A DNA stretch of 64,000 bases. It comes from Nitrospirales bacterium (GTDB lineage: Bacteria; Nitrospirota; Nitrospiria; Nitrospirales; UBA8639). Within the stretch, counting starts at the first letter, position 1. Every line of letters starts with the position of its first letter. The notes under the pieces were generated by a model. That model was given only the letters and a program-made list of their open reading frames with translations. It did not search any database and had not been told where the DNA came from. The translations under genes were made by a program, and so were the position numbers. Location of the stretch: contig OY729426.1 in the NCBI GenBank assembly GCA_963422365.1, positions 128,001 to 192,000 of the forward strand, written 5' to 3'. This document shows positions 1-64,000 of the stretch, in pieces.

Positions 1-348
1 AGGCCAGCCTCCATCCAGAACCTTGACGTTCTGATGTCCGAGATAGTGCAACATCCAAAACATCCTGCCTTCATCACCCCAATTATCAAAAGGATTGGAG
101 TACACCACGACGTCGCTCGAATTATTCACGCCCAAGGCTTGGATCCGCTTCTCTAACCGAGCGATATCAGGATCCAGCAACCCTTTGGCCGTCGCTTGAG
201 GATCACTATATTCATGCCAACTACTATGCACCGCCCCGGGAATGTGAGAGGTGTACGCGCCTTCGCCACGCACGTCAATAAGCACCAAATCATCCCTGCC
301 AAGATTGAGGGACAAGGTTTCAGTATCGATGAGGTACGTGCTCCACAT
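1..348 (-). CDS. Sulfurtransferase (rhodanese family), 3' part runs off the window
   Basis: Manual translation of the minus strand from ATG 348: MWSTYLIDTE...DLVLIDVRG...HIPGAVH...VVVYS...RMFWMLHYLGHQNVKVLDGGW, which are rhodanese motifs. Not in the ORF track. Confidence 0.85.
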   Translation of the reverse strand, partial: MWSTYLIDTETLSLNLGRDDLVLIDVRGEGAYTSHIPGAVHSSWHEYSDPQATAKGLLDPDIARLEKRIQALGVNNSSDVVVYSNPFDNWGDEGRMFWMLHYLGHQNVKVLDGGWP

Positions 349-384
349 AATTCAACCTGCCTAATTCAACCTGCCGTTAAAATA

Positions 385-1707
385 TTAATTAGTATGCTTT
401 TCGGGATGAACCCCGTTCTCCGGAGCGGAGCATCCTAAACGTGTATCGACCGGCGTTTCCGCATCCAACGCCAACTCCAATTTTTCGCCAAGAGGGAATT
501 GGCGCGTATAGATCGTATAGCGGTACGGGTCATCCGACCGCAACCCATAGGTCTCTCGCAACATGGCATGCTGGCCGTCGGTCAAAATATGATACCGAAC
601 CCGCGCTTCCAAAACCAAGTCTGATCGTGCGTCGGGGATTTGATAAGCAAACTGATAGTCGCGGCTTGCCAACGGCAGTAGGCGATTATCATACACTTCG
701 AGAATGACGGGTTGCCAGAGAATCCATCGGCCCATGGTGTCGGTTTGCTGCTCAATGATCTGACCTGATTGATCTTTGACGTAAAATTCCACGGTAAAAT
801 GGCGATCAGGGTCTCCCGTGGGGATTTTATGCCCGGCCCCGGCATTGATCAGGGTGAGTGTCATCGTGACGGTCTCTCCCTGTTTGGGGTTGGGGGGATC
901 GGCCTTGGCCTGAATCGCTACGGCCCGCTTGATCATTTCCGGATCATGCCCGCCACGCCATAAATGTTGCCGGCCCTGCCGAATGGGCCCTCCCTCGGCC
1001 ACCGGACGTGAAATTTCCGGCATGTGGCAATGCTGGCACGTAAATCCCTGCTCCTTCATAAAAAACTCGCCTTCATATTCCGCATACGTCCCACACGGCC
1101 CCACGTTATAAAATTGAAAGGGTCCGGAGACCACGTTGTGACAACGATAACAAACCTCCTTCGTGCGAAAGGTGGGATCGTATTTCGTCGGATGCGGAGC
1201 CGCCGAATCGTCAAACGGTCCCAAGATGACTCCATCACGGACGTGACAGGCCGCACACGTCACCCCTTCTCGTTGATAGGCTTCGTCGTACCGAGGGTTT
1301 GCGACTTGAACAGCCTTTTCAACCCGATTATCGGGGATCTTCTGAATGAGCGTGGGCTGCTGATTTTCTAACGGCGTGTGGCAGTTGAGGCATACCCAGA
1401 TCTGGTCATCCTTTTTCCAATATGCCTGGAAAAAAGGATCCTCATATGCATGCGCATGAATGCTGGTCTTCCATTCTTCATAAATCGCCTGATGGCATTG
1501 TCCGCAGGCTTCTGCCCTCAGAGAGTCCAGGCCTGCAGGGACCTTCTGCAACGGAATCGCATGGGCATAATCTTCACGCAATCCGAAAATAACGGTGGGC
1601 CGGATCTCCGTATAAAAATAGTAGAGCAAGGCCGGGACGACCAGCAGCAAGGTCAACACGACATAAAGCCCTTTTTCCCCTCGTCGTCTTTCTCGCCATC
1701 GTGTCAT
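385..1707 (-). CDS. Membrane-anchored multiheme cytochrome c (5 CxxCH)
   Basis: N-terminal TM segment; CGQCH, CLNCH, CAACH, CYRCH, CQHCH. Confidence 0.85.
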   Translation of the reverse strand: MTRWRERRRGEKGLYVVLTLLLVVPALLYYFYTEIRPTVIFGLREDYAHAIPLQKVPAGLDSLRAEACGQCHQAIYEEWKTSIHAHAYEDPFFQAYWKKDDQIWVCLNCHTPLENQQPTLIQKIPDNRVEKAVQVANPRYDEAYQREGVTCAACHVRDGVILGPFDDSAAPHPTKYDPTFRTKEVCYRCHNVVSGPFQFYNVGPCGTYAEYEGEFFMKEQGFTCQHCHMPEISRPVAEGGPIRQGRQHLWRGGHDPEMIKRAVAIQAKADPPNPKQGETVTMTLTLINAGAGHKIPTGDPDRHFTVEFYVKDQSGQIIEQQTDTMGRWILWQPVILEVYDNRLLPLASRDYQFAYQIPDARSDLVLEARVRYHILTDGQHAMLRETYGLRSDDPYRYTIYTRQFPLGEKLELALDAETPVDTRLGCSAPENGVHPEKHTN

Positions 1708-1710
1708 CGT

Positions 1711-2655
1711 TTACGTGTCCATCAAAGCCAAAAGATGTTGTTCGACCGAAGCAGCCAGTGCCCGAAGGTCGTAGCCCCCTTCCAGGCAGGCCACAATGCG
1801 ACCCTGACAATGGGTCTGAGCAATGGATGCCACGATGCGAGTAAGCTCGCCATAGCCTTCATTCGTGATCGCCATACTCGCGAGGGGATCATCCCTGTGC
1901 GCATCGAATCCAGCCGAAATCAGCACAAACTCAGGCTGAAACGCCGCCGCCGCCGGAACTAACACGTTGTGAAAAATTTCACGATACTCATCCGTCCCCT
2001 GCCCCCCATACAAGGGCACATTGATTGTCGCACCTTCTCCCTTGCCTCTGCCACGTTCCTCGTCCGATCCGGTACCGGGATAATAGGGATATTGGTGCGT
2101 GCTGAAAAAGAGAATGGAGGGATCATCTTCAAACGCGTGTTGCGTGCCGTTGCCGTGATGCACGTCCCAGTCCACAATCAGCACGCGCATAAGGCCATAA
2201 CGCTCTTGAATATACCGCGCCGCAATCGCCACGTTATTATACAGGCAAAACCCCATGGCGCGATTGGCCTCGGCATGGTGCCCAGGCGGACGAACCGCAC
2301 AGAAGACCTGATCGACTTGGGTCGCCATGACGGCATCGACTGCCGCCAGGACCCCGCCAACGGCGAGAGACGCAGCAGGCAACGAACCGGGTGACAGGGA
2401 GGTGTCCGCATCGAGTGAGGCATAGCCTGTGCTGGGCGCCCTCTCTTCCAGCCGCTGCACGTAGGCTGGATCATGCACGCGCGTAATCCACTCCTTTTCA
2501 GCGTTTCGTGGTTCGATCAGGGTCAACTTCGACATCGTCCCTGTTGATTCAAGTTGAGCGACAATGGCCCGCAGCCGCTCCGGTGACTCAGGATGGTGCC
2601 GACCCATATCATGTTCCAAATACGCTGGATGCGTTACCATTCCCACACGGCCCAT
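1711..2655 (-). CDS. Histone deacetylase / acetylpolyamine amidohydrolase family protein
   Basis: HPESPERL, RPPGHHA, GFCLYNN, DWDVHHGNGTQ, SAGFDAH, LEGGY motifs; start placed at MGRVGMV. Confidence 0.9.
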   Translation of the reverse strand: MGRVGMVTHPAYLEHDMGRHHPESPERLRAIVAQLESTGTMSKLTLIEPRNAEKEWITRVHDPAYVQRLEERAPSTGYASLDADTSLSPGSLPAASLAVGGVLAAVDAVMATQVDQVFCAVRPPGHHAEANRAMGFCLYNNVAIAARYIQERYGLMRVLIVDWDVHHGNGTQHAFEDDPSILFFSTHQYPYYPGTGSDEERGRGKGEGATINVPLYGGQGTDEYREIFHNVLVPAAAAFQPEFVLISAGFDAHRDDPLASMAITNEGYGELTRIVASIAQTHCQGRIVACLEGGYDLRALAASVEQHLLALMDT

Positions 2656-2836
2656 CACACGATCCTTCTGTAGGCTTTTCTTGTAACTTTGACTTTCAGG
2701 AAACAGGGAAGGTGAGGGAAAATAAAGAAAAAATGGTAACACAGTGGATGAAGTTAGACAACACGAAGACCGCTCTGTTACAGTTCTTTACCAAAGAGAA
2801 CACGCAGAATGTTCACAACATTCGATAGGACACGTG

Positions 2837-3160
2837 ATGCCAGACCCCAAGATAGACAAATTCAAAAAAGTCTTACAAATGGATCCCAATGATGAAACCC
2901 TCTGGTTCGGGTTGGGAAAGGCCTACATGGGGGATGAAAATTGGGAAGAAGCCATTTCAGCCCTTGAGATCTGCCTCAAAGTGAAACCCACCTACTCCGC
3001 TGCCATGCTTGCCCTGGCGCAATCCTTCAAACACGCCAACCAACCGGATCAATGCCGCGCGGTCTGCGCGCAAGGTATCGAAGTCGCCACGGCCAACGGC
3101 GATTTACTCGTGATCAAACATCTGGAATCTCTGAAAGATTCGCTTTCATCAACAGCTTGA
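2837..3160 (+). CDS. Small TPR-repeat protein
   Basis: TPR-like helices (DPNDETLWFGLGKAY, PTYSAAMLALAQ). Confidence 0.75.
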   Translation: MPDPKIDKFKKVLQMDPNDETLWFGLGKAYMGDENWEEAISALEICLKVKPTYSAAMLALAQSFKHANQPDQCRAVCAQGIEVATANGDLLVIKHLESLKDSLSSTA

Positions 3161-3211
3161 GAAACAAAAGGGCCTGGGCGAAACCCTGACCCGTTGCATT
3201 GATAACGTGCG

Positions 3212-3744
3212 CTAAAGCACGGCACGAGCCGACGTTTTCATGGCATACACTGCCGTGGGATTTATGATTACACTGCGGATCTGTGAAAATCCTCTAGAGT
3301 CCGAAACCCATTCGCTCACATGGACATTGGTCAAACGAATGTTGGACCTTGACTCCGCGGGCTGGATATCCCGCAAGGTCCGCAAGACTCCACTGACTGG
3401 GACCATGATGGGACCCGATTTCTTTGGACCGATCAGCTTCAATCGGCACAAGGATCGTGACTTCGACAAACAAACGGTCATACCCAAAGTCGCATGCCAA
3501 ATCCGCGGTTCTGGTTCCCGGAAGAAAGGGCTACCACCGGCTTCGATGAGTGACGCTTCGCCACGGCATTGTAGACCCCGCGAAACTTGAATGCCCCCAC
3601 GCGCTGAAAAGTTTCGCACTTCAGAAACACGATGGCGTGCGAATGGTCATCAAGCTGTCGAGAGGTCTGAATAGGCGTTTCATGGGCTACGCCACTTAAA
3701 CGAGCCGCCGCACGTGTCATGTCATAAAAAGTGGGAAGAGTCAT
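3212..3744 (-). pseudogene. Degraded PLP-dependent serine/threonine dehydratase
   Basis: TPIQTS...LKCETFQRVGAFKFRG...SSGN N-terminus, then loss of frame; locus too short for a full-length enzyme. Confidence 0.75.
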
Positions 3745-3832
3745 GATTGGCCATGGTTGGATAATCGGGAACCAATCAGGTTCCGCAACCCCTCACGAAC
3801 GAGTCGTCGCGCCGCGCCGCGTTGGATCGGGT

Positions 3833-4531
3833 TTACTTCGGCGGTTCAGTTCGTTTCCGGTCGGGAGTCAATTCCTCCAATCGAAACTGCTTGGGGAGGA
3901 GGACCGGGATGACTAGAGCGACGGGATCTCCGCGTTTCAGGGTCGTGGGTTTCTCTAATTGTAAGAGGACATTGGCCACAAACGCGTCGTAGTTCGGAAG
4001 GAAGGCATACAAATTGGGCGTGAGCTTGTATTCTTGTGACTTGATCCCTTCCCATACGGAAAACGTGCGTTTCGGGTAATGATAAAAATGGTTAGGAATA
4101 TCCTTCAGCATCATGCCGATTTGCTTGGGGTAATAAAATCGGATTCCACAACAGAGTTTGGCATAGCCGCTATTTAAAATCGTGTCCACGTACATCCCGG
4201 AAAACGATTTATACCCGAGCAGCCGCTCTTCGGGAAGGATTTCGGGTGCCTGCCACTTTAATCCATCTTTCGTTCGACGAATCTTGCAATCAACCGGACA
4301 CCGGACCAGCCACCCATACTGACCCGCCATGCGCACCGGCCCGCAATCATCCGGAAGCACTTTGTAGCCATCGGCGGCTAACGCCCGTTGCTCGTGCAAA
4401 GGCAGATTGGTCATCAGCGGCCGGTGGGGATGGAAATCGAGTTTCAAGCGTTCCGGCGCGATGGCGGTGGTGTACTCACGCTCCCAATAAATGGTCCACT
4501 GAACGGGGCTGCCGTCTGGCGTTTCGCCCAT
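3833..4531 (-). CDS. Hypothetical protein, DUF6065/dUTPase-like fold suspected
   Basis: 232-aa ORF; CGPVRMAGQYGWLVRCP and LKRGDPVALVIPV resemble DUF6065-type motifs. Confidence 0.5.
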   Translation of the reverse strand: MGETPDGSPVQWTIYWEREYTTAIAPERLKLDFHPHRPLMTNLPLHEQRALAADGYKVLPDDCGPVRMAGQYGWLVRCPVDCKIRRTKDGLKWQAPEILPEERLLGYKSFSGMYVDTILNSGYAKLCCGIRFYYPKQIGMMLKDIPNHFYHYPKRTFSVWEGIKSQEYKLTPNLYAFLPNYDAFVANVLLQLEKPTTLKRGDPVALVIPVLLPKQFRLEELTPDRKRTEPPK

Positions 4532-4566
4532 CTCATCGTCCTTTCAACAGTCCCGAATCAGACCGT

Positions 4567-5211
4567 CTACTTCATCGTTTCCATCTCGTTCGTTTCCTGA
4601 TTCGCCTGACCCCGCTTGACGGTCCAGGCCACCTCCGCAACTCGTTGACCAAGAGCACGCGCCTCGGCCAGCTCTTGCTCGTTGATTCCAGGGCTCTCGC
4701 CTTCCGTCGTGGCAGACGCCCCAAACGCGCCGCCGCCGCTCACCACAATCATGTGATTGCCCAACATGGCGGCCAGCATCGTCAGCATGGTGACTTCCTT
4801 GCCACCCGAAACCTGGCCACCGGTGGCAAACGCGGCACCGACTTTGTTCCGCATTTTGAATTCGGGCCAGACGGCAAACTTGAATTGCCAATTATCAAAA
4901 AATGTTTTGACTTCCCCTGCCATATTGGCCCAATACACGGGAGAGCCAACCACCAAAGCATCGGCGGAGAACAACATCTCCGACGTCACCTTCTCGACGC
5001 GTTCCACCTGCACGCGGGTCCTCGGGACTGACTGCACGCCTTCCGCCACCGCTCGCGCCATCGTTTCGGTATGACCCGAAACCGAATGATAGGCCACTAA
5101 CACCGTGACCGCTCGTTCAGCCTGTACCGGCTGACTCAAGATCACGAGGGCAAAACAACAGAGACCACTCGACCAGCCTGTCAGGTAGCGAACAAAGAGT
5201 CTATTCTGCAT
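4567..5211 (-). CDS. WrbA-like flavodoxin / NAD(P)H oxidoreductase with N-terminal signal peptide
   Basis: YHSVSGHTETMA FMN loop, GSPVYWANM, KVGAAFATGG; hydrophobic leader ending in VQA. Confidence 0.85.
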   Translation of the reverse strand: MQNRLFVRYLTGWSSGLCCFALVILSQPVQAERAVTVLVAYHSVSGHTETMARAVAEGVQSVPRTRVQVERVEKVTSEMLFSADALVVGSPVYWANMAGEVKTFFDNWQFKFAVWPEFKMRNKVGAAFATGGQVSGGKEVTMLTMLAAMLGNHMIVVSGGGAFGASATTEGESPGINEQELAEARALGQRVAEVAWTVKRGQANQETNEMETMK

Positions 5212-5380
5212 GGAGAGATTCGTGCCACAAGACCCTGGAAGGGAATGGCACCTGGAATGAATTGGGATGTTTCTCAGGGGATTCAACGACCCACCTGCGT
5301 AGCCCGTTCTTCTCTTTCCTGCACAAACAAGAAACCGTGCCCACACGGAGGCTGTGGGCAACGAGCGGCCGGTTTGATCG

Positions 5381-5566
5381 TTACATACGCTCGGTTTCTT
5401 CTTCCATGTGTTCTTCTACGGAAACATGGGTGAGGGTGCCACGATAGTCACACCGATGACATCGAACGCGCCACTCTTCAACCCATCGTTCTTGAACAAA
5501 CGTTTGGTTGCATTGGGGACAGACAAATACGCCTTTGACATAATGGACTTGTCGCTTATATTTCAT
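5381..5566 (-). CDS. Small zinc-ribbon protein
   Basis: CPQC...CHRC; SD AAGGAGG upstream. Confidence 0.65.
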   Translation of the reverse strand: MKYKRQVHYVKGVFVCPQCNQTFVQERWVEEWRVRCHRCDYRGTLTHVSVEEHMEEETERM

Positions 5567-5664
5567 CGTTTTCCTCCTTCAGAACCCCTGGTCGTACGAA
5601 GACATCCGGTGATTAAACCTGCCACAGGGGGGGGGGCTTTTGCAAACCCAGCAGGCGAGGAGGC

Positions 5665-6621
5665 TTACTCCTTGGGAGACGATTTCCCTTGAACCTTACG
5701 GCGCTGTTTTCTGGGGAATCGCTCGGTATGGACTTGCTTCAGCCGCTTGTGTTCCACGTGCGTATAAATTTGGGTTGTGGCAATGTTGACGTGCCCCAAC
5801 ATCATTTGCACGGCGCGCAAATCGGCGCCATGTTCAAGCAGATGCGTGGCAAACGAATGTCGCAACATGTGCGGGGAGATAGGCTTGTGAATGCCGGCTC
5901 GGAACGCCCGCATTCGGAGAATGTTCCAAAAGCTCTGACGAGTCATGGGAGCCCCCCGCCTGGTGACAAACAATGCTGACGCAGATCGACCTTTCAGCAA
6001 GGCCGGCCGCACGCCATGGCAATAGGCCGCGAGCTTCTGCCGCGCGATCTCTCCGATAGGAACCATCCGTTGTTTCTCACGTTTTCCAGTGGCTTGTACA
6101 TGCCCCACTTCCAAATTCACCGCTGATAGGTGAAGCGAGATCAATTCAGAGACCCGAAGACCGGCCGCATACATTAACTCCACCATGGCGGAATCCCGAA
6201 TGCCTTCAAGACCTTGCCCCATCGGCAATTCCAACAAAGCCGTCACCTCGGCTTCCGTTAACGTCTTGGGAAGTTTTATCCATTGCTTCGGGGCTCCCGG
6301 TAATTGCGACAGCACTTCCGGAGCCCCATGCTCTGCACTGAGGAATCGATAAAACCCTCGTATGGCCGCCAAGCACCGGGACACCGAGGCCGGAGATAAT
6401 TGTTGCGTGCGCAGATGATTCAGAAACCCGGTCAAATGAGGTGGGACGTCAAGAAGATTGTGCATGCCTTCCAACGCCAGATAGGCTTGCAGTTTTTCAA
6501 GATCCCGTCGATAGGCCTGGACGGTATTGTTGGCCACACCACCCTCGACTCTCAAATTGGTCAGATACTGATCGATCAGAGCTTCACTGCGCCACGGTTG
6601 TGGGATTTGCTCATCACCCAT
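5665..6621 (-). CDS. xerD: Site-specific tyrosine recombinase XerD
   Basis: [55 protein letters not shown]. Confidence 0.9.
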
Positions 6622-6782
6622 ACGTGTCCCTCCTCTCATCCTGAAAAGGGGCTGATCGAGGGCGGCTCCTCTCGCCAATGCTCCGAGAAGGAAAAAGCTG
6701 TTGTGGAATATCTTGATGTTGTCGGATTTTCTTGACAGTCGTCGCCCCTGGCTTTATATACCACAATACGTAACAATGTCTC

Positions 6783-8747
6783 ATGATCATCGCGACATTT
6801 TCTTTTCCTTCCCCACGTATTTGGTTTCTCCTCATAAGCATGAGTGTCATTCTATGGCCGGGCACCCCCCTTGCACAGCTGTCATCCACTCCAATGGCCG
6901 AGGAGCAGGCTCTCGCGCACATACAGGCTCAACTCAAGCAACAACAAAGCAGGGAGGCGTTACACTTGATCGAATTTTTCCTCAATCAATCTCATCCGCC
7001 TGCCTTCATCGATCAATTCACCTTTTTGCATGCTGTCGCCCTCGAAGCTCAGGGTGAAGGCAACCACGCCATCACTCTCCTCGAACAATTCCTGGAAGAA
7101 TATCCGGCCTCTCGGCTGATCCACGATGCTCGATTAATGCTGGGCACCCTCTATACCGAATCGCGACAGCCCAACCGTGCCATTCCCATTCTGTCTCGGG
7201 CGCTGGACCTGACTTCGAACGACACGACACGCGTCGAGGCCCTCCATCGATTGTGCCTCGCGTACGAGTTAAACGGTGATTACCTTCTGGCGATTCAAAC
7301 CGCACTGACTCACGTTGAACAATTAGGGGAAAACGAACGACGAGATTTCCTGGACTACATTGAAAATCTCATTCTGCAAAAAATGAACGAACGGTCGCTC
7401 AGCGACGTCTTCGATGCATTTTCGACCGCGTATCCCGGTGATTTAGCATTGATTCGCCTCATTGAGCTCCACACGGCACACGGTGACGAAGTGTTGGCCG
7501 CACGAGAGATCCGGGCCTTTCTTCAACGATTTCCCGATCATCCCTATGCCCAAACCGCCAGTGCGCTTCTGCAAACCTTCATTGCCAAGATCAAAGCCCA
7601 TCGTCACGTGATTGCAGCGGTCTTTCCCTTTTCGGGACCAATGAAACCATTTGGGAACGAGGCGTTCAATGGTGCTCGGTTGGCCTTGGAAGAAGAAATG
7701 TTTTTAGGAGCCGACGCCGTTGGACTCGTGGTCAAAGATAGCGTCCTTCCGCCCGACCAATTTCGCCGCGAGTTTTCTCAACTGCTCGACGAATTCACTC
7801 CCATTGCTCTGATTGGACCATTATTAGCCCAAGAGGTCCAACTCTTGGGTGACACGCCTGATCTCGCAACCGTGCCCTTTCTGACACCAACCGCGACCCT
7901 GCGGAACGTCAAACAATTTGGACGGTATTGGTTCAGCACTGCCATGACGCCCTCTTTCCAAGTCGAACATCTTGTGGAATATACCATGCAGCATTTCGGG
8001 TATACCCGCTTTTGCAGCTTGACCCCACAAACGCCCCATGGCAAACACTTGAATCACATATTTCAAGAAACGGTCATGAAAAATGGGGGAGAGGTGGTGG
8101 CCGCAGCGTTGTATCAATCGGGAACGACCGATGCGTCGGCTCAAATGACTCGCATCAAACATAAGGATTTGAGCCTCTATGGAGAAATGTTACCCTTGGC
8201 CACTGAGGAGCCGGTCGCTCCGGAGAAAAATCCCGTCAAGGAAAAGCAAGGAGAAGAGGAACAAGCACGGTTAGTCTATACTCCTGGATTCGATGCCCTC
8301 TTTCTCCCCGGACATCCTACCGATGTGGCCTTTCTTGCCGCGCAACTCGCATTTTTTGATATAAACGTGCCCTTGTTAGGGACGAACAGTTGGAACCACC
8401 CCAATCTCCTCAAATGGGGGCGCAGTTCACTTGAGGGGGGGCTGTTTGGGGATGCCCTGTTCCTTCAGACCACCGATCCGAAAATTCGGCGTTTTATCAC
8501 AACCTATCGTGAACGGTTTCAGGCCGACCCTTCCATTTTTGCGGCACAGGCCTACGATGCCATGCGCGTGATCCTTGATACGGTCCGCCGTGGCGCCACC
8601 ACAGGGGCCGAAGTCCACGAACAACTCTTTGTCCGGCATGACATTCCAGCCTTGGGAGGATTGGGAAAATTTGATGAGGGTGGTATCCTCACCCGCAAAG
8701 TGTCTATGATTCAAATTCGTAACGGCCGATTCATCCAACTCAATTGA
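6783..8747 (+). CDS. TPR + periplasmic-binding-fold protein (LpoA / PBP-activator-like)
   Basis: Signal peptide, TPR helices, FPFSGP...GPLL...FDALFLPG...AAQAYDA type I periplasmic binding domain. Confidence 0.7.
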   Translation: MIIATFSFPSPRIWFLLISMSVILWPGTPLAQLSSTPMAEEQALAHIQAQLKQQQSREALHLIEFFLNQSHPPAFIDQFTFLHAVALEAQGEGNHAITLLEQFLEEYPASRLIHDARLMLGTLYTESRQPNRAIPILSRALDLTSNDTTRVEALHRLCLAYELNGDYLLAIQTALTHVEQLGENERRDFLDYIENLILQKMNERSLSDVFDAFSTAYPGDLALIRLIELHTAHGDEVLAAREIRAFLQRFPDHPYAQTASALLQTFIAKIKAHRHVIAAVFPFSGPMKPFGNEAFNGARLALEEEMFLGADAVGLVVKDSVLPPDQFRREFSQLLDEFTPIALIGPLLAQEVQLLGDTPDLATVPFLTPTATLRNVKQFGRYWFSTAMTPSFQVEHLVEYTMQHFGYTRFCSLTPQTPHGKHLNHIFQETVMKNGGEVVAAALYQSGTTDASAQMTRIKHKDLSLYGEMLPLATEEPVAPEKNPVKEKQGEEEQARLVYTPGFDALFLPGHPTDVAFLAAQLAFFDINVPLLGTNSWNHPNLLKWGRSSLEGGLFGDALFLQTTDPKIRRFITTYRERFQADPSIFAAQAYDAMRVILDTVRRGATTGAEVHEQLFVRHDIPALGGLGKFDEGGILTRKVSMIQIRNGRFIQLN

Positions 8748-8766
8748 GTGCCCTGTCTTCCGACTC

Positions 8767-9480
8767 ATGGTCCAATTTTTTCATACCTTGTCCTATGTGA
8801 TTCTTCCGCTTATGCTCGCCGTCGTCTTGCATGAATATGCTCACGGCTGGGTCGCCGATTATTACGGCGATGACACGGCTCGGAGACATGGCCGATTAAC
8901 ACTCAATCCGCTCGTCCACCTCGACCGTTTCGGCACCATTATCGTTCCCCTGCTCTGTTTGCTGTTGCCTGGAGGGTTCCTGTTTGGTTGGGCAAAACCC
9001 GTGCCCGTGACTCCGGGGCGGTTGCGCAACCCTCGACGCGATATGGCCCTTGTCGCGGCAGCCGGTCCGGCGATGAATTTCGCGTTGGCCATTCTCAGCG
9101 GCATCCTGTTGAATGTCCTGCTCACCATTGATCCGACGCTCCAGGATCATTGGCCTCCCCAAGCAGGCGTCGCACCAAGAACCGATCTGCTCGGGATGCT
9201 CCTGTTACCGTTGGTCGCCATGGCCTTGTTTTCGATTATCATCAACACCTTACTCTTCGCCTTTAATCTGCTTCCGATCCCTCCGCTCGATGGAGGCCGA
9301 ATTTTAATGAGTAGCTTGCCACTCAAACCGGGCCTCCTGCTCAGCCGGCTGGAACCCTATGGAATGCTGGTTATTCTCGGCTTGCTCTTTTTTGATTCAC
9401 GGATTCACGTGATCAGCGGCTTTATTGGGACCATCTTCCAATACATGACGGGTCATATTCTCTCGAGGTTTGCGTTGTAA
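8767..9480 (+). CDS. Site-2 protease (peptidase M50)
   Basis: HEYAH, AAAGPAMN, FNLLPIPPLDGG. Confidence 0.92.
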   Translation: MVQFFHTLSYVILPLMLAVVLHEYAHGWVADYYGDDTARRHGRLTLNPLVHLDRFGTIIVPLLCLLLPGGFLFGWAKPVPVTPGRLRNPRRDMALVAAAGPAMNFALAILSGILLNVLLTIDPTLQDHWPPQAGVAPRTDLLGMLLLPLVAMALFSIIINTLLFAFNLLPIPPLDGGRILMSSLPLKPGLLLSRLEPYGMLVILGLLFFDSRIHVISGFIGTIFQYMTGHILSRFAL

Positions 9481-9497
9481 ATGATTGTGAAGAAGTC

Positions 9498-10481
9498 GTG
9501 ATGCGCGTAGTCAGCGGCATGCAGCCCAGTGGACGCCTGCACCTGGGCAATTATTTGGGGGCCCTTACGAATTGGAAAACCCTTCAGGACGACCATACGT
9601 GTTTCTTCTTTGTGGCGGATTGGCATGCGCTGTCCACCAATTACGAAGATACCAGCCGCGTCACAACCTATGTCAGGGAATTGCTCATCGATTGGCTCGC
9701 GTCGGGGATTGACCCTGAGCGATCCACGGTCTTTCTCCAGTCCCAGGTGCCGGATCATGCCATCTTGAATGTACTCCTCTCGATGCTGACCCCTGTCTCG
9801 TGGTTGGAACGAAATCCGACGTATAAGGAAAAACAGGACCAACTCAAGGGACGTGACCTTTCCACGCATGGGTTTTTGGGGTATCCCGTTCTTCAAGCCG
9901 CAGACATCTTGCTCTACAAAGCCGATGCCGTGCCGGTCGGCAAAGACCAACTCCCCCACCTGGAACTGACCCGCGAAATCGCTCGACGGTTTAATCATCT
10001 CTATACCCCTGTACTGGTGGAACCTCAAGAATGGCTCACGGAGTTTCCTAAAGTCGTCGGAACCGACGGTCGCAAAATGAGCAAGAGTTACGGAAATACG
10101 ATTAATCTTTCAGACACCGAGCCCACGGTCCGGCAAACACTCAAGACCATGGTCACCGACCCGGCCCGGGTGAGGCGAAGCGACCCGGGAAACCCGGATA
10201 TCTGCCCGGTTTTTGAATTCCATAAGATGTATTCCAACTCCACGGTCATTGACCAGGTCAACAAAGAATGCCGCACGGCAAAAATCGGCTGCATTGATTG
10301 TAAGAAATTTGTGGCGGATGGCGTTGTGGGACAACTCTCCCCCATTTGGGAAGTTCGCAGCTCACTCGAAGCCAACCCCGCACGGCTCGATGAAGTAGCT
10401 CAGGCCGGACGCGAACGAGCTTCCACGGTCTCCCGCCAAACACTTGAAGAAGTCAAAGAAGCCATGAAGATTTCGCTCTGA
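9498..10481 (+). CDS. trpS: Tryptophanyl-tRNA synthetase
   Basis: SGMQPSG, HLGN, GKDQ, KMSKS. Confidence 0.97.
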   Translation: MMRVVSGMQPSGRLHLGNYLGALTNWKTLQDDHTCFFFVADWHALSTNYEDTSRVTTYVRELLIDWLASGIDPERSTVFLQSQVPDHAILNVLLSMLTPVSWLERNPTYKEKQDQLKGRDLSTHGFLGYPVLQAADILLYKADAVPVGKDQLPHLELTREIARRFNHLYTPVLVEPQEWLTEFPKVVGTDGRKMSKSYGNTINLSDTEPTVRQTLKTMVTDPARVRRSDPGNPDICPVFEFHKMYSNSTVIDQVNKECRTAKIGCIDCKKFVADGVVGQLSPIWEVRSSLEANPARLDEVAQAGRERASTVSRQTLEEVKEAMKISL

Positions 10482-10594
10482 CTCCTTTAGCAGAAGATTT
10501 TTCCAGTCGCCTTGCGCTCTCCAAAAGTTCTTCCTGAAGAGGAAGTTGACTTAGTCTACTCCCAAAAGTACTATTTCAGCTTCCCCTTTCCTGA

Positions 10595-11635
<1,041 letters not shown>

Positions 11636-11701
11636 GCGTTCAGGCTTCGCCCGCCTGCCCGGTTGACTGAATCCTCCCTGGTCTGGAGGAAAGAGTTATT
11701 C

Positions 11702-12895
11702 ATGCATATTACCAAACGAACCATTGATCAAATCGACCTCCAAGGCAAGCGTGTCATCATTCGTGCAGACTTTAACGTTCCACTCGACGAGTCTCTCCAA
11801 ATCACGGACGATTCTCGAATTCACGCGGCTATTCCCACGATCAATCATGTCGTTGACGAAGGGGCGAGTGTGATTCTGTGTTCACACTTGGGGCGTCCCA
11901 AAGGAACGGTCTGCCCGGAACTCAGCTTGACACCGGTGGCCAAACGTTTGAAGCGCCTTCTGGGGAAAGATGTGACGTTTGCGCCGTACTGCATGGGGCC
12001 GATCGTCAAAAACCTCGCAAGTCAATTACAACCCGGCGACATTCTGTTGCTGGAAAATCTCCGGTTTCATCCTGGAGAGGAAGCGAATGATGACCATTTT
12101 GCGTCGGAGTTAGCCTCGTTAGGTGATGTCTTTATCAATGAAGCGTTTGGGACCGCGCATCGGTCCCATGCCTCAACTGTCGGAATCCCCACGTTCATCA
12201 AGACTTCCGCGGCCGGCTATTTAATGCGGCAGGAAGTGGAGTACCTTGAGGGGGCCGTTGAAAATCCCACTCGCCCCTTTGTGGCAATTTTAGGGGGAGC
12301 GAAGGTATCGGGAAAAATTGGCGTGATCGAAAACCTTGGGAAAAAAGTTGATAAAGTCATTATTGGCGGAGGCATGGCTTTTACGTTTCTAAAAGCCACG
12401 GGTCTTGAAATCGGTCGATCCCTGGTCGAAGATGAGATGCTTGATTTCGCCAACGGCATTCACGAACATGCCCTCGAGCAAGGGATAAAATTTTATCTTC
12501 CGGTGGATTGCGTAGTCGCGGCCAGCCTGGACCCTGGTGCCGAAACGAAAATTGTTCCCATTCAAGAAATTCCCGAAGGATGGTATGGAATGGATATCGG
12601 CCCAGCCTCCGTCAAACTTTTTTCCGAGGCCGTTGAAAATGCCAAAACCATTCTCTGGAACGGGCCGATGGGCATGTTTGAACGAGACGCCTTTGCCCGA
12701 GGGACCCAAACCATGGTCCATGCCATCGCCAATGCCTATGCCCTCACGATAGTCGGGGGAGGAGCAACCGCCTTGGCCGTCCACCGCGCCGGTGAAACCG
12801 ACAACATGTCGTTTATTTCAACAGGGGGTGGCGCGGCGCTCCAATTGTTAGAGGGAGGGGACATGCCGGGACTTGCGGCACTACCGGATCGGTAA
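11702..12895 (+). CDS. pgk: Phosphoglycerate kinase
   Basis: RADFNVP, SHLGRP, LLENLRF, GGAKVS, WNGPMG, STGGGA. Confidence 0.97.
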   Translation: MHITKRTIDQIDLQGKRVIIRADFNVPLDESLQITDDSRIHAAIPTINHVVDEGASVILCSHLGRPKGTVCPELSLTPVAKRLKRLLGKDVTFAPYCMGPIVKNLASQLQPGDILLLENLRFHPGEEANDDHFASELASLGDVFINEAFGTAHRSHASTVGIPTFIKTSAAGYLMRQEVEYLEGAVENPTRPFVAILGGAKVSGKIGVIENLGKKVDKVIIGGGMAFTFLKATGLEIGRSLVEDEMLDFANGIHEHALEQGIKFYLPVDCVVAASLDPGAETKIVPIQEIPEGWYGMDIGPASVKLFSEAVENAKTILWNGPMGMFERDAFARGTQTMVHAIANAYALTIVGGGATALAVHRAGETDNMSFISTGGGAALQLLEGGDMPGLAALPDR

Positions 12896-12944
12896 TGGGT
12901 CTGACGCCTCCCTTTTCCCCTGATCTCCTCCGGTCACGGCTTTC

Positions 12945-13700
12945 GTGAAACCTCGACTCATAGCAGGCAATTGGAAAATGCACAAAACGGCTGCCGAGGC
13001 TGTCGAGTTTGTCCACCAATTTCGGCAAGCACTGGCTCATGACGTCTCCGTGGACATCCTCCTCATTCCGCCATTTACCGCCCTTGACGGCATCCAGCAC
13101 ATTCTCCATGCCGATGATCCATTCCGACTGGGAGCGCAAGACCTGTATTGGGAAACGGAGGGTGCTTACACAGGTGAGGTCTCCGGAGGCATGCTGAGAG
13201 ACGTGGGGTGTCAGGCGGTCATCATTGGACATTCAGAACGCCGGCGACTTTTGGGGGAAACCGATGCACACGTCAACAACAAGCTGAAAGCCGCCTTGCA
13301 CCATGATCTCGCTCCCATTCTCTGCGTGGGGGAAACCCTGGAGGAACGACAAGCCGGGCAGACGCAACACGTGGTCGAAGAACAAATAATCCAAGCACTA
13401 CACGATCTTCCTCCTGCTCAGCTGACGGGTCTCACCATTGCCTATGAACCGGTTTGGGCTATCGGCACCGGATGTGCCGCCACGGTCCGACAAGCCGAAG
13501 ACGTGCATGCCTTTCTTCGCTCAATCTTCACTATGGAATGGCCGCAAATCGGACAACAGATACGAATCATCTATGGAGGAAGCGTTTCTCCTGACAATGC
13601 CCAAGAACTCTTCAGGTCAGATGAGATCAATGGAGCTCTCGTAGGAAAAGCTTGTCTTGACCCTGAAGGCTTTGCTAAGATTTGTCGGATAGCATCCTAA
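12945..13700 (+). CDS. tpiA: Triosephosphate isomerase
   Basis: AGNWKM, IGHSERR, AYEPVWAIGTG, YGGSV. Confidence 0.97.
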   Translation: MKPRLIAGNWKMHKTAAEAVEFVHQFRQALAHDVSVDILLIPPFTALDGIQHILHADDPFRLGAQDLYWETEGAYTGEVSGGMLRDVGCQAVIIGHSERRRLLGETDAHVNNKLKAALHHDLAPILCVGETLEERQAGQTQHVVEEQIIQALHDLPPAQLTGLTIAYEPVWAIGTGCAATVRQAEDVHAFLRSIFTMEWPQIGQQIRIIYGGSVSPDNAQELFRSDEINGALVGKACLDPEGFAKICRIAS

Positions 13701-13737
13701 TCGTACAACGTTACCAAAAAGCTGTCGGGAAGCGTCG

Positions 13738-14088
13738 ATGTATACTGTCACCATCATTCTCCATCTCATAGCCTGTTTTTTAATGATTGCCGCGATCTTG
13801 CTGCAGGCAGGAAAAGGTGCAGAAATCGGCGCGTCATTCGGTGGATCCAGCCAAACGGTTTTTGGAAGTCGGGGGCCTGGTACGTTTCTCAGCAAGATCA
13901 CCATAGGCACCGCGATTATTTTCATGCTCACATCAATCAGCCTCGCGTTACTTTCCAAACAAGGAAACGTCGCTTCTTCGGTGATTGATATTCCCGCTGC
14001 TTCGAGCGAAGCCACCTCCTCCGGTCCGGCAAGCACGGAAGCCCCTCCTGAATCGTCCGAGCCTCACGCTGAAGACGCGGCACAGTAA
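13738..14088 (+). CDS. secG: Preprotein translocase subunit SecG
   Basis: ILLQAGKG...FGG...LSKIT, two TM segments, directly after tpiA. Confidence 0.93.
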   Translation: MYTVTIILHLIACFLMIAAILLQAGKGAEIGASFGGSSQTVFGSRGPGTFLSKITIGTAIIFMLTSISLALLSKQGNVASSVIDIPAASSEATSSGPASTEAPPESSEPHAEDAAQ

Positions 14089-14178
14089 TTTTTCTTGAAA
14101 TACGGAAAAAGGTGAACCCGGATTTTCACGCCTGATCGTCGTAAGACGGTCAAGGAGACGAGGACTGAGAAATCCGGT

Positions 14179-15093
14179 TTACACGGGAGTCAGCCAATGG
14201 GCGTGGGAGGGGTCTTCGCCCTTGACGATATCGAAAAAGGCTTTCTGCAGAAGATCCGTCACAGGCCCTCGTTTTCCAGTTCCAATTTGACGGTCATCAA
14301 TTTCACGAACCGGAGTCACTTCGGCAGCCGTCCCTGTGAGAAACACCTCCTCGGCAACATACAACGCATCCCGAGTGAACCGTTCTTCAACTACAGGGAT
14401 CTTGTTTCCCTGAGCCAGATCCAAAATGGCACGACGAGTGATGCCTTCCAGGATGGAGGTTAAAGGGGTGGTCTTGAGTACGCCCTTCGACACCAAAAAC
14501 ACATTTTCTCCGGTCCCCTCAGCCACGTAGCCTTCCGCATCTAAGAGAATGGCTTCATCGTAACCCGCATTTTTCGCTTCACACTTGGCTAAAATCGAAT
14601 TCACGTAGTAGCCAGGAACTTTCGCACGGGTCATGGAGACATTGACATGGTGTCGGGTAAATGAGGAAACCTTTGCCCGAATTCCCTGCACTAAGGCGTC
14701 CTCTCCCAAATAGGTGCCCCAAGGCCAAACGGCAATTGCCAGCTTCACGGGATTATTTCCCGGATACAGCCCCATTTCGCCATACCCCACGTAAAGCAAG
14801 GGACGGATATAACAGGAGTCCAGCTTATTGATCCGAACGGTTTCCACGATGGCTTCGGACACGTCCTTGCGACTATAGGGGACTGTCATCAGCATAATAT
14901 GCGCCGACTCGAAAAGCCGATCCACGTGCTCATGCAAACGAAAAATCACTGACCCTGTTTTCCCTTGGTAGCAACGAATGCCTTCGAAGGCTCCCAAGCC
15001 ATAATGCAAGGAATGCGTCAAAATATGGACAGAGGCTTCGTGCCAATTCACAAAGGTCCCATCCATCCAAATTTTTTCACTTGGCGTCACCAT
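14179..15093 (-). CDS. ilvE: Branched-chain amino acid aminotransferase
   Basis: HSLHYG, FEGIR, YIRP, EGTGEN, LEGITR, GTAAEVTP. Confidence 0.95.
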   Translation of the reverse strand: MVTPSEKIWMDGTFVNWHEASVHILTHSLHYGLGAFEGIRCYQGKTGSVIFRLHEHVDRLFESAHIMLMTVPYSRKDVSEAIVETVRINKLDSCYIRPLLYVGYGEMGLYPGNNPVKLAIAVWPWGTYLGEDALVQGIRAKVSSFTRHHVNVSMTRAKVPGYYVNSILAKCEAKNAGYDEAILLDAEGYVAEGTGENVFLVSKGVLKTTPLTSILEGITRRAILDLAQGNKIPVVEERFTRDALYVAEEVFLTGTAAEVTPVREIDDRQIGTGKRGPVTDLLQKAFFDIVKGEDPSHAHWLTPV

Positions 15094-15276
15094 GACCGGC
15101 CTTTCTGTTCTCGACGTTGGACAAAGAAATGTTTCTCGAACATACGTCCACGTATTTATACCGATGAGAGTCTCAGCCTGTCAATCAAACTTCTTGATTA
15201 CCCCAACACCCCAGAACATCTTGACACCTCCTTAAGGGCATGATACATGTACATGTAGTGAAAGGATGACTCTCTC

Positions 15277-15591
15277 ATGTACGCGATCTTAGAAACTGGC
15301 GGAAAACAATATCGGGTCGAACCGGGATCGATCCTTCAGGTCGAACAACTGCACGCCGAAACAGGGCAAACCTTGCAATTAAAGCCTGTTCGATTCATTT
15401 CGACGGATGAGGAACCCCTTCTGGGACAACCGTCCCTCGAACACGCTCATGTACAAGCCACGGTCATTCGAAACGGCCGCACTCGTTCAATCACGGTGTT
15501 TAAGAGAAAACGACGAAAGAATTACCGAAAAACCCGTGGACATCGTCAATCATTCACCCAACTCCGAATCGATGAAATCATCACAGGGTAG
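15277..15591 (+). CDS. rplU: 50S ribosomal protein L21
   Basis: MYAILETGGKQY...GHRQ. Confidence 0.97.
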   Translation: MYAILETGGKQYRVEPGSILQVEQLHAETGQTLQLKPVRFISTDEEPLLGQPSLEHAHVQATVIRNGRTRSITVFKRKRRKNYRKTRGHRQSFTQLRIDEIITG

Positions 15592-15612
15592 CGAGTAGGA
15601 CAAGGACCCGGC

Positions 15613-15867
15613 ATGGCACATAAAAAAGGTGGCGGTTCATCGCGAAACGGACGTGACAGTAATCCTCAGTATCTGGGAGTCAAACGATACGCCGATGAAC
15701 AGGTTCAACCGGGCAATATTCTTATTCGCCAACGAGGCACCAAGTTTTATCCTGGCTATAATGTCGGGATGGGCAAAGATCATACTCTCTTTGCCAAGAT
15801 TGCTGGAATCGTGAAATTTGAGGGGGGCGACGCGCGACGCAAGATTAGCGTGTATCCCTCAACGTAA
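15613..15867 (+). CDS. rpmA: 50S ribosomal protein L27
   Basis: [16 protein letters not shown]. Confidence 0.97.
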
Positions 15868-15948
15868 ACCACTATCTGGTTTATCTTTCGATCCTCCCTG
15901 TTTTCTTTCTTCCCAATCTTCCTATGACCATCGGGCTGATGGCGACTT

Positions 15949-16956
15949 ATGTTTATCGACCATGCAAGAATTTTTGTCCGATCCGGCAACGGCGGGAATG
16001 GGGGCTGCAGTTTCAGACGGGAAAAATTTGTACCCTATGGTGGCCCGGATGGCGGTGACGGCGGGCATGGAGGAAACATCGTCATCACGGCCTCAACCGG
16101 TGTGACGACATTGCTCGACCTGAAGTACCGACGCCATTATGAGGCCGAGTCAGGCTCTCCAGGGCAAAGAGCCAATCGACATGGTCGCTCTGGCTCCGAC
16201 GTGACGATCACCGTGCCGGCAGGAACCCTGATCAAAAATGCAGAGACCCAAGACCTCCTGGCGGATTTAGTGACACCCGGCCAAAGTGCGATCGTGGCCA
16301 GGGGCGGAAAAGGCGGAAAAGGGAACGCCCGGTTCTCCACCTCCACGAACCGAGCACCACGAGAGTGTGAAGCGGGTGCATCCGGAGAAGAGTTGCAACT
16401 CGATCTGGAACTGAAACTCTTGGCCGACGTCGGTCTTGTAGGGTTTCCAAACGCTGGAAAGTCCACGCTGATTTCCACGCTCTCGGCCGCTCACCCGGAA
16501 ATTGCCGATTATCCTTTCACAACCCTGCAGCCACATTTAGGGGTCGTCGCCATAGGCGAGTACGACAGTTTCGTCATGGCCGACATTCCCGGATTGATTA
16601 AAGGAGCCCATGCGGGCAAAGGCTTAGGGCATCAATTTCTTAAGCATATTCAACGCACGCGCTTTCTGCTGTATCTTATTGATATTTCCGAATGGACCAC
16701 GGATGATCCCGTGAACACGTTGCACGTGTTACAAGACGAGCTCTCCGCGTTTGATCGAACATTGGGTCCACGTGCTTTTGCCGTCGTCGGGACCAAAGTC
16801 GATATCCAAGGCAGTGGGCAGCATCGTCTGGAGATCCAGGACTATTGCCAGGAACATCAGATTTCCTTTTTTCCGATCTCCTCGGCCACACGTGAAGGAC
16901 TCGAGGCTTTACGCACATTTCTTGCCCAACACCTTCATGAAGTTGACACAGCATGA
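15949..16956 (+). CDS. obgE: GTPase ObgE/CgtA
   Basis: FRREKFVPYGGPDGGDGG, GFPNAGKST, YPFTT, DIPG. Confidence 0.97.
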   Translation: MFIDHARIFVRSGNGGNGGCSFRREKFVPYGGPDGGDGGHGGNIVITASTGVTTLLDLKYRRHYEAESGSPGQRANRHGRSGSDVTITVPAGTLIKNAETQDLLADLVTPGQSAIVARGGKGGKGNARFSTSTNRAPRECEAGASGEELQLDLELKLLADVGLVGFPNAGKSTLISTLSAAHPEIADYPFTTLQPHLGVVAIGEYDSFVMADIPGLIKGAHAGKGLGHQFLKHIQRTRFLLYLIDISEWTTDDPVNTLHVLQDELSAFDRTLGPRAFAVVGTKVDIQGSGQHRLEIQDYCQEHQISFFPISSATREGLEALRTFLAQHLHEVDTA

Positions 16957-18077
16957 GAGATTCCATCCTCTCACACGCCAAACGTCTCGTCATTAAAATA
17001 GGCAGTAGCCTTCTGGCCGCTCGATCGGCAGGATTGCGGCTCGACCACATTCAACGCCTCTCCGCTGAAATCGCTCGGCTCAACCAGGAAGCACGAGAAA
17101 TCGTCTTGGTGTCATCAGGGGCCATTGTGGCAGGCATTGCAAAGCTCGACCTCAAGGCCTATCCCCAAACCCTCCCCTTGAAACAGGCCGCGGCTTCAGC
17201 AGGACAAAGCCGGCTCATGCATGCCTATGAAACCTGTTTCCAGGAAGCCGGACAAAAAATTGCCCAGGTGTTGCTCACGCATCAAGACCTGGCCGATCGA
17301 AAACGTTTTCTCAACGCACGGCACACGCTCACGACATTGCTTCAATTGAGGGTTATTCCCATCATCAATGAAAATGATGCAGTCTCGGTAGATGAAATTC
17401 GTTTTGGCGACAATGACACCCTCGCAGCTCAAGCCGCTCATCTGGTGGATGCGGATCTTTTGATTATCCTCTCGGACGTCGACGGACTGTTCACCCAAGA
17501 CCCGCGACACCATCCGGAGGCCACGTTGATTGCCCACATTACGGACATGACACCAGACATCGAACAAGGAGCAGGAACCTCTCAGAGTCAAGAAAGCCGC
17601 GGAGGAATGGTGACGAAAATCCAGGCGGCAAAACTGGCCCGTCAATTTGGAGTCCCGACGTTATTACTCAATGGTGAAACCCCTGACTTGCTGCAGAGCG
17701 TCTTTGCCGGATCCGAACAGGGCACCCTGTTCTTTCCCCAAGGCCGGAAACTGCCTAGCCGCAAACACTGGATTGCCTATACGCTACGATCGAAAGGACA
17801 ACTCGTGCTGGATTCCGGAGCCGTCAAGGCACTGACTAGCCGAGGGAAAAGCTTGCTGCCTTCCGGGATTATTGAAGTGAAGGGAACCTTTGTGGCAGGT
17901 GATCCCGTTTCTTGCGTGGATGCGGATGGAAAAGAGTTTGCCAAAGGACTGGTGAATTTTTCATCGGAAGTCGTGTCCGGGATCAAGGGGTGCCGAACAC
18001 AAGAGATTCACCGTGAGTCGGGAACTCACGAATATGAAGAAGTGATCCACAGGGACAACCTTGCGCTGTTGGTCTAA
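16953..18077 (+). CDS. proB: Glutamate 5-kinase
   Basis: KIGSS, INENDA, FGDNDTL, GGMVTK, C-terminal PUA domain. Confidence 0.96.
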   Translation: MRDSILSHAKRLVIKIGSSLLAARSAGLRLDHIQRLSAEIARLNQEAREIVLVSSGAIVAGIAKLDLKAYPQTLPLKQAAASAGQSRLMHAYETCFQEAGQKIAQVLLTHQDLADRKRFLNARHTLTTLLQLRVIPIINENDAVSVDEIRFGDNDTLAAQAAHLVDADLLIILSDVDGLFTQDPRHHPEATLIAHITDMTPDIEQGAGTSQSQESRGGMVTKIQAAKLARQFGVPTLLLNGETPDLLQSVFAGSEQGTLFFPQGRKLPSRKHWIAYTLRSKGQLVLDSGAVKALTSRGKSLLPSGIIEVKGTFVAGDPVSCVDADGKEFAKGLVNFSSEVVSGIKGCRTQEIHRESGTHEYEEVIHRDNLALLV

Positions 18078-18082
18078 CCACC

Positions 18083-18796
18083 TTGTCCGTCATTCGCCCC
18101 ATGCTCCGTAGCACGGTGAGCGATTCCCCATTCACTCGAATCGGTTTACTGGGTGGCACGTTCAACCCCATTCATCACTGCCACCTTTCGATTGCCAGGG
18201 AAGCGCAACGCGCCTTAGCACTCGATCACGTGATCTTCATTCCTTCAGGCGACCCACCTCACAAATCACGTGCATCGCTGGCCCCGGCTCACCATCGATT
18301 GAGCATGGTGAAACAGGCCATCGCGGGGCTGGCGGACCTTACGGTTTCCGATGTAGAAACCACCGTACCGGATACATCCTATACCATCGAGACGGTACAA
18401 ACGCTTCGAGAAACCGTAAAGGGCGAACTCTGGTTCATCATCGGCCTCGATGCGTTTCTTGAGATTGCCGGATGGAAATCGGTTGAGACCTTATTGTCCT
18501 CGACAAACTTTCTTGTGCTCTCGCGACCAGACTTTCACTTTTCCCAAGTGGCCTCGCTGCCGCTGTTATCTTCTCTCCCGCCCACGCAACTTCAGCGTTT
18601 AGATTCCGGCCAACACCATCGTCTGGATCTCGCCATCGGACCGCAAGCCACGATCACGTTTCTGCGGATTGCCCCTTGTCGGGTGTCCGCGTCCGCCGTC
18701 CGCGAACGAATTCTGAAGGGGTTGGACGTCACGGATTGGTTGCCACCCCAGGTCCATTCTTATATAATTCAACATCACTTGTACGTCCCGCATTAA
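18083..18796 (+). CDS. nadD: Nicotinate-nucleotide adenylyltransferase
   Basis: GGTFNPIH, PPHK, IIGLD, VSAS; exact start uncertain. Confidence 0.92.
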   Translation: MSVIRPMLRSTVSDSPFTRIGLLGGTFNPIHHCHLSIAREAQRALALDHVIFIPSGDPPHKSRASLAPAHHRLSMVKQAIAGLADLTVSDVETTVPDTSYTIETVQTLRETVKGELWFIIGLDAFLEIAGWKSVETLLSSTNFLVLSRPDFHFSQVASLPLLSSLPPTQLQRLDSGQHHRLDLAIGPQATITFLRIAPCRVSASAVRERILKGLDVTDWLPPQVHSYIIQHHLYVPH

Positions 18797-18807
18797 GGAG
18801 GAGCCAT

Positions 18808-19227
18808 ATTTCAGACGTCAGACACAAAGCGTTGCTCATTGGGGGAATGGCCCTTGATAAACAAGCCTCCGATGTCATGGTCCTTCAAGTAGAACACCTC
18901 ACCTCAATTGCCGACTATTTCGTCATTTGTTCTGGAAATTCGGAACGCCAAGTCAAAGCCATTGCCGAAGCTATTCGGCAAGAAATGGCACGTCGTTTTA
19001 AGGATCACGCTACCCTAGAAGGAAAAGCCGCAGCGAACTGGATCCTTCTCGATTATCGAGACATCATCGTTCATATTTTCCGGGAAGATATTCGCACGTA
19101 TTACGGCATTGAAAATATGTGGAGAGACGCCCCGCAAATCCCGCCAACGGAATATGATACGCTTGCCCTGGGGCACTTTTCGTCACAGCCGAATGAATCC
19201 ACAAAGGTGTTTCATCAAGCAAGCTGA
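18808..19227 (+). CDS. rsfS: Ribosome silencing factor RsfS (Iojap), probable ATT start
   Basis: DKQA..V..L, ADYFVICSGNSERQV, WILLDY, HIF...R.YY.IE.MW; follows nadD. Confidence 0.9.
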   Translation: MSDVRHKALLIGGMALDKQASDVMVLQVEHLTSIADYFVICSGNSERQVKAIAEAIRQEMARRFKDHATLEGKAAANWILLDYRDIIVHIFREDIRTYYGIENMWRDAPQIPPTEYDTLALGHFSSQPNESTKVFHQAS

Positions 19228-19276
19228 CACAGTCTTTTTTTGCAAACACCCCGTCTTGCACAAAGGGAGTAAGCGA

Positions 19277-20317
19277 ATGCCTCAATTTGACATTCTCGCG
19301 GAACAGGTGCTGCAGGGCCATTCGGTCACCCGTGAAGAAGGCTTGGAGATACTCCAAACCAACGACGCCCAACTCTTACCCCTTCTCAATGCCGCGTATA
19401 AGATTCGTCACGCCTATTTTGGTCGAAAAGTGACCATCCAAATGTTGTTCAATGCGAAAAGCGGCGCTTGTCAGGAAGATTGCCACTATTGTTCGCAATC
19501 CAGTATCTCCACCGCTTCCATTGACCGCTATGCGTTAGTAGCCCCGGAGGAAATGCTCAAGGGTGCTCATCGGGCCTATGAGGCCAAAGCCCAACGATAC
19601 TGTGTGGTGATCAGCGGAAGAAGCCCGCTCGACAAAGAAATGAACGACATTGCCGCTGCGGTGAAGCAGATCAAACAGGAACTTCCCATGCAGGTCTGCT
19701 GTTCCTTGGGACTCCTCACCGAACCCCAGGCCAGACAACTCAAAGCCGCCGGCGTCGATCGCATCAACCACAATTTAAACACGAGCGAAACCTATCACGC
19801 CTCCATCTGCACGACCCATACGTATCAAGATCGGCTGACCACCTTACAACACGCCCGAGCCGCCGGATTAGAGTTGTGTTCAGGCGGGATTGTCGGGATG
19901 GGAGAATCCGATGAAGATCTTCTCGATCTTGCCTTCGCCCTGCGAGACATCAACCCCGACTCGATTCCATTGAATATGCTGCATCCGATTCCAGGAACCC
20001 CCTTAGCCGACGCCACGCATCCCCGATTCGATCCCCAATCAGGCCGGGGACAAGCGTCGGGAACAGGCTTGACTCCGCACCGATGCCTCACCATCTTCTG
20101 CCTGTTTCGTTTTCTCCATCCGCGACGGGAACTCCGCGCGGCCGGCGGACGTGAGTTCAATCTTCGATCCCTGCAACCTCTGGCCCTGTACGTCGCGGAT
20201 TCGCTGTTCGTCAACGGCTATTTAACGACCCAGGGAGACCCTGCCCACGAAGTGCAACGAATGATTGAAGACATGGGCTTTAAAGTGGCGATCCATTCAC
20301 CAACCTGCCAAGCTTAA
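19277..20317 (+). CDS. bioB: Biotin synthase, with an in-frame palindromic insertion
   Basis: KSGACQEDCHYCSQS radical-SAM motif, NHNLNTS, CSGGIVGMGE, GYLTT. Confidence 0.95.
   Translation: MPQFDILAEQVLQGHSVTREEGLEILQTNDAQLLPLLNAAYKIRHAYFGRKVTIQMLFNAKSGACQEDCHYCSQSSISTASIDRYALVAPEEMLKGAHRAYEAKAQRYCVVISGRSPLDKEMNDIAAAVKQIKQELPMQVCCSLGLLTEPQARQLKAAGVDRINHNLNTSETYHASICTTHTYQDRLTTLQHARAAGLELCSGGIVGMGESDEDLLDLAFALRDINPDSIPLNMLHPIPGTPLADATHPRFDPQSGRGQASGTGLTPHRCLTIFCLFRFLHPRRELRAAGGREFNLRSLQPLALYVADSLFVNGYLTTQGDPAHEVQRMIEDMGFKVAIHSPTCQA
20019..20063. repeat. Palindromic repeat element inside the bioB coding sequence
   Basis: 37/45 ungapped identity to the reverse complement of intergenic 60871-60915; nested stems CCCGA/TCGGG and TCCCC/GGGGA. 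Confidence 0.75.
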
Positions 20318-23300
20318 TCCCACCCGCAACGTCTCTTGCCGACGTTCGCTACCGATTAGCGAGTCACTCGACTCCCACCTTTTTTTTATCCTTGAACAAT
20401 AGCCGCGCTTCATTTTTCCCGACCTCGTAGTTTTTTCTCATAAACAGTAATGGTATTCTTAACGTCCCTATGGGAAAGACCGACAAATATACCGCTTCAA
20501 ATATCAACGACCCTGCCCGTAACCGCGCCTTACGCCTTATACAATACCTTCAAGCATTAGCTGACCTTCGTACGAAAATCATTCGAGACGTGAAAGACTA
20601 TGAGCATATTCTCTGGTTGCACGAAATTCCTCGTGAAAAGGAGTGTTTCACACAAGCATGGGGCCCCAATATGATGATCGTGAGCCAGATATCTGGATTG
20701 AAGTTCAAAAGAGAGACGAACCAGTTCGACCGAGGGTTCCGAAAGTCTGCGACACATGGGTGAACCAAGAAACGTTAAAAAATACTGAGAACTTCCCTGA
20801 ACTCTTCCCTACAATCAGCGTTGCAGTGGAAGAGCAAGATCAAAAAGAAGACACCTTGTCGCCAGCGTACGAAAAACGAAACCTGGAAGATTATCCCGAC
20901 GTTCGGAAAGCTTGGGACCGATACCGGAAAAATGAGTGGCTGCCCTGGATGGAATCACATCGCGATTGGGCCACTGTACAAAATGTCTACACCGAACTGT
21001 TCACCATCTATCAAGGACAAAAGCGTCTAGGCGAAGAATATGAATTGCTCGTGGGCATTGGTCTTCTGACCTGGCAAACGCCTTCGGGGCACACCGTCCG
21101 CCGACATCTTGTCACAGCAAAAGCCAGCTTGGGTTTCAAATCCACACTCGGCAAATTCGAAGTTATTCCAGACCCTGACGGCGCAAAACTCTCTGCCGAA
21201 TTAGATATGCTGGATGCCACAGAGCAACCTCTCCACGCTCAACAGTCGGCAATGGAAGGGTTGCGTTCCGCGGATGACAATCCTTGGGATCGCGCTTCTG
21301 TTGACGCCGTCCTCCATGCACTCGCAAAAAAGTTGGACGCTCTTGGCGAATACCACCACGCATCGCTGAAACCACGTCAATCGAAGGCTGACAAAAAACC
21401 CTTTGTCGAATTCGCTCCGGCACTGATTGTCCGAAAACGATCCTTAAAAGGACTTCAGGAAACCCTAGCTAAAATGTGTTCCCAAATAAGCAAGGGCGGT
21501 GAACTGCCACATGCATTTCTGGATCTCGCTGAAGGCAGAATAGACCCTGGAATAAGCGGGCCAGACACATCCGGTACGAATGGCACAGACAAAACGGAAC
21601 CACCAATCTATTTCCCCAAACCTTCTAATGATGAGCAACGCCGAATCATCAAGACCCTTGGTTCAACCAGCGGCGTGTTGGTACAAGGCCCCCCTGGAAC
21701 AGGGAAGTCTCACACCATCGCCAATCTTATCTGTCATCTCCTCGCAACAGGACAAAAAGTGTTGGTCACTGCCCAAACCCCAAGGGCCTTGGACATTCTG
21801 CACAATCATCTTCCAGAAAAGATTCGTCCTTTGTGTATTAGTCTCTTGGGGAGTGAAAGTAAAGAACAACGTGCGCTCGAGGCGAGTGTGAGCGGGATTT
21901 TAGATCGGCAAACGGAATGGAGTGAATCACACGCGACCTCAGAAGTGACCCGACTCAAGAAAAAACTCCATCAAGTACGGAAGGAAAAGGCTGAAACCGA
22001 ATTCAGACTCCGATCGATTCGAGAATCCGAAACGCGTGAACAGTCCATCCTAGATGGAGCCTATCACGGAACTGCAGCGAACATTGCACGACAACTCAAC
22101 CAGGAATCGACTGAATATGATTGGCTGACCGATCCCATACGGCACGACCAAGAAATGCCAATCGCTCCCAGGGACCTAGAAAAGCTGAGACAGGAATTAA
22201 CCAATTTCAGCCCCGAGTTAGAAGCGGAACTGAAATTGAGCATGCCTGACCCTAAACAAGACTGTATCGACGTGGAAAGATTTAAGGCACTTGTTCAACA
22301 AGAAATCGAAACAAGAGAAAGCCTGGAATCCGATCAGGCATTCTTGAATTCCCCAAGAGATACGATCCAACTGGTAGACATTCAGCACGTCCATCGAATG
22401 ATCGAGGCTATGGAATCACTGATCGCTGAGGTTCAAAGCATCAAAGCACTGCCCATGCCGTGGATCGAGTCAGCTATCCATGAGATGTTATCGGGCAATG
22501 ATCGACCCTGGAAGGAACGTCGCCGCGTCTCTGACGATCACTTGAGAGGGTTAAGCGAACGGGCGGAAAAAATTGATCGGCAAAAACTGGATGCTCCGGG
22601 CAGTCTTGACCGACAAAAGCTGTTAAACGATGCAAAGACTCTCAAGCAACATTTCGACCATGGTGGAACAATCCGGTGGCTGTGGTTCCTCAATAAGAAG
22701 ATCGTCAAAAACAACGAAAATCTCATCAGACATGTTCACCTTGATGGCCATCCGTGCGATACATCCGGAGTGCTAGAGAAGCTCATTGAATATCTCTCCG
22801 TAGAACAAGCCATTGAATACGTTTGGAATATATGGAAGGGAAAAGCTGACCGGCGGGAAGGCTCTTTTCTCATGCAGGTAGTGGAACTCGACGCACTCTT
22901 GCATGCCCTGACTCGGGTTATCGGTCTTGAGGATCCACTGGAGCATGCCAAAGCTCGCGTCCGACAGGATCCAAGAATACCCGAACCGGTGTGGCATGAC
23001 TTGGATGCTCTCAGGCAATTCCTCAATACCTGCCGATTTGTCATTCAAAAACGTAAACTGGAAAGCGTTCAAGAAGCATTGAGCGAGGGTATCTCCGGCA
23101 TTCGAGCCTTTACCCATCGTGAATCATGCCATCCTTCGGCACAAGAAGCTCTGGATTCCATGCGAAGCCGCGATGTGGAGGCCTATGAGAACATTGTGCG
23201 CCGACTTGTCGAACTTCAGCAATGGTCAGAACGGGTAGCGTGGACAGAATCGACCCTCGACCGCCTTAAGCCCATTGCACCGATGTTCGCAAAAGCATTG

Positions 23301-25082
23301 AAGGAATCCTGCCGAGACGAACAGTGGATGAACCGAATTCGTTCAGTGGAACAGGCTTGGAAGTGGACACGAGCATATTCTTGGCTTCGTGACTTTCTCA
23401 ATGCTAATGACGTTCCTGGCTTAGAACGGTGAGCAAAACAACTCGAGGAAGATGAGAGGGATACGCTGGCTACCCTTGCTGAAATGCAGGCCTGGACATT
23501 CTGCTTCACGCGGTTACAGGAGGAACATCGAAGACATCTGGTTGGATGGCAACAGGCAATAAAAAGAATCGGGAAAGGCACTGGCAAGAGTGCTCCAAGA
23601 CATCGCCGAGACGCGCAACAACATTTGAATAAATGTCGGGAGGCCATTCCTGCCTGGGTCATGCCTCTTCATCGACTGTGGGATACCGTCGATCCGTCAC
23701 CTGGCATGTTCGACGCGATTATCGTCGACGAAGCATCCCAATGCGGGCCGGATTCCCTCCCATTGATGTATCTGGGGAAAAAGCTCTTGGTTGTCGGAGA
23801 CGATCAGCAAATCAGCCCTGAGGCCGTAGGCATTGATGACAATAGTCGGCGCCAACTTATACAGGAACATTTGCATGACTTTGAACATGCTGATTCATTT
23901 GATATGGAAAGCAGTTTATTTGCCCATGGATGTCGCCGCTTTGGCAATCGGATTGTGTTACGAGAACATTTTCGGTGTATGCCCGAAATTATTCGATTCA
24001 GTAACGACCTGTGTTATCACGACACGCCACTTATCCCTCTCCGCCAGTATCCACCGGACCGACTGGAACCACTAACCATTATTCACGTGCCGAGTGGATA
24101 TAGGGAAGGGGATGGTGCAAGGGCCATGAACCGTCCCGAGGCCGAAGCCCTTGTGAAACGGGTCATCCAATGTTGTCAGGACGAACGTTACAACGAAAAA
24201 ACCATGGGTGTCATCACGCTTCAAGGCACGGCACAGGCTCAGATCATTGAAAGTATGTTGGTGAAAGAATTGGGGGCGGAGGAGATGGAAAAGCGAAGAC
24301 TGATTTGCGGCACTCCTTCCCATTTTCAAGGGGATGAACGAGAGATTATCTTTCTTTCCATGGTCGCCGCTCCCAACGAACGTATTGGACCTTTGACGAC
24401 AGAATCGTACAAAAGACGGTTCAACGTGGCGGCGAGTCGAGCCAAAGATCAAATGTGGTTATTCCATACGGCAACGCGAAACGACCTGATTGACGCCTGT
24501 CTACGAAAGCAGCTGCTTGAATTTTTCAACAACCCAGAAAGCCAAATTACTCAGGCACTTGGAGAAGAAGCCGAGCAATTGAGAGAAAAAGCACGCTTTG
24601 CTAACCGTGGAATTGAGAAACCACCAAATCCGTATGACAGTTGGTTTGAAGTAGACGTATGCCTAGCCATCGCTGCAAGAGGGTATCGGATCGTGCCGCA
24701 ATATCCGATTGCGGGAAAACACATCGATCTGGTCGTTGAGGGCAACAAATCGCAACTTGCCGTTGAATGCGACGGCGATCATTGGCATGGTGCAGACAAA
24801 CATCAAGAGGACATGGAACGACAAAGAAAGCTGGAGCGTGCGGGATGGAGGTTCTACCGAATTCGTGGAAGCTCCTTTAATGCCAATCCGGAAGCGGCCA
24901 TGGAAAGTCTGTGGACTCTGCTTCGGGAGCTGGAAATTTTCCCCGTCGGCTCTTCCCGCGATGCATCAGAGGAAACACCCAAGCCTGAAGAACAGCCTCA
25001 TCACAATCCTTTCGAGGAGTCGACACCCACCCAACCCGTTGCTGGACCTACTATCGAGGCAACGGTGCAGGAGGGGCACCCA

Positions 25083-25188
25083 GTAGAAAGTCAATCACTA
25101 CACGGAACAGTTTTAGATCTGGCCGGCAGCGCAGTGGCCGCGGTGGTGACACTGGTAGAAAGTCAATCACTACACGGAACAGTTTTAG
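25083..25188 (+). repeat. Perfect 34-bp direct repeat flanking a 38-bp unique spacer (CRISPR-like unit)
   Basis: GTAGAAAGTCAATCACTACACGGAACAGTTTTAG at 25083-25116 and 25155-25188. Confidence 0.9.
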
Positions 25189-25244
25189 GCTCCGCACCCA
25201 CCCCACAGGATGAGCAGACAGAAAACTTCGCTTCGGCAGAAGCT

Positions 25245-25409
25245 CTCTCGCTGACTTCTCGTCAAAAAGAAATTCTCCGACTCGTGGCCCAAGGTCACAC
25301 AAATCGAGAAATCGGCGAACAACTTGATATCAGCGTCCGGACGGTTGAAGTTCACCGATTTAATCTGATGCGGCGCCTCCGCGTGCGAAACGTAGCCCAA
25401 CTTCTCAGA
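25245..25409 (+). repeat. Near-copy of the LuxR HTH coding segment at 30671-30835
   Basis: Manual alignment: 150/165 nt and 53/55 aa identical. Confidence 0.92.
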
Positions 25410-26362
25410 AAAATGACTGATGAAGAAATTGAGTTCGATGGATAACAGGCACCTTACACCCATTGGCCAAAAGCCGTTCTTCCTGACCCTCAGTCCGCTA
25501 TCATTGATGAAATCATAAGCGGTCTCCTCGCAATCATTTCAGTGAAAGGACCAATCGTCTGTCACAGGGCTTATTTTTTGTATGCCGGAGCTGTCGATCC
25601 GCCAATAATGAAAGTGGTAAGACAAATCCGATCAACTTTTGATAAAGCAATTCGTCAAGCTTTACGACGGGGACTCATTGAAGGAACAGATGAACGCGGA
25701 AACCGTGAATGGTATTGCCTGATCGTTCGTAAGGTAGGCACGCCACCTGTGGTGGTGCGCAAACGAGGAAACAGGGACTTTGATGAGATTCCTCCTTCGG
25801 AATTGAGGGCGTTAATGAATGACCTTTATCGCCAAAATCTCAACCAAAACGATGATCAACTTCTTCAATCTGTAAGGGTCCGATATGATTTCGGACGGAT
25901 GACGTCTGATATGAGAAAGAAATTGTTGAGGATGAGAGGATGAAGCAGCAATATTTTCAATAAAGGTTCTCTGGCAAGGCGGTATCATCAAGTGGATGTG
26001 CCGACATTCGTCAACGACGTACGCACTCATAGACGGAAGACCGGTTGAATGGCGTCAAATTTTTCTTTGACTTCGGGATGTATTTTCTCCGGCAGCATCA
26101 CGGCAGCGATGTCATTGAAGCGGGTCTAAGGAAAGCCATGTAATCCGGCCGCATCCAGAATCGGCGGAATGACTGCTGTTCTCGCCTTACGTTGTTGCCT
26201 ATACGCGTCGACCAAAGGATTGGGCTTTAGGAAAAGGCAGGCGTGAAGGTCTGCTCCAGATAGGCCAACGTATCTTTCCTGGCTTCTGCCGAAAAAGCCC
26301 CGGCACCTACTTCCTTCTCAATAAACCGTTCCAGTGCTCTCGGGTGTACGAGCAAGGGCTAT

Positions 26363-27184
26363 TTACGCACGGCCATTGACTGACCAGAGATGGGAACAGC
26401 CAGAGGTATCCCGTTGGCTCCAGCGATAGATTGCATCACTGTAACCGTGGAGGATGGCCACTGTCTGATCACGAACCTGTCGAAATGTCTCTTACGACTC
26501 ATCCGTCAGCGGATCTGCTGACGGAATATCATTGAGTACAACGACTCTTTGCGCGGCTGGACGTGTTTCTTTCAGTTCCATCCATGTGAACGACACAAAC
26601 TTCGCCGTTTGTGACAAAGGGCTTCGAATGAGTTTGACGAGCCGCTCGGCTTTCCGTGGCAAGGGAATGACGAAGTCGATGGGATGTTCAACCGTGCCTC
26701 CTGGTATGGTTACATTTGCAGTATAAAGAACCTTCCGTTGATCAAGAAACTCGCCAACCAGTTCAAAAAAGTCAGTGAAAGTATAGGGAACGTGACTCAT
26801 CCAGAGATCATGAAGCCGCAAAACAGCAGTGAGTAAAAAATACGCGCGCGGAGAAAGGTTCGTCGCAGACGCAGCAGCTTCCAAACGCCCATTGGCAAGA
26901 CGAACGGCACAGCCGGCCCTTGCACGTTCGACCAAAGCTTGACGCCGCTCAGAATCCTCAATCTTGATCCCCAAGCATTGGAGGCATTCAATGGTGTCGC
27001 CGTTATCATGAAGAATATCATCTCCGTGATGGTGTTCGACATAGATCTGAATGCCGTCATGAAATGGATCCAGAAATGGTGTACTCAGTACGGAGACATC
27101 CCCTCGTTGGAAAGTCTTGAACCTGTCACGAAGCCAAGTGAGATAATCTTTGGCCAGATCTGGCTGTAGAAATGCGGGCGTCAT
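26363..27184 (-). pseudogene. DUF1828/DUF1829-like protein with a premature TAA at 26492-26494
   Basis: STPFLDPFHDGIQIYV...LHDNG, G.TVEHPIDFVIP..ERLVK; the frame continues after the stop as ETFRQVRDQTVAILHGYSDAIYRWSQRD. Confidence 0.7.
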
Positions 27185-27599
27185 TTCAAGTCCATATTCA
27201 CTTGGATGCCGTTTGCGAAACTGGCTTTGATGATTGTAAGAAAATGTTCTAGAGTGACAGAAGGGTCCCTAAAGTCACACCAAGTTACTGGCTCTGCCCA
27301 GGCTAATCCAAAGCCCTCCCGAACGACATGCAAGTGTGATTGATTGAGAATTTCCGTTCCATCCGGAGTAGGGCGATAGGGACTGTTGTCGAGGCGAAAG
27401 AGGCCAATACCGCGGTCCTTGGTTCGACAGTGCAGCCGAATTCCAAATGGATTCCGTTTCATCGAAAGGATACATTGAAGTCCTTTATCCGTTCTTGCAA
27501 TCTATGAGTTCATTTTCCATCCTCTCTGCTTGCCAGTTTAGAGGATCAGATCTTGTTGCTTCTTTGGCGATCTCGATCTGCTTGCGCTTGCGTTAACAT
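27181..27599 (-). pseudogene. DUF6978-like protein, 5' part disrupted
   Basis: MLTQAQADR start at 27599, then frameshift/stop; RLD...PDG.EI...HLH..REGFG..WA motif; 4-bp overlap with the downstream gene. Confidence 0.6.
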
Positions 27600-27760
27600 T
27601 CGTTCAAATTTTTCACAATCAGTAACTCGTTCCCTCGGTCGTCGATCACTTTCACGGCAATCTGCTTGTGCTCACCAGCCTGGAATTGGCGCACTCATGG
27701 TGCCTGAGAGATGATCCAAGACGCTTTCTTCACAATCACCCCTCAAAGCCTTTCGAATGA
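27593..27760 (-). pseudogene. 3' remnant of a Mod-like site-specific DNA methyltransferase
   Basis: Translates as ...LDHLSGTMSAP/FQAGEHKQIAVKVIDDRGNELLIVKNL, a C-terminal signature I recognise from N4/N6 (type III Mod-like) methylases. Confidence 0.6.
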
Positions 27761-27869
27761 AAAGTGGCTTGGTACAGCCATGGAGTTTTGACCTCTTTTG
27801 GATCAAAACAAAGCCCTGACGGTGGGAATAAAACAGAATAATAACTCACACTGTAAAGAAATTCTTTCA

Positions 27870-30446
27870 TCACTCGTACCGCAACCCATCCGCGATGACG
27901 CCGCTGGTGGCCCAACGAGCCGGAAGATAGCCGGCAACCAGCCCCGTGATCCCCGCGATGAGCACGGCTTCCAGGATGGTCTTGAAGGGGAGGATCATGT
28001 GAATGGTCCACCCGAAGGACTGCTTGTTGATCACACCAATCAGCAAGGCTGCGAGTAAAACCCCACCAAGGATCCCCAGGCCCAACCCTAACAATCCCAG
28101 ACACAGCGATTCTCGAACGACCAACCCTTGCACCTGCCTCCTGCTTGCTCCAATCGCGCGAAACGTCGCAAACTCCCGTTGTCGTTCGATCACCGTCGTC
28201 AAGAGGGTATTCATGATTCCAAGCAGCCCGACGATCACCGCGACCACTTCCAACCCATAGGTCAACCGAAAGGTTCGGTCAAACACTTCCAGAATATCGG
28301 TCCGCAATTCTTTGTTGCTGATAATCGACACCGGCAAAAGCGGATCGAGCGCCTTTTTCAGATCCCTCCGTACGTGTTGACTGCTCACGTGAGGCTCCAG
28401 ATAAATTGCCAGCACCGTCGCGGTCGCATCACCCCACCATTCCTGGTAGATCGATCGGTCGAGAACCATCTTTCCACCATCCGTCGTATAATCGTAAAAG
28501 ACTCCCACCACCGTGAAATCCTTCTGCCCCATGGCAGTCGGCAAAGACAGCACATCGCCGACCCTGACCCCGAGTCGATGCGCGAACACTTCAGAAACCA
28601 CCACACCCTTTTCTTTGATCGCTTGGCGGAGACGGTCGGAAGACTCTCCGTTCATAAACAGGTATTGACTCCGTTCCGCATGCAGGGAGAGATCTCGCGC
28701 CACGAGAGAAGCCTGGGTGGATCCAACTGGAATGCGCACTTGACGATAGGGGTCAACGGCTGCTACGCCCGGGACCGCCCGGGCTCGCTGAACCGTTTCC
28801 GGTGAAAGAACCGTTTCGAATTGATGGGCATCCAATCCTTCAACGGGCGGGGTCACAATCAGATCCGCCATGAGGGTCTGATCGATCCATCGTTCAACGG
28901 TATCGCGGAAACTCTCTACCATTACTCCCACCCCCACCACGATGGCAATGCCCACCATAAAGGCCGACAACGTGACCCTAGTTCGTCCCGAAGACCGGAC
29001 AATCTGGTCGACGACAAGGTGCGCCATCGACCCCGAAGACGTTTTGAAGAAAACCGACGTTGCCAGACCCAGAAGATGAATGCCGAGAGGAGCAAGGAAG
29101 GTGCACCCCAGCAAGACACAAAACGCCGCTGCATATCCAAACAAGGGAAGCCCATTGACCGGACCAGATAAGGAGAGAACCCCAGCCACCCCCAATACAG
29201 CCATGGCCAATACAGTCCATCGACCATGATGATGGTGACGATTGGCTTCATTTTGCCCAGGAGCCAAGGCCAGAGCCGGAGCCGTCTGACTCGCTTCCCA
29301 GCAAGGTACCAATGCCCCCATCAAGGACAGAGCCATGCCCAATAGACCGCCTCCTACCAACACCAGAGGACGGAATGCAGACACTCCCTGAGCCTCCATT
29401 CCGTAGAGTTCGGAAACCGTTTCCTGCTCAAGCCCGACAAGCCAATGAGCCAAGCCGCTACCGAACACGGCCCCGAGTCCACCGCCAACGGCGCCGACTA
29501 TGATCGCCTCACCGAGAAACAACAGGCCAATCTGCAGCCGTACCATGCCTAGAGCACGGAACATGCCGATTTCTCGCCGATATTGCACAACAGAAAATCC
29601 TACGGCGTTGTAGACCAAAAACATGCCGACAAAGAGCCCGACCATACCGAGGGTGGTGAGATTCATCTGAAACGACGTGAGCATACGCTGCACCTGTGCA
29701 TTACGTTGTGATGAGCGCGTGACCAAAACCGAAGACCCTAGCCGTTCTTGAAGCTCCTGAATCACATGCTCCACCGATACGCCGGGGGTCGTCACGAGGT
29801 CCAATCCATCAAGCTGGCCCAGCCGCGCAAATTGCACTTGGGCAGCGGCAATATCCATGATGACCAGGGGTCCCCACCGCTTTTCAGTGCGGGCAAGCTG
29901 GAACACTCCACGCACGGTCGTTTGGAATTGACGCGAGCCGACACGTACCACCACAGGATCACCCCGGACCACCCCTAAGCTCGTCGCCACATCGCGGTCC
30001 ACAAAGAGTGCCTCGACACTGAGCAGGGGATCCAAGGAGAATTCCTGTTGCGGAGAGACTTGCCACTCGCCCGTCTTTTCGTTGACCAGCGCCAACATGT
30101 CCAGCCCCCACACTGTACTCATGTGGGTGTTTCCTTGATCCGTTTCGAGAGTGACTGATTGGGCAACATAAGGATGAAGGGTTTGGACGTCGGGATGCAC
30201 ACGGATCTGCTCAATGAGCGTTTCATCAATTCGATGTTCGGCTCCCGAGATATGAATCGTAGCCGCTCCCACCACTTGTCTCACGGTTCGTTGAAACGCC
30301 TCAAATACGGTTTGATTCGCCAGAGACATGGCCAGGGCGGCCGCCACTCCCACGCCGACTCCAACCACGGTCAGTGAGGTTCTGAAAGGTCGGCTCGTCA
30401 GGTGTTTGAAAGCCAAAATCCCGAATAGGAAGAGCCATTGTGACAA
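27870..30446 (-). CDS. ABC transporter permease, double FtsX/MacB type
   Basis: Two repeats of periplasmic domain + TM bundle (REIGMFRALG, REFATFRAIGAS); start probably TTG near 30446. Confidence 0.88.
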   Translation of the reverse strand: MSQWLFLFGILAFKHLTSRPFRTSLTVVGVGVGVAAALAMSLANQTVFEAFQRTVRQVVGAATIHISGAEHRIDETLIEQIRVHPDVQTLHPYVAQSVTLETDQGNTHMSTVWGLDMLALVNEKTGEWQVSPQQEFSLDPLLSVEALFVDRDVATSLGVVRGDPVVVRVGSRQFQTTVRGVFQLARTEKRWGPLVIMDIAAAQVQFARLGQLDGLDLVTTPGVSVEHVIQELQERLGSSVLVTRSSQRNAQVQRMLTSFQMNLTTLGMVGLFVGMFLVYNAVGFSVVQYRREIGMFRALGMVRLQIGLLFLGEAIIVGAVGGGLGAVFGSGLAHWLVGLEQETVSELYGMEAQGVSAFRPLVLVGGGLLGMALSLMGALVPCWEASQTAPALALAPGQNEANRHHHHGRWTVLAMAVLGVAGVLSLSGPVNGLPLFGYAAAFCVLLGCTFLAPLGIHLLGLATSVFFKTSSGSMAHLVVDQIVRSSGRTRVTLSAFMVGIAIVVGVGVMVESFRDTVERWIDQTLMADLIVTPPVEGLDAHQFETVLSPETVQRARAVPGVAAVDPYRQVRIPVGSTQASLVARDLSLHAERSQYLFMNGESSDRLRQAIKEKGVVVSEVFAHRLGVRVGDVLSLPTAMGQKDFTVVGVFYDYTTDGGKMVLDRSIYQEWWGDATATVLAIYLEPHVSSQHVRRDLKKALDPLLPVSIISNKELRTDILEVFDRTFRLTYGLEVVAVIVGLLGIMNTLLTTVIERQREFATFRAIGASRRQVQGLVVRESLCLGLLGLGLGILGGVLLAALLIGVINKQSFGWTIHMILPFKTILEAVLIAGITGLVAGYLPARWATSGVIADGLRYE

Positions 30447-30604
30447 AATTTGTTTCCCGAAATCTCGTTGTGGTAGTTTACGACAATCCAATTGAATTGT
30501 TGAAAAAGCCGACCAATGGACAGCTTGCTTTTGAAAAAATTTTGAACAATGCAACAAGTTCCTCAGGTTCAGATACAGCACTGAAGAAGACGCGGGCGTC
30601 TCTT

Positions 30605-30895
30605 ATGGCCACAGTCAAGCCAAGTCATCGAGAAATCAAAGGAAACTCGAAAGAACAAACTGAAGAGACGCTCTCTCTGACTGCTCGTCAAAAAGAAATT
30701 CTTCGACTCGTCGCCCAAGGTCATACGAATCGGGAAATCGGAGAACAACTGGATATCAGCGTCCGGACGGTTGAAGTTCACCGGTTTAATCTGATGCGAC
30801 GACTCCACGTGCGAAACGTGGCCCAGCTTCTCAGACAAGGGATGCGCTTACGCCTCATCCCGAAAAGTACCGTTCCCACAAGTAAAGCCCCCTAA
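30605..30895 (+). CDS. Small stand-alone LuxR-family HTH regulator
   Basis: LTARQKEILRLVAQGHTNREIGEQLDISVRTVEVHRFNLMRRL. Confidence 0.88.
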   Translation: MATVKPSHREIKGNSKEQTEETLSLTARQKEILRLVAQGHTNREIGEQLDISVRTVEVHRFNLMRRLHVRNVAQLLRQGMRLRLIPKSTVPTSKAP

Positions 30896-31029
30896 CCTGG
30901 TGCTTTTTGCTCCATCCGAAAATGTCCCTTGAAGGTTGCTCGAACGAGCCAACAACCGGCCTGTCTTTTGCGTGGAGCACAAAGAGGAAAGAGGTTGGCG
31001 GTCACACGTGGGAAAACGGGGATTTGGGG

Positions 31030-31968
31030 TCAGAGTTCTTGTAACGTTCCGCGACATTCCAAAAGGGAGCGGTACCCCTTTTTGTCCAAAATTTCGCTGA
31101 GTTCCTTTTCCAACCGTTGAAAGACCCCGACACCTTCCTCGACGAGTGCCGTTCCAATTTGCACGGCGGAAGCCCCGCATAAAATATGTTCAAACACATC
31201 CGTACCCGAGACAATCCCCCCTGTTCCAATAATCGGCATCCGGCCATCGAATACCTTCCAAAACGCCCGCACATTCGCTAAGGCCACGGGTTTAATCATT
31301 GTTCCACCAAGACCGCCAAATCCGCCTTTCGGCTTGATCGCCACGCATTCCTTCTCCGGATCGACCACTAACCCATTTCCTACGGAATTAATGACTGACA
31401 GAAAGTCGACCCCAACGTCTTGTAACATCCCGGCCGTGGCTTCATGGTGCACCGGATCAAAATACGGAGGGAGCTTGACCCCCATCGGCACGGTGATGAT
31501 GCCTTTCAATTGCAGAAGGAGCGAGCGTGAGGCTTCCAAGTCATAGCCGATTTGCGGCTTTCCCGGGATATTCGGGCAGGACAAATTGACCTCGATGAGG
31601 TCAGGCCGAACGGCCGTGATCGCTTGAGCCGCTTCAAGAAAATCCGGCGTACCGAGCCCGGCGATGCTCGCAATAACGGGTTTCCCAAACCTTCGAAGAG
31701 TTGGAATGATCGCGGCATAGGCCGGATAACCGAGATTCGGCAGCCCCATGGAATTGATGGATCCCCCTGGAAAACTGCAATACCGGGGCTCCGGGTTTCC
31801 TTGCCGGAAAGCCGGGGTCATGGACTTGGTGACGATTGCCCCGCTCCGGGATCGGCCTAAGTGTTCCAGCTCTTCTTGGGTCACGCACAGGGCCCCCGCG
31901 GCATTCATCAGACAGATTGAAAAACGTACATCGGCAAGCGTGGTCGAAAGATCCATGGATGATCTCAT
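31030..31968 (-). CDS. pyrD: Dihydroorotate dehydrogenase (class 1A-like)
   Basis: NSMGLPN, NLSCPN, VKLPPY, KPKGGFGGLGG, IGTGG. Confidence 0.92.
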   Translation of the reverse strand: MRSSMDLSTTLADVRFSICLMNAAGALCVTQEELEHLGRSRSGAIVTKSMTPAFRQGNPEPRYCSFPGGSINSMGLPNLGYPAYAAIIPTLRRFGKPVIASIAGLGTPDFLEAAQAITAVRPDLIEVNLSCPNIPGKPQIGYDLEASRSLLLQLKGIITVPMGVKLPPYFDPVHHEATAGMLQDVGVDFLSVINSVGNGLVVDPEKECVAIKPKGGFGGLGGTMIKPVALANVRAFWKVFDGRMPIIGTGGIVSGTDVFEHILCGASAVQIGTALVEEGVGVFQRLEKELSEILDKKGYRSLLECRGTLQEL

Positions 31969-32666
31969 GTCGTTCCTGGGGCACAGGCAATGGGAGCCTG
32001 CCGGTGATGCAGTTGCCCATCACACAGATCGTACACGTGATCGGCGCTCTGTGCCGCTGATTCCGAATGGGTGACGAACATGACGGTTTGGGATTCTTCC
32101 TTTGACACACGCCGAATAAGCGCCACGATCTCTTTGGCGGTCTGAGAGTCAAGATTTCCCGTCGGTTCGTCTGCCAACAAGATACGGGGTTGATGGACGA
32201 GCGCGCGAGCCAGGGCCACGCGTTGTTGCTCTCCTCCGGATAATTCCCAGGGTCGATGACCGGCTCGATCTTGGACCCCTACTCGTTCAAGCATCTCCCC
32301 GACACGTTGTCGAATGAATGTCGAAGCCATCTTCTGAAGCCGTAAAGGCAACCCGACATTGTCGGCAGTCGTCAACCCCGGCACTAAGTGGAACGCTTGG
32401 AAGACCATACCGATCCACTCACGTCGATACCTGGTCCACTCAGCATCGGTAAATCGGCGGGTCGATTGGCCATCGAGACGAATGTCACCGGCGGTCATAC
32501 TGTCCAGGCCCGCAATCAAATTGAGCAGCGTACTTTTCCCGCTTCCACTCGGGCCCATGATGACACAAAATTCTCCAGCCGCGACCAGGAGGTCCGCTTC
32601 TCGAAGCACAGGCAGCGTGAGGCTTCCCCGTTTATAGACCTTGCAGACACGATCCAAGGTTACCAT
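31965..32666 (-). CDS. ABC transporter ATP-binding protein (LolD/MacB-like)
   Basis: GPSGSGKST, LSGGEQQR, ADEPTGNLD. Confidence 0.92.
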   Translation of the reverse strand: MVTLDRVCKVYKRGSLTLPVLREADLLVAAGEFCVIMGPSGSGKSTLLNLIAGLDSMTAGDIRLDGQSTRRFTDAEWTRYRREWIGMVFQAFHLVPGLTTADNVGLPLRLQKMASTFIRQRVGEMLERVGVQDRAGHRPWELSGGEQQRVALARALVHQPRILLADEPTGNLDSQTAKEIVALIRRVSKEESQTVMFVTHSESAAQSADHVYDLCDGQLHHRQAPIACAPGTT

Positions 32667-32858
32667 AGACACCGATGCCCCTTCTCGAGTCCGGTACGGT
32701 GCGATTGAGATTGTGGAGGCTGCCTTGTCATGACGACTCGCGCGATCCTCTATCACATATCACATGATTAAAACATCCAACAACACAAGGAAAAAACTTG
32801 ACAGGGATGCGGGTGGTTCCTAGGGTTTTCCCAAGCTTCTCACCTCAATCCACATACC

Positions 32859-33599
32859 ATGAAAAGCATGACCTCTCGATTTCTTCGCCGTCTCCTACAC
32901 ACCGTGTTTCCCATGAATTGTCGCATGTGCCACAATGCCCTCGGGGATGACCCCATTCCCTTCTTTTGTCAACCCTGCTGGAACCATATTACTCCTATTC
33001 TTTCGCCGACCTGCCCTCGTTGTTCTTACCCCTTTCCTTCTCCGGATTCGCTATCCCATAGTCCCAGGCATGTGTGTGGATCTTGTCGAAAACACCCTCC
33101 AGCCTATAACCAAGCGTGGACGCCTTATGCCTATCAATCCCCATTGAAGGAGGCCATCGGTTTCTTGAAGTACTACGGAAAAACGCAATTAGCCCCATCG
33201 CTTGCTCAACTGATGGCCCAGGCGACTCCCGCCCCGACGAACATTGATGCGATTATTGCGGTCCCGTTACACCCCGATCGACTCAGGGAACGGGAATTCA
33301 ATCAAGCCCTCCTGTTAGCGTACCATTTGGGCAGACAATGGAATCTCCCCGTTCTCACCAATGTCCTCAGCCGAACAAAGCCTACCCAACCACAAACGTC
33401 CCTCACGCGACGAGAGCGTTTAAAAAATCTTCGAAAATGTTTTTCCGTGACGACTCCTTCCGTCATTGAGGGGAAAACCATCTTGGTCGTGGATGATGTG
33501 TTCACCACGGGAACCACGGTCAATGAATGTGCCAAAGCGCTAAGAAAGGCCGGAGTTCACGCCGTCTATGTTCAAACCCTGGCCAGGATAGTAAGCTGA
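32859..33599 (+). CDS. comF: ComF family phosphoribosyltransferase with double zinc ribbon
   Basis: Four CxxC pairs, VPLH..R...REFNQA, VVDDVFTTGTT. Confidence 0.9.
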   Translation: MKSMTSRFLRRLLHTVFPMNCRMCHNALGDDPIPFFCQPCWNHITPILSPTCPRCSYPFPSPDSLSHSPRHVCGSCRKHPPAYNQAWTPYAYQSPLKEAIGFLKYYGKTQLAPSLAQLMAQATPAPTNIDAIIAVPLHPDRLREREFNQALLLAYHLGRQWNLPVLTNVLSRTKPTQPQTSLTRRERLKNLRKCFSVTTPSVIEGKTILVVDDVFTTGTTVNECAKALRKAGVHAVYVQTLARIVS

Positions 33600-33829
33600 C
33601 TCCTCGTAATCTCGAGTGGCGTGAAACAAAAAGATGATGTACCCGGTCAGCCTGCCTCCGCCCGTGCGGAGAGAGGAAAGAGAGAAGAAGCCTTCCTTGG
33701 CGTCAAGGCTAGGCGAAAAGAATTTCTTGACTTTGTAGATGGTTTTCTCTAGCCTAAACACCTGATTTTCGGTGTCCACCGTGGACCCACGGCGGTGAGA
33801 TCTACGGCGGGCTATAATGGAAGAGCCCC

Positions 33830-34270
33830 ATGTTTGCCGGACAATATCACTGTAAACTCGACGAAAAAGGTCGATTCATCCTTCCGACTCCCTTGCGCGA
33901 GCAATTGGAGGGCGAGGGAGATCGCGTGATTTTCGTCAAAGGGCAAGAACTTCCGTTGTCAGCCTACTCGGTTCAAGAATGGGAGAAAGTCCTCACGCGC
34001 GTCAAAGAGACATTCAATGAAGAACAAAGTCGGCTCTTCATGCACTTTGTCGTGGCTGAAGCCGCATCTTCTGAAATCGACAAGACGGGCAGAATCCTTA
34101 TTCCCGGCCGGCTGAGAAAAATCATCCCGCTGGAAGACGATTTGGAAATCGTGGTCGTGGGGATGTATCACCGATTGGAGATCTGGAATCCTTCAGAATG
34201 GCGCCGCTACCTCATGAAGCATGGTGAGCAATTGGAAGAAAATCTTGGGAAAATGCTCAACCTTCTCTAA
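33830..34270 (+). CDS. mraZ: MraZ-family transcriptional regulator, not followed by a dcw cluster
   Basis: MFAGQY..LDEKGR and IDKTGRILIP repeats, LEIW. Confidence 0.85.
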   Translation: MFAGQYHCKLDEKGRFILPTPLREQLEGEGDRVIFVKGQELPLSAYSVQEWEKVLTRVKETFNEEQSRLFMHFVVAEAASSEIDKTGRILIPGRLRKIIPLEDDLEIVVVGMYHRLEIWNPSEWRRYLMKHGEQLEENLGKMLNLL

Positions 34271-34563
34271 CCGAGGTCGCCAAAGCCCATCCTCCGGCGA
34301 ATCGTTGACACGCTCTGCGAATTGCACCTGCGTCCTCCTCGGACCGACAGGCAGGCCTTCTTCAACACGTTTTGAACAACCGTCGTTCCAACGGTGAATC
34401 ATCCAAGTTGACGGATGTCTCTGTTTGGCTGAGGTCTCAAATTTCACGGAAGCCTGCCATTGACGCTTCATCAAGGGCTCGAAAGAAACACCAGTGGCCC
34501 AGCCTATCCCCTGACGCCTTCTCCCATGCAACGCATTTCTCCCTGACCAAGAACGCCCTTTCA

Positions 34564-35040
34564 ATGACCTTACCCATTCCGCCCAGCATCAACCGACAAT
34601 ATGCCACGGTCAATGGACGCCGAGTGTTGTCGGCAACGGGGCGTCGCTACAAACAGACGATCGGTCAATTGCTCATGACAACCGGTGCCACCTCTTCCGC
34701 CAAGTGGGACACTTTCTTGCACACGGCACAAGAACAGTACCTGACACTGACAATTTATTTTTATTTTCCGACACTATTACGACGAGATCTTGACGGTGGG
34801 CTCAAAATCGCTCAAGACGCCCTATGTGAAGCCATGAGCCTCAATGACAATCGAATTATCGAAATCCACCTGTATAAGTCATTAGATCGAGACAATCCCC
34901 GACTTGAGTGCACCCTGGCCTTTACGACTCCGCGGCCGGAGATTCGCCAACACTCCGCGGCCCGTCGCTCCAACCGAACCCTTGCCACCCCTCTTCGCAA
35001 CGCTTCAAGGCAGGCCCGAGATAAGCAGATTCCGCGTTAA
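34564..35040 (+). CDS. RusA-family Holliday junction resolvase-like protein
   Basis: LPIPPSINRQY, RRDLDG.LK..QDAL, NDNRI; start may lie further upstream. Confidence 0.75.
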   Translation: MTLPIPPSINRQYATVNGRRVLSATGRRYKQTIGQLLMTTGATSSAKWDTFLHTAQEQYLTLTIYFYFPTLLRRDLDGGLKIAQDALCEAMSLNDNRIIEIHLYKSLDRDNPRLECTLAFTTPRPEIRQHSAARRSNRTLATPLRNASRQARDKQIPR

Positions 35041-35163
35041 TACGGGATCTCTTCATCAACCAGTCCCAATGCTTAATTCCCAATTTCTCATTCAGATTGA
35101 CCAGACGCTGATGAAAAGGCTAGAATTTTTTTGACTTGAATCGTCTTTGGCAAACCTCCTCGG

Positions 35164-35319
35164 ATGGATACCACGACACTCTCAGAAGAGCTACAAGACG
35201 CCGGGTTGCCGGAGCAGCCGGCCAAGCAGATCACCAGGGCGTTTCAGGATCAGCAATCCGAACGTCTTGAACAGTTTACGACAAAACGGCATTATCCTGG
35301 CTGTTCTGAAATTTCATAA
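35164..35319 (+). pseudogene. Internally deleted DUF1640/CCDC90-like gene
   Basis: MDTTTLSEELQDAGLPEQPAKQI...FTTK, abutting GIILAVLKF in another frame. Confidence 0.5.
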
Positions 35320-35437
35320 TTCTTAATTGAAGACCATTCAAGTCCTTATGCGTTCTCTCCCTTCTACCATGGTGATCTTAACCGTCACGGCTAGGCCCTG
35401 CGACAACGCCTGGATTTCAGCATGGAGCACACCGGGC

Positions 35438-36523
35438 ATGCGTACCCGATTATTCTGGCTTATCAGTCTTGTGCTTGTAGGAACCTGTTATGTTCCGGAA
35501 CACGTTTCAGCCAATCGGATCCTCTTCAACCCGCAACAGAAGTTGCAGCTTCAACAAGCAGAGAAAGTTTTTATCAAGGCTCTTGCGCTGACGGAAAAGG
35601 GATTGGTCGATCCAATCCTTATCCAGAAGGCGGCGTCTGAGCAGCTGACCGCAATCGGTTTCACGGTCATTGCGACACAGAGTGAGCCATCTGACGTCAT
35701 GCTGAAAATAAAGTGCGACGAGCGAAAACCCTGGGGGGGAGTCAAGAAAACCGATGGAGATATCCAGCAACCGGGAGCGCCTTCCCGAAATTGGAAAGGA
35801 CCGGCCTGTCAATTAAGCTATTTTTTCGATGGCCAGAAGGGGCCGTGGCAGTATGAGGTACGCACCACATTTGAAAATGCGTGGGAGGCCTCCCGATCCA
35901 ACGGACACAAAGATTCAGGCCAATTCGCTTTACAGCACCTCAGTCTGGCATTGCGGGAAAGTTACTTCCCGCTTGATCTTGCAGCAGAATGGCAACAAGC
36001 TCGTCGGCTTTCTTCCCTTTTGACCGATTCCACAACCGACCAAGCCACAAAACTCAAAATTTTATCGCTGGCCGGCCACATGCAGGGAGACACCATGCTG
36101 CAAGCCCTGCAACAAATCAGAACCCAGACTCACTTCGCCATCCCCGCCACGGTGGCCTTAGGGTTTATGGGCGAACCTGCCATTCCGACCCTCATGGATC
36201 TCTTATCTGATCCGTTCTCTTCAGTGGACATTCAAGCCGCGGCAGCGGAAGCGCTCGGCGAAATTGGAGCCCATAGCGGCAACGTCCAAATCCTGCCGCC
36301 CCTCCTGGCCATGATGCAAGCGCCCGACGTTCACCTTCGCGTTCAGACGGAACTTGTGAGAGCTATTGGGAAAACGCCTGATCTACGGTCGGTTGAACCC
36401 CTTCAACAACTTGGGCTCAAGGCATGGACCGCCCGGTCGAATGATCCACTCATGCAAGAACTCAGAAAAGCCGTCGATTGGAGCCTCTGGCAAATCAATC
36501 CCTCCGCTCACACCGATGAGTAG
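35438..36523 (+). CDS. Exported HEAT-repeat protein
   Basis: Signal peptide; C-terminal HEAT repeats (ALGFMG, AAAEALGEIG, RAIGK). Confidence 0.7.
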   Translation: MRTRLFWLISLVLVGTCYVPEHVSANRILFNPQQKLQLQQAEKVFIKALALTEKGLVDPILIQKAASEQLTAIGFTVIATQSEPSDVMLKIKCDERKPWGGVKKTDGDIQQPGAPSRNWKGPACQLSYFFDGQKGPWQYEVRTTFENAWEASRSNGHKDSGQFALQHLSLALRESYFPLDLAAEWQQARRLSSLLTDSTTDQATKLKILSLAGHMQGDTMLQALQQIRTQTHFAIPATVALGFMGEPAIPTLMDLLSDPFSSVDIQAAAAEALGEIGAHSGNVQILPPLLAMMQAPDVHLRVQTELVRAIGKTPDLRSVEPLQQLGLKAWTARSNDPLMQELRKAVDWSLWQINPSAHTDE

Positions 36524-36553
36524 ACCAGCGCTTCGTTGCAGCGGGGCTTGAAA

Positions 36554-36629
36554 TGGCGCGCCCGAGAGGAGTCGAACCTCTAACCTCTTGATCCGTAGTC
36601 AAGTGCTCTATCCATTGAGCTACGGGCGC
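36554..36629 (-). tRNA. tRNA-Arg(ACG)
   Basis: GCGCCCGTAGCTCAATGGATAGAGC...CT-ACG-GA...GGTTCGACTCC...CGCGCCA. Confidence 0.96.
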
Positions 36630-36871
36630 GATGCCTAGCCGTTTGATGGAATGGTCAGATCGTCCCTTAACAAGGAAAATTTGATCCATTTGATCCGTAT
36701 GGAAGGTAGCCCATTTTATACAAGTCCCTGAGGAACTAGGTCAACCAGCCGTTCAGGGGCGGGAACCCACCAGGCTTCAAGACCCGCCTCTCATATGGTC
36801 TTTGTAGCCGCAGCATCTCATGCTGTCTTCCTGCAGCCAGAAGAGGGCCCCATGAATTGTTCGGCATGACC

Positions 36872-38200
36872 TTAGACAACGGAAACGAGGGGGGAAGCAG
36901 AAGTCCCAAAGAGCGTGGAGGCTGAAGCATCATCAACCTTAATCATGACCAGATTTCCGAGGGTGAGAGGGGCCGCGACTTTGTCCCAGACGACGGTCAC
37001 GTTCCTTTCCGTGTGTCCCATCCATTGTTGGGAAGACTTTTTCGCATTGCCTTCCACCAGCACCTCTACTTCCGTTCCAATAAACTGCTGATTGTTCTTG
37101 GCAGAAATCGCTCGCTGGAATTCGACCAACCGCGTGACCCGCTCTGATTTGACGGCATCGAAAACGTCATCGGGAAATTTCCGATAGGCAATGGTGTTCT
37201 TTCGTTCTGAATATTTGAACACATAGGCCGATTGAAATTCGATATCTTGCACAAGCTCATACGTGTCGAGGAATTCCTCGTGTGTCTCAGTGCAAAAACC
37301 CGCAATGATATCCGTGCTGAGGGCAATATCGCCCTGCTTCCGGATTTCCGCTACCAATGTGCGATAATCTGCTCGCGTATACGACCGTCCCATCAGGTCG
37401 AGGATTCGGTCGTTTCCCGATTGAAGGGGAAGATGAATGTGCCGACACACGTTCGGATGATGCGCCACCACCTCTATCAGGGCGGGCGGAAAGTCCTTGG
37501 GGTGCGGAGACGTGAATCGGACTCGTTCGATTCCAGGAATATCGGCAACGTCTGAAAGGAGCTGGGCAAACGTGCTATCGTCGCTATGATACGAATTGAC
37601 GTTTTGCCCCAAAAGCGTGACTTGTCTGTACCCTTGAGCCGCGAGGTCGGACGCTTCTTCGAGAATCCCTTGCGCGGGGCGAGACCGTTCTCTTCCGCGA
37701 GTATAGGGCACCACGCAGAAACTACAAAAATTATCACACCCTCGCATAATCGCAATCCAGGCATTGACTCCGGGCGTGCGCTCAGGAAGAATCGATTCGT
37801 AGGTTTCGTATTCCGACAAATCCACGGCCATGGACTGTTCACGGCGTTCCAAGGCCTTCGTCAGCAACTCCGGTAAGTGTCGATAGGAATCCGGCCCGGC
37901 CAGCACGTCGATGATGGGTTGCGCATCCATTAATTCTTTTTTGAGATTTTGGGCCATACATCCCAACACGCCGATCACCACAGGTCGTGATGGCTTCCTC
38001 GCCTTCCACTCGGCCAAATGGCCGTAGACTCGATTATGGGCATTTTCTCGAATCGCGCAGGTATTCATCAAAACTACGTCGGCCTGCTCGTGGGACGGTG
38101 TAAACACAAACCCGCGATCTTGTAAAAGCGACCGCACCAATTCGGTATCATACTCATTCATCTGACAGCCGAATGTCTGCATGTAGACGCGATAGGACAT
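36872..38200 (-). CDS. miaB: tRNA-2-methylthio-N6-isopentenyladenosine synthase
   Basis: TFGCQMN, NTCAIRE, GCMAQ, RGCDNFCSFC, RFTSPHP, TRAM domain. Confidence 0.93.
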   Translation of the reverse strand: MSYRVYMQTFGCQMNEYDTELVRSLLQDRGFVFTPSHEQADVVLMNTCAIRENAHNRVYGHLAEWKARKPSRPVVIGVLGCMAQNLKKELMDAQPIIDVLAGPDSYRHLPELLTKALERREQSMAVDLSEYETYESILPERTPGVNAWIAIMRGCDNFCSFCVVPYTRGRERSRPAQGILEEASDLAAQGYRQVTLLGQNVNSYHSDDSTFAQLLSDVADIPGIERVRFTSPHPKDFPPALIEVVAHHPNVCRHIHLPLQSGNDRILDLMGRSYTRADYRTLVAEIRKQGDIALSTDIIAGFCTETHEEFLDTYELVQDIEFQSAYVFKYSERKNTIAYRKFPDDVFDAVKSERVTRLVEFQRAISAKNNQQFIGTEVEVLVEGNAKKSSQQWMGHTERNVTVVWDKVAAPLTLGNLVMIKVDDASASTLFGTSASPLVSVV

Positions 38201-38239
38201 GGGAGAATCTCTTGAACCGTGGCTTCCTTTAGAATTTCG

Positions 38240-39634
38240 TTACGTGCGAGACAAACCTGTTCCTGAAAACACGGCTTCCTTCTCAAAAGACTGGAACACC
38301 GGAATTGGGGTTTTCTTGGGCCGCGGCGGATGCTCATCCACCAATTTTCCTAAGGCCACATGTTCCATGGCCCCGGTCAGCCTGACCCGCCTGATCTGAT
38401 TCGCTAACGAGCCGGAAGAGGCGACTCCCACTCGAATAAAATTATCCGTCACGCCGGTCCATAGGCCATCTTTGCCGATCGATTCAAACAGCGTCAGACA
38501 GTCCTGATTGAGAAACCGTTGATAGAACTGTACCCGCTTGCTTCGGGATAGCTGTGAGAGCAGTTGGTTCCGGGCTTTGATCACCGCCTGAGGCACGGGA
38601 CTGCCCAAACGAGCGGCCGGCGTTCCCGGTCGAGCGGAATAGCTGAAGACGTGGGCATAGGCCAATGGCAGTTCTTGGACCAGCCGACAGGTCGCCGAAA
38701 ACTGACGGTCCGTTTCCCCGGGAAATCCTACGAGCACATCGGTCCCCACGCAGACGTCCGGGATTTTTTGCACGACATGTTCCACCCATACCCGATACTC
38801 TTTCACTGAGTATCGACGATTCATTGCAGACAAAATCTCATCATGTCCACTCTGTAAGGGAACGTGGAAGAACCGGCACAGCTTCCGAGAGGTGCGCATA
38901 TACTCAAGGAGTGCAGGCGGAATGGTCGTCGGCTCAATAGAAGAGATGCGGATGCGTGCCAATCCGGGAATGGCTTCCAACCGCTGGATCAGATCGAGAA
39001 GCCCTCTGGGTCCATTCACAAATCGCCCGATATTCACCCCGGTCAACACCAGTTCCTGATGCCCTCGTTCCACGAGTTGTTCAGCCTCTCGAACCGTGTC
39101 ATCGAGCAATCGGCTTCGTTCACGTCCTCTGGCAAAAGGAATCAGACAAAAGGAACACATAAAATTGCAGCCATCCTGGATTTTCAGATTGGCTCGAGTG
39201 GTCGCATATTCCCCCACCCCATCCTGAACAAAATCTTCTCTGCCCATTGATCCTGAATGCTGGACGAACGTTGATGAGAGTTTTTGAACACGCGGCATCT
39301 CTTCTAAATAGTCCGGCAACAGCATTTTGTATTGGTTGCCCAACACGAGATCCACTCCCGGAAGGTGCGGCAACGTCTTGATCCCTGTTTGCGCATAGCA
39401 TCCCGTGACCGCGACAAACGCATTCGGAGAGTGGCGCAACGTCCGACGAATGATCCTTCGACAATCGGCCTCGGCATTCTCGGTCACGGTGCAGGTATTC
39501 AAGACAAGCAAATCGGTTGGCTCTCCATGGGCAACCTTTTGGTAGCCCATTCTTGTCAAGCGGTCAGTCAGCACAGCGGTCTCCGATTGATTGAGACGAC
39601 ATCCGGCCGTGTAAAATGCGACTTTTTTCTTCAT
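38240..39634 (-). CDS. mtaB: tRNA threonylcarbamoyladenosine methylthiotransferase
   Basis: GCRLNQSE, NTCTVT, TGCYAQ, KIQDGCNFMCSFC, RISSIEP. Confidence 0.92.
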   Translation of the reverse strand: MKKKVAFYTAGCRLNQSETAVLTDRLTRMGYQKVAHGEPTDLLVLNTCTVTENAEADCRRIIRRTLRHSPNAFVAVTGCYAQTGIKTLPHLPGVDLVLGNQYKMLLPDYLEEMPRVQKLSSTFVQHSGSMGREDFVQDGVGEYATTRANLKIQDGCNFMCSFCLIPFARGRERSRLLDDTVREAEQLVERGHQELVLTGVNIGRFVNGPRGLLDLIQRLEAIPGLARIRISSIEPTTIPPALLEYMRTSRKLCRFFHVPLQSGHDEILSAMNRRYSVKEYRVWVEHVVQKIPDVCVGTDVLVGFPGETDRQFSATCRLVQELPLAYAHVFSYSARPGTPAARLGSPVPQAVIKARNQLLSQLSRSKRVQFYQRFLNQDCLTLFESIGKDGLWTGVTDNFIRVGVASSGSLANQIRRVRLTGAMEHVALGKLVDEHPPRPKKTPIPVFQSFEKEAVFSGTGLSRT

Positions 39635-39875
39635 GAGTCTCAGGTCTCGTGTAAGCAGCCGTATTATAGAGAACACGCCCTCAAGCCGACAACCAAGGAT
39701 CTCGGCTTTGAAAAAACAGTGACTTTGCGTCGCTCAGGACAAGCACTGTGCTCAGAATTGTCAATGTTCACTCATTCGTTCACAAAATCAGGGCTGTCTG
39801 TCTTCTCCTTCTTTTGTAGCTGTGTCATCTCATGGCACTTTCTGCTGACGACATAAGATGCCGCCCTACACAGGC

Positions 39876-39907
39876 ACTGGATTCCCGATGACAAATGTCG
39901 GAATGAC
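39876..39907. repeat. Short REP-like palindrome of the CTGGATTCCCG...GGAATGAC type
   Basis: ACTGGATTCCCGAT-N-GTCGGAATGAC; first 14 nt equal the reverse complement of 60907-60920. Confidence 0.65.
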
Positions 39908-40100
39908 ACGAGGAGAGAGCCTGCGGGGATGACAAGAATCTGGGGCCTGGACTGATCATGTGTCATCAACACTGGACAACTTGACGTGTTAGTGACGGAA
40001 CCTCAAAAACAAATTGCCGATGCGAAGAGTTCGGAGTAAAATGGATAAAAGTTTCAACAGGAACGGCTGCAAGATGTCTCTTCTTGATGGAAGGTGCCGC

Positions 40101-40511
40101 ATGCCCCACCCTTTTTCGATTGCACCAATCTTCCTCTCATTGCTACTGGGTCTTTTCCCTCCCAGCCTGAGTGGGGCGCAGTCTCCCCTTCCCATTGAGC
40201 CGGATGAAGAAACCCGATTAGAGGAAATTTATGACCAGGAGACGCTTATGGTCATGTTTTTGTATTCCTTGGAAGGGACAGAAGAAGTGGATTATGTGGT
40301 CGGCAGAAAAGTCTGGAAGCACCAGCAAAGTGTCTATGGGAATCCCGTGTACTACCTTGAACCCTATCCTTTGTTTTATTGGTGGGACCATACGATGTGG
40401 AATGACCCTGAACAAGATGGGGTAAATGGCAACGAACTCATCTATAAAAAAGACGTTGATTTTGATGTCACCCGCTATAAACCCTGCCTGTTTAACGGGC
40501 AACGCTGCTGA
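40101..40511 (+). CDS. Exported hypothetical protein
   Basis: Signal-peptide-like leader, plausible composition. Confidence 0.6.
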   Translation: MPHPFSIAPIFLSLLLGLFPPSLSGAQSPLPIEPDEETRLEEIYDQETLMVMFLYSLEGTEEVDYVVGRKVWKHQQSVYGNPVYYLEPYPLFYWWDHTMWNDPEQDGVNGNELIYKKDVDFDVTRYKPCLFNGQRC

Positions 40512-40611
40512 ACTCTTCCATCCTCCCTTGCCCTTCAGGGGATTGCCACACTCTCTCAGACGCGCATAGACAAAAACCCATTCATCAGCACTGTGATGCC
40601 GGCCCCACCCC

Positions 40612-42006
40612 ATGCCAGTTCTTGAACAGTCCCACACGGCACCATCCTCTCTTCTCCACCGTCTGACATCCGTTCAATTGTTGCCCGGTCAGATCGTTGC
40701 ATTAGCCGCTGCCGCTCTGATTTTCATCGGTGCAGCCCTCCTCATGCTCCCATTCGCCACCCCGGAGGGAGTGGAATTACGGTTTCTCGACGCCTTGTTT
40801 ACCGCAACCTCTGCCGTTTGCGTGACCGGGTTGATTGTGATGGATACGCCTCATGAATTCACCACCTTTGGGCAACTAATCATTGCCCTGCTCATTCAAA
40901 TCGGCGGACTGGGATATGCCTTGCTGGCGACTTTCATTCTGCTGGCCTTAGGACATCGCATTGGATTACGCGATCGGATGATGCTGGCTGAAACCTTAAG
41001 CACGTTTGATATGGCTGGATCGATTCGCTATGTCAAAATTGTGGCCATCGCCACCGTGTCTGTAGAAGGATTGGGGTTTCTCTTTCTCGCCTTACGTTTT
41101 TCACAAGACATGTCATGGGGGGAAGCCCTCTACTCAGGGGCATTTCATTCCATCTCCGCCTTTAATAACGCGGGCTTTTCCTTGTTTTCCGATAGTCTCA
41201 TTTCCTATCAAGCCGACCTGTCCATCAATAGCATCGTGACGATCTTGGTCCTTTGGGGAAGCATTGGATTCTTGGTCTTTCAAGACGTGTGGGACAATCT
41301 CAAAGGCACCCGTTTTCGGCTCCAGACGCATACGAAACTCGTGGTCGTGGTCACCCTGATCATTCTTGCGTCAGGCACCGTAGGCATCACCATTCTCGAA
41401 TGGAACAACCCGCAAACGTTGCAACCCTTGAGCATTGGGGAACGCCTGACCGTCGCGCATTTCCACGCGATGTCCCGTACCGCAGGCTTTACGACCATTG
41501 ATATCAGTACGATGAATGACGCCACCCTGTATTTTCTGCTGCTCTTGATGACCATTGGCGGATCACCCGGCAGCATGTCTGGCGGCATCAAGACCACGAC
41601 GTTTGCCATTATATGGCTCACGATCTGGGCAGTGCTTCGACGCCGACACGATGTCGAAATCTTTCACCGGAGGATCCCCAAAGAGTTGGTGGTACGCGCT
41701 TTTTGTCTTTGCATCTTGGCATTCACTGCCATCACTCTGTTCACCTTAGCCCTCGCCTTTACGGAAGAGCGCCCATTTTTGAGCATCATGTTCGAAGTCA
41801 CATCGGCAATGGGAATCGTCGGCATGTCCCTCGGAGATGGAGAGGGACGAAGTTTCTCCGCCCTGCTCACCGACTTTGGCAAGGTGGTGATCATCGCCTC
41901 TATGCTGATTGGCCGTTTCGGGCCGCTCCTCATTGGACTGTTTGCCATTCACACCACGACCCGGCCCCGGTATCGCTTTCCAGAATCTCGAATCATGATT
42001 GGATAA
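40612..42006 (+). CDS. KtrB/TrkH-family potassium uptake membrane subunit
   Basis: Four filter motifs SAVCVTGL, SAFNNAGF, RTAGF, GIVGMS; GGIKTTT. Confidence 0.92.
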   Translation: MPVLEQSHTAPSSLLHRLTSVQLLPGQIVALAAAALIFIGAALLMLPFATPEGVELRFLDALFTATSAVCVTGLIVMDTPHEFTTFGQLIIALLIQIGGLGYALLATFILLALGHRIGLRDRMMLAETLSTFDMAGSIRYVKIVAIATVSVEGLGFLFLALRFSQDMSWGEALYSGAFHSISAFNNAGFSLFSDSLISYQADLSINSIVTILVLWGSIGFLVFQDVWDNLKGTRFRLQTHTKLVVVVTLIILASGTVGITILEWNNPQTLQPLSIGERLTVAHFHAMSRTAGFTTIDISTMNDATLYFLLLLMTIGGSPGSMSGGIKTTTFAIIWLTIWAVLRRRHDVEIFHRRIPKELVVRAFCLCILAFTAITLFTLALAFTEERPFLSIMFEVTSAMGIVGMSLGDGEGRSFSALLTDFGKVVIIASMLIGRFGPLLIGLFAIHTTTRPRYRFPESRIMIG

Positions 42007-42024
42007 GAAAGACCTGGGGGGCTG

Positions 42025-42315
42025 TTATTTCAGCCGGCGCTGAAGGATCAAAATAAACGCCATGAGGGTGGGCAGCGGGGCGATCAGAAGGGGAACCAGC
42101 CAGACCCACGCATTCTTCCCACGGACGCGTGCTTGGTCAAACATCCAGACAAACACCCATACCACCAGCAAGCAATAGTTCACCCCAGACCAGTGCGTGA
42201 TGCGCGTGGCGAGATCACTGCTGCTCCCATTTGTCGCGGTACTCCAAAACACAATTTCCAAGACGCCAAACATCACCAATAATGTGATGACAATCTGTTT
42301 ATTCCACACATACAT
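42025..42315 (-). CDS. Small membrane protein (3 TM)
   Basis: Hydrophobic 96-aa ORF, SD AAGGAGG upstream. Confidence 0.6.
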   Translation of the reverse strand: MYVWNKQIVITLLVMFGVLEIVFWSTATNGSSSDLATRITHWSGVNYCLLVVWVFVWMFDQARVRGKNAWVWLVPLLIAPLPTLMAFILILQRRLK

Positions 42316-42726
42316 AATTCACGGCCTCCTTTGTGAGAGAGAGCATGTTTCGGATTCGATGGTGGATCGAAGCGTCCCCCTTTTGGGGAATCAGCAGAAT
42401 AGTATGGATATCGGCAAAAAGCGAGATTCAAAGGCGATACAATGTCAAATTCTTCAATTTTTTCCCTATCCCTCTTGAGCAGATTCGAGCAGGACAGCCA
42501 ATGCGTTCCGAGTGATGGCTTCTTCGCCGAACGGACAACGCGTCGTCAAGAAAATCTGACGTCCATCTCCATCGGTCTGGATTCCAGGGCCATCCTGTTG
42601 ATGAGAAGAAAGATTCTCTTTCCCGCCCTGTGGATAACCAAAAAATCCTCGTTCCAACGCTTTGAATTACAATAGCTTTATGTGTTCCCAGGCTATCCAC
42701 CTGTATCCCCAGTTTTGAGACAAAAA

Positions 42727-42774
42727 ACACAATATTTAGTATTGACAATTCATTTTTGACTCTATAAATTGTGT
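42727..42774 (+). promoter_or_regulatory. Tandem NrdR boxes overlapping a sigma70-type promoter of nrdJ
   Basis: ACACAATATTTAGTAT (42727) and ACTCTATAAATTGTGT (42759) match acaCwAtATaTwGtgt; TTGACA at 42742, 17 nt spacer, TAAATT at 42765. Confidence 0.8.
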
Positions 42775-42984
42775 CACCTGCAAGAAACAGGCTCTAGAGT
42801 AAAAACCATTGAATTTCCGCTCCAGGCGCAAAAATTGAACCGTCATGTGTTAGATTACGCTATGTCTCACAACTCGCGCATGTTTGATCGAATCGACATG
42901 AACTCGGCCTATGGGCCTCATGCTGATCGGACTTCGGGTGCGCATGGCGCATGAAGTGGATTGCCGAATTAAAGGACAAGTGCT

Positions 42985-45900
42985 GTGAAAATTGACCGTC
43001 GGTTTACCCGAGCCGGAGAAACGCCCTACAAGGACATTCCTTTTTCCACACGCTCTTCGGCAATCAAGAATCCAGACGGCTCCGTGGTGTTCCAGCTTGA
43101 TGACATTCAGGTTCCCAATCAATGGTCCCAACTGGCTGTGGACATTCTAGCGCAAAAATATTTCCGAAAAGCCGGAGTACCGCAACGCGACGCCAATGGG
43201 GAACCTGTCAACGATGATCAGGGGAACCCCGTTGTGGGTGGCGAACGTGATGCACGGCAAGTGTTTCATCGACTGGCAGGATGCTGGACTCAGTGGGGCA
43301 AGACCCATGGGTATTTCGATACTGACCAGGATTCCCAGGCCTTTTATGCTGAACTGTGTTTTATGCTGGCCAAACAAATGGCCGCACCCAATTCTCCCCA
43401 GTGGTTTAATACAGGCCTCCATTATGCGTACGATATTAGCGGCCCTTCTCAAGGTCATTATTTTGTCGATCCCCAAACCCAGAAACTCAACCGATCCCAG
43501 AATGCCTACGAACGCCCACAAGTTCATGCCTGTTTTATCCAATCCGTTAATGACGACCTCGTAAACGAGGGAGGGATTATGGAGTTGTGGGTCCGGGAAG
43601 CCCTATTATTCAAATACGGATCAGGGACCGGGACCAACTTTTCCAAGCTTCGGGGAGAGGACGAGCCGTTATCGGGTGGGGGGAAATCCTCTGGTCTTAT
43701 GTCCTTCCTCAGAATCGGAGACCGTGCGGCAGGCGCAATCAAATCGGGCGGCACCACCAGACGGGCCGCCAAAATGGTCTGTTTGGATTTGGACCATCCT
43801 GATATTGAAGCCTTCATTGACTGGAAGGTGATCGAAGAGCAAAAGGTGGCCGCCATGGTTACCGGATCCAAAATATGCGCCCAACAGTTGAACGCGATCC
43901 TGAAAGCCTGTCATCAAAAAAACACCGAAGGTCTTGATACGGTCGAACTTAACCCCGAACGAAACCATGGGCTCAAAGAAGCCATCCACTCGGCTCGTCA
44001 ATTAGGCGTTCACGAAGCCTACATTCAACGAATTTTTGCCTATGCTCAAGAAGGCTATACCCATTTTGTGTTTCATGAATATGATACGAACTGGGATAGC
44101 AAAGCCTATCAAACGGTGTCCGGACAAAACTCCAATAACAGCATTCGAATCCCCAATGAATTTTTTCATGCGTTACAAAAAAAAGGCGAGTGGCATCTCA
44201 CCCGTCGGACGGATGGAGTCGTCACCAACACGCTCAAAGCCAAAGAGCTATGGGACCGAATCTGTTGGGCAGCCTGGATGTGTGCCGACCCCGGCATTCA
44301 GTACGATACCACGATCAATGAATGGCATACGTGCCCGGAAGACGGGCGAATTCATGCCTCCAATCCGTGCAGCGAATACATGTTTTTGGATGATACCGCG
44401 TGTAATTTGGCGTCTCTGAACTTAGGCGCCTTTCTCACGGCAGAGGGTGAATTCGACATCGAAGCGTATCGACACGCCATCCGACTTTGGACCGTCGTCC
44501 TGGAAATTAGCGTGCTCATGGCTGGATTCCCGAGCAAGCCCATTGCTGAGAAAAGTTTTCTCTTTCGAACGTTGGGACTGGGGTATGCCAACCTCGGATC
44601 GCTGCTTATGCGGCTAGGTATTGCCTACGATTCTCCGCAGGCGCTGGCTATCTGCGGAACCCTGACCGCCATTCTGACTGGCGAAGCCTATGCCACCTCT
44701 GCAGAGATGGCGGCAGAACTCGGCCCATTCCCCGGGTTTGCCAAAAACCGCAACCAGATGCTGCGGGTCATGCGAAACCACCGAAGGGCTGCGTATCAGA
44801 CCAAAATTGACGACTATGAAAATCTGACGATTACGCCAAAAGGCATTGACCCAACTTCTGCCCCTGCCGCGCTCTTGCGTGCCGCGCAAGAGACCTGGGA
44901 TCGCGTTATCGAATTAGGCGAAGCCCATGGATTCAGAAATGCTCAGACCACGGTGATTGCCCCCACGGGCACCATTGGATTGGTCATGGACTGTGATACC
45001 ACGGGGATCGAACCTGACTTTGCTCTCGTCAAATTCAAGAAATTAGCCGGAGGGGGCTACTTCAAGATTATCAATCAAAGCCTCCCGCCGGCGTTAAAGA
45101 AATTGGGGTATTCCCCAGCACAGATCCATGACATTATCACCTATGCCACAGGAACCCGAACCCTGAAACAAGCGCCGTGCGTGAATCATGAATCGCTTCG
45201 GGCTAAAGGGTATACGCCGGCGATGCTTGATCGCCTGGAATCCACCTTAGATGAGGTATTTGACATCCAATTCGCCTTTAATAAATGGACATTGGGCAAG
45301 GATTTTTGTCAAGACACACTCGGCCTCTCTGACCCCCAACTCACTGATCCTCAGTGTAATATTCTCGACGTGTTGGGGTTTACCCAAGAAGAGATTCTCG
45401 CTGCCAATAATTTTTGCTGCGGGACCATGACCGTGGAAGGGGCTCCTCATCTTCAACCCGAGCACCTTCCGATTTTCGACTGCGCCAATCGGTGCGGCCG
45501 GATCGGGAAACGCTCTATTTCGACGCAGGCGCATATTCGAATGATGGCAGCGGCACAGCCGTTTATCAGTGGCGCAATCAGCAAGACCATCAATATGCCT
45601 TCGGATTCTACCGTCAGGGATGCGGAAGTGGCGTACCTGATGGGGTGGCAGCACATGCTTAAAGCCGTGGCCTTGTATCGAGACGGCTCTAAACTGAGCC
45701 AACCCTTGAAGGCCTCCGTTGACCTGACCGGAAAATCCGAGCTTCACAACGACATCCTGAGGGCGGCCCACCAGGTGACGGAAAGAGTGCTGGTTCGGTA
45801 TCTCGCTAAACGCCGCCCTCTGCCCTCGCGACGCGGAGGGTATACGCAAAAAGCCATGATCGGCGGTCACAAAATCTATCTTCGCACGGGTGAATACGAT

Positions 45901-46518
45901 GATGGAACGCTTGGGGAGATCTTTCTTGATATGCACAAGGAAGGCGCGGCGTTTCGGAGCCTCATGAATTGTTTTGCCATTGCCATTTCGTTAGGACTCC
46001 AACACGGCGTCCCCCTCGAAGAATTTGTCGAGGCCTTCTTGTTCACTCGCTTTGAACCCAATGGCCCGGTCAATCTCAATGATCATATTAAAATATCGAC
46101 TTCCATCATTGATTATATCTTCCGCGAGTTGGCCATTACCTATCTGGGGAAGAAAGAACTCGCCCAGGTGAACCCGGATGACCTTCGTGGGGATTCCGTC
46201 AAACACGACCCCGAATGCACGGATGAGGCACCGGCCGATCCCCGAACCATCACCACGGCCAATATTAGCCCGAAGCTGTTTCCTGCCCGACAGACCACGC
46301 CAGACGACACTACAGGCGGAAATGGCCACGGCAATGGGACGGTCTCACACAAACTGGAAATGAAACGGGAAACGCTCACCTATACCACGGAGATGGATTC
46401 CGTCTACCAGAAAGGCTTTGAAGGCGATCCGTGTCCCAATTGCAAACAGTTCAAATTAGTCCGCAACGGGATGTGCTTGGTCTGCCGAAACTGCGGCGAA
46501 ACCACGGGGTGTTCGTGA
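42985..46518 (+). CDS. nrdJ: Vitamin B12-dependent (class II) ribonucleotide reductase
   Basis: [41 protein letters not shown]-terminal CPNC..CRNC. Confidence 0.95.
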
Positions 46519-46712
46519 TGGGGACAAAGACAGAATTTTCGTATTGTCAATATTGCAGCAAGCGGTTTCTACTCAAAAAGAAAATTTTCTCCTTCTTTTG
46601 TGACAGAAACATGCCCCTCTTGCAATCGACCGGTTGGTGAATACAATCCTCTAAGTGGGCCAGAAAAAACGTGAATCGCCACTTTTCTGTTTTATAACGG
46701 TGGGCATACAGT

Positions 46713-47615
46713 TCACTCTTTTTTCACATCCATCACGCAACGAAACCCAATGGTCAAATCATTGGCATCAATGGGGAAATTCGGCTCGGCACTTCGTCGG
46801 GCAGTCACTTGCAGCCATTTCGGGGGATCTTCCCACGATCCGCCTCGATAGACTTTCCGCGCTCCTTCTATAGGCCCGGGTGGATTTTTCTCAGGGCTCT
46901 CTTCGTAATACATTCGATCATACCAATCCGCTACCCATTCCGACGCGTTCCCTGCCATGTGGTATAACCCATAAGGACTTTTCGTTCCTTGCTTTAATCC
47001 ATGGCGAATACTCATTCCCGACACTCCACTTATCACGGACGCTAACGTCACATCGTAGCTGACCCATCCCGTTGTCCCAAAGTTATACCGTGCAATATCA
47101 ACAAACGGCTGCATATGCCCCCAGGGATACCGACGACCATCGGTTCCTCGAGCAGCCTTCTCCCATTCGGCTTCAGTCGGCATCCGCTTCTCCGCCCATT
47201 CACAGTAGGCTTTTGCACTTTCCCACGCCATGCCGACAGCCGGGCGATCTCTCGCCTTTTCAAGGGCCGCATAATCATCCCACAGAGGAGGGAACTCGTG
47301 CTTGGTCTCATCGAGAAATTTCTGATACCGCTCCATCGTCACTTCAAATTGATCGATATAATAATTGTCCAACCATACCAGATGCTCGGGACGTTCATTC
47401 CTCGATCCATTATTGGCTCCCATCAGAAATTCCCCCTCAGGGATTTTGATCATCGGAGCCCCATCCTTCCCTATGACCCTTTCAAATTGGGATTCAATCT
47501 GGGGTTCCGATGAAGAAGTTTCGGCGACACCCACGGCTGGTTGCCATCCCAGGACAATCCCCATCACTCCAAGGACAAGGGCCAACCGCGCTCCACGCTC
47601 TTTAGACCAATTCAT
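46713..47615 (-). CDS. Formylglycine-generating enzyme (SUMF1/FGE-sulfatase) domain protein, exported
   Basis: GEFLMG, RMPTEAEWEKAARG, SPYGLYHMAGN, RGGSW, IGFRC. Confidence 0.9.
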   Translation of the reverse strand: MNWSKERGARLALVLGVMGIVLGWQPAVGVAETSSSEPQIESQFERVIGKDGAPMIKIPEGEFLMGANNGSRNERPEHLVWLDNYYIDQFEVTMERYQKFLDETKHEFPPLWDDYAALEKARDRPAVGMAWESAKAYCEWAEKRMPTEAEWEKAARGTDGRRYPWGHMQPFVDIARYNFGTTGWVSYDVTLASVISGVSGMSIRHGLKQGTKSPYGLYHMAGNASEWVADWYDRMYYEESPEKNPPGPIEGARKVYRGGSWEDPPKWLQVTARRSAEPNFPIDANDLTIGFRCVMDVKKE

Positions 47616-47829
47616 GATTATCCTCCATCCACAACCCAATGTCGTTCTATTCTTGAATTCTGTCAGAATACCGGGGAGTGCATGCCCTTCAGAGCTGCTT
47701 CTCCATTCTACAAAGCGAGATCGGGAATCACAACCGATAAAAACCCTATCTTATGGGGATGCTTTCTGTACCTGAATCATGTCCACCATAGAACAGCCGA
47801 TGGACCATGTTTCAGCGGCTGTTCTATGT

Positions 47830-47907
47830 TGGTGTCCCCAACGGGATTTGAACCCGTGTTGCCGGCTTGAAAGGCCGGCGTCCTAGGCCAAGCTAGACGA
47901 TGGGGAC
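47830..47907 (-). tRNA. tRNA-Glu(TTC)
   Basis: GTCCCCATCGTCTAG...CCGGCCT-TTC-AAGCCGG...GGTTCAAATCC...GACACCA. Confidence 0.96.
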
Positions 47908-48012
47908 ACAAAACAAATTATTAGAGAGCAGGAATGGTAACAATGGGGGTCAGACCGAGTCAAACATCCGCATGGGTCGACGACCTTTGGCATTCGGGAC
48001 GGGTTGATGAGA

Positions 48013-48177
48013 TTCCCTCCCCTTTGTAAGAGAAGGCTAGGTTGGGTAGAGCCGCCCAACCAAGGATCCTCGATTCAGACCTCCAGCCAGCGTGGTCTGG
48101 TTCATAACGCAGCTTCTTCGGGGGCAAGGTTTCCAATCCTGCAAACGATCTCCGCCCCCCCCTTACAAAATGGGGAA
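48013..48177. repeat. Degenerate MITE/REP-like element with imperfect inverted ends
   Basis: TCCCCTTTGTAAG ... CTTACAAAATGGGGA. Confidence 0.45.
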
Positions 48178-48213
48178 CAGCGGGTACTGTTCAGGCTCCA
48201 ATTAAAAAGGTAT

Positions 48214-48666
48214 GGGGTGGGTCGATAAGCCGGATTCTGTTCCGTGTCGACTGTCCACACGGTGGTGACCATGTCTCTACAGCTTATGTTACCATACGCT
48301 TCCAGCGACCTACCCGAGAACCTTGGTCGGGCCGACCTTTCCCGAACAGCACTGAATCATCCTCGCAAACGGATTTCCATATGCGAAGCCCATCAGGCCG
48401 TTCAGCACGTCCTCCTATTTGGTCTTGCTCCGGGTGATGCTTACCCTGCCATCCATGTCGCCATGGACGCGGTGGGCTCTTACCCCACCATTTCACCCTT
48501 GCCTCAGCAAGCCATCCAATACTGGACCGATCATCTGAGGCGGTTTGTTTTCTGTGGCGCTCATGTCGGATTCCTCCGCCTGGGCGTTACCCAGCACCCT
48601 GCCCTTTGGAGTCCGGACTTTCCTCTCACCCGTGCGACTCGGTGAGCGGCCACCTGACCCACGCCC
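48214..48666 (-). ncRNA. rnpB: RNase P RNA
   Basis: GAGGAAAGTCCGGACTCC near the 5' end, ACAGAATCCGGCTTAT near the 3' end, terminal P1 pairing GTGGGTC/GACCCAC. Confidence 0.95.
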
Positions 48667-48749
48667 TCATACCCGAGAACTATGATACGCAATGCCTGTC
48701 TTCGAAACAAGAGACTCGAGGAAAACGGAAGGGAGCCGTTCGGATACGG

Positions 48750-49520
48750 TTATCCGTCCCTATGTTCTTGAGCGACGTGTTCTTGGACGCTCAAGCATTC
48801 AGGGACTTCATCAAGGGCTTTTTCATAATACAAAATGCGATGGCAGTAGGGACAGGTTAACAGCTGATCGGCCCGCTTCACACTGGCGACTAACTGGAGG
48901 GGAATTTGCAGTTGACAACCTTGACAGGTTTCACCGTGAACCGTGGCAACGACCACGAGTTGCAAGGAAGATTTGAGTATCAAGTAACGAGTATAGATCC
49001 GTTTTTCCAATGAGGCTACCAAGCGTTCCTTCTCTTGCTCAATCTGTGTGACCTCATCCGTTAGTTTCGCGGATAATGACTCTAGCTCAACCTTTTCTCG
49101 CTCTAAGGTTTCTGCCAAATCCTGAAGAAATTTCTCAACTTCTTCTAATTCTTTCTCTTTATCTTCCGCCCGCTCCATGGCCAGGAGGACTCGTTCTTCC
49201 AGTGCATCCTTTTTCTTATTGGCCAATTCAATTTCAAATAAATGGGCTTGATACTCTTTATTCGTTTTCAACTCGTTTAACCGTGCGCGCATTTTATGGA
49301 CATGACTTTCATGAGCACTTAAGTCTTGTTCACTGCTTCGCCGCTCAGATGCAAGAGTCTCCAACAAGGCCTTCAGGTCTTCCAAGCGCTTCCGAGCCTG
49401 TGTAACCGGTAACTGCACGGCATGAAGGCGTTGAGGAATCTGTTGTCGCTGTTTTTCAAGACCGTGCAGCTTAAGGTCGAACCGTTGAAGTTGCACGAGG
49501 AGGGAAAGTTGAAAATTCAA
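48750..49520 (-). CDS. Coiled-coil protein with C4 zinc ribbon (DUF164-like)
   Basis: LQRFD N-terminus, KTNKEYQA, CQGC...CPYCHRILY. Confidence 0.88.
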   Translation of the reverse strand: MNFQLSLLVQLQRFDLKLHGLEKQRQQIPQRLHAVQLPVTQARKRLEDLKALLETLASERRSSEQDLSAHESHVHKMRARLNELKTNKEYQAHLFEIELANKKKDALEERVLLAMERAEDKEKELEEVEKFLQDLAETLEREKVELESLSAKLTDEVTQIEQEKERLVASLEKRIYTRYLILKSSLQLVVVATVHGETCQGCQLQIPLQLVASVKRADQLLTCPYCHRILYYEKALDEVPECLSVQEHVAQEHRDG

Positions 49521-49600
49521 AAATGCCTCTACGTGTTAGACATGAGTGAGGACCTTCATCATCAGATACCTTAACGCATCCACCATGGAAATAGCAAAAT

Positions 49601-49677
49601 TGGTGGGCCCACCAGGACTTGAACCTGGGACCAACTGATTATGAGTCAGCCGCTCTAACCAACTGAGCTATGGGCCC
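49601..49677 (-). tRNA. tRNA with CAT anticodon, probably tRNA-Ile2
   Basis: GGGCCCATAGCTCAGTTGGTTAGAGC...GACT-CAT-AATC...CCCACCA; paired 1-72 and no GGG/CCC initiator stem. Confidence 0.88.
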
Positions 49678-49784
49678 TGGAGAATGTTGAAAACCCAGCG
49701 ACTTTTTCGTGTATTCGATCAAGGAGGGTACACGCAGAAAAACGGGCCGTTTAAACGCCCTTTTTCATAATTAGCCGTCTTGAT

Positions 49785-51491
49785 TTAAAATCCTTCGGCG
49801 AAACTGCGCAATTTTTTGCTCCGGGTCGGGTGGCGGAGTTTGCGTAAGGCCTTGGCTTCAATCTGCCGGATCCGCTCCCGCGTCACCTCAAAGTCCTGCC
49901 CCACTTCTTCTAACGTGTGATCCGTCGCCTCCCCGATCCCAAACCGCTTCCGCAACACCTGCTCCTCCCGCGGCGTTAACGAGTCCAACGACTGCCCAAT
50001 GTGCCGCTGCAAGTCATACCGCACCGCCGCCTCTAACGGCGACACCGCCTTCTTGTCTTCAATGAAGTCCCCTAAATGACTGTCTTCTTCTTCGCCAATC
50101 GGCGTCTCCAGCGAAATCGGCTCCTTCGCAATCTTCAAAATCTTCCGGACTTTCTCTAACGGCATCTCCATCCGCACCCCAATCTCTTCCGGGGTCGGCT
50201 CTCGCCCCAACTGTTGCACCAAATGCCGCGAGGTCCGTACCAGCTTGTTGATCGTTTCGATCATGTGCACCGGAATCCGGATCGTCCGAGCTTGGTCAGC
50301 AATCGCTCGCGTGATCGCTTGCCGAATCCACCACGTCGCATACGTGCTGAACTTGTACCCCCGCTGGTATTCAAACTTGTCCACGGCTTTCATGAGGCCA
50401 ATGTTGCCTTCCTGGATCAGGTCTAAAAACTGCAACCCCCGATTCGTGTATTTCTTGGCAATACTCACCACTAACCGCAAATTCGCTTCGATTAACTCCG
50501 CTTTCCCCCGCTTCATCTTTTCTTCAGCCCCTTCTAACCCCGCCAGCGCGCAGGTAAACTCGGCGGTCGGTAACCACGTCTCTTCTTGCTCTACCCGCTT
50601 GAGCGTGGCCTGCGCGTCTTGCCGCCTCGTCCCCCCCGGCCGGCCCGGCCCCTCTCTCCTCTCCCGCAACACCCGCTCCGCACTCCGCACCGCCCGGCCC
50701 GCTTCTTTGATCTGCATGACCAACTGCTCTCGCACAGCCGGTTGCAAATGCAACGCCTCCACCCGGGCCACCACCTGCTGCTGCACCGCCTGCACCCGTT
50801 TGGCCCACCGCACGTGCTGCTCAGCCGGGGCCGCCCGCCGCCGCTCATACAGCCGTCCCAGGGTCTTGCCTAACCGCCTCACCTCCTCCAGCCCGATCAG
50901 CGCCTCTTGCCGAAGCCCTTCTTCTTGCGCTTCCGCTAACTCCGGCTCCTCCAGGTCTTCGTCTTCCGCAGGATCACGCACCAGAACCACCTCGCCCACG
51001 CGCACAACTCGCTTCTTCAGTTGCCCCCTCCACCTGTCCAGCCCCTCCCAGGTCATCGGCAGCCCCGCCAGCACCAACGTCATCTCATCTTTGCCTTCCT
51101 CAATCTTCTTCGCTACCTCAATCTCCCCTTCCCGGGTGAGAAGAGAAAAACCAGCCATCGCATTGAGGTATAAACGAACGGGATCGTCAATCCTATTGAC
51201 GGCACCAGGAGTCAAATCAATTTCTTTTTCAGAATCCGGTAACGCTTCACCAAGGTCATTGACTGGCGTCACATCGACAGGCTCCGTCTTTAATTGGGAA
51301 TTGGGGTCTTCATTGTGAAAGGTGACCGTATCCTCGACGGTTTCTTCTTCACGCCCGGCAAACAAGGCAGAAAACTGTTCGGAAGAGCCCTTCTCTCCAG
51401 GCAAGGGCTCTCTCATCACTTCGAAATTCATTTGTTCTTTCTCCACACCGCTTATCGGTTTAATATTTCGGAGACCACTGTTTTTCGGCAT
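49785..51491 (-). CDS. rpoD: RpoD-type sigma70 factor without a recognisable region 1.1
   Basis: [63 protein letters not shown]. Confidence 0.9.
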
Positions 51492-51771
51492 CTCTTCTTC
51501 CTCTTCCACTCTTTTGCAATGAATAATGACTGCAGACCTCGTTGCAGAAGGCTCAGGTATGACGAAACTCCCCAATCCCTAACACGAAGCGCATGAAGGT
51601 CTGATGCGCGTTAGCGCATCAGACCTTTCTTCGAGAATCTATCAAAGGATAGATCGTGTAAAAAGCCAAATGACTCTATCGTATTCAAAAGGAAATGACT
51701 AGTGCAAGAAACACAACCAAACGAGAGACAGGCACTCAACACCCATTTTTATCGGGTTCTCTTGTCTCTCT

Positions 51772-52239
51772 TCAATCACTCGGCGGTTCAAAATGACCGG
51801 AAGGACGATTCTGCCAGGGAACAGTCGCCATCTTGGCCTGCTTGAGGAGACTGCGAAGATTGACTTCGGCCGCACGGAGGAGTTTGGGTTCACCATGGCG
51901 AAGCAAGGCCGTGAGGAGCACGTACAAATCCCGCTCGGTCTGATTCCCTTGGAGAATCCGCTCGGTCACGGGATCAGGAGAATCACAGTTCGGAGAGAGG
52001 GAGCCTTCTCCATCAGGATCTCCCAATAATAAGTCGATAGCCTGAGGGGAGCTATACAACCAGGATGGAGGAAGCGCGAGCGCCTTGGCCAATGCCTCCA
52101 CCGTTGAGACAGAGGGGTCCGTCTCTCCAGCTTCAATCGCTTCAATCGCGGAGCCCTCAACACCGGACTCAGCGGACAACTGGACGATAGAGCACCGTCG
52201 AGCCTTCCGCCACGTTTGCAATGATTGGTCAAGAGGCAT
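51772..52239 (-). CDS. XRE-family HTH regulator
   Basis: WRKARR.S..QLS.ESGV....IEAGE.DPSVST..ALAKAL. Confidence 0.8.
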   Translation of the reverse strand: MPLDQSLQTWRKARRCSIVQLSAESGVEGSAIEAIEAGETDPSVSTVEALAKALALPPSWLYSSPQAIDLLLGDPDGEGSLSPNCDSPDPVTERILQGNQTERDLYVLLTALLRHGEPKLLRAAEVNLRSLLKQAKMATVPWQNRPSGHFEPPSD

Positions 52240-52357
52240 GTTCGTGCATCATAGCGAAGAAGGGCATTGATGTCTATCGTATGTGACGAAACCTGCAGGC
52301 CATGAAAAGAATGGAAAAGCCCATGCCTCGTCAGGATGTCTAAGCTCTCAGTACCCT

Positions 52358-53653
52358 TTACTGGCCAGACGATGGAAGGCGAAACTGATGGACCAGCCCG
52401 GCATCGGGCATCGCGTGAAGGTCTCCATAGGGCGAGCCCACGGCTATGTCCTTCCCTTCTCCACTCAAGGAAAGTCCAAAGAGGTCGGCAACTCCGGTTG
52501 TTGCCGAAGGATTGGCAATCTTCGATTGCAAGGTTCTGGTTTTTCGGTCAAAGACAAAAACCGTCCCGGCATCGACGCCGGCGAAATCATGTCCAGGCGC
52601 TCCAACGACGATATGATCAGGGAGAAGAGCCACGGCCTCCCCAAAGTGATCGCCCTTCTTCGGTTCGGGGACTTCCAATTGTTGCAAGAATTTGCCGGTC
52701 TTTGTATAAAGATAAACAACTCCGGCGTCTGGTTTTCTCGTTCCCCATCCCAAGGCACCGACAACCAACAACTCCGCATCACTTGCCAAAGCCCATCCAA
52801 AATACTCATTTGTCTGCGGATTAGGGGATTCAAGGATATGTTGCAACCGCCCACTTTTTCGATCAAAGAGAAACACCTGTCCATGATCAACAGGGTCCGT
52901 ACCGCCGAGCGGGGCGCTTATTGCAAGAGTGGATCCTAGAAAAGTCACCGCATGCCCAAAACCATCTGAGTCGCCGTTCTCCGCGTGTGGAGAGGCAAAG
53001 GTCCGACGGACCTCCCCATTGGTGACATCAACCAGATAGGCTTCCCCTACATCAAAATTCTTGGAAGTGCTCGCCCCGGGATCCCCAATGGCCACCAGCA
53101 AATCCTGCGCGGCCACGGCATGTCCAAACGCTCCTGCAGCATGATTGGGGCTGGTGACGACCTGTCGTAATTTTCCTGTGGCTCGGTCGAAGATGGATAC
53201 CGAGCCCACCGATCGCCGCAAGGTCCCTTTTCCCCTGGGAGCGCCGACAATCACATCGTGCGTGGTGAGGCTCACAGACAGACCAAATAAATCATTTCCC
53301 ATCGGCGAAAGGGGCACGAATTCCTGAAGCAGTTTCCCTGACTCACGCGCGAACAAGAAAACTTTTCCCGTTTGTCCACGGGCCCCTGCCGCATGGGGAG
53401 CGCCAACAAGAATCTGAGCCCCTTCGCTGGATACTGAAAATCCAAAGCCATCTAACAACGTCGGGTTGGAAGAGTGGAGACTGGGGTCCTGTTCGGAGGA
53501 TTGCTGCCCCGAGGCGTCCACACTCACAAGCAACAGACATATTGAGGCCATACAAAGAAAAACGACCAAAGACAGGGAGGAGGCTTGGACTGTCACAAAG
53601 TGACCCCGGGCTCGTTCTCGACGGTTGCGATGTGGAAAAATCTGGCACGTCAT
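52358..53653 (-). CDS. Exported FG-GAP (integrin-alpha-like) beta-propeller protein
   Basis: Seven FG..V....L.VGAP-type repeats after a hydrophobic leader; start approximate. Confidence 0.85.
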   Translation of the reverse strand: MTCQIFPHRNRRERARGHFVTVQASSLSLVVFLCMASICLLLVSVDASGQQSSEQDPSLHSSNPTLLDGFGFSVSSEGAQILVGAPHAAGARGQTGKVFLFARESGKLLQEFVPLSPMGNDLFGLSVSLTTHDVIVGAPRGKGTLRRSVGSVSIFDRATGKLRQVVTSPNHAAGAFGHAVAAQDLLVAIGDPGASTSKNFDVGEAYLVDVTNGEVRRTFASPHAENGDSDGFGHAVTFLGSTLAISAPLGGTDPVDHGQVFLFDRKSGRLQHILESPNPQTNEYFGWALASDAELLVVGALGWGTRKPDAGVVYLYTKTGKFLQQLEVPEPKKGDHFGEAVALLPDHIVVGAPGHDFAGVDAGTVFVFDRKTRTLQSKIANPSATTGVADLFGLSLSGEGKDIAVGSPYGDLHAMPDAGLVHQFRLPSSGQ

Positions 53654-53729
53654 ACAATTACACGATATCCTACCAAACCCTGCGTAGCCCCGCGATGCCT
53701 GTGACGGCACCACGAATGAACCGATGCAA

Positions 53730-54076
53730 TCAGGAGGCGGCCGATTCTTCTTGTTCAGAATGAAGAGAAGGCAAATCAATGACGTGACGCTTTGGCGCGT
53801 CCGAGTCCGAATCGCGCCGATACAATTCAAAAGGCGAAGATCGACTTGTAACCGCTTCAACAACCGGCGCATGAATTTTTCTCCCGGAGCTTCACAGATC
53901 CACACATCCATGCCCGTTTCGAATTCGTGAAGATGCCGCTTCAGCCGAAAGCCTGCATCTTCCATGAAATAGGCCGACAAAAACCCCGTAATCGCTTGCA
54001 TGACCCATTCATGCTCTTGCGCGTAGCGGAAACTCACGCCGATTTCGAAGATCTTCCAGGATCCGTCCGTCTCCAT
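53730..54076 (-). pseudogene. Small hypothetical gene with an apparent 1-nt frameshift near 53836
   Basis: METDGSWKIFEI...LLKRLQVDL, then an alternative frame PFELYRRDSDSDAPKRHVIDLP...stop at 53730. Confidence 0.5.
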
Positions 54077-54387
54077 AGTCTTCACCAATTTTTTTGAAAC
54101 TCACATCTGCGCCATACCGGAACAAAATTTCCCACAAATAATGGGAGAAAACTCGCCATTTTTAAAAGATGAGCAACCTGCGTTCCAAACCGAATATCCA
54201 GCTCGTCTGAATTTGCCCGCCGGCGCATGACCTCTGGATACAACTTTCCGCCTTCATACCTGGAAAAAGAGAAGCTAAATGTCTTAAAATGTCTGAAAGT
54301 GTACCAAACTGGCAAAACGACTTGCTCAGGAACCGTTCCGATTCTTCTTCGATTGACGACATAACGGGCGATAAGGGGAGACCACGT

Positions 54388-54609
54388 GTGAATTTCATGA
54401 TCCAACCCAATATTTGGATTGCACGAATCATCGGTATTATGGCGATTGCGTCAGGCTTCCTGCTCGGGATCGAAGGCTTGAATCAGCCGGATTCGATTTG
54501 GTTGCCTATAGCGCTTGCCCTCATTGTGACGGGTTTATGCGCCCAAGTCTATGCGTTCTACCGAGCCATTACCAGGAAAATAACTGCACGGAATAACCAG
54601 GACTCATGA
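54388..54609 (+). CDS. Small 2-TM membrane protein
   Basis: SD AAGGGGAG, two hydrophobic helices. Confidence 0.6.
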   Translation: MNFMIQPNIWIARIIGIMAIASGFLLGIEGLNQPDSIWLPIALALIVTGLCAQVYAFYRAITRKITARNNQDS

Positions 54610-54639
54610 TCCGGCTACTGAAATGACTTTTATGTTGCC

Positions 54640-54716
54640 GTCATCCTGAACGAAATGAAAGATCTGTTTTTCCTGAGGTGACGCGAAGCGAGATTCTTCG
54701 CGTGGCTTAAAATGAC
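54640..54716. repeat. REP/MITE-like element GTCATCCTGAA...AGATCT ... AGATTCTTCG...AAAATGAC
   Basis: Inverted ends GTCAT/ATGAC; GTCATCCTGAAC recurs at 60795. Confidence 0.6.
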
Positions 54717-54795
54717 GGGAGGTGGTTCGTTCATGACGGACTTTTTCTATAAGCCTATGATGAATTCTCATTTCCGCAATACCCGTTCACGCCAC

Positions 54796-55221
54796 ATGCC
54801 GACGCGGCTCGTGTGGCCTGTTCTCCTTTTCCTTGTCCTCTCTCTCTCAGCCTGTAGTTCCTGGCGAGATTCATATCTCAAAGGTGCACTAAAGAAAGCC
54901 TCGCAAGAAGAGGTCGTTGCAAAGCTCGGGGAACCGTGGAAAAAGAAGACCTCGCTTTTGAAGAATCAAACGACGTGGATCTATCGCTATGCGCTCACCA
55001 AGGACGAACTCGACCCCATGGGTGTCAACACGCTGGGACGAAGCGTGTTTCAAGCCACCGAAAACGTGGGGGCCATGATCGGACTCGCCGCTGGCAACGC
55101 TGCCAACCCGCTGAATCCAAGTGGTAAGCCCGCCTGTTTTCACTATGTCCTCACGTTTGATGAAGCTACCAAAGTCCTCCAACGTTGGGTGCGAGAAGCA
55201 TGCGCTGACACGGCTCTATGA
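54796..55221 (+). CDS. Lipoprotein, hypothetical
   Basis: Lipobox LSAC after a hydrophobic stretch. Confidence 0.7.
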   Translation: MPTRLVWPVLLFLVLSLSACSSWRDSYLKGALKKASQEEVVAKLGEPWKKKTSLLKNQTTWIYRYALTKDELDPMGVNTLGRSVFQATENVGAMIGLAAGNAANPLNPSGKPACFHYVLTFDEATKVLQRWVREACADTAL

Positions 55222-55341
55222 TCTCGTCACCATCCAAGACCCTTGGAGCCGGTCCATCCACGTTCAGACACCCGTTCCTCATCTCCTTTCCCACGTGTGG
55301 GTCCTCGATGGGTGAACGTAACCACAAGGAAGAAAACCCGT

Positions 55342-55689
55342 ATGGCTCACGTGTTTCAATCCGGCGCGTTTTTACAACAATGCTTTTCCGTCCATCCCTT
55401 ATCGTTGAGTTTTAAGCGGTTCACGACACCCGACACGATCGGTATTTTTTGCATACATTGCAAATCTCGGCACCGCCTGACCGTTGGAACCATTACGCGC
55501 GTCCTTGGGGATTCGGAATTGTGCGAGGAAGGTGCCGGCACGAAGCTGGAGGCCTGTGCCAACCACCATCAAGAAGCCCTGCACGTCACGGAAGTGAGCG
55601 TAGACCGAGACATCGTCCAATTTCGTTGCCGTGAATGTAGAGCCGGCTTTCAGACGACGATCTCCCTGTTCGAAACCTACCAGCCTTAA
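55342..55689 (+). CDS. Small Cys-rich (zinc-binding) hypothetical protein
   Basis: C...H, CIHC, C..H, CREC in two internal repeats. Confidence 0.65.
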   Translation: MAHVFQSGAFLQQCFSVHPLSLSFKRFTTPDTIGIFCIHCKSRHRLTVGTITRVLGDSELCEEGAGTKLEACANHHQEALHVTEVSVDRDIVQFRCRECRAGFQTTISLFETYQP

Positions 55690-55848
55690 CCCTGTCGCTT
55701 TCTTCGTATCCTATGCGCCCAGCTATAAACAATCTGGAGTGGCAGCATCTTATACTGCCAAGAAGAACAAGCGCGAAAAAGCACATCCCTGCCTCTGAGC
55801 AGGGATCGCGCAAGCTACAGAGTGCAACCGACAGGGAACCTCTTCCTC

Positions 55849-55882
55849 AAAAAAGAGAGCCGCCCCTTATGGGGCGGCTCTC
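55849..55882 (-). terminator. Intrinsic terminator of the peroxiredoxin gene
   Basis: GAGAGCCGCCCC-ataa-GGGGCGGCTCTC followed by T6 on the minus strand. Confidence 0.85.
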
Positions 55883-55912
55883 TCGGAATGAACGGAGGCC
55901 TACGAGAAGGCC

Positions 55913-56548
55913 TTATTTGTTAGGCTGTGGCGTGTACCGAAGATACGGCTTAACCGCCCGGTGGCCTTTGGGAAACTTGGAGGGAATTTCCTCATCCTTC
56001 ACCGCAGGGACAATAATACAATCTTCCCCGTCCTTCCAATTAGCAGGGGTAGCCACCTGATGCTTGGCCGTCAGTTGCAACGAGTCCACTACACGAAGAA
56101 TCTCATCAAAATTCCTTCCAGTCGATGCTGGATAGGTGAGAGTCAATTTAACTTTTTTATCAGGCCCGACGACAAAAACGGACCGCACGGTCATATTATC
56201 CAACGCATTGGGGTGGATCATGTCGTACAAATTCGCAACTTGTCGATCGGGGTCGGCGATGATCGGATACTGAACCGTACATTGTTGCGTTTCATTGATG
56301 TCGTTGATCCAGCCTTTATGTGAGTCCAATGGATCCACACTCACCGCAAGGACTTTTACATTACGCTTCTTAAAGTCATCGGTAATTTTTGCGACGGTCC
56401 CCAACTCTGTGGTACACACCGGAGTAAAATCTTTGGGATGAGAAAACAAAATACCCCACCCATCACCAAGCCATTCATGAAAATTTATTGTTCCTGCCGT
56501 CGTTTCAGCAGTAAAATTTGGAGCTTCATCCCCTAAGCGAAGTACCAT
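55913..56548 (-). CDS. 1-Cys peroxiredoxin (Prx6)
   Basis: FSHPKDFTPVCTTE, YPASTGRNF. Confidence 0.95.
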   Translation of the reverse strand: MVLRLGDEAPNFTAETTAGTINFHEWLGDGWGILFSHPKDFTPVCTTELGTVAKITDDFKKRNVKVLAVSVDPLDSHKGWINDINETQQCTVQYPIIADPDRQVANLYDMIHPNALDNMTVRSVFVVGPDKKVKLTLTYPASTGRNFDEILRVVDSLQLTAKHQVATPANWKDGEDCIIVPAVKDEEIPSKFPKGHRAVKPYLRYTPQPNK

Positions 56549-56823
56549 GCCGTCTCTCCTCCTTTGAAAACTTCCAAAGAATCATCACCGGTAAAAACAT
56601 CATCACATCTTATCTTTTAAAAGATGGGCAAAGCATACACTTCCCCGAAAAAGCGAGTCAACTAGCTGGGCTGGTTCAGACCCCCACCCCTCAGCAGAGG
56701 CTTAACCCAATAAAAAAACCAAAAAGGGCGGTAAACAGATCTCGATTTTTAGCCTTTTGGGTTTCAATACATTCCGCAAGCCAGCGAGGCTCGCTCTTTT
56801 TCAAAAATTATTCTATTAGGCTA

Positions 56824-57054
56824 TTAGGCTGACTGTTGAGCCTCAGCCGTTCTGATCACGTTAGCCGCTTGTGGCCCTTTGGCCCCTTCCACGAGATCAA
56901 ATTCAACCAGTTCACCTTCTTTCAGTGTTTTAAATCCCTCACCCTGAAGCGCTGAATAGTGCACAAAGACATCTTGTTCCTCTTCGACTCGAATAAATCC
57001 AAAGCCCTTTCGATCATTAAACCATTTGACTATCCCAGACTTTCGATCACTCAC
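56824..57054 (-). CDS. Cold-shock protein
   Basis: [28 protein letters not shown] start after GGGAGG. Confidence 0.95.
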
Positions 57055-57435
57055 AAACACCTCCCTTATCATGGACCAGGGAAAACCGTGGTTTTACCCA
57101 AAAAGGCCCTAAAAAAACAAACCGCAGACAGGCTTTTGCCTTCTGCGGCAGATCTTATAAAATAAACTTCATTATCAATAAAGTCCTAAAAATATTTTAC
57201 AATCGTCTACCATAGTTCGAGAAATCTGTCAACATGACACCTAAAACGAGAGACGTCGCAGCAAATCTTGCGGTCTGGAACAAGAGTCGTGATGTGCCTG
57301 CCACACTCAACTGTTTGATTTATAAGCAGTTCATGTAACACCTTCCACTCAATTTGTCCCTGAGTCTGTCGAAGGATTACGTTTGTGTTGGTGGCATCCT
57401 AGACGAAGCACGATGACTCTCATCCTGTCAACAAA

Positions 57436-59160
57436 TCAAATTTTGAATTGCGCTTCATACAAATTGGCATAGATCCCCTTTTCGTCCAACAACTCGGCAT
57501 GAGTTCCCTCTGCAACCACTCGTCCTCGCTCAAGCACAATAATCCGATCAACTTGTTGCAACGTGGTAAGACGATGCGCGATAAAAATGGTGGTGCGCCC
57601 TTGAGTGAGAACAGTCAACGCTTCGCGAATTTTCACTTCCGTCTCCGTATCAATATTCGATGTGGCTTCGTCGAAGACAGCAATGGGGGGATTTTTCAGT
57701 AACACCCGGGCAATGGCCACCCGTTGTTTTTCACCAACAGACAATTTCACGCCCCGTTCCCCAATCCAGGTTTCGTATTGTTCCGGGAGCTCCATGATAA
57801 AATCATGAGCCCGCGCCGCGACGGCGACTTGTTCGATGGTCTGATCGGTGGCATCAAGATCGCCGTAGATGATATTTTCTCGAACCGTCCCATTAAAGAG
57901 AAACGGCTCCTGTTGCACCAACCCGATTTGTGAACGCAAAAACGCCAGCGGCATATTTCGGACATCCATGCCATCCAACGCCAGCGTGCCTCCCTTCACG
58001 TCATAAAAACGCATCAGGAGTTTGATCAGCGTACTCTTTCCTGCGCCACTCGGGCCTACTAAGGCAACGTGCTCTCCCGCCTCCAAGCTGAGGGAGACCC
58101 CGTGCAAGACCTGCACCTCCGGCTTATACGCAAAGTCCACGCCTTCGAACTGCACACTCCCACGAAAACGAGCAGTCGGCGCCACCACCCCTAGGCGATC
58201 CTCGACATCGGACTTAGTATCCAAGACATCAAATATTCGTTCACTCGCCGCAAGGGCATGCTGAAGCATATGGTTGACGGAATGGATTTGATTCACCGGA
58301 ACATAGAACAGCGCCAAATACGCCACAAACATCACGAGTTCCCCTACTTTCAGATGCCCTTGCGCGACCTCCGTTGACCCAACCCACAGAATGAGTACCG
58401 TGCCCATGGCCCCAAGAAAAATCATCCCCGGTGAATAGACGGACCAAAGAAACATGGCTTTGAGATTACTCTGACTGACCTCGCGATTTTTGGCATCGAA
58501 TCGTTCCCGTTCAAACGAATGGCGATTAAAGGCCATGGTTTCTCGAATGCCTGAAAGCGCGTCTTGAAGATAGCCGCTCAGATCGGCCGTATTCTTCCGA
58601 ATTTCGTGGTAATATCCATGGACCCGACGAGAAAACTTCACAGCAGACAGCATCAAAATCGGGATGGGAACCAGCGCCAAAAGCGCCAACTTCCAATTGA
58701 CCACAAAGAGGACAACGGTGATACCGATCAGGGTCAATGATGCCGTCAACATGCCCTCCAACCCATCGATAAAAATACGCTCGACGTGTTCGGTATCATT
58801 CATGATTCGCGACATAATTTCTCCGGTCGATCGATCCTCATAAAAATTGATCGAGAGCCGCTGCAAAGCATGAAACACTTGTTGCCGCAGTTGAAACACG
58901 ACGCGTTGCTCCAAGATATTGTTAAACCGAATTCGCAGCGAGTTCGCGACATTCTTGAAACCATAGGCCAGGACTAATCCGCCTAACACCCACGGCAATA
59001 AGGAGAATTGGTTCTCCTGAATCACGTCGTCGATCAGCACCTTCACCAGCCAAGGCGGCAAGAGATCGAAAATCGTTGCCAGGGCTGCGAAGGATAAGGT
59101 CGTCAGGACAAGAGGCCGGTGGGGCCGCAAATACCCGAAAATGCGGATGAGAACGTTCAT
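57436..59160 (-). CDS. ABC exporter, fused TMD + ATPase (MsbA/Sav1866 type)
   Basis: 6-TM domain, GPSGAGKST, LSVGEKQR, DEATS. Confidence 0.92.
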   Translation of the reverse strand: MNVLIRIFGYLRPHRPLVLTTLSFAALATIFDLLPPWLVKVLIDDVIQENQFSLLPWVLGGLVLAYGFKNVANSLRIRFNNILEQRVVFQLRQQVFHALQRLSINFYEDRSTGEIMSRIMNDTEHVERIFIDGLEGMLTASLTLIGITVVLFVVNWKLALLALVPIPILMLSAVKFSRRVHGYYHEIRKNTADLSGYLQDALSGIRETMAFNRHSFERERFDAKNREVSQSNLKAMFLWSVYSPGMIFLGAMGTVLILWVGSTEVAQGHLKVGELVMFVAYLALFYVPVNQIHSVNHMLQHALAASERIFDVLDTKSDVEDRLGVVAPTARFRGSVQFEGVDFAYKPEVQVLHGVSLSLEAGEHVALVGPSGAGKSTLIKLLMRFYDVKGGTLALDGMDVRNMPLAFLRSQIGLVQQEPFLFNGTVRENIIYGDLDATDQTIEQVAVAARAHDFIMELPEQYETWIGERGVKLSVGEKQRVAIARVLLKNPPIAVFDEATSNIDTETEVKIREALTVLTQGRTTIFIAHRLTTLQQVDRIIVLERGRVVAEGTHAELLDEKGIYANLYEAQFKI

Positions 59161-59269
59161 CACGTTTCACACAACGACAACCCGACCAGGGTCCAGCCTT
59201 TCAGAAGCGGTCGCGTGAGAGAAGGCAAATCCCAAGACCGACGGTGGGAACAAAGCAGGAGAACAGTGC

Positions 59270-59800
59270 CTAAATAACTGTAGCAGGTTCTTGTTTCCAG
59301 TACGCGTCAAATTCCTTTAACTGAGTCAACGTCGACAGATCTGCCATTCTGTCCAAAAAGAGTTTTCCGATCAAATGGTCCATTTCATGTTGGATGCACA
59401 CGGCAAACAAACCCGACGCGTCAAAATCGACGGCACACCCCTCCCTGTTCAAAGCTTGGACCCGAATAGAAGACGGACGAGTCACTTTTCCGCGCAGCCC
59501 ATCCACGCTTAAACAACCCTCCCACATTTCGACTTGAGCAGGGCCATAAAACACAATCTTGGGATTGATCAAGACCGTCTCGGGAAACGTATCCTCGCCT
59601 TCACATCGCATCACAACAAGTTGTTCGGAACGTGCCACTTGGGGAGCCGCTAACCCAATCCCATCGTTCTCAGACATCGTGTCAAACATATCGTCGATAA
59701 ATTGTTGATAGGCACGCGTGGGGATGATCGCCTGAACAATCGGCGCAGCCATTTTCCGTAAGACAGGATTCCCCATTTTTGCAATCGGCAAGGTTGCCAT
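59270..59800 (-). CDS. def: Peptide deformylase
   Basis: GIGLAAPQ, EGCLS, QHEMDH. Confidence 0.96.
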   Translation of the reverse strand: MATLPIAKMGNPVLRKMAAPIVQAIIPTRAYQQFIDDMFDTMSENDGIGLAAPQVARSEQLVVMRCEGEDTFPETVLINPKIVFYGPAQVEMWEGCLSVDGLRGKVTRPSSIRVQALNREGCAVDFDASGLFAVCIQHEMDHLIGKLFLDRMADLSTLTQLKEFDAYWKQEPATVI

Positions 59801-59865
59801 CGTGGTCTCCCTTTAGGCCCACATATCAGGGCATCATTCTGTCAGAGTCCTCAAAAACCGTGTCA

Positions 59866-60669
59866 TTAGGAAACAGGCTCGGATTGTTGCGTGTTCGGCG
59901 GAGCCCCACGATTCTTGAGGGCCCTGTCCCACCATGCCTTCCATTCCTGAGCCCACGCGATTCGTTGCTCATGGGTCGAGCCTTGCCAATCACGTGGCGG
60001 GCCACCCCATCGGGTTAACCGCCAGAACGACTCAAGGGCCGTGACGGACACATATTTTTCCTGATCAGCCAGCAACTCGATAAGGAGCGACACCGCTTCC
60101 GGACGTCTCACGTGGCGAGACTCAAAAGCCACTGTTCGCCGAATGGTATCATGCTCATCCTTCACTAACTCTTGCAGCGTTGACAGCACCTCCATAGGCG
60201 CCAACCGGACAGCCACGCGAAGGGCATGAGCCCGCACCCTCGTGACTTCCTCTCTATCCCTCGCAGCGTCAAGTAAAGCCGGCACGGCTTGTGGATCTTT
60301 AATAATCGACAGCGTTTCAATTGCATTATAACGAAGCCGGCTCCCAGGCAGTTTGAGGGCTTTCACTAAGACGGGCACAACGGGTTTTCCCAAGTGTACG
60401 AACTCAGCGATCACATACAGTTCTTGCTGTCCTTCCAATAGAGGCAACAAGGCTTCTGCCCGTTTCAACTCCTTTTCAGAAAGGACTTCCGGAGCAGGGG
60501 CGGCTTGTTCGACTTCTGGAAATTCTGGCTGGGGTGGGGCGTTATAAGGGATTTGGACCGGAAGAAGAGAGGCCGATCGAGAAACCATTGTGCCAACGTC
60601 CGCAAGGGAGATCGACGCACAAAAGAGGCTACTCCACCCCACCACGATCCATACGATACCGACTCTCAT
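59866..60669 (-). CDS. Exported HEAT-repeat protein
   Basis: Signal peptide, HEAT repeats, W..WW C-terminal motif. Confidence 0.75.
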   Translation of the reverse strand: MRVGIVWIVVGWSSLFCASISLADVGTMVSRSASLLPVQIPYNAPPQPEFPEVEQAAPAPEVLSEKELKRAEALLPLLEGQQELYVIAEFVHLGKPVVPVLVKALKLPGSRLRYNAIETLSIIKDPQAVPALLDAARDREEVTRVRAHALRVAVRLAPMEVLSTLQELVKDEHDTIRRTVAFESRHVRRPEAVSLLIELLADQEKYVSVTALESFWRLTRWGGPPRDWQGSTHEQRIAWAQEWKAWWDRALKNRGAPPNTQQSEPVS

Positions 60670-60863
60670 ACACCCTCTCCTTTTCTAGGGAATGATGAAC
60701 GACATGCTATTTTAGTCTAGTGCGTTCCCCTCAAGTGGGTCAAGGCAAAGAGGACCGCCATGAACCCCAGAGACTGCGTGAGTGCCCTTCTGTGGTCATC
60801 CTGAACAAAACGCCAATCCTGTAAGGCGCCATCTCATGGCGCCTCCTTCTAGCTCTTTTCTCT

Positions 60864-60920
60864 TGTGCCATTCCCAATGCTTGTCCCCGACCTGCTCGGT
60901 GATCTAATCGGGAATCCAGT
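60864..60920. repeat. Intergenic palindromic repeat, same family as the bioB insertion
   Basis: ATTCCCAAT-GCTTGTCCCCGACCTGCTCGGTGATCT-AATCGGGAATCCAGT nested hairpin. Confidence 0.75.
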
Positions 60921-61068
60921 CCATGTGTAGGCCGGATAATTTCGAGATCTTGGGGGTATTGATAACAAAATTACCATTCTTTAATCTTGATCCTATGAAT
61001 GTTAAAATTAGTGTTCTGCGTTTTCATGATGATGTTCATGACGACTTTCTGGAGAAGGAGGGTTCCAT

Positions 61069-61980
61069 ATGAGATCAGTGAGATTTCTCCTTGGCTTAGG
61101 ATTAGTGATCGGACTGAGCACAAGCCCAAGCTGGGGATATGAAGAAACCACCGTATCCAACGGCGGAACCTTACAGGGGATGGTCAAGTTGCTCGGAGAA
61201 GTCCCCAAACCCAAGGGATACAACCTCGTCACCTTGCCGGACGCCGTGTATTGCGGCCGCATCTCGACCGGAACGGGCTGGCGTCTCCTGCAACCCTTTG
61301 TCATCGGACCCACCGGAGGATTTAAAAATGTGGTCATTTACATTGGAAAAATCCACAAGGGGAAACCCTTCAGCTATGTCCCGCCCCAGATCAAGGCGAT
61401 CGACTGCACATTCGAGCCTTATATCACCATCGTCCGAGACAAGCACGACATCGAAGTAGTGAATATGGACCCTGTTTTTCATGATATTCAAGGATATGAA
61501 ACCTCAACGTTCGGAGCCCGGGTCCTCTTTAATGTCCCCTTGCCGATGAGTAAAAAACTGCGTAAAGAAGTGTTCCTTGCCGGCAAGACGGTCAAAGATC
61601 GAGCAGGCAAGGTGTTGACCCAACGCATCAACATGGGGAAACAGCGAAAGCTGTTTGTAATGCAATGCGGATTTCACGCCTACATGGAAAGTTGGGGGTT
61701 TGCGGTCACAAACCCCTACTACGCACTCACGGCGAAAGACGGCTCGTATTCGATTACGGATATCCCGCCCGGAACCTATAAGGTACAGGTCTGGCATCCC
61801 ATGGTTCAGAAAGAATATACCGTGACGATCACTCCCAACGGCACCACCGAATTGCAGATTGAGATCAATGCGCCGAAAGGCCGACTCTACGCCAACGAAA
61901 TGAGTGAAGGAACACGCTTCGGCATGGAATTGCTTGGGGACGTCACCGTTAAACCCAGTGTGGAACGCCAAACCTATTAA
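61069..61980 (+). CDS. Exported protein with carboxypeptidase-regulatory-like / beta-sandwich domains
   Basis: Signal peptide; C.FEP, N.DPV.H, CGFH.YM, DIPPGTY..QVWHP. Confidence 0.75.
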   Translation: MRSVRFLLGLGLVIGLSTSPSWGYEETTVSNGGTLQGMVKLLGEVPKPKGYNLVTLPDAVYCGRISTGTGWRLLQPFVIGPTGGFKNVVIYIGKIHKGKPFSYVPPQIKAIDCTFEPYITIVRDKHDIEVVNMDPVFHDIQGYETSTFGARVLFNVPLPMSKKLRKEVFLAGKTVKDRAGKVLTQRINMGKQRKLFVMQCGFHAYMESWGFAVTNPYYALTAKDGSYSITDIPPGTYKVQVWHPMVQKEYTVTITPNGTTELQIEINAPKGRLYANEMSEGTRFGMELLGDVTVKPSVERQTY

Positions 61981-62052
61981 GAGACACCGTAACGCCTCAG
62001 GACAGCCCCAGCCGATTTTCTTCTGACAGGCGAAAAGAAGGGCGGCTCGCCA

Positions 62053-62778
62053 ATGGCGAACCCCGAACATATCACCGTACTCAAACAAGGGCCACGCCAG
62101 TGGAATGCCTTTCGAAAGAACAATCCTTCAATGCGTCCCGATGTATCGAGTGCCGATCTTTCGAGATGGGATTTATCGGAAGCCGACCTGACCGGAGCCA
62201 ATTTAAACGACGCGAATCTGAGTCACGCCAACCTTTCGCATGCTCGTCTTGACGGAGCCAATTTAGGGGAAGCCAATCTTCTCAATGCGAAGATGACGGG
62301 AGCGAAGGGGCACCACACCAATCTGAGTGAAGCCGACATCGGCAACGCCGATCTCAGCAAGGCCGACTTTCGGCACAGCACGTTCTTGAAAGCCGATCTG
62401 TCCGGGGCCAATCTGTCGAACGCCACGCTTTCACATGCGAACTTCCATTTTGCCAAGTTAGAACATAGCATCCTCAATGCGTCGGATCTCAGGCATGCCA
62501 AGCTGCGGGAGGCCTCTCTCACTCACGCGCAAATGGAACACGCTCAATTAGACCATGCCGATCTGGCCCATGCCTCGCTCGCCCAATCGAATCTTCGCCA
62601 TGCCTCCTTCCAGAACACCTCACTCATTCAAACCAACCTTGAACAGGCGAATATAGAAGATGCGCAACATCTCGGGCATAAGCAACTCGCCAAAACGCGA
62701 AGCCTTGTCCATACGATCGCAGACCAAGCTCTTCTTGACAAAGTCGCCATCGCCAACCCTAAGTTGTTCACCACTTAG
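62053..62778 (+). CDS. Pentapeptide-repeat protein
   Basis: Tandem A(D/N)Lxx repeats. Confidence 0.92.
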   Translation: MANPEHITVLKQGPRQWNAFRKNNPSMRPDVSSADLSRWDLSEADLTGANLNDANLSHANLSHARLDGANLGEANLLNAKMTGAKGHHTNLSEADIGNADLSKADFRHSTFLKADLSGANLSNATLSHANFHFAKLEHSILNASDLRHAKLREASLTHAQMEHAQLDHADLAHASLAQSNLRHASFQNTSLIQTNLEQANIEDAQHLGHKQLAKTRSLVHTIADQALLDKVAIANPKLFTT

Positions 62779-62875
62779 GGCACCCCTTCGACCGGACACA
62801 TGGTTTGTTCCGCAACCCTTTTGCTGATTGAAGCTGCATCGCAGACGGCGGTGGTGCTGTGTTCGCAAAGGATCG

Positions 62876-63256
62876 TTAGACCTGGAATCCGAGTGCTGCG
62901 GCTACAGTCCGCTGCCGATCGTCGAGCGTGATGAACGAAATTTCACTTGGCTCGCTGGCGAGGTAGAGGGCCGTCGCGACATGCCACAGATCGGCACCCC
63001 GCAAGTAGCCGACCTGGAGCACCGTCTCGAACTCGTGGGTCAGCGGACGATCCGGCAGGACCCACTCGATGCCTGAGACAAGATTTGGTGCAAAGCAGTG
63101 TCTCGCGCGCGTGAATGCGGCCCACAGTTCTGCATCGAGCAAATTCGAGGACAGAAGACGCGAAAACGCGTCCGGACGCCGGGCGAGGGCAGCCGCACCT
63201 TGCTCGTTGAATGCAATGGCAACGAATGTGAACGTGTCGACGTAGGCGACGCTCAT
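62876..63256 (-). CDS. PIN-domain (VapC) toxin
   Basis: YVDT, AEL, LRGADLWHVATA, FITLDDRQ. Confidence 0.85.
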   Translation of the reverse strand: MSVAYVDTFTFVAIAFNEQGAAALARRPDAFSRLLSSNLLDAELWAAFTRARHCFAPNLVSGIEWVLPDRPLTHEFETVLQVGYLRGADLWHVATALYLASEPSEISFITLDDRQRTVAAALGFQV

Positions 63257-63517
63257 TCGTCGCGTTCGGCGAGAAATCGTTCAAGGGCGCCTGGCGCCGC
63301 CCTACCACTTCCATGGGCTTCCTGGGCTCGCCCGAGCCAACCAAGATCCCTTGCCGTTCAAGGTCATCGAGTCGCACTTCGATCGTCGCAGGCGGGTGCC
63401 TGACCGCGCGAATCTCGGCTACGGGCTTTCCCCGATAGGAAGCCGTGACCATCTTCCCATCGCGCACCTGCCGGAGAACCTCGCCTTAACGTCATATGCC
63501 GAATACGTGATACCCAT
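63253..63517 (-). pseudogene. Phd/YefM-type antitoxin with two frameshifts
   Basis: MGITYSAYDVKARFS / RQVRDGKMVTASYRGKPVAEI... / PGALERFLAERDE* read across two frame changes; stop overlaps the vapC ATG. Confidence 0.75.
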
Positions 63518-63594
63518 GGCCATTATGTTCACTGGTCAGACTATCAAGCAAATTCGTCCATGATTGACACCGCCAATGTGACGGTATCTTCTTC

Positions 63595-63716
63595 ACCTCA
63601 GACACGTACGGTGGCAGCCTGGCTTTTTTCTCGAAGCGCTCGATCAACTCGCAGGCGGCTTCGACCATGGCCTGCTCGGTCTTGATCTCCGTGGCGATTA
63701 GGGAACGGTTAGGCAA
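63595..63716 (-). pseudogene. 3' remnant of a type I R-M specificity (HsdS or M-S fusion) gene
   Basis: IATEIKTEQAMVEAACELIERFEKK resembles the conserved C-terminal helix of HsdS-type proteins. Confidence 0.5.
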
Positions 63717-63836
63717 GAGGTGGGTGAGGGTGAGTGTTGATACTTGGTCAAAGACTCTCTTCTTACTCTATGACGATCTGCGTTTTCCTTATCTCCCTTA
63801 CAATAAATCTCGATACATTCAATGCGTTGCACTTGC

Positions 63837-64000
63837 TCAAGATACGAGTAGCTGACGCGAAGTGACAATCCCTTCAAATATCGGCAACCTCATACGAAAG
63901 CGGCTTGCGTCTTGCGCGGATTTCCACGGAATATCCTCGTGGAAATCATTGTCTATCTCTTTCGCATTTTTATCGGAGAGACGGGCTAACACACCATCAC
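63837..64000 (-). pseudogene. 3' remnant of a Panacea/SocA-like (DUF4065) antitoxin, cut by the window edge
   Basis: DGVLARLSDKNAKEIDNDFHEDIPW...(frameshift) KPLSYE. Confidence 0.5.

Follow-up and report, generated by a model that had tools for sequence, protein, structure and literature searches.

How single-protein helicase-nuclease defences sense or find their targets is an open question, and the locus described here raises it in a particular form: why should a predicted anti-phage enzyme carry, within its reading frame, a near-copy of a host transcription regulator? The window, by which we mean the whole 64-kb stretch of DNA that was analysed, lies on the single 2.5-Mb contig of a Nitrospirales genome (G000). 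It contains a captured LuxR/GerE helix-turn-helix (HTH; 25245-25409, + strand) and, downstream, a stand-alone luxR gene (30605-30895, + strand) whose 96-aa product consists of a basic N-terminal tail and an HTH. Sequence comparison within the window reproduced the copy as originally predicted: 25245-25409 and 30671-30835 are identical at 150 of 165 nucleotides and 53 of 55 amino acids, and of the 15 codons that differ 13 are synonymous and two are not (S5A, R46H). The pair forms the longest direct repeat of the window (175 nt, 89%), and Pfam GerE matches both copies, the captured HTH with 66.9 bits against a cut-off of 23.5, although the copy ends part-way through the last helix. Its predicted placement, in frame between a Vsr-like (MTES_1575) nuclease and a 165-aa C-terminal domain, is likewise borne out by the open reading frames and Pfam. 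The EQTE motif that had been taken as a shared flank of the capture is a coincidence: it precedes the HTH by seven residues in the fusion and by two in LuxR, and as found in the fusion it gives a gap-free alignment with the linker that the helicase itself has in two related genomes (G053 and G003).

The fused HTH is closer to one LuxR paralog (LuxR-A, 53/55) than to the other (paralog B, 30/55), and in a DNA tree it nests inside the genus clade of paralog-A orthologs. This gene is conserved across the genus and was matched in all 24 of the other genus genomes drawn. The supposition that the domain came from a host luxR ortholog therefore stands, but the specific neighbouring gene is not the nearest, since the stand-alone copies of G024 (152/165) and of G001 and G005 (151/165) are closer to the captured HTH than is G000's own luxR (150/165); the gene at 30605-30895 is best regarded as the donor's ortholog. 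We note that two small stand-alone LuxR-type HTH proteins of this genome (30605-30895 and G000:C1:1496802-1496975) have basic N-terminal tails and are strongly conserved across the Nitrospirales, and that in another genome five LuxR-type HTH matches lie within 57 kb, perhaps on a mobile island (G204:C1:834215-890837). A search of viral contigs for close relatives of LuxR-A found none.

The gene that carries the HTH runs on the + strand. It begins with an N-terminal piece (20470-20763), an ORF that aligns with the N-terminal ends of the intact orthologs in G003 and G053, and continues with the first half of a UPF1-like SF1 helicase (20643-23432; Pfam AAA_11), containing the Walker A motif and a long helical insert, and the second half (23433-24644; Pfam AAA_12), in which DEASQ, FQGDER and RFNVAASRA are intact. 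The nearest solved structures of this motor are UPF1, NAM7, SEN1 and Aquarius. There follow the Vsr-like REase (24645-24920; PF18741, E 3.8e-29), a linker with a 72-nt in-frame insertion made of an exact 34-nt direct repeat flanking 38 nt (25083-25188), the HTH and an ancestral C-terminal domain of DUF3320 type, described as a winged helix (25446-25943). This last assignment runs only through homology to the DUF3320-bearing tail of P0054 (37% identical, E 4e-30), with no direct Pfam DUF3320 match; the domain itself is also supported by a match to the PADLOC candidate PDC-S37 and is in frame in G053. The 38 GC-rich nucleotides within the linker repeat have no match elsewhere in the genome or in the fetched loci; the repeat may have been left behind by an insertion that has since gone.

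In this genome the gene is broken by three lesions that leave the catalytic motifs intact: a frameshift near 20669, a TGA (23430-23432) in place of an Arg of both orthologs, and a TAA (25443-25445) that lies 11 codons past the HTH and severs the C-terminal domain. We considered the TAA as a native end, given that P0002, P0003 and a G003 remnant stop there, and rejected it, as G053, P0001 and HTH-less homologs read through; it is most likely a nonsense change. The stops are not sequencing errors, nor is the fusion a misassembly, a possibility that the original prediction had singled out for a check of the junctions. Contigs of run X1, which may be the source sample, tile the whole stretch, both junctions included, without differences; those of run X5, which belongs to a different study, likewise show no differences over the right junction and the two stop codons; and the intact G053 ortholog has the same in-frame HTH at the same locus. 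A strain about 98% alike (X6) has neither the frameshift (2 nt fewer at 20669) nor the 72-nt linker insertion, and bears instead an in-frame 111-nt deletion that removes most of the HTH. The 44 listed differences between X6 and G000 in the coding region, part of 102 in that X6 piece, divide into 32 non-synonymous and 12 synonymous, a near-neutral ratio. Given the lesions, the deletion in X6 and this ratio, the gene is probably relaxed or dead in this species.

The gene occupies a variable slot between bioB and an ABC permease gene (20318-27869). Both flanking genes are held by 19 of the 22 loci examined, and among these the slot is nearly empty in 11, holds a type III methyltransferase locus in three, this helicase in two, an E1/E2/JAB cluster in one and other genes in two. 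The slot is a defence hotspot of the genus: G002, G014 and G018 carry type III methyltransferase loci there, G001 an MBL-like/JAB/E1/E2 cluster, G053 a ParDE-like pair with the helicase, and G003 an insertion sequence with the helicase. In G000 it also holds, on the - strand, a DUF6978 and DUF1828/DUF1829 gene pair (26492-27462; PADLOC candidate PDC-M24A/B), which lies between two remnants (26018-26352 and 27603-27848), 79-85% identical, of the type III restriction-modification locus of G002, G014 and G018. Elsewhere in the window, degenerate repeats at 62189-62442 recur at a spacing divisible by 15 nt, a pattern typical of pentapeptide-repeat genes. Across the family, helicase matches at E 1e-20 or better occur in 11 of 115 genomes, and close copies (76-80%) are found once in G053 and twice in G003. 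The slot, this patchy spread and homology to Prometheus and Hhe together suggest a single-gene anti-phage role for the helicase-nuclease.

The broken copy is not the only fusion. The ortholog of G053 (L024:7380-13028), 1,882 aa long and uninterrupted, sits at the matching place in the gene order bioB, helicase, ABC permease, luxR; its reading frame runs through the HTH and a duplicated linker and on into the C-terminal domain. P0001, P0002 and P0003 are intact fusions too, although P0001, whose tail is 95% identical to that of G053, is not an independent case. Intact homologs with the same domain, which the original prediction had called for, thus exist. In G003 one helicase copy has a different tail, and the other is trailed by a displaced, non-coding remnant of linker and HTH; this remnant was the single match of a junction pattern scan in genome contigs, the same scan of metagenome contigs giving none. 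The left junction is common to all three fused DNA copies without gaps and the right junction to two, and a state at codon 50 is present in all three and in none of 21 stand-alone genes, which argues for one capture. With weak support, an unconstrained DNA tree of 26 sequences placed the G000 copy apart from the other two; monophyly of the three was not rejected (AU p 0.09). In the protein tree of HTHs, the type-A domains (those from paralog A, as type B are those from paralog B) are followed by 12 non-homologous residues, and the type-A grouping seen there was disregarded.

Recent duplication or conversion from the adjacent luxR is not supported, because neither fusion is closest to the luxR of its own genome: the fused copy of G053 matches its own luxR at 141/165, among the lowest values. 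An older gene conversion is possible. Between G000 and G053 the dS of the helicase (0.35-0.61) resembles that of five neighbouring housekeeping genes (0.40-0.73), which fits descent at this locus. A tree built from 216 helicase cores puts the type-A fusions in one clade of 12 members (support 0.999), of which they make up four, the two deepest branches among them; the sister group has the C-terminal domain without the HTH. The HTH was hence gained at the base of the clade and then repeatedly lost or displaced, being lost from the protein in eight of the 12 members. Read together, these comparisons indicate a single capture from luxR paralog A, older than the split of G000 and G053.

Protein-level selection, as originally claimed, has acted on the fused copy itself. 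Between G000 and G053 the fused HTH differs at 19 of 45 synonymous and 3 of 120 non-synonymous sites (dS 0.62, dN/dS 0.04, Fisher p 6e-10), against dN/dS of 0.17-0.20 in the helicase catalytic core, 0.42 in the C-terminal domain and 0.06 in stand-alone luxR. The non-coding HTH remnant of G003 serves as an internal control and is relaxed (dN/dS 0.37 versus G053), with seven private amino-acid codons against none and one in the two fusions. Among P0001-P0003 the HTH is 95-98% identical while the core is 87-93%. The combination named beforehand as speaking against the prediction, namely intact homologs devoid of captured domains and a fusion branch devoid of purifying selection, is thus not what the data contain.

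Such captures extend well beyond this locus. Seven proteins (P0016, P0017, P0021, P0023, P0122, P0267 and P0269), of which P0023 bears the name Nitrospira, have the HTH of the conserved paralog B, the six compared matching paralog B at 36-45 of 55 positions and paralog A at 25-32. The distance between their helicases and those of type A is about 1.75 substitutions per site, and P0122 stands on a separate branch, so that the LuxR captures number at least two, perhaps three, independent events. The helicase family is large, with over 30,000 matches in one homolog search. Of 264 nuclease-bearing homologs, 220 have tails over 60 aa, which cluster into 75 short winged-helix-like, 73 DUF3320-like, 17 GreA C-terminal-like and 28 mixed tails, the rest being small groups or singletons. 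A Pfam and NCBIfam scan of 43 selected proteins identified sigma70 regions 1.1-4 (P0378, P0380), regions 2-4 (P0246), region 4 alone (P0405), regions 1.1-1.2 (P0408) and an N-terminal region 1.1 (P0187), as well as a sigma54 DNA-binding domain (P0460), PcrA/UvrD Tudor domains (P0171, P0370), a GreA C-terminal domain (P0040), a topoisomerase zinc ribbon (P0436) and WD40 (P0239). The sigma fusions, to which P0379 and P0377 also belong, comprise whole or partial sigma70 in eight proteins on three branches and the sigma54 domain in one, counts that, like those of the LuxR fusions, are inflated by searches seeded with those domains and refer to protein sequences. In a 393-protein tree the proteins with added domains fall on separate branches. 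The original prediction had asked whether other host-derived domains occupy this tail slot; sigma70, sigma54, GreA C-terminal and PcrA-Tudor domains do, in what is apparently a family-wide recruitment of transcription-machinery domains that has not been described before. The literature searched, consisting of main texts mostly outside subscription journals, contained no report that this helicase family captures LuxR, sigma or GreA domains from its hosts, and the available portions of PMC11090510, PMC12839542 and 10.64898/2026.01.04.697583 describe no such host-domain fusions.

Other additions were also seen. A helical module, some 130-190 aa in size, forms an ORF by itself in G003 (L012:8409-8990) or is present in one or two copies in the helicase tails of P0002-P0008, P0013 and P0085; a 193-aa query gave no Pfam match and, in a search for close relatives, no viral-contig relative, and its Atlas leads were weak (best 0.83). 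P0415, P0418, P0420, P0038 and P0213 show a DNA-ligase-like N-terminal piece (PF22745), an extra N-terminal domain (PF26340), a long methyltransferase-like tail, a receiver-like tail and a topoisomerase zinc ribbon.

What, then, might the captured domain do? The explanation that we favour, and hold tentatively, is that the luxR-A HTH, captured once into a swappable tail and kept under purifying selection in intact relatives, docks the predicted anti-phage enzyme there on promoters or the transcription machinery. The UPF1-like motor would act on nascent RNA, R-loops or DNA at transcription complexes, and the tail would serve as an address tag, for operator DNA in the case of LuxR and for RNA polymerase or promoters in the case of the other domains; swapping the tag would alter where the enzyme waits and which phages get stopped. 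The pseudogene of this genome performs none of these steps, and the proposal applies to its intact relatives. We favour docking because the ancestral tail is a winged helix, because the transcription tails read promoter DNA or dock polymerase, and because the type-A copy is held to the standard of the host gene; the nearest solved motors (UPF1, SEN1, Aquarius) and the location in a defence slot also count for it. GreA C-terminal and PcrA-Tudor domains are RNA-polymerase-docking modules. The usual winged-helix tail has been proposed to recognise invading DNA (available portion of PMC3710099), and Prometheus is described as related to R-loop-acting enzymes (available portion of PMC13700489). Several points weigh against docking. 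In the type-A fusions the last helix is missing its distal half, the part through which GerE/NarL-type domains dimerise, and they may therefore bind operators weakly. In type B the recognition-helix core KTVEAHRAN is unchanged in all seven fusions, which favours docking, but the whole recognition helix is not clearly better kept than the remainder of the domain (10 of 105 cells changed, versus 33 of 217 elsewhere). Some tails (WD40, the topoisomerase zinc ribbon, a probable methyltransferase piece) are unrelated to transcription, and a nuclease aimed at host operators would be risky and of unclear benefit.

A second reading, close behind docking although we think it somewhat unlikely, makes the captured domain an integrated decoy: a phage protein directed against the host regulator, or against a sigma factor, would also bind or dislodge the copy and thereby activate the helicase-nuclease. 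The recurrence of LuxR captures on distant helicase branches, and of sigma captures as counted above, fits this idea, as does the rapid gain, loss and swapping of tails, which suits a sensor slot. Relative to the enzyme core, fused sigma70 diverges faster, type-A LuxR slower and type B in a mixed fashion; fused sigma70 regions 2-4 stand at 46-65% where the core is at 73-74%, and some have lost the conserved region-2 tryptophans, as expected if their native function is dispensable. T4 AsiA binds sigma70 region 4. In LasR, a LuxR-type regulator, the DNA-binding domain is bound by the phage protein Aqs1 (available portion of PMC13043044). Against the decoy, type A is under purifying selection and shows nothing suggestive of an arms race, no phage protein against these Nitrospirales regulators is known, the GreA and Tudor modules are not known phage targets, and the usual tail of the family is a nucleic-acid-binding fold. 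The two readings may also combine, with the enzyme dormant and tethered by its HTH up to the point where a phage protein displaces it.

It is improbable, in our estimation, that the HTH merely adds non-specific DNA affinity, as winged-helix tails may do, with the donor set by the proximity of luxR-A. The helicase does lie within about 6 kb of luxR-A in G000, G053 and G003, stand-alone LuxR-A is itself a small HTH with a basic tail, and winged-helix and DUF3320-like tails make up 148 of the 220 clustered; yet the fused copy is as constrained as the host gene and more tightly so than the catalytic core, which exceeds what a generic binder should require, and GreA and Tudor tails are not DNA-binding domains. 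Least credible is a neutral passenger, in which a tolerant tail gathers fragments of neighbouring genes and conservation reflects donor history or conversion from the adjacent luxR. In its favour, the gene looks dead in this species, X6 has lost 111 nt of the HTH, the fused G000 copy resembles stand-alone luxR genes (150-152/165) more than it does fused G053 (143/165), and the sigma70 domains of other fusions are eroded and truncated. Against it, for each fused copy there is a luxR closer than the one in the same genome, the shared junctions and codon-50 state indicate one capture followed by 19 silent and 3 replacement changes, and the G003 non-coding remnant displays what relaxation looks like.

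The interest of the system lies in one capture with a traceable donor, defined junctions and measurable selection, set within a family that has time and again acquired near-exact segments of host transcription proteins. Relatives that naturally form matched pairs, one with a tail and one lacking it, make the docking and decoy ideas directly testable, and the sigma70 fusions offer a route via known phage anti-sigma proteins. Were the tails bait, they would predict which host proteins are attacked by phages in uncultured lineages such as the Nitrospirales. At its broadest, and we offer this as a speculation more doubtful than not, widespread single-protein helicase-nucleases would run decoys in the style of plant NLRs, with host transcription hubs (two LuxR, sigma70, sigma54, GreA, PcrA Tudor) as bait for phage takeover proteins and the tail catalogue listing phage targets host by host.

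The original prediction took the locus as the best candidate for an undescribed system, and as regards the enzyme this does not hold: judged by sequence, it is a PDC-S37-like relative of Prometheus and Hhe and a member of neither, and would at most work in their manner. PDC-S37, a phage-defence candidate named in no paper found in the literature searched, was the best PADLOC model in all six helicase queries, for stretches that are partial and with no cut-off given; for P0001 the model spans helicase, nuclease and C-terminal domain (E 5.8e-67), but it omits the captured HTH, and the moderate scores indicate a relative rather than a tight member. Prometheus, as far as the available portion of PMC13700489 describes it, likewise joins an SF1 helicase, an MTES_1575 nuclease and a DUF3320-type tail in one protein (ProA), and has variants with an extra C-terminal WYL domain. 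The G053 ortholog, however, scores 225.6 bits against the ProA model NF058533, below its cut-off of 1500, its residues 1-367 gave no Pfam match to the ProA feature DUF4011 at E 0.1, and the tails here hold near-copies of host transcription proteins. The giant Hhe and MTES_1575 proteins, in the available portion of PMC3710099, share the SF1 helicase, the Vsr-like REase and the winged-helix tail without a methylase; the match to the Hhe model NF042953 is 143.9 bits, below its cut-off of 2000, and the enzyme here has no DUF4011, HEPN or transglutaminase match. CnuH of type III-B CoCoNuT systems also combines a UPF1-like helicase, a large helical insert and a fused Vsr-like nuclease (PMC11090510, available portion), but McrB/McrC (CnuB/CnuC) are absent from the slot ORFs of G000, G053 and G003, where the gene stands alone.

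In its logic of a fixed enzyme with an exchangeable accessory domain, the family resembles Menshen NsnA, bacterial Schlafen and plant NLRs such as RRS1-WRKY. As far as the available portions of these sources go, sensor swapping is described for Menshen, whose sensors include sigma70 region 1.1-like folds (PMC12065111), and for bacterial Schlafen (PMC13434031), and the integrated-decoy idea has been proposed as a hypothesis for bNACHT11 (PMC11702601). An integrated decoy implies a host domain copied into an immune protein; here the copying is observed and the immune role is predicted. Where Menshen, Schlafen and bNACHT11 offer, in those accounts, fold resemblance or hypothesis, the helicase-nuclease carries a copy that is 95% identical to an identified host gene and can be dated.
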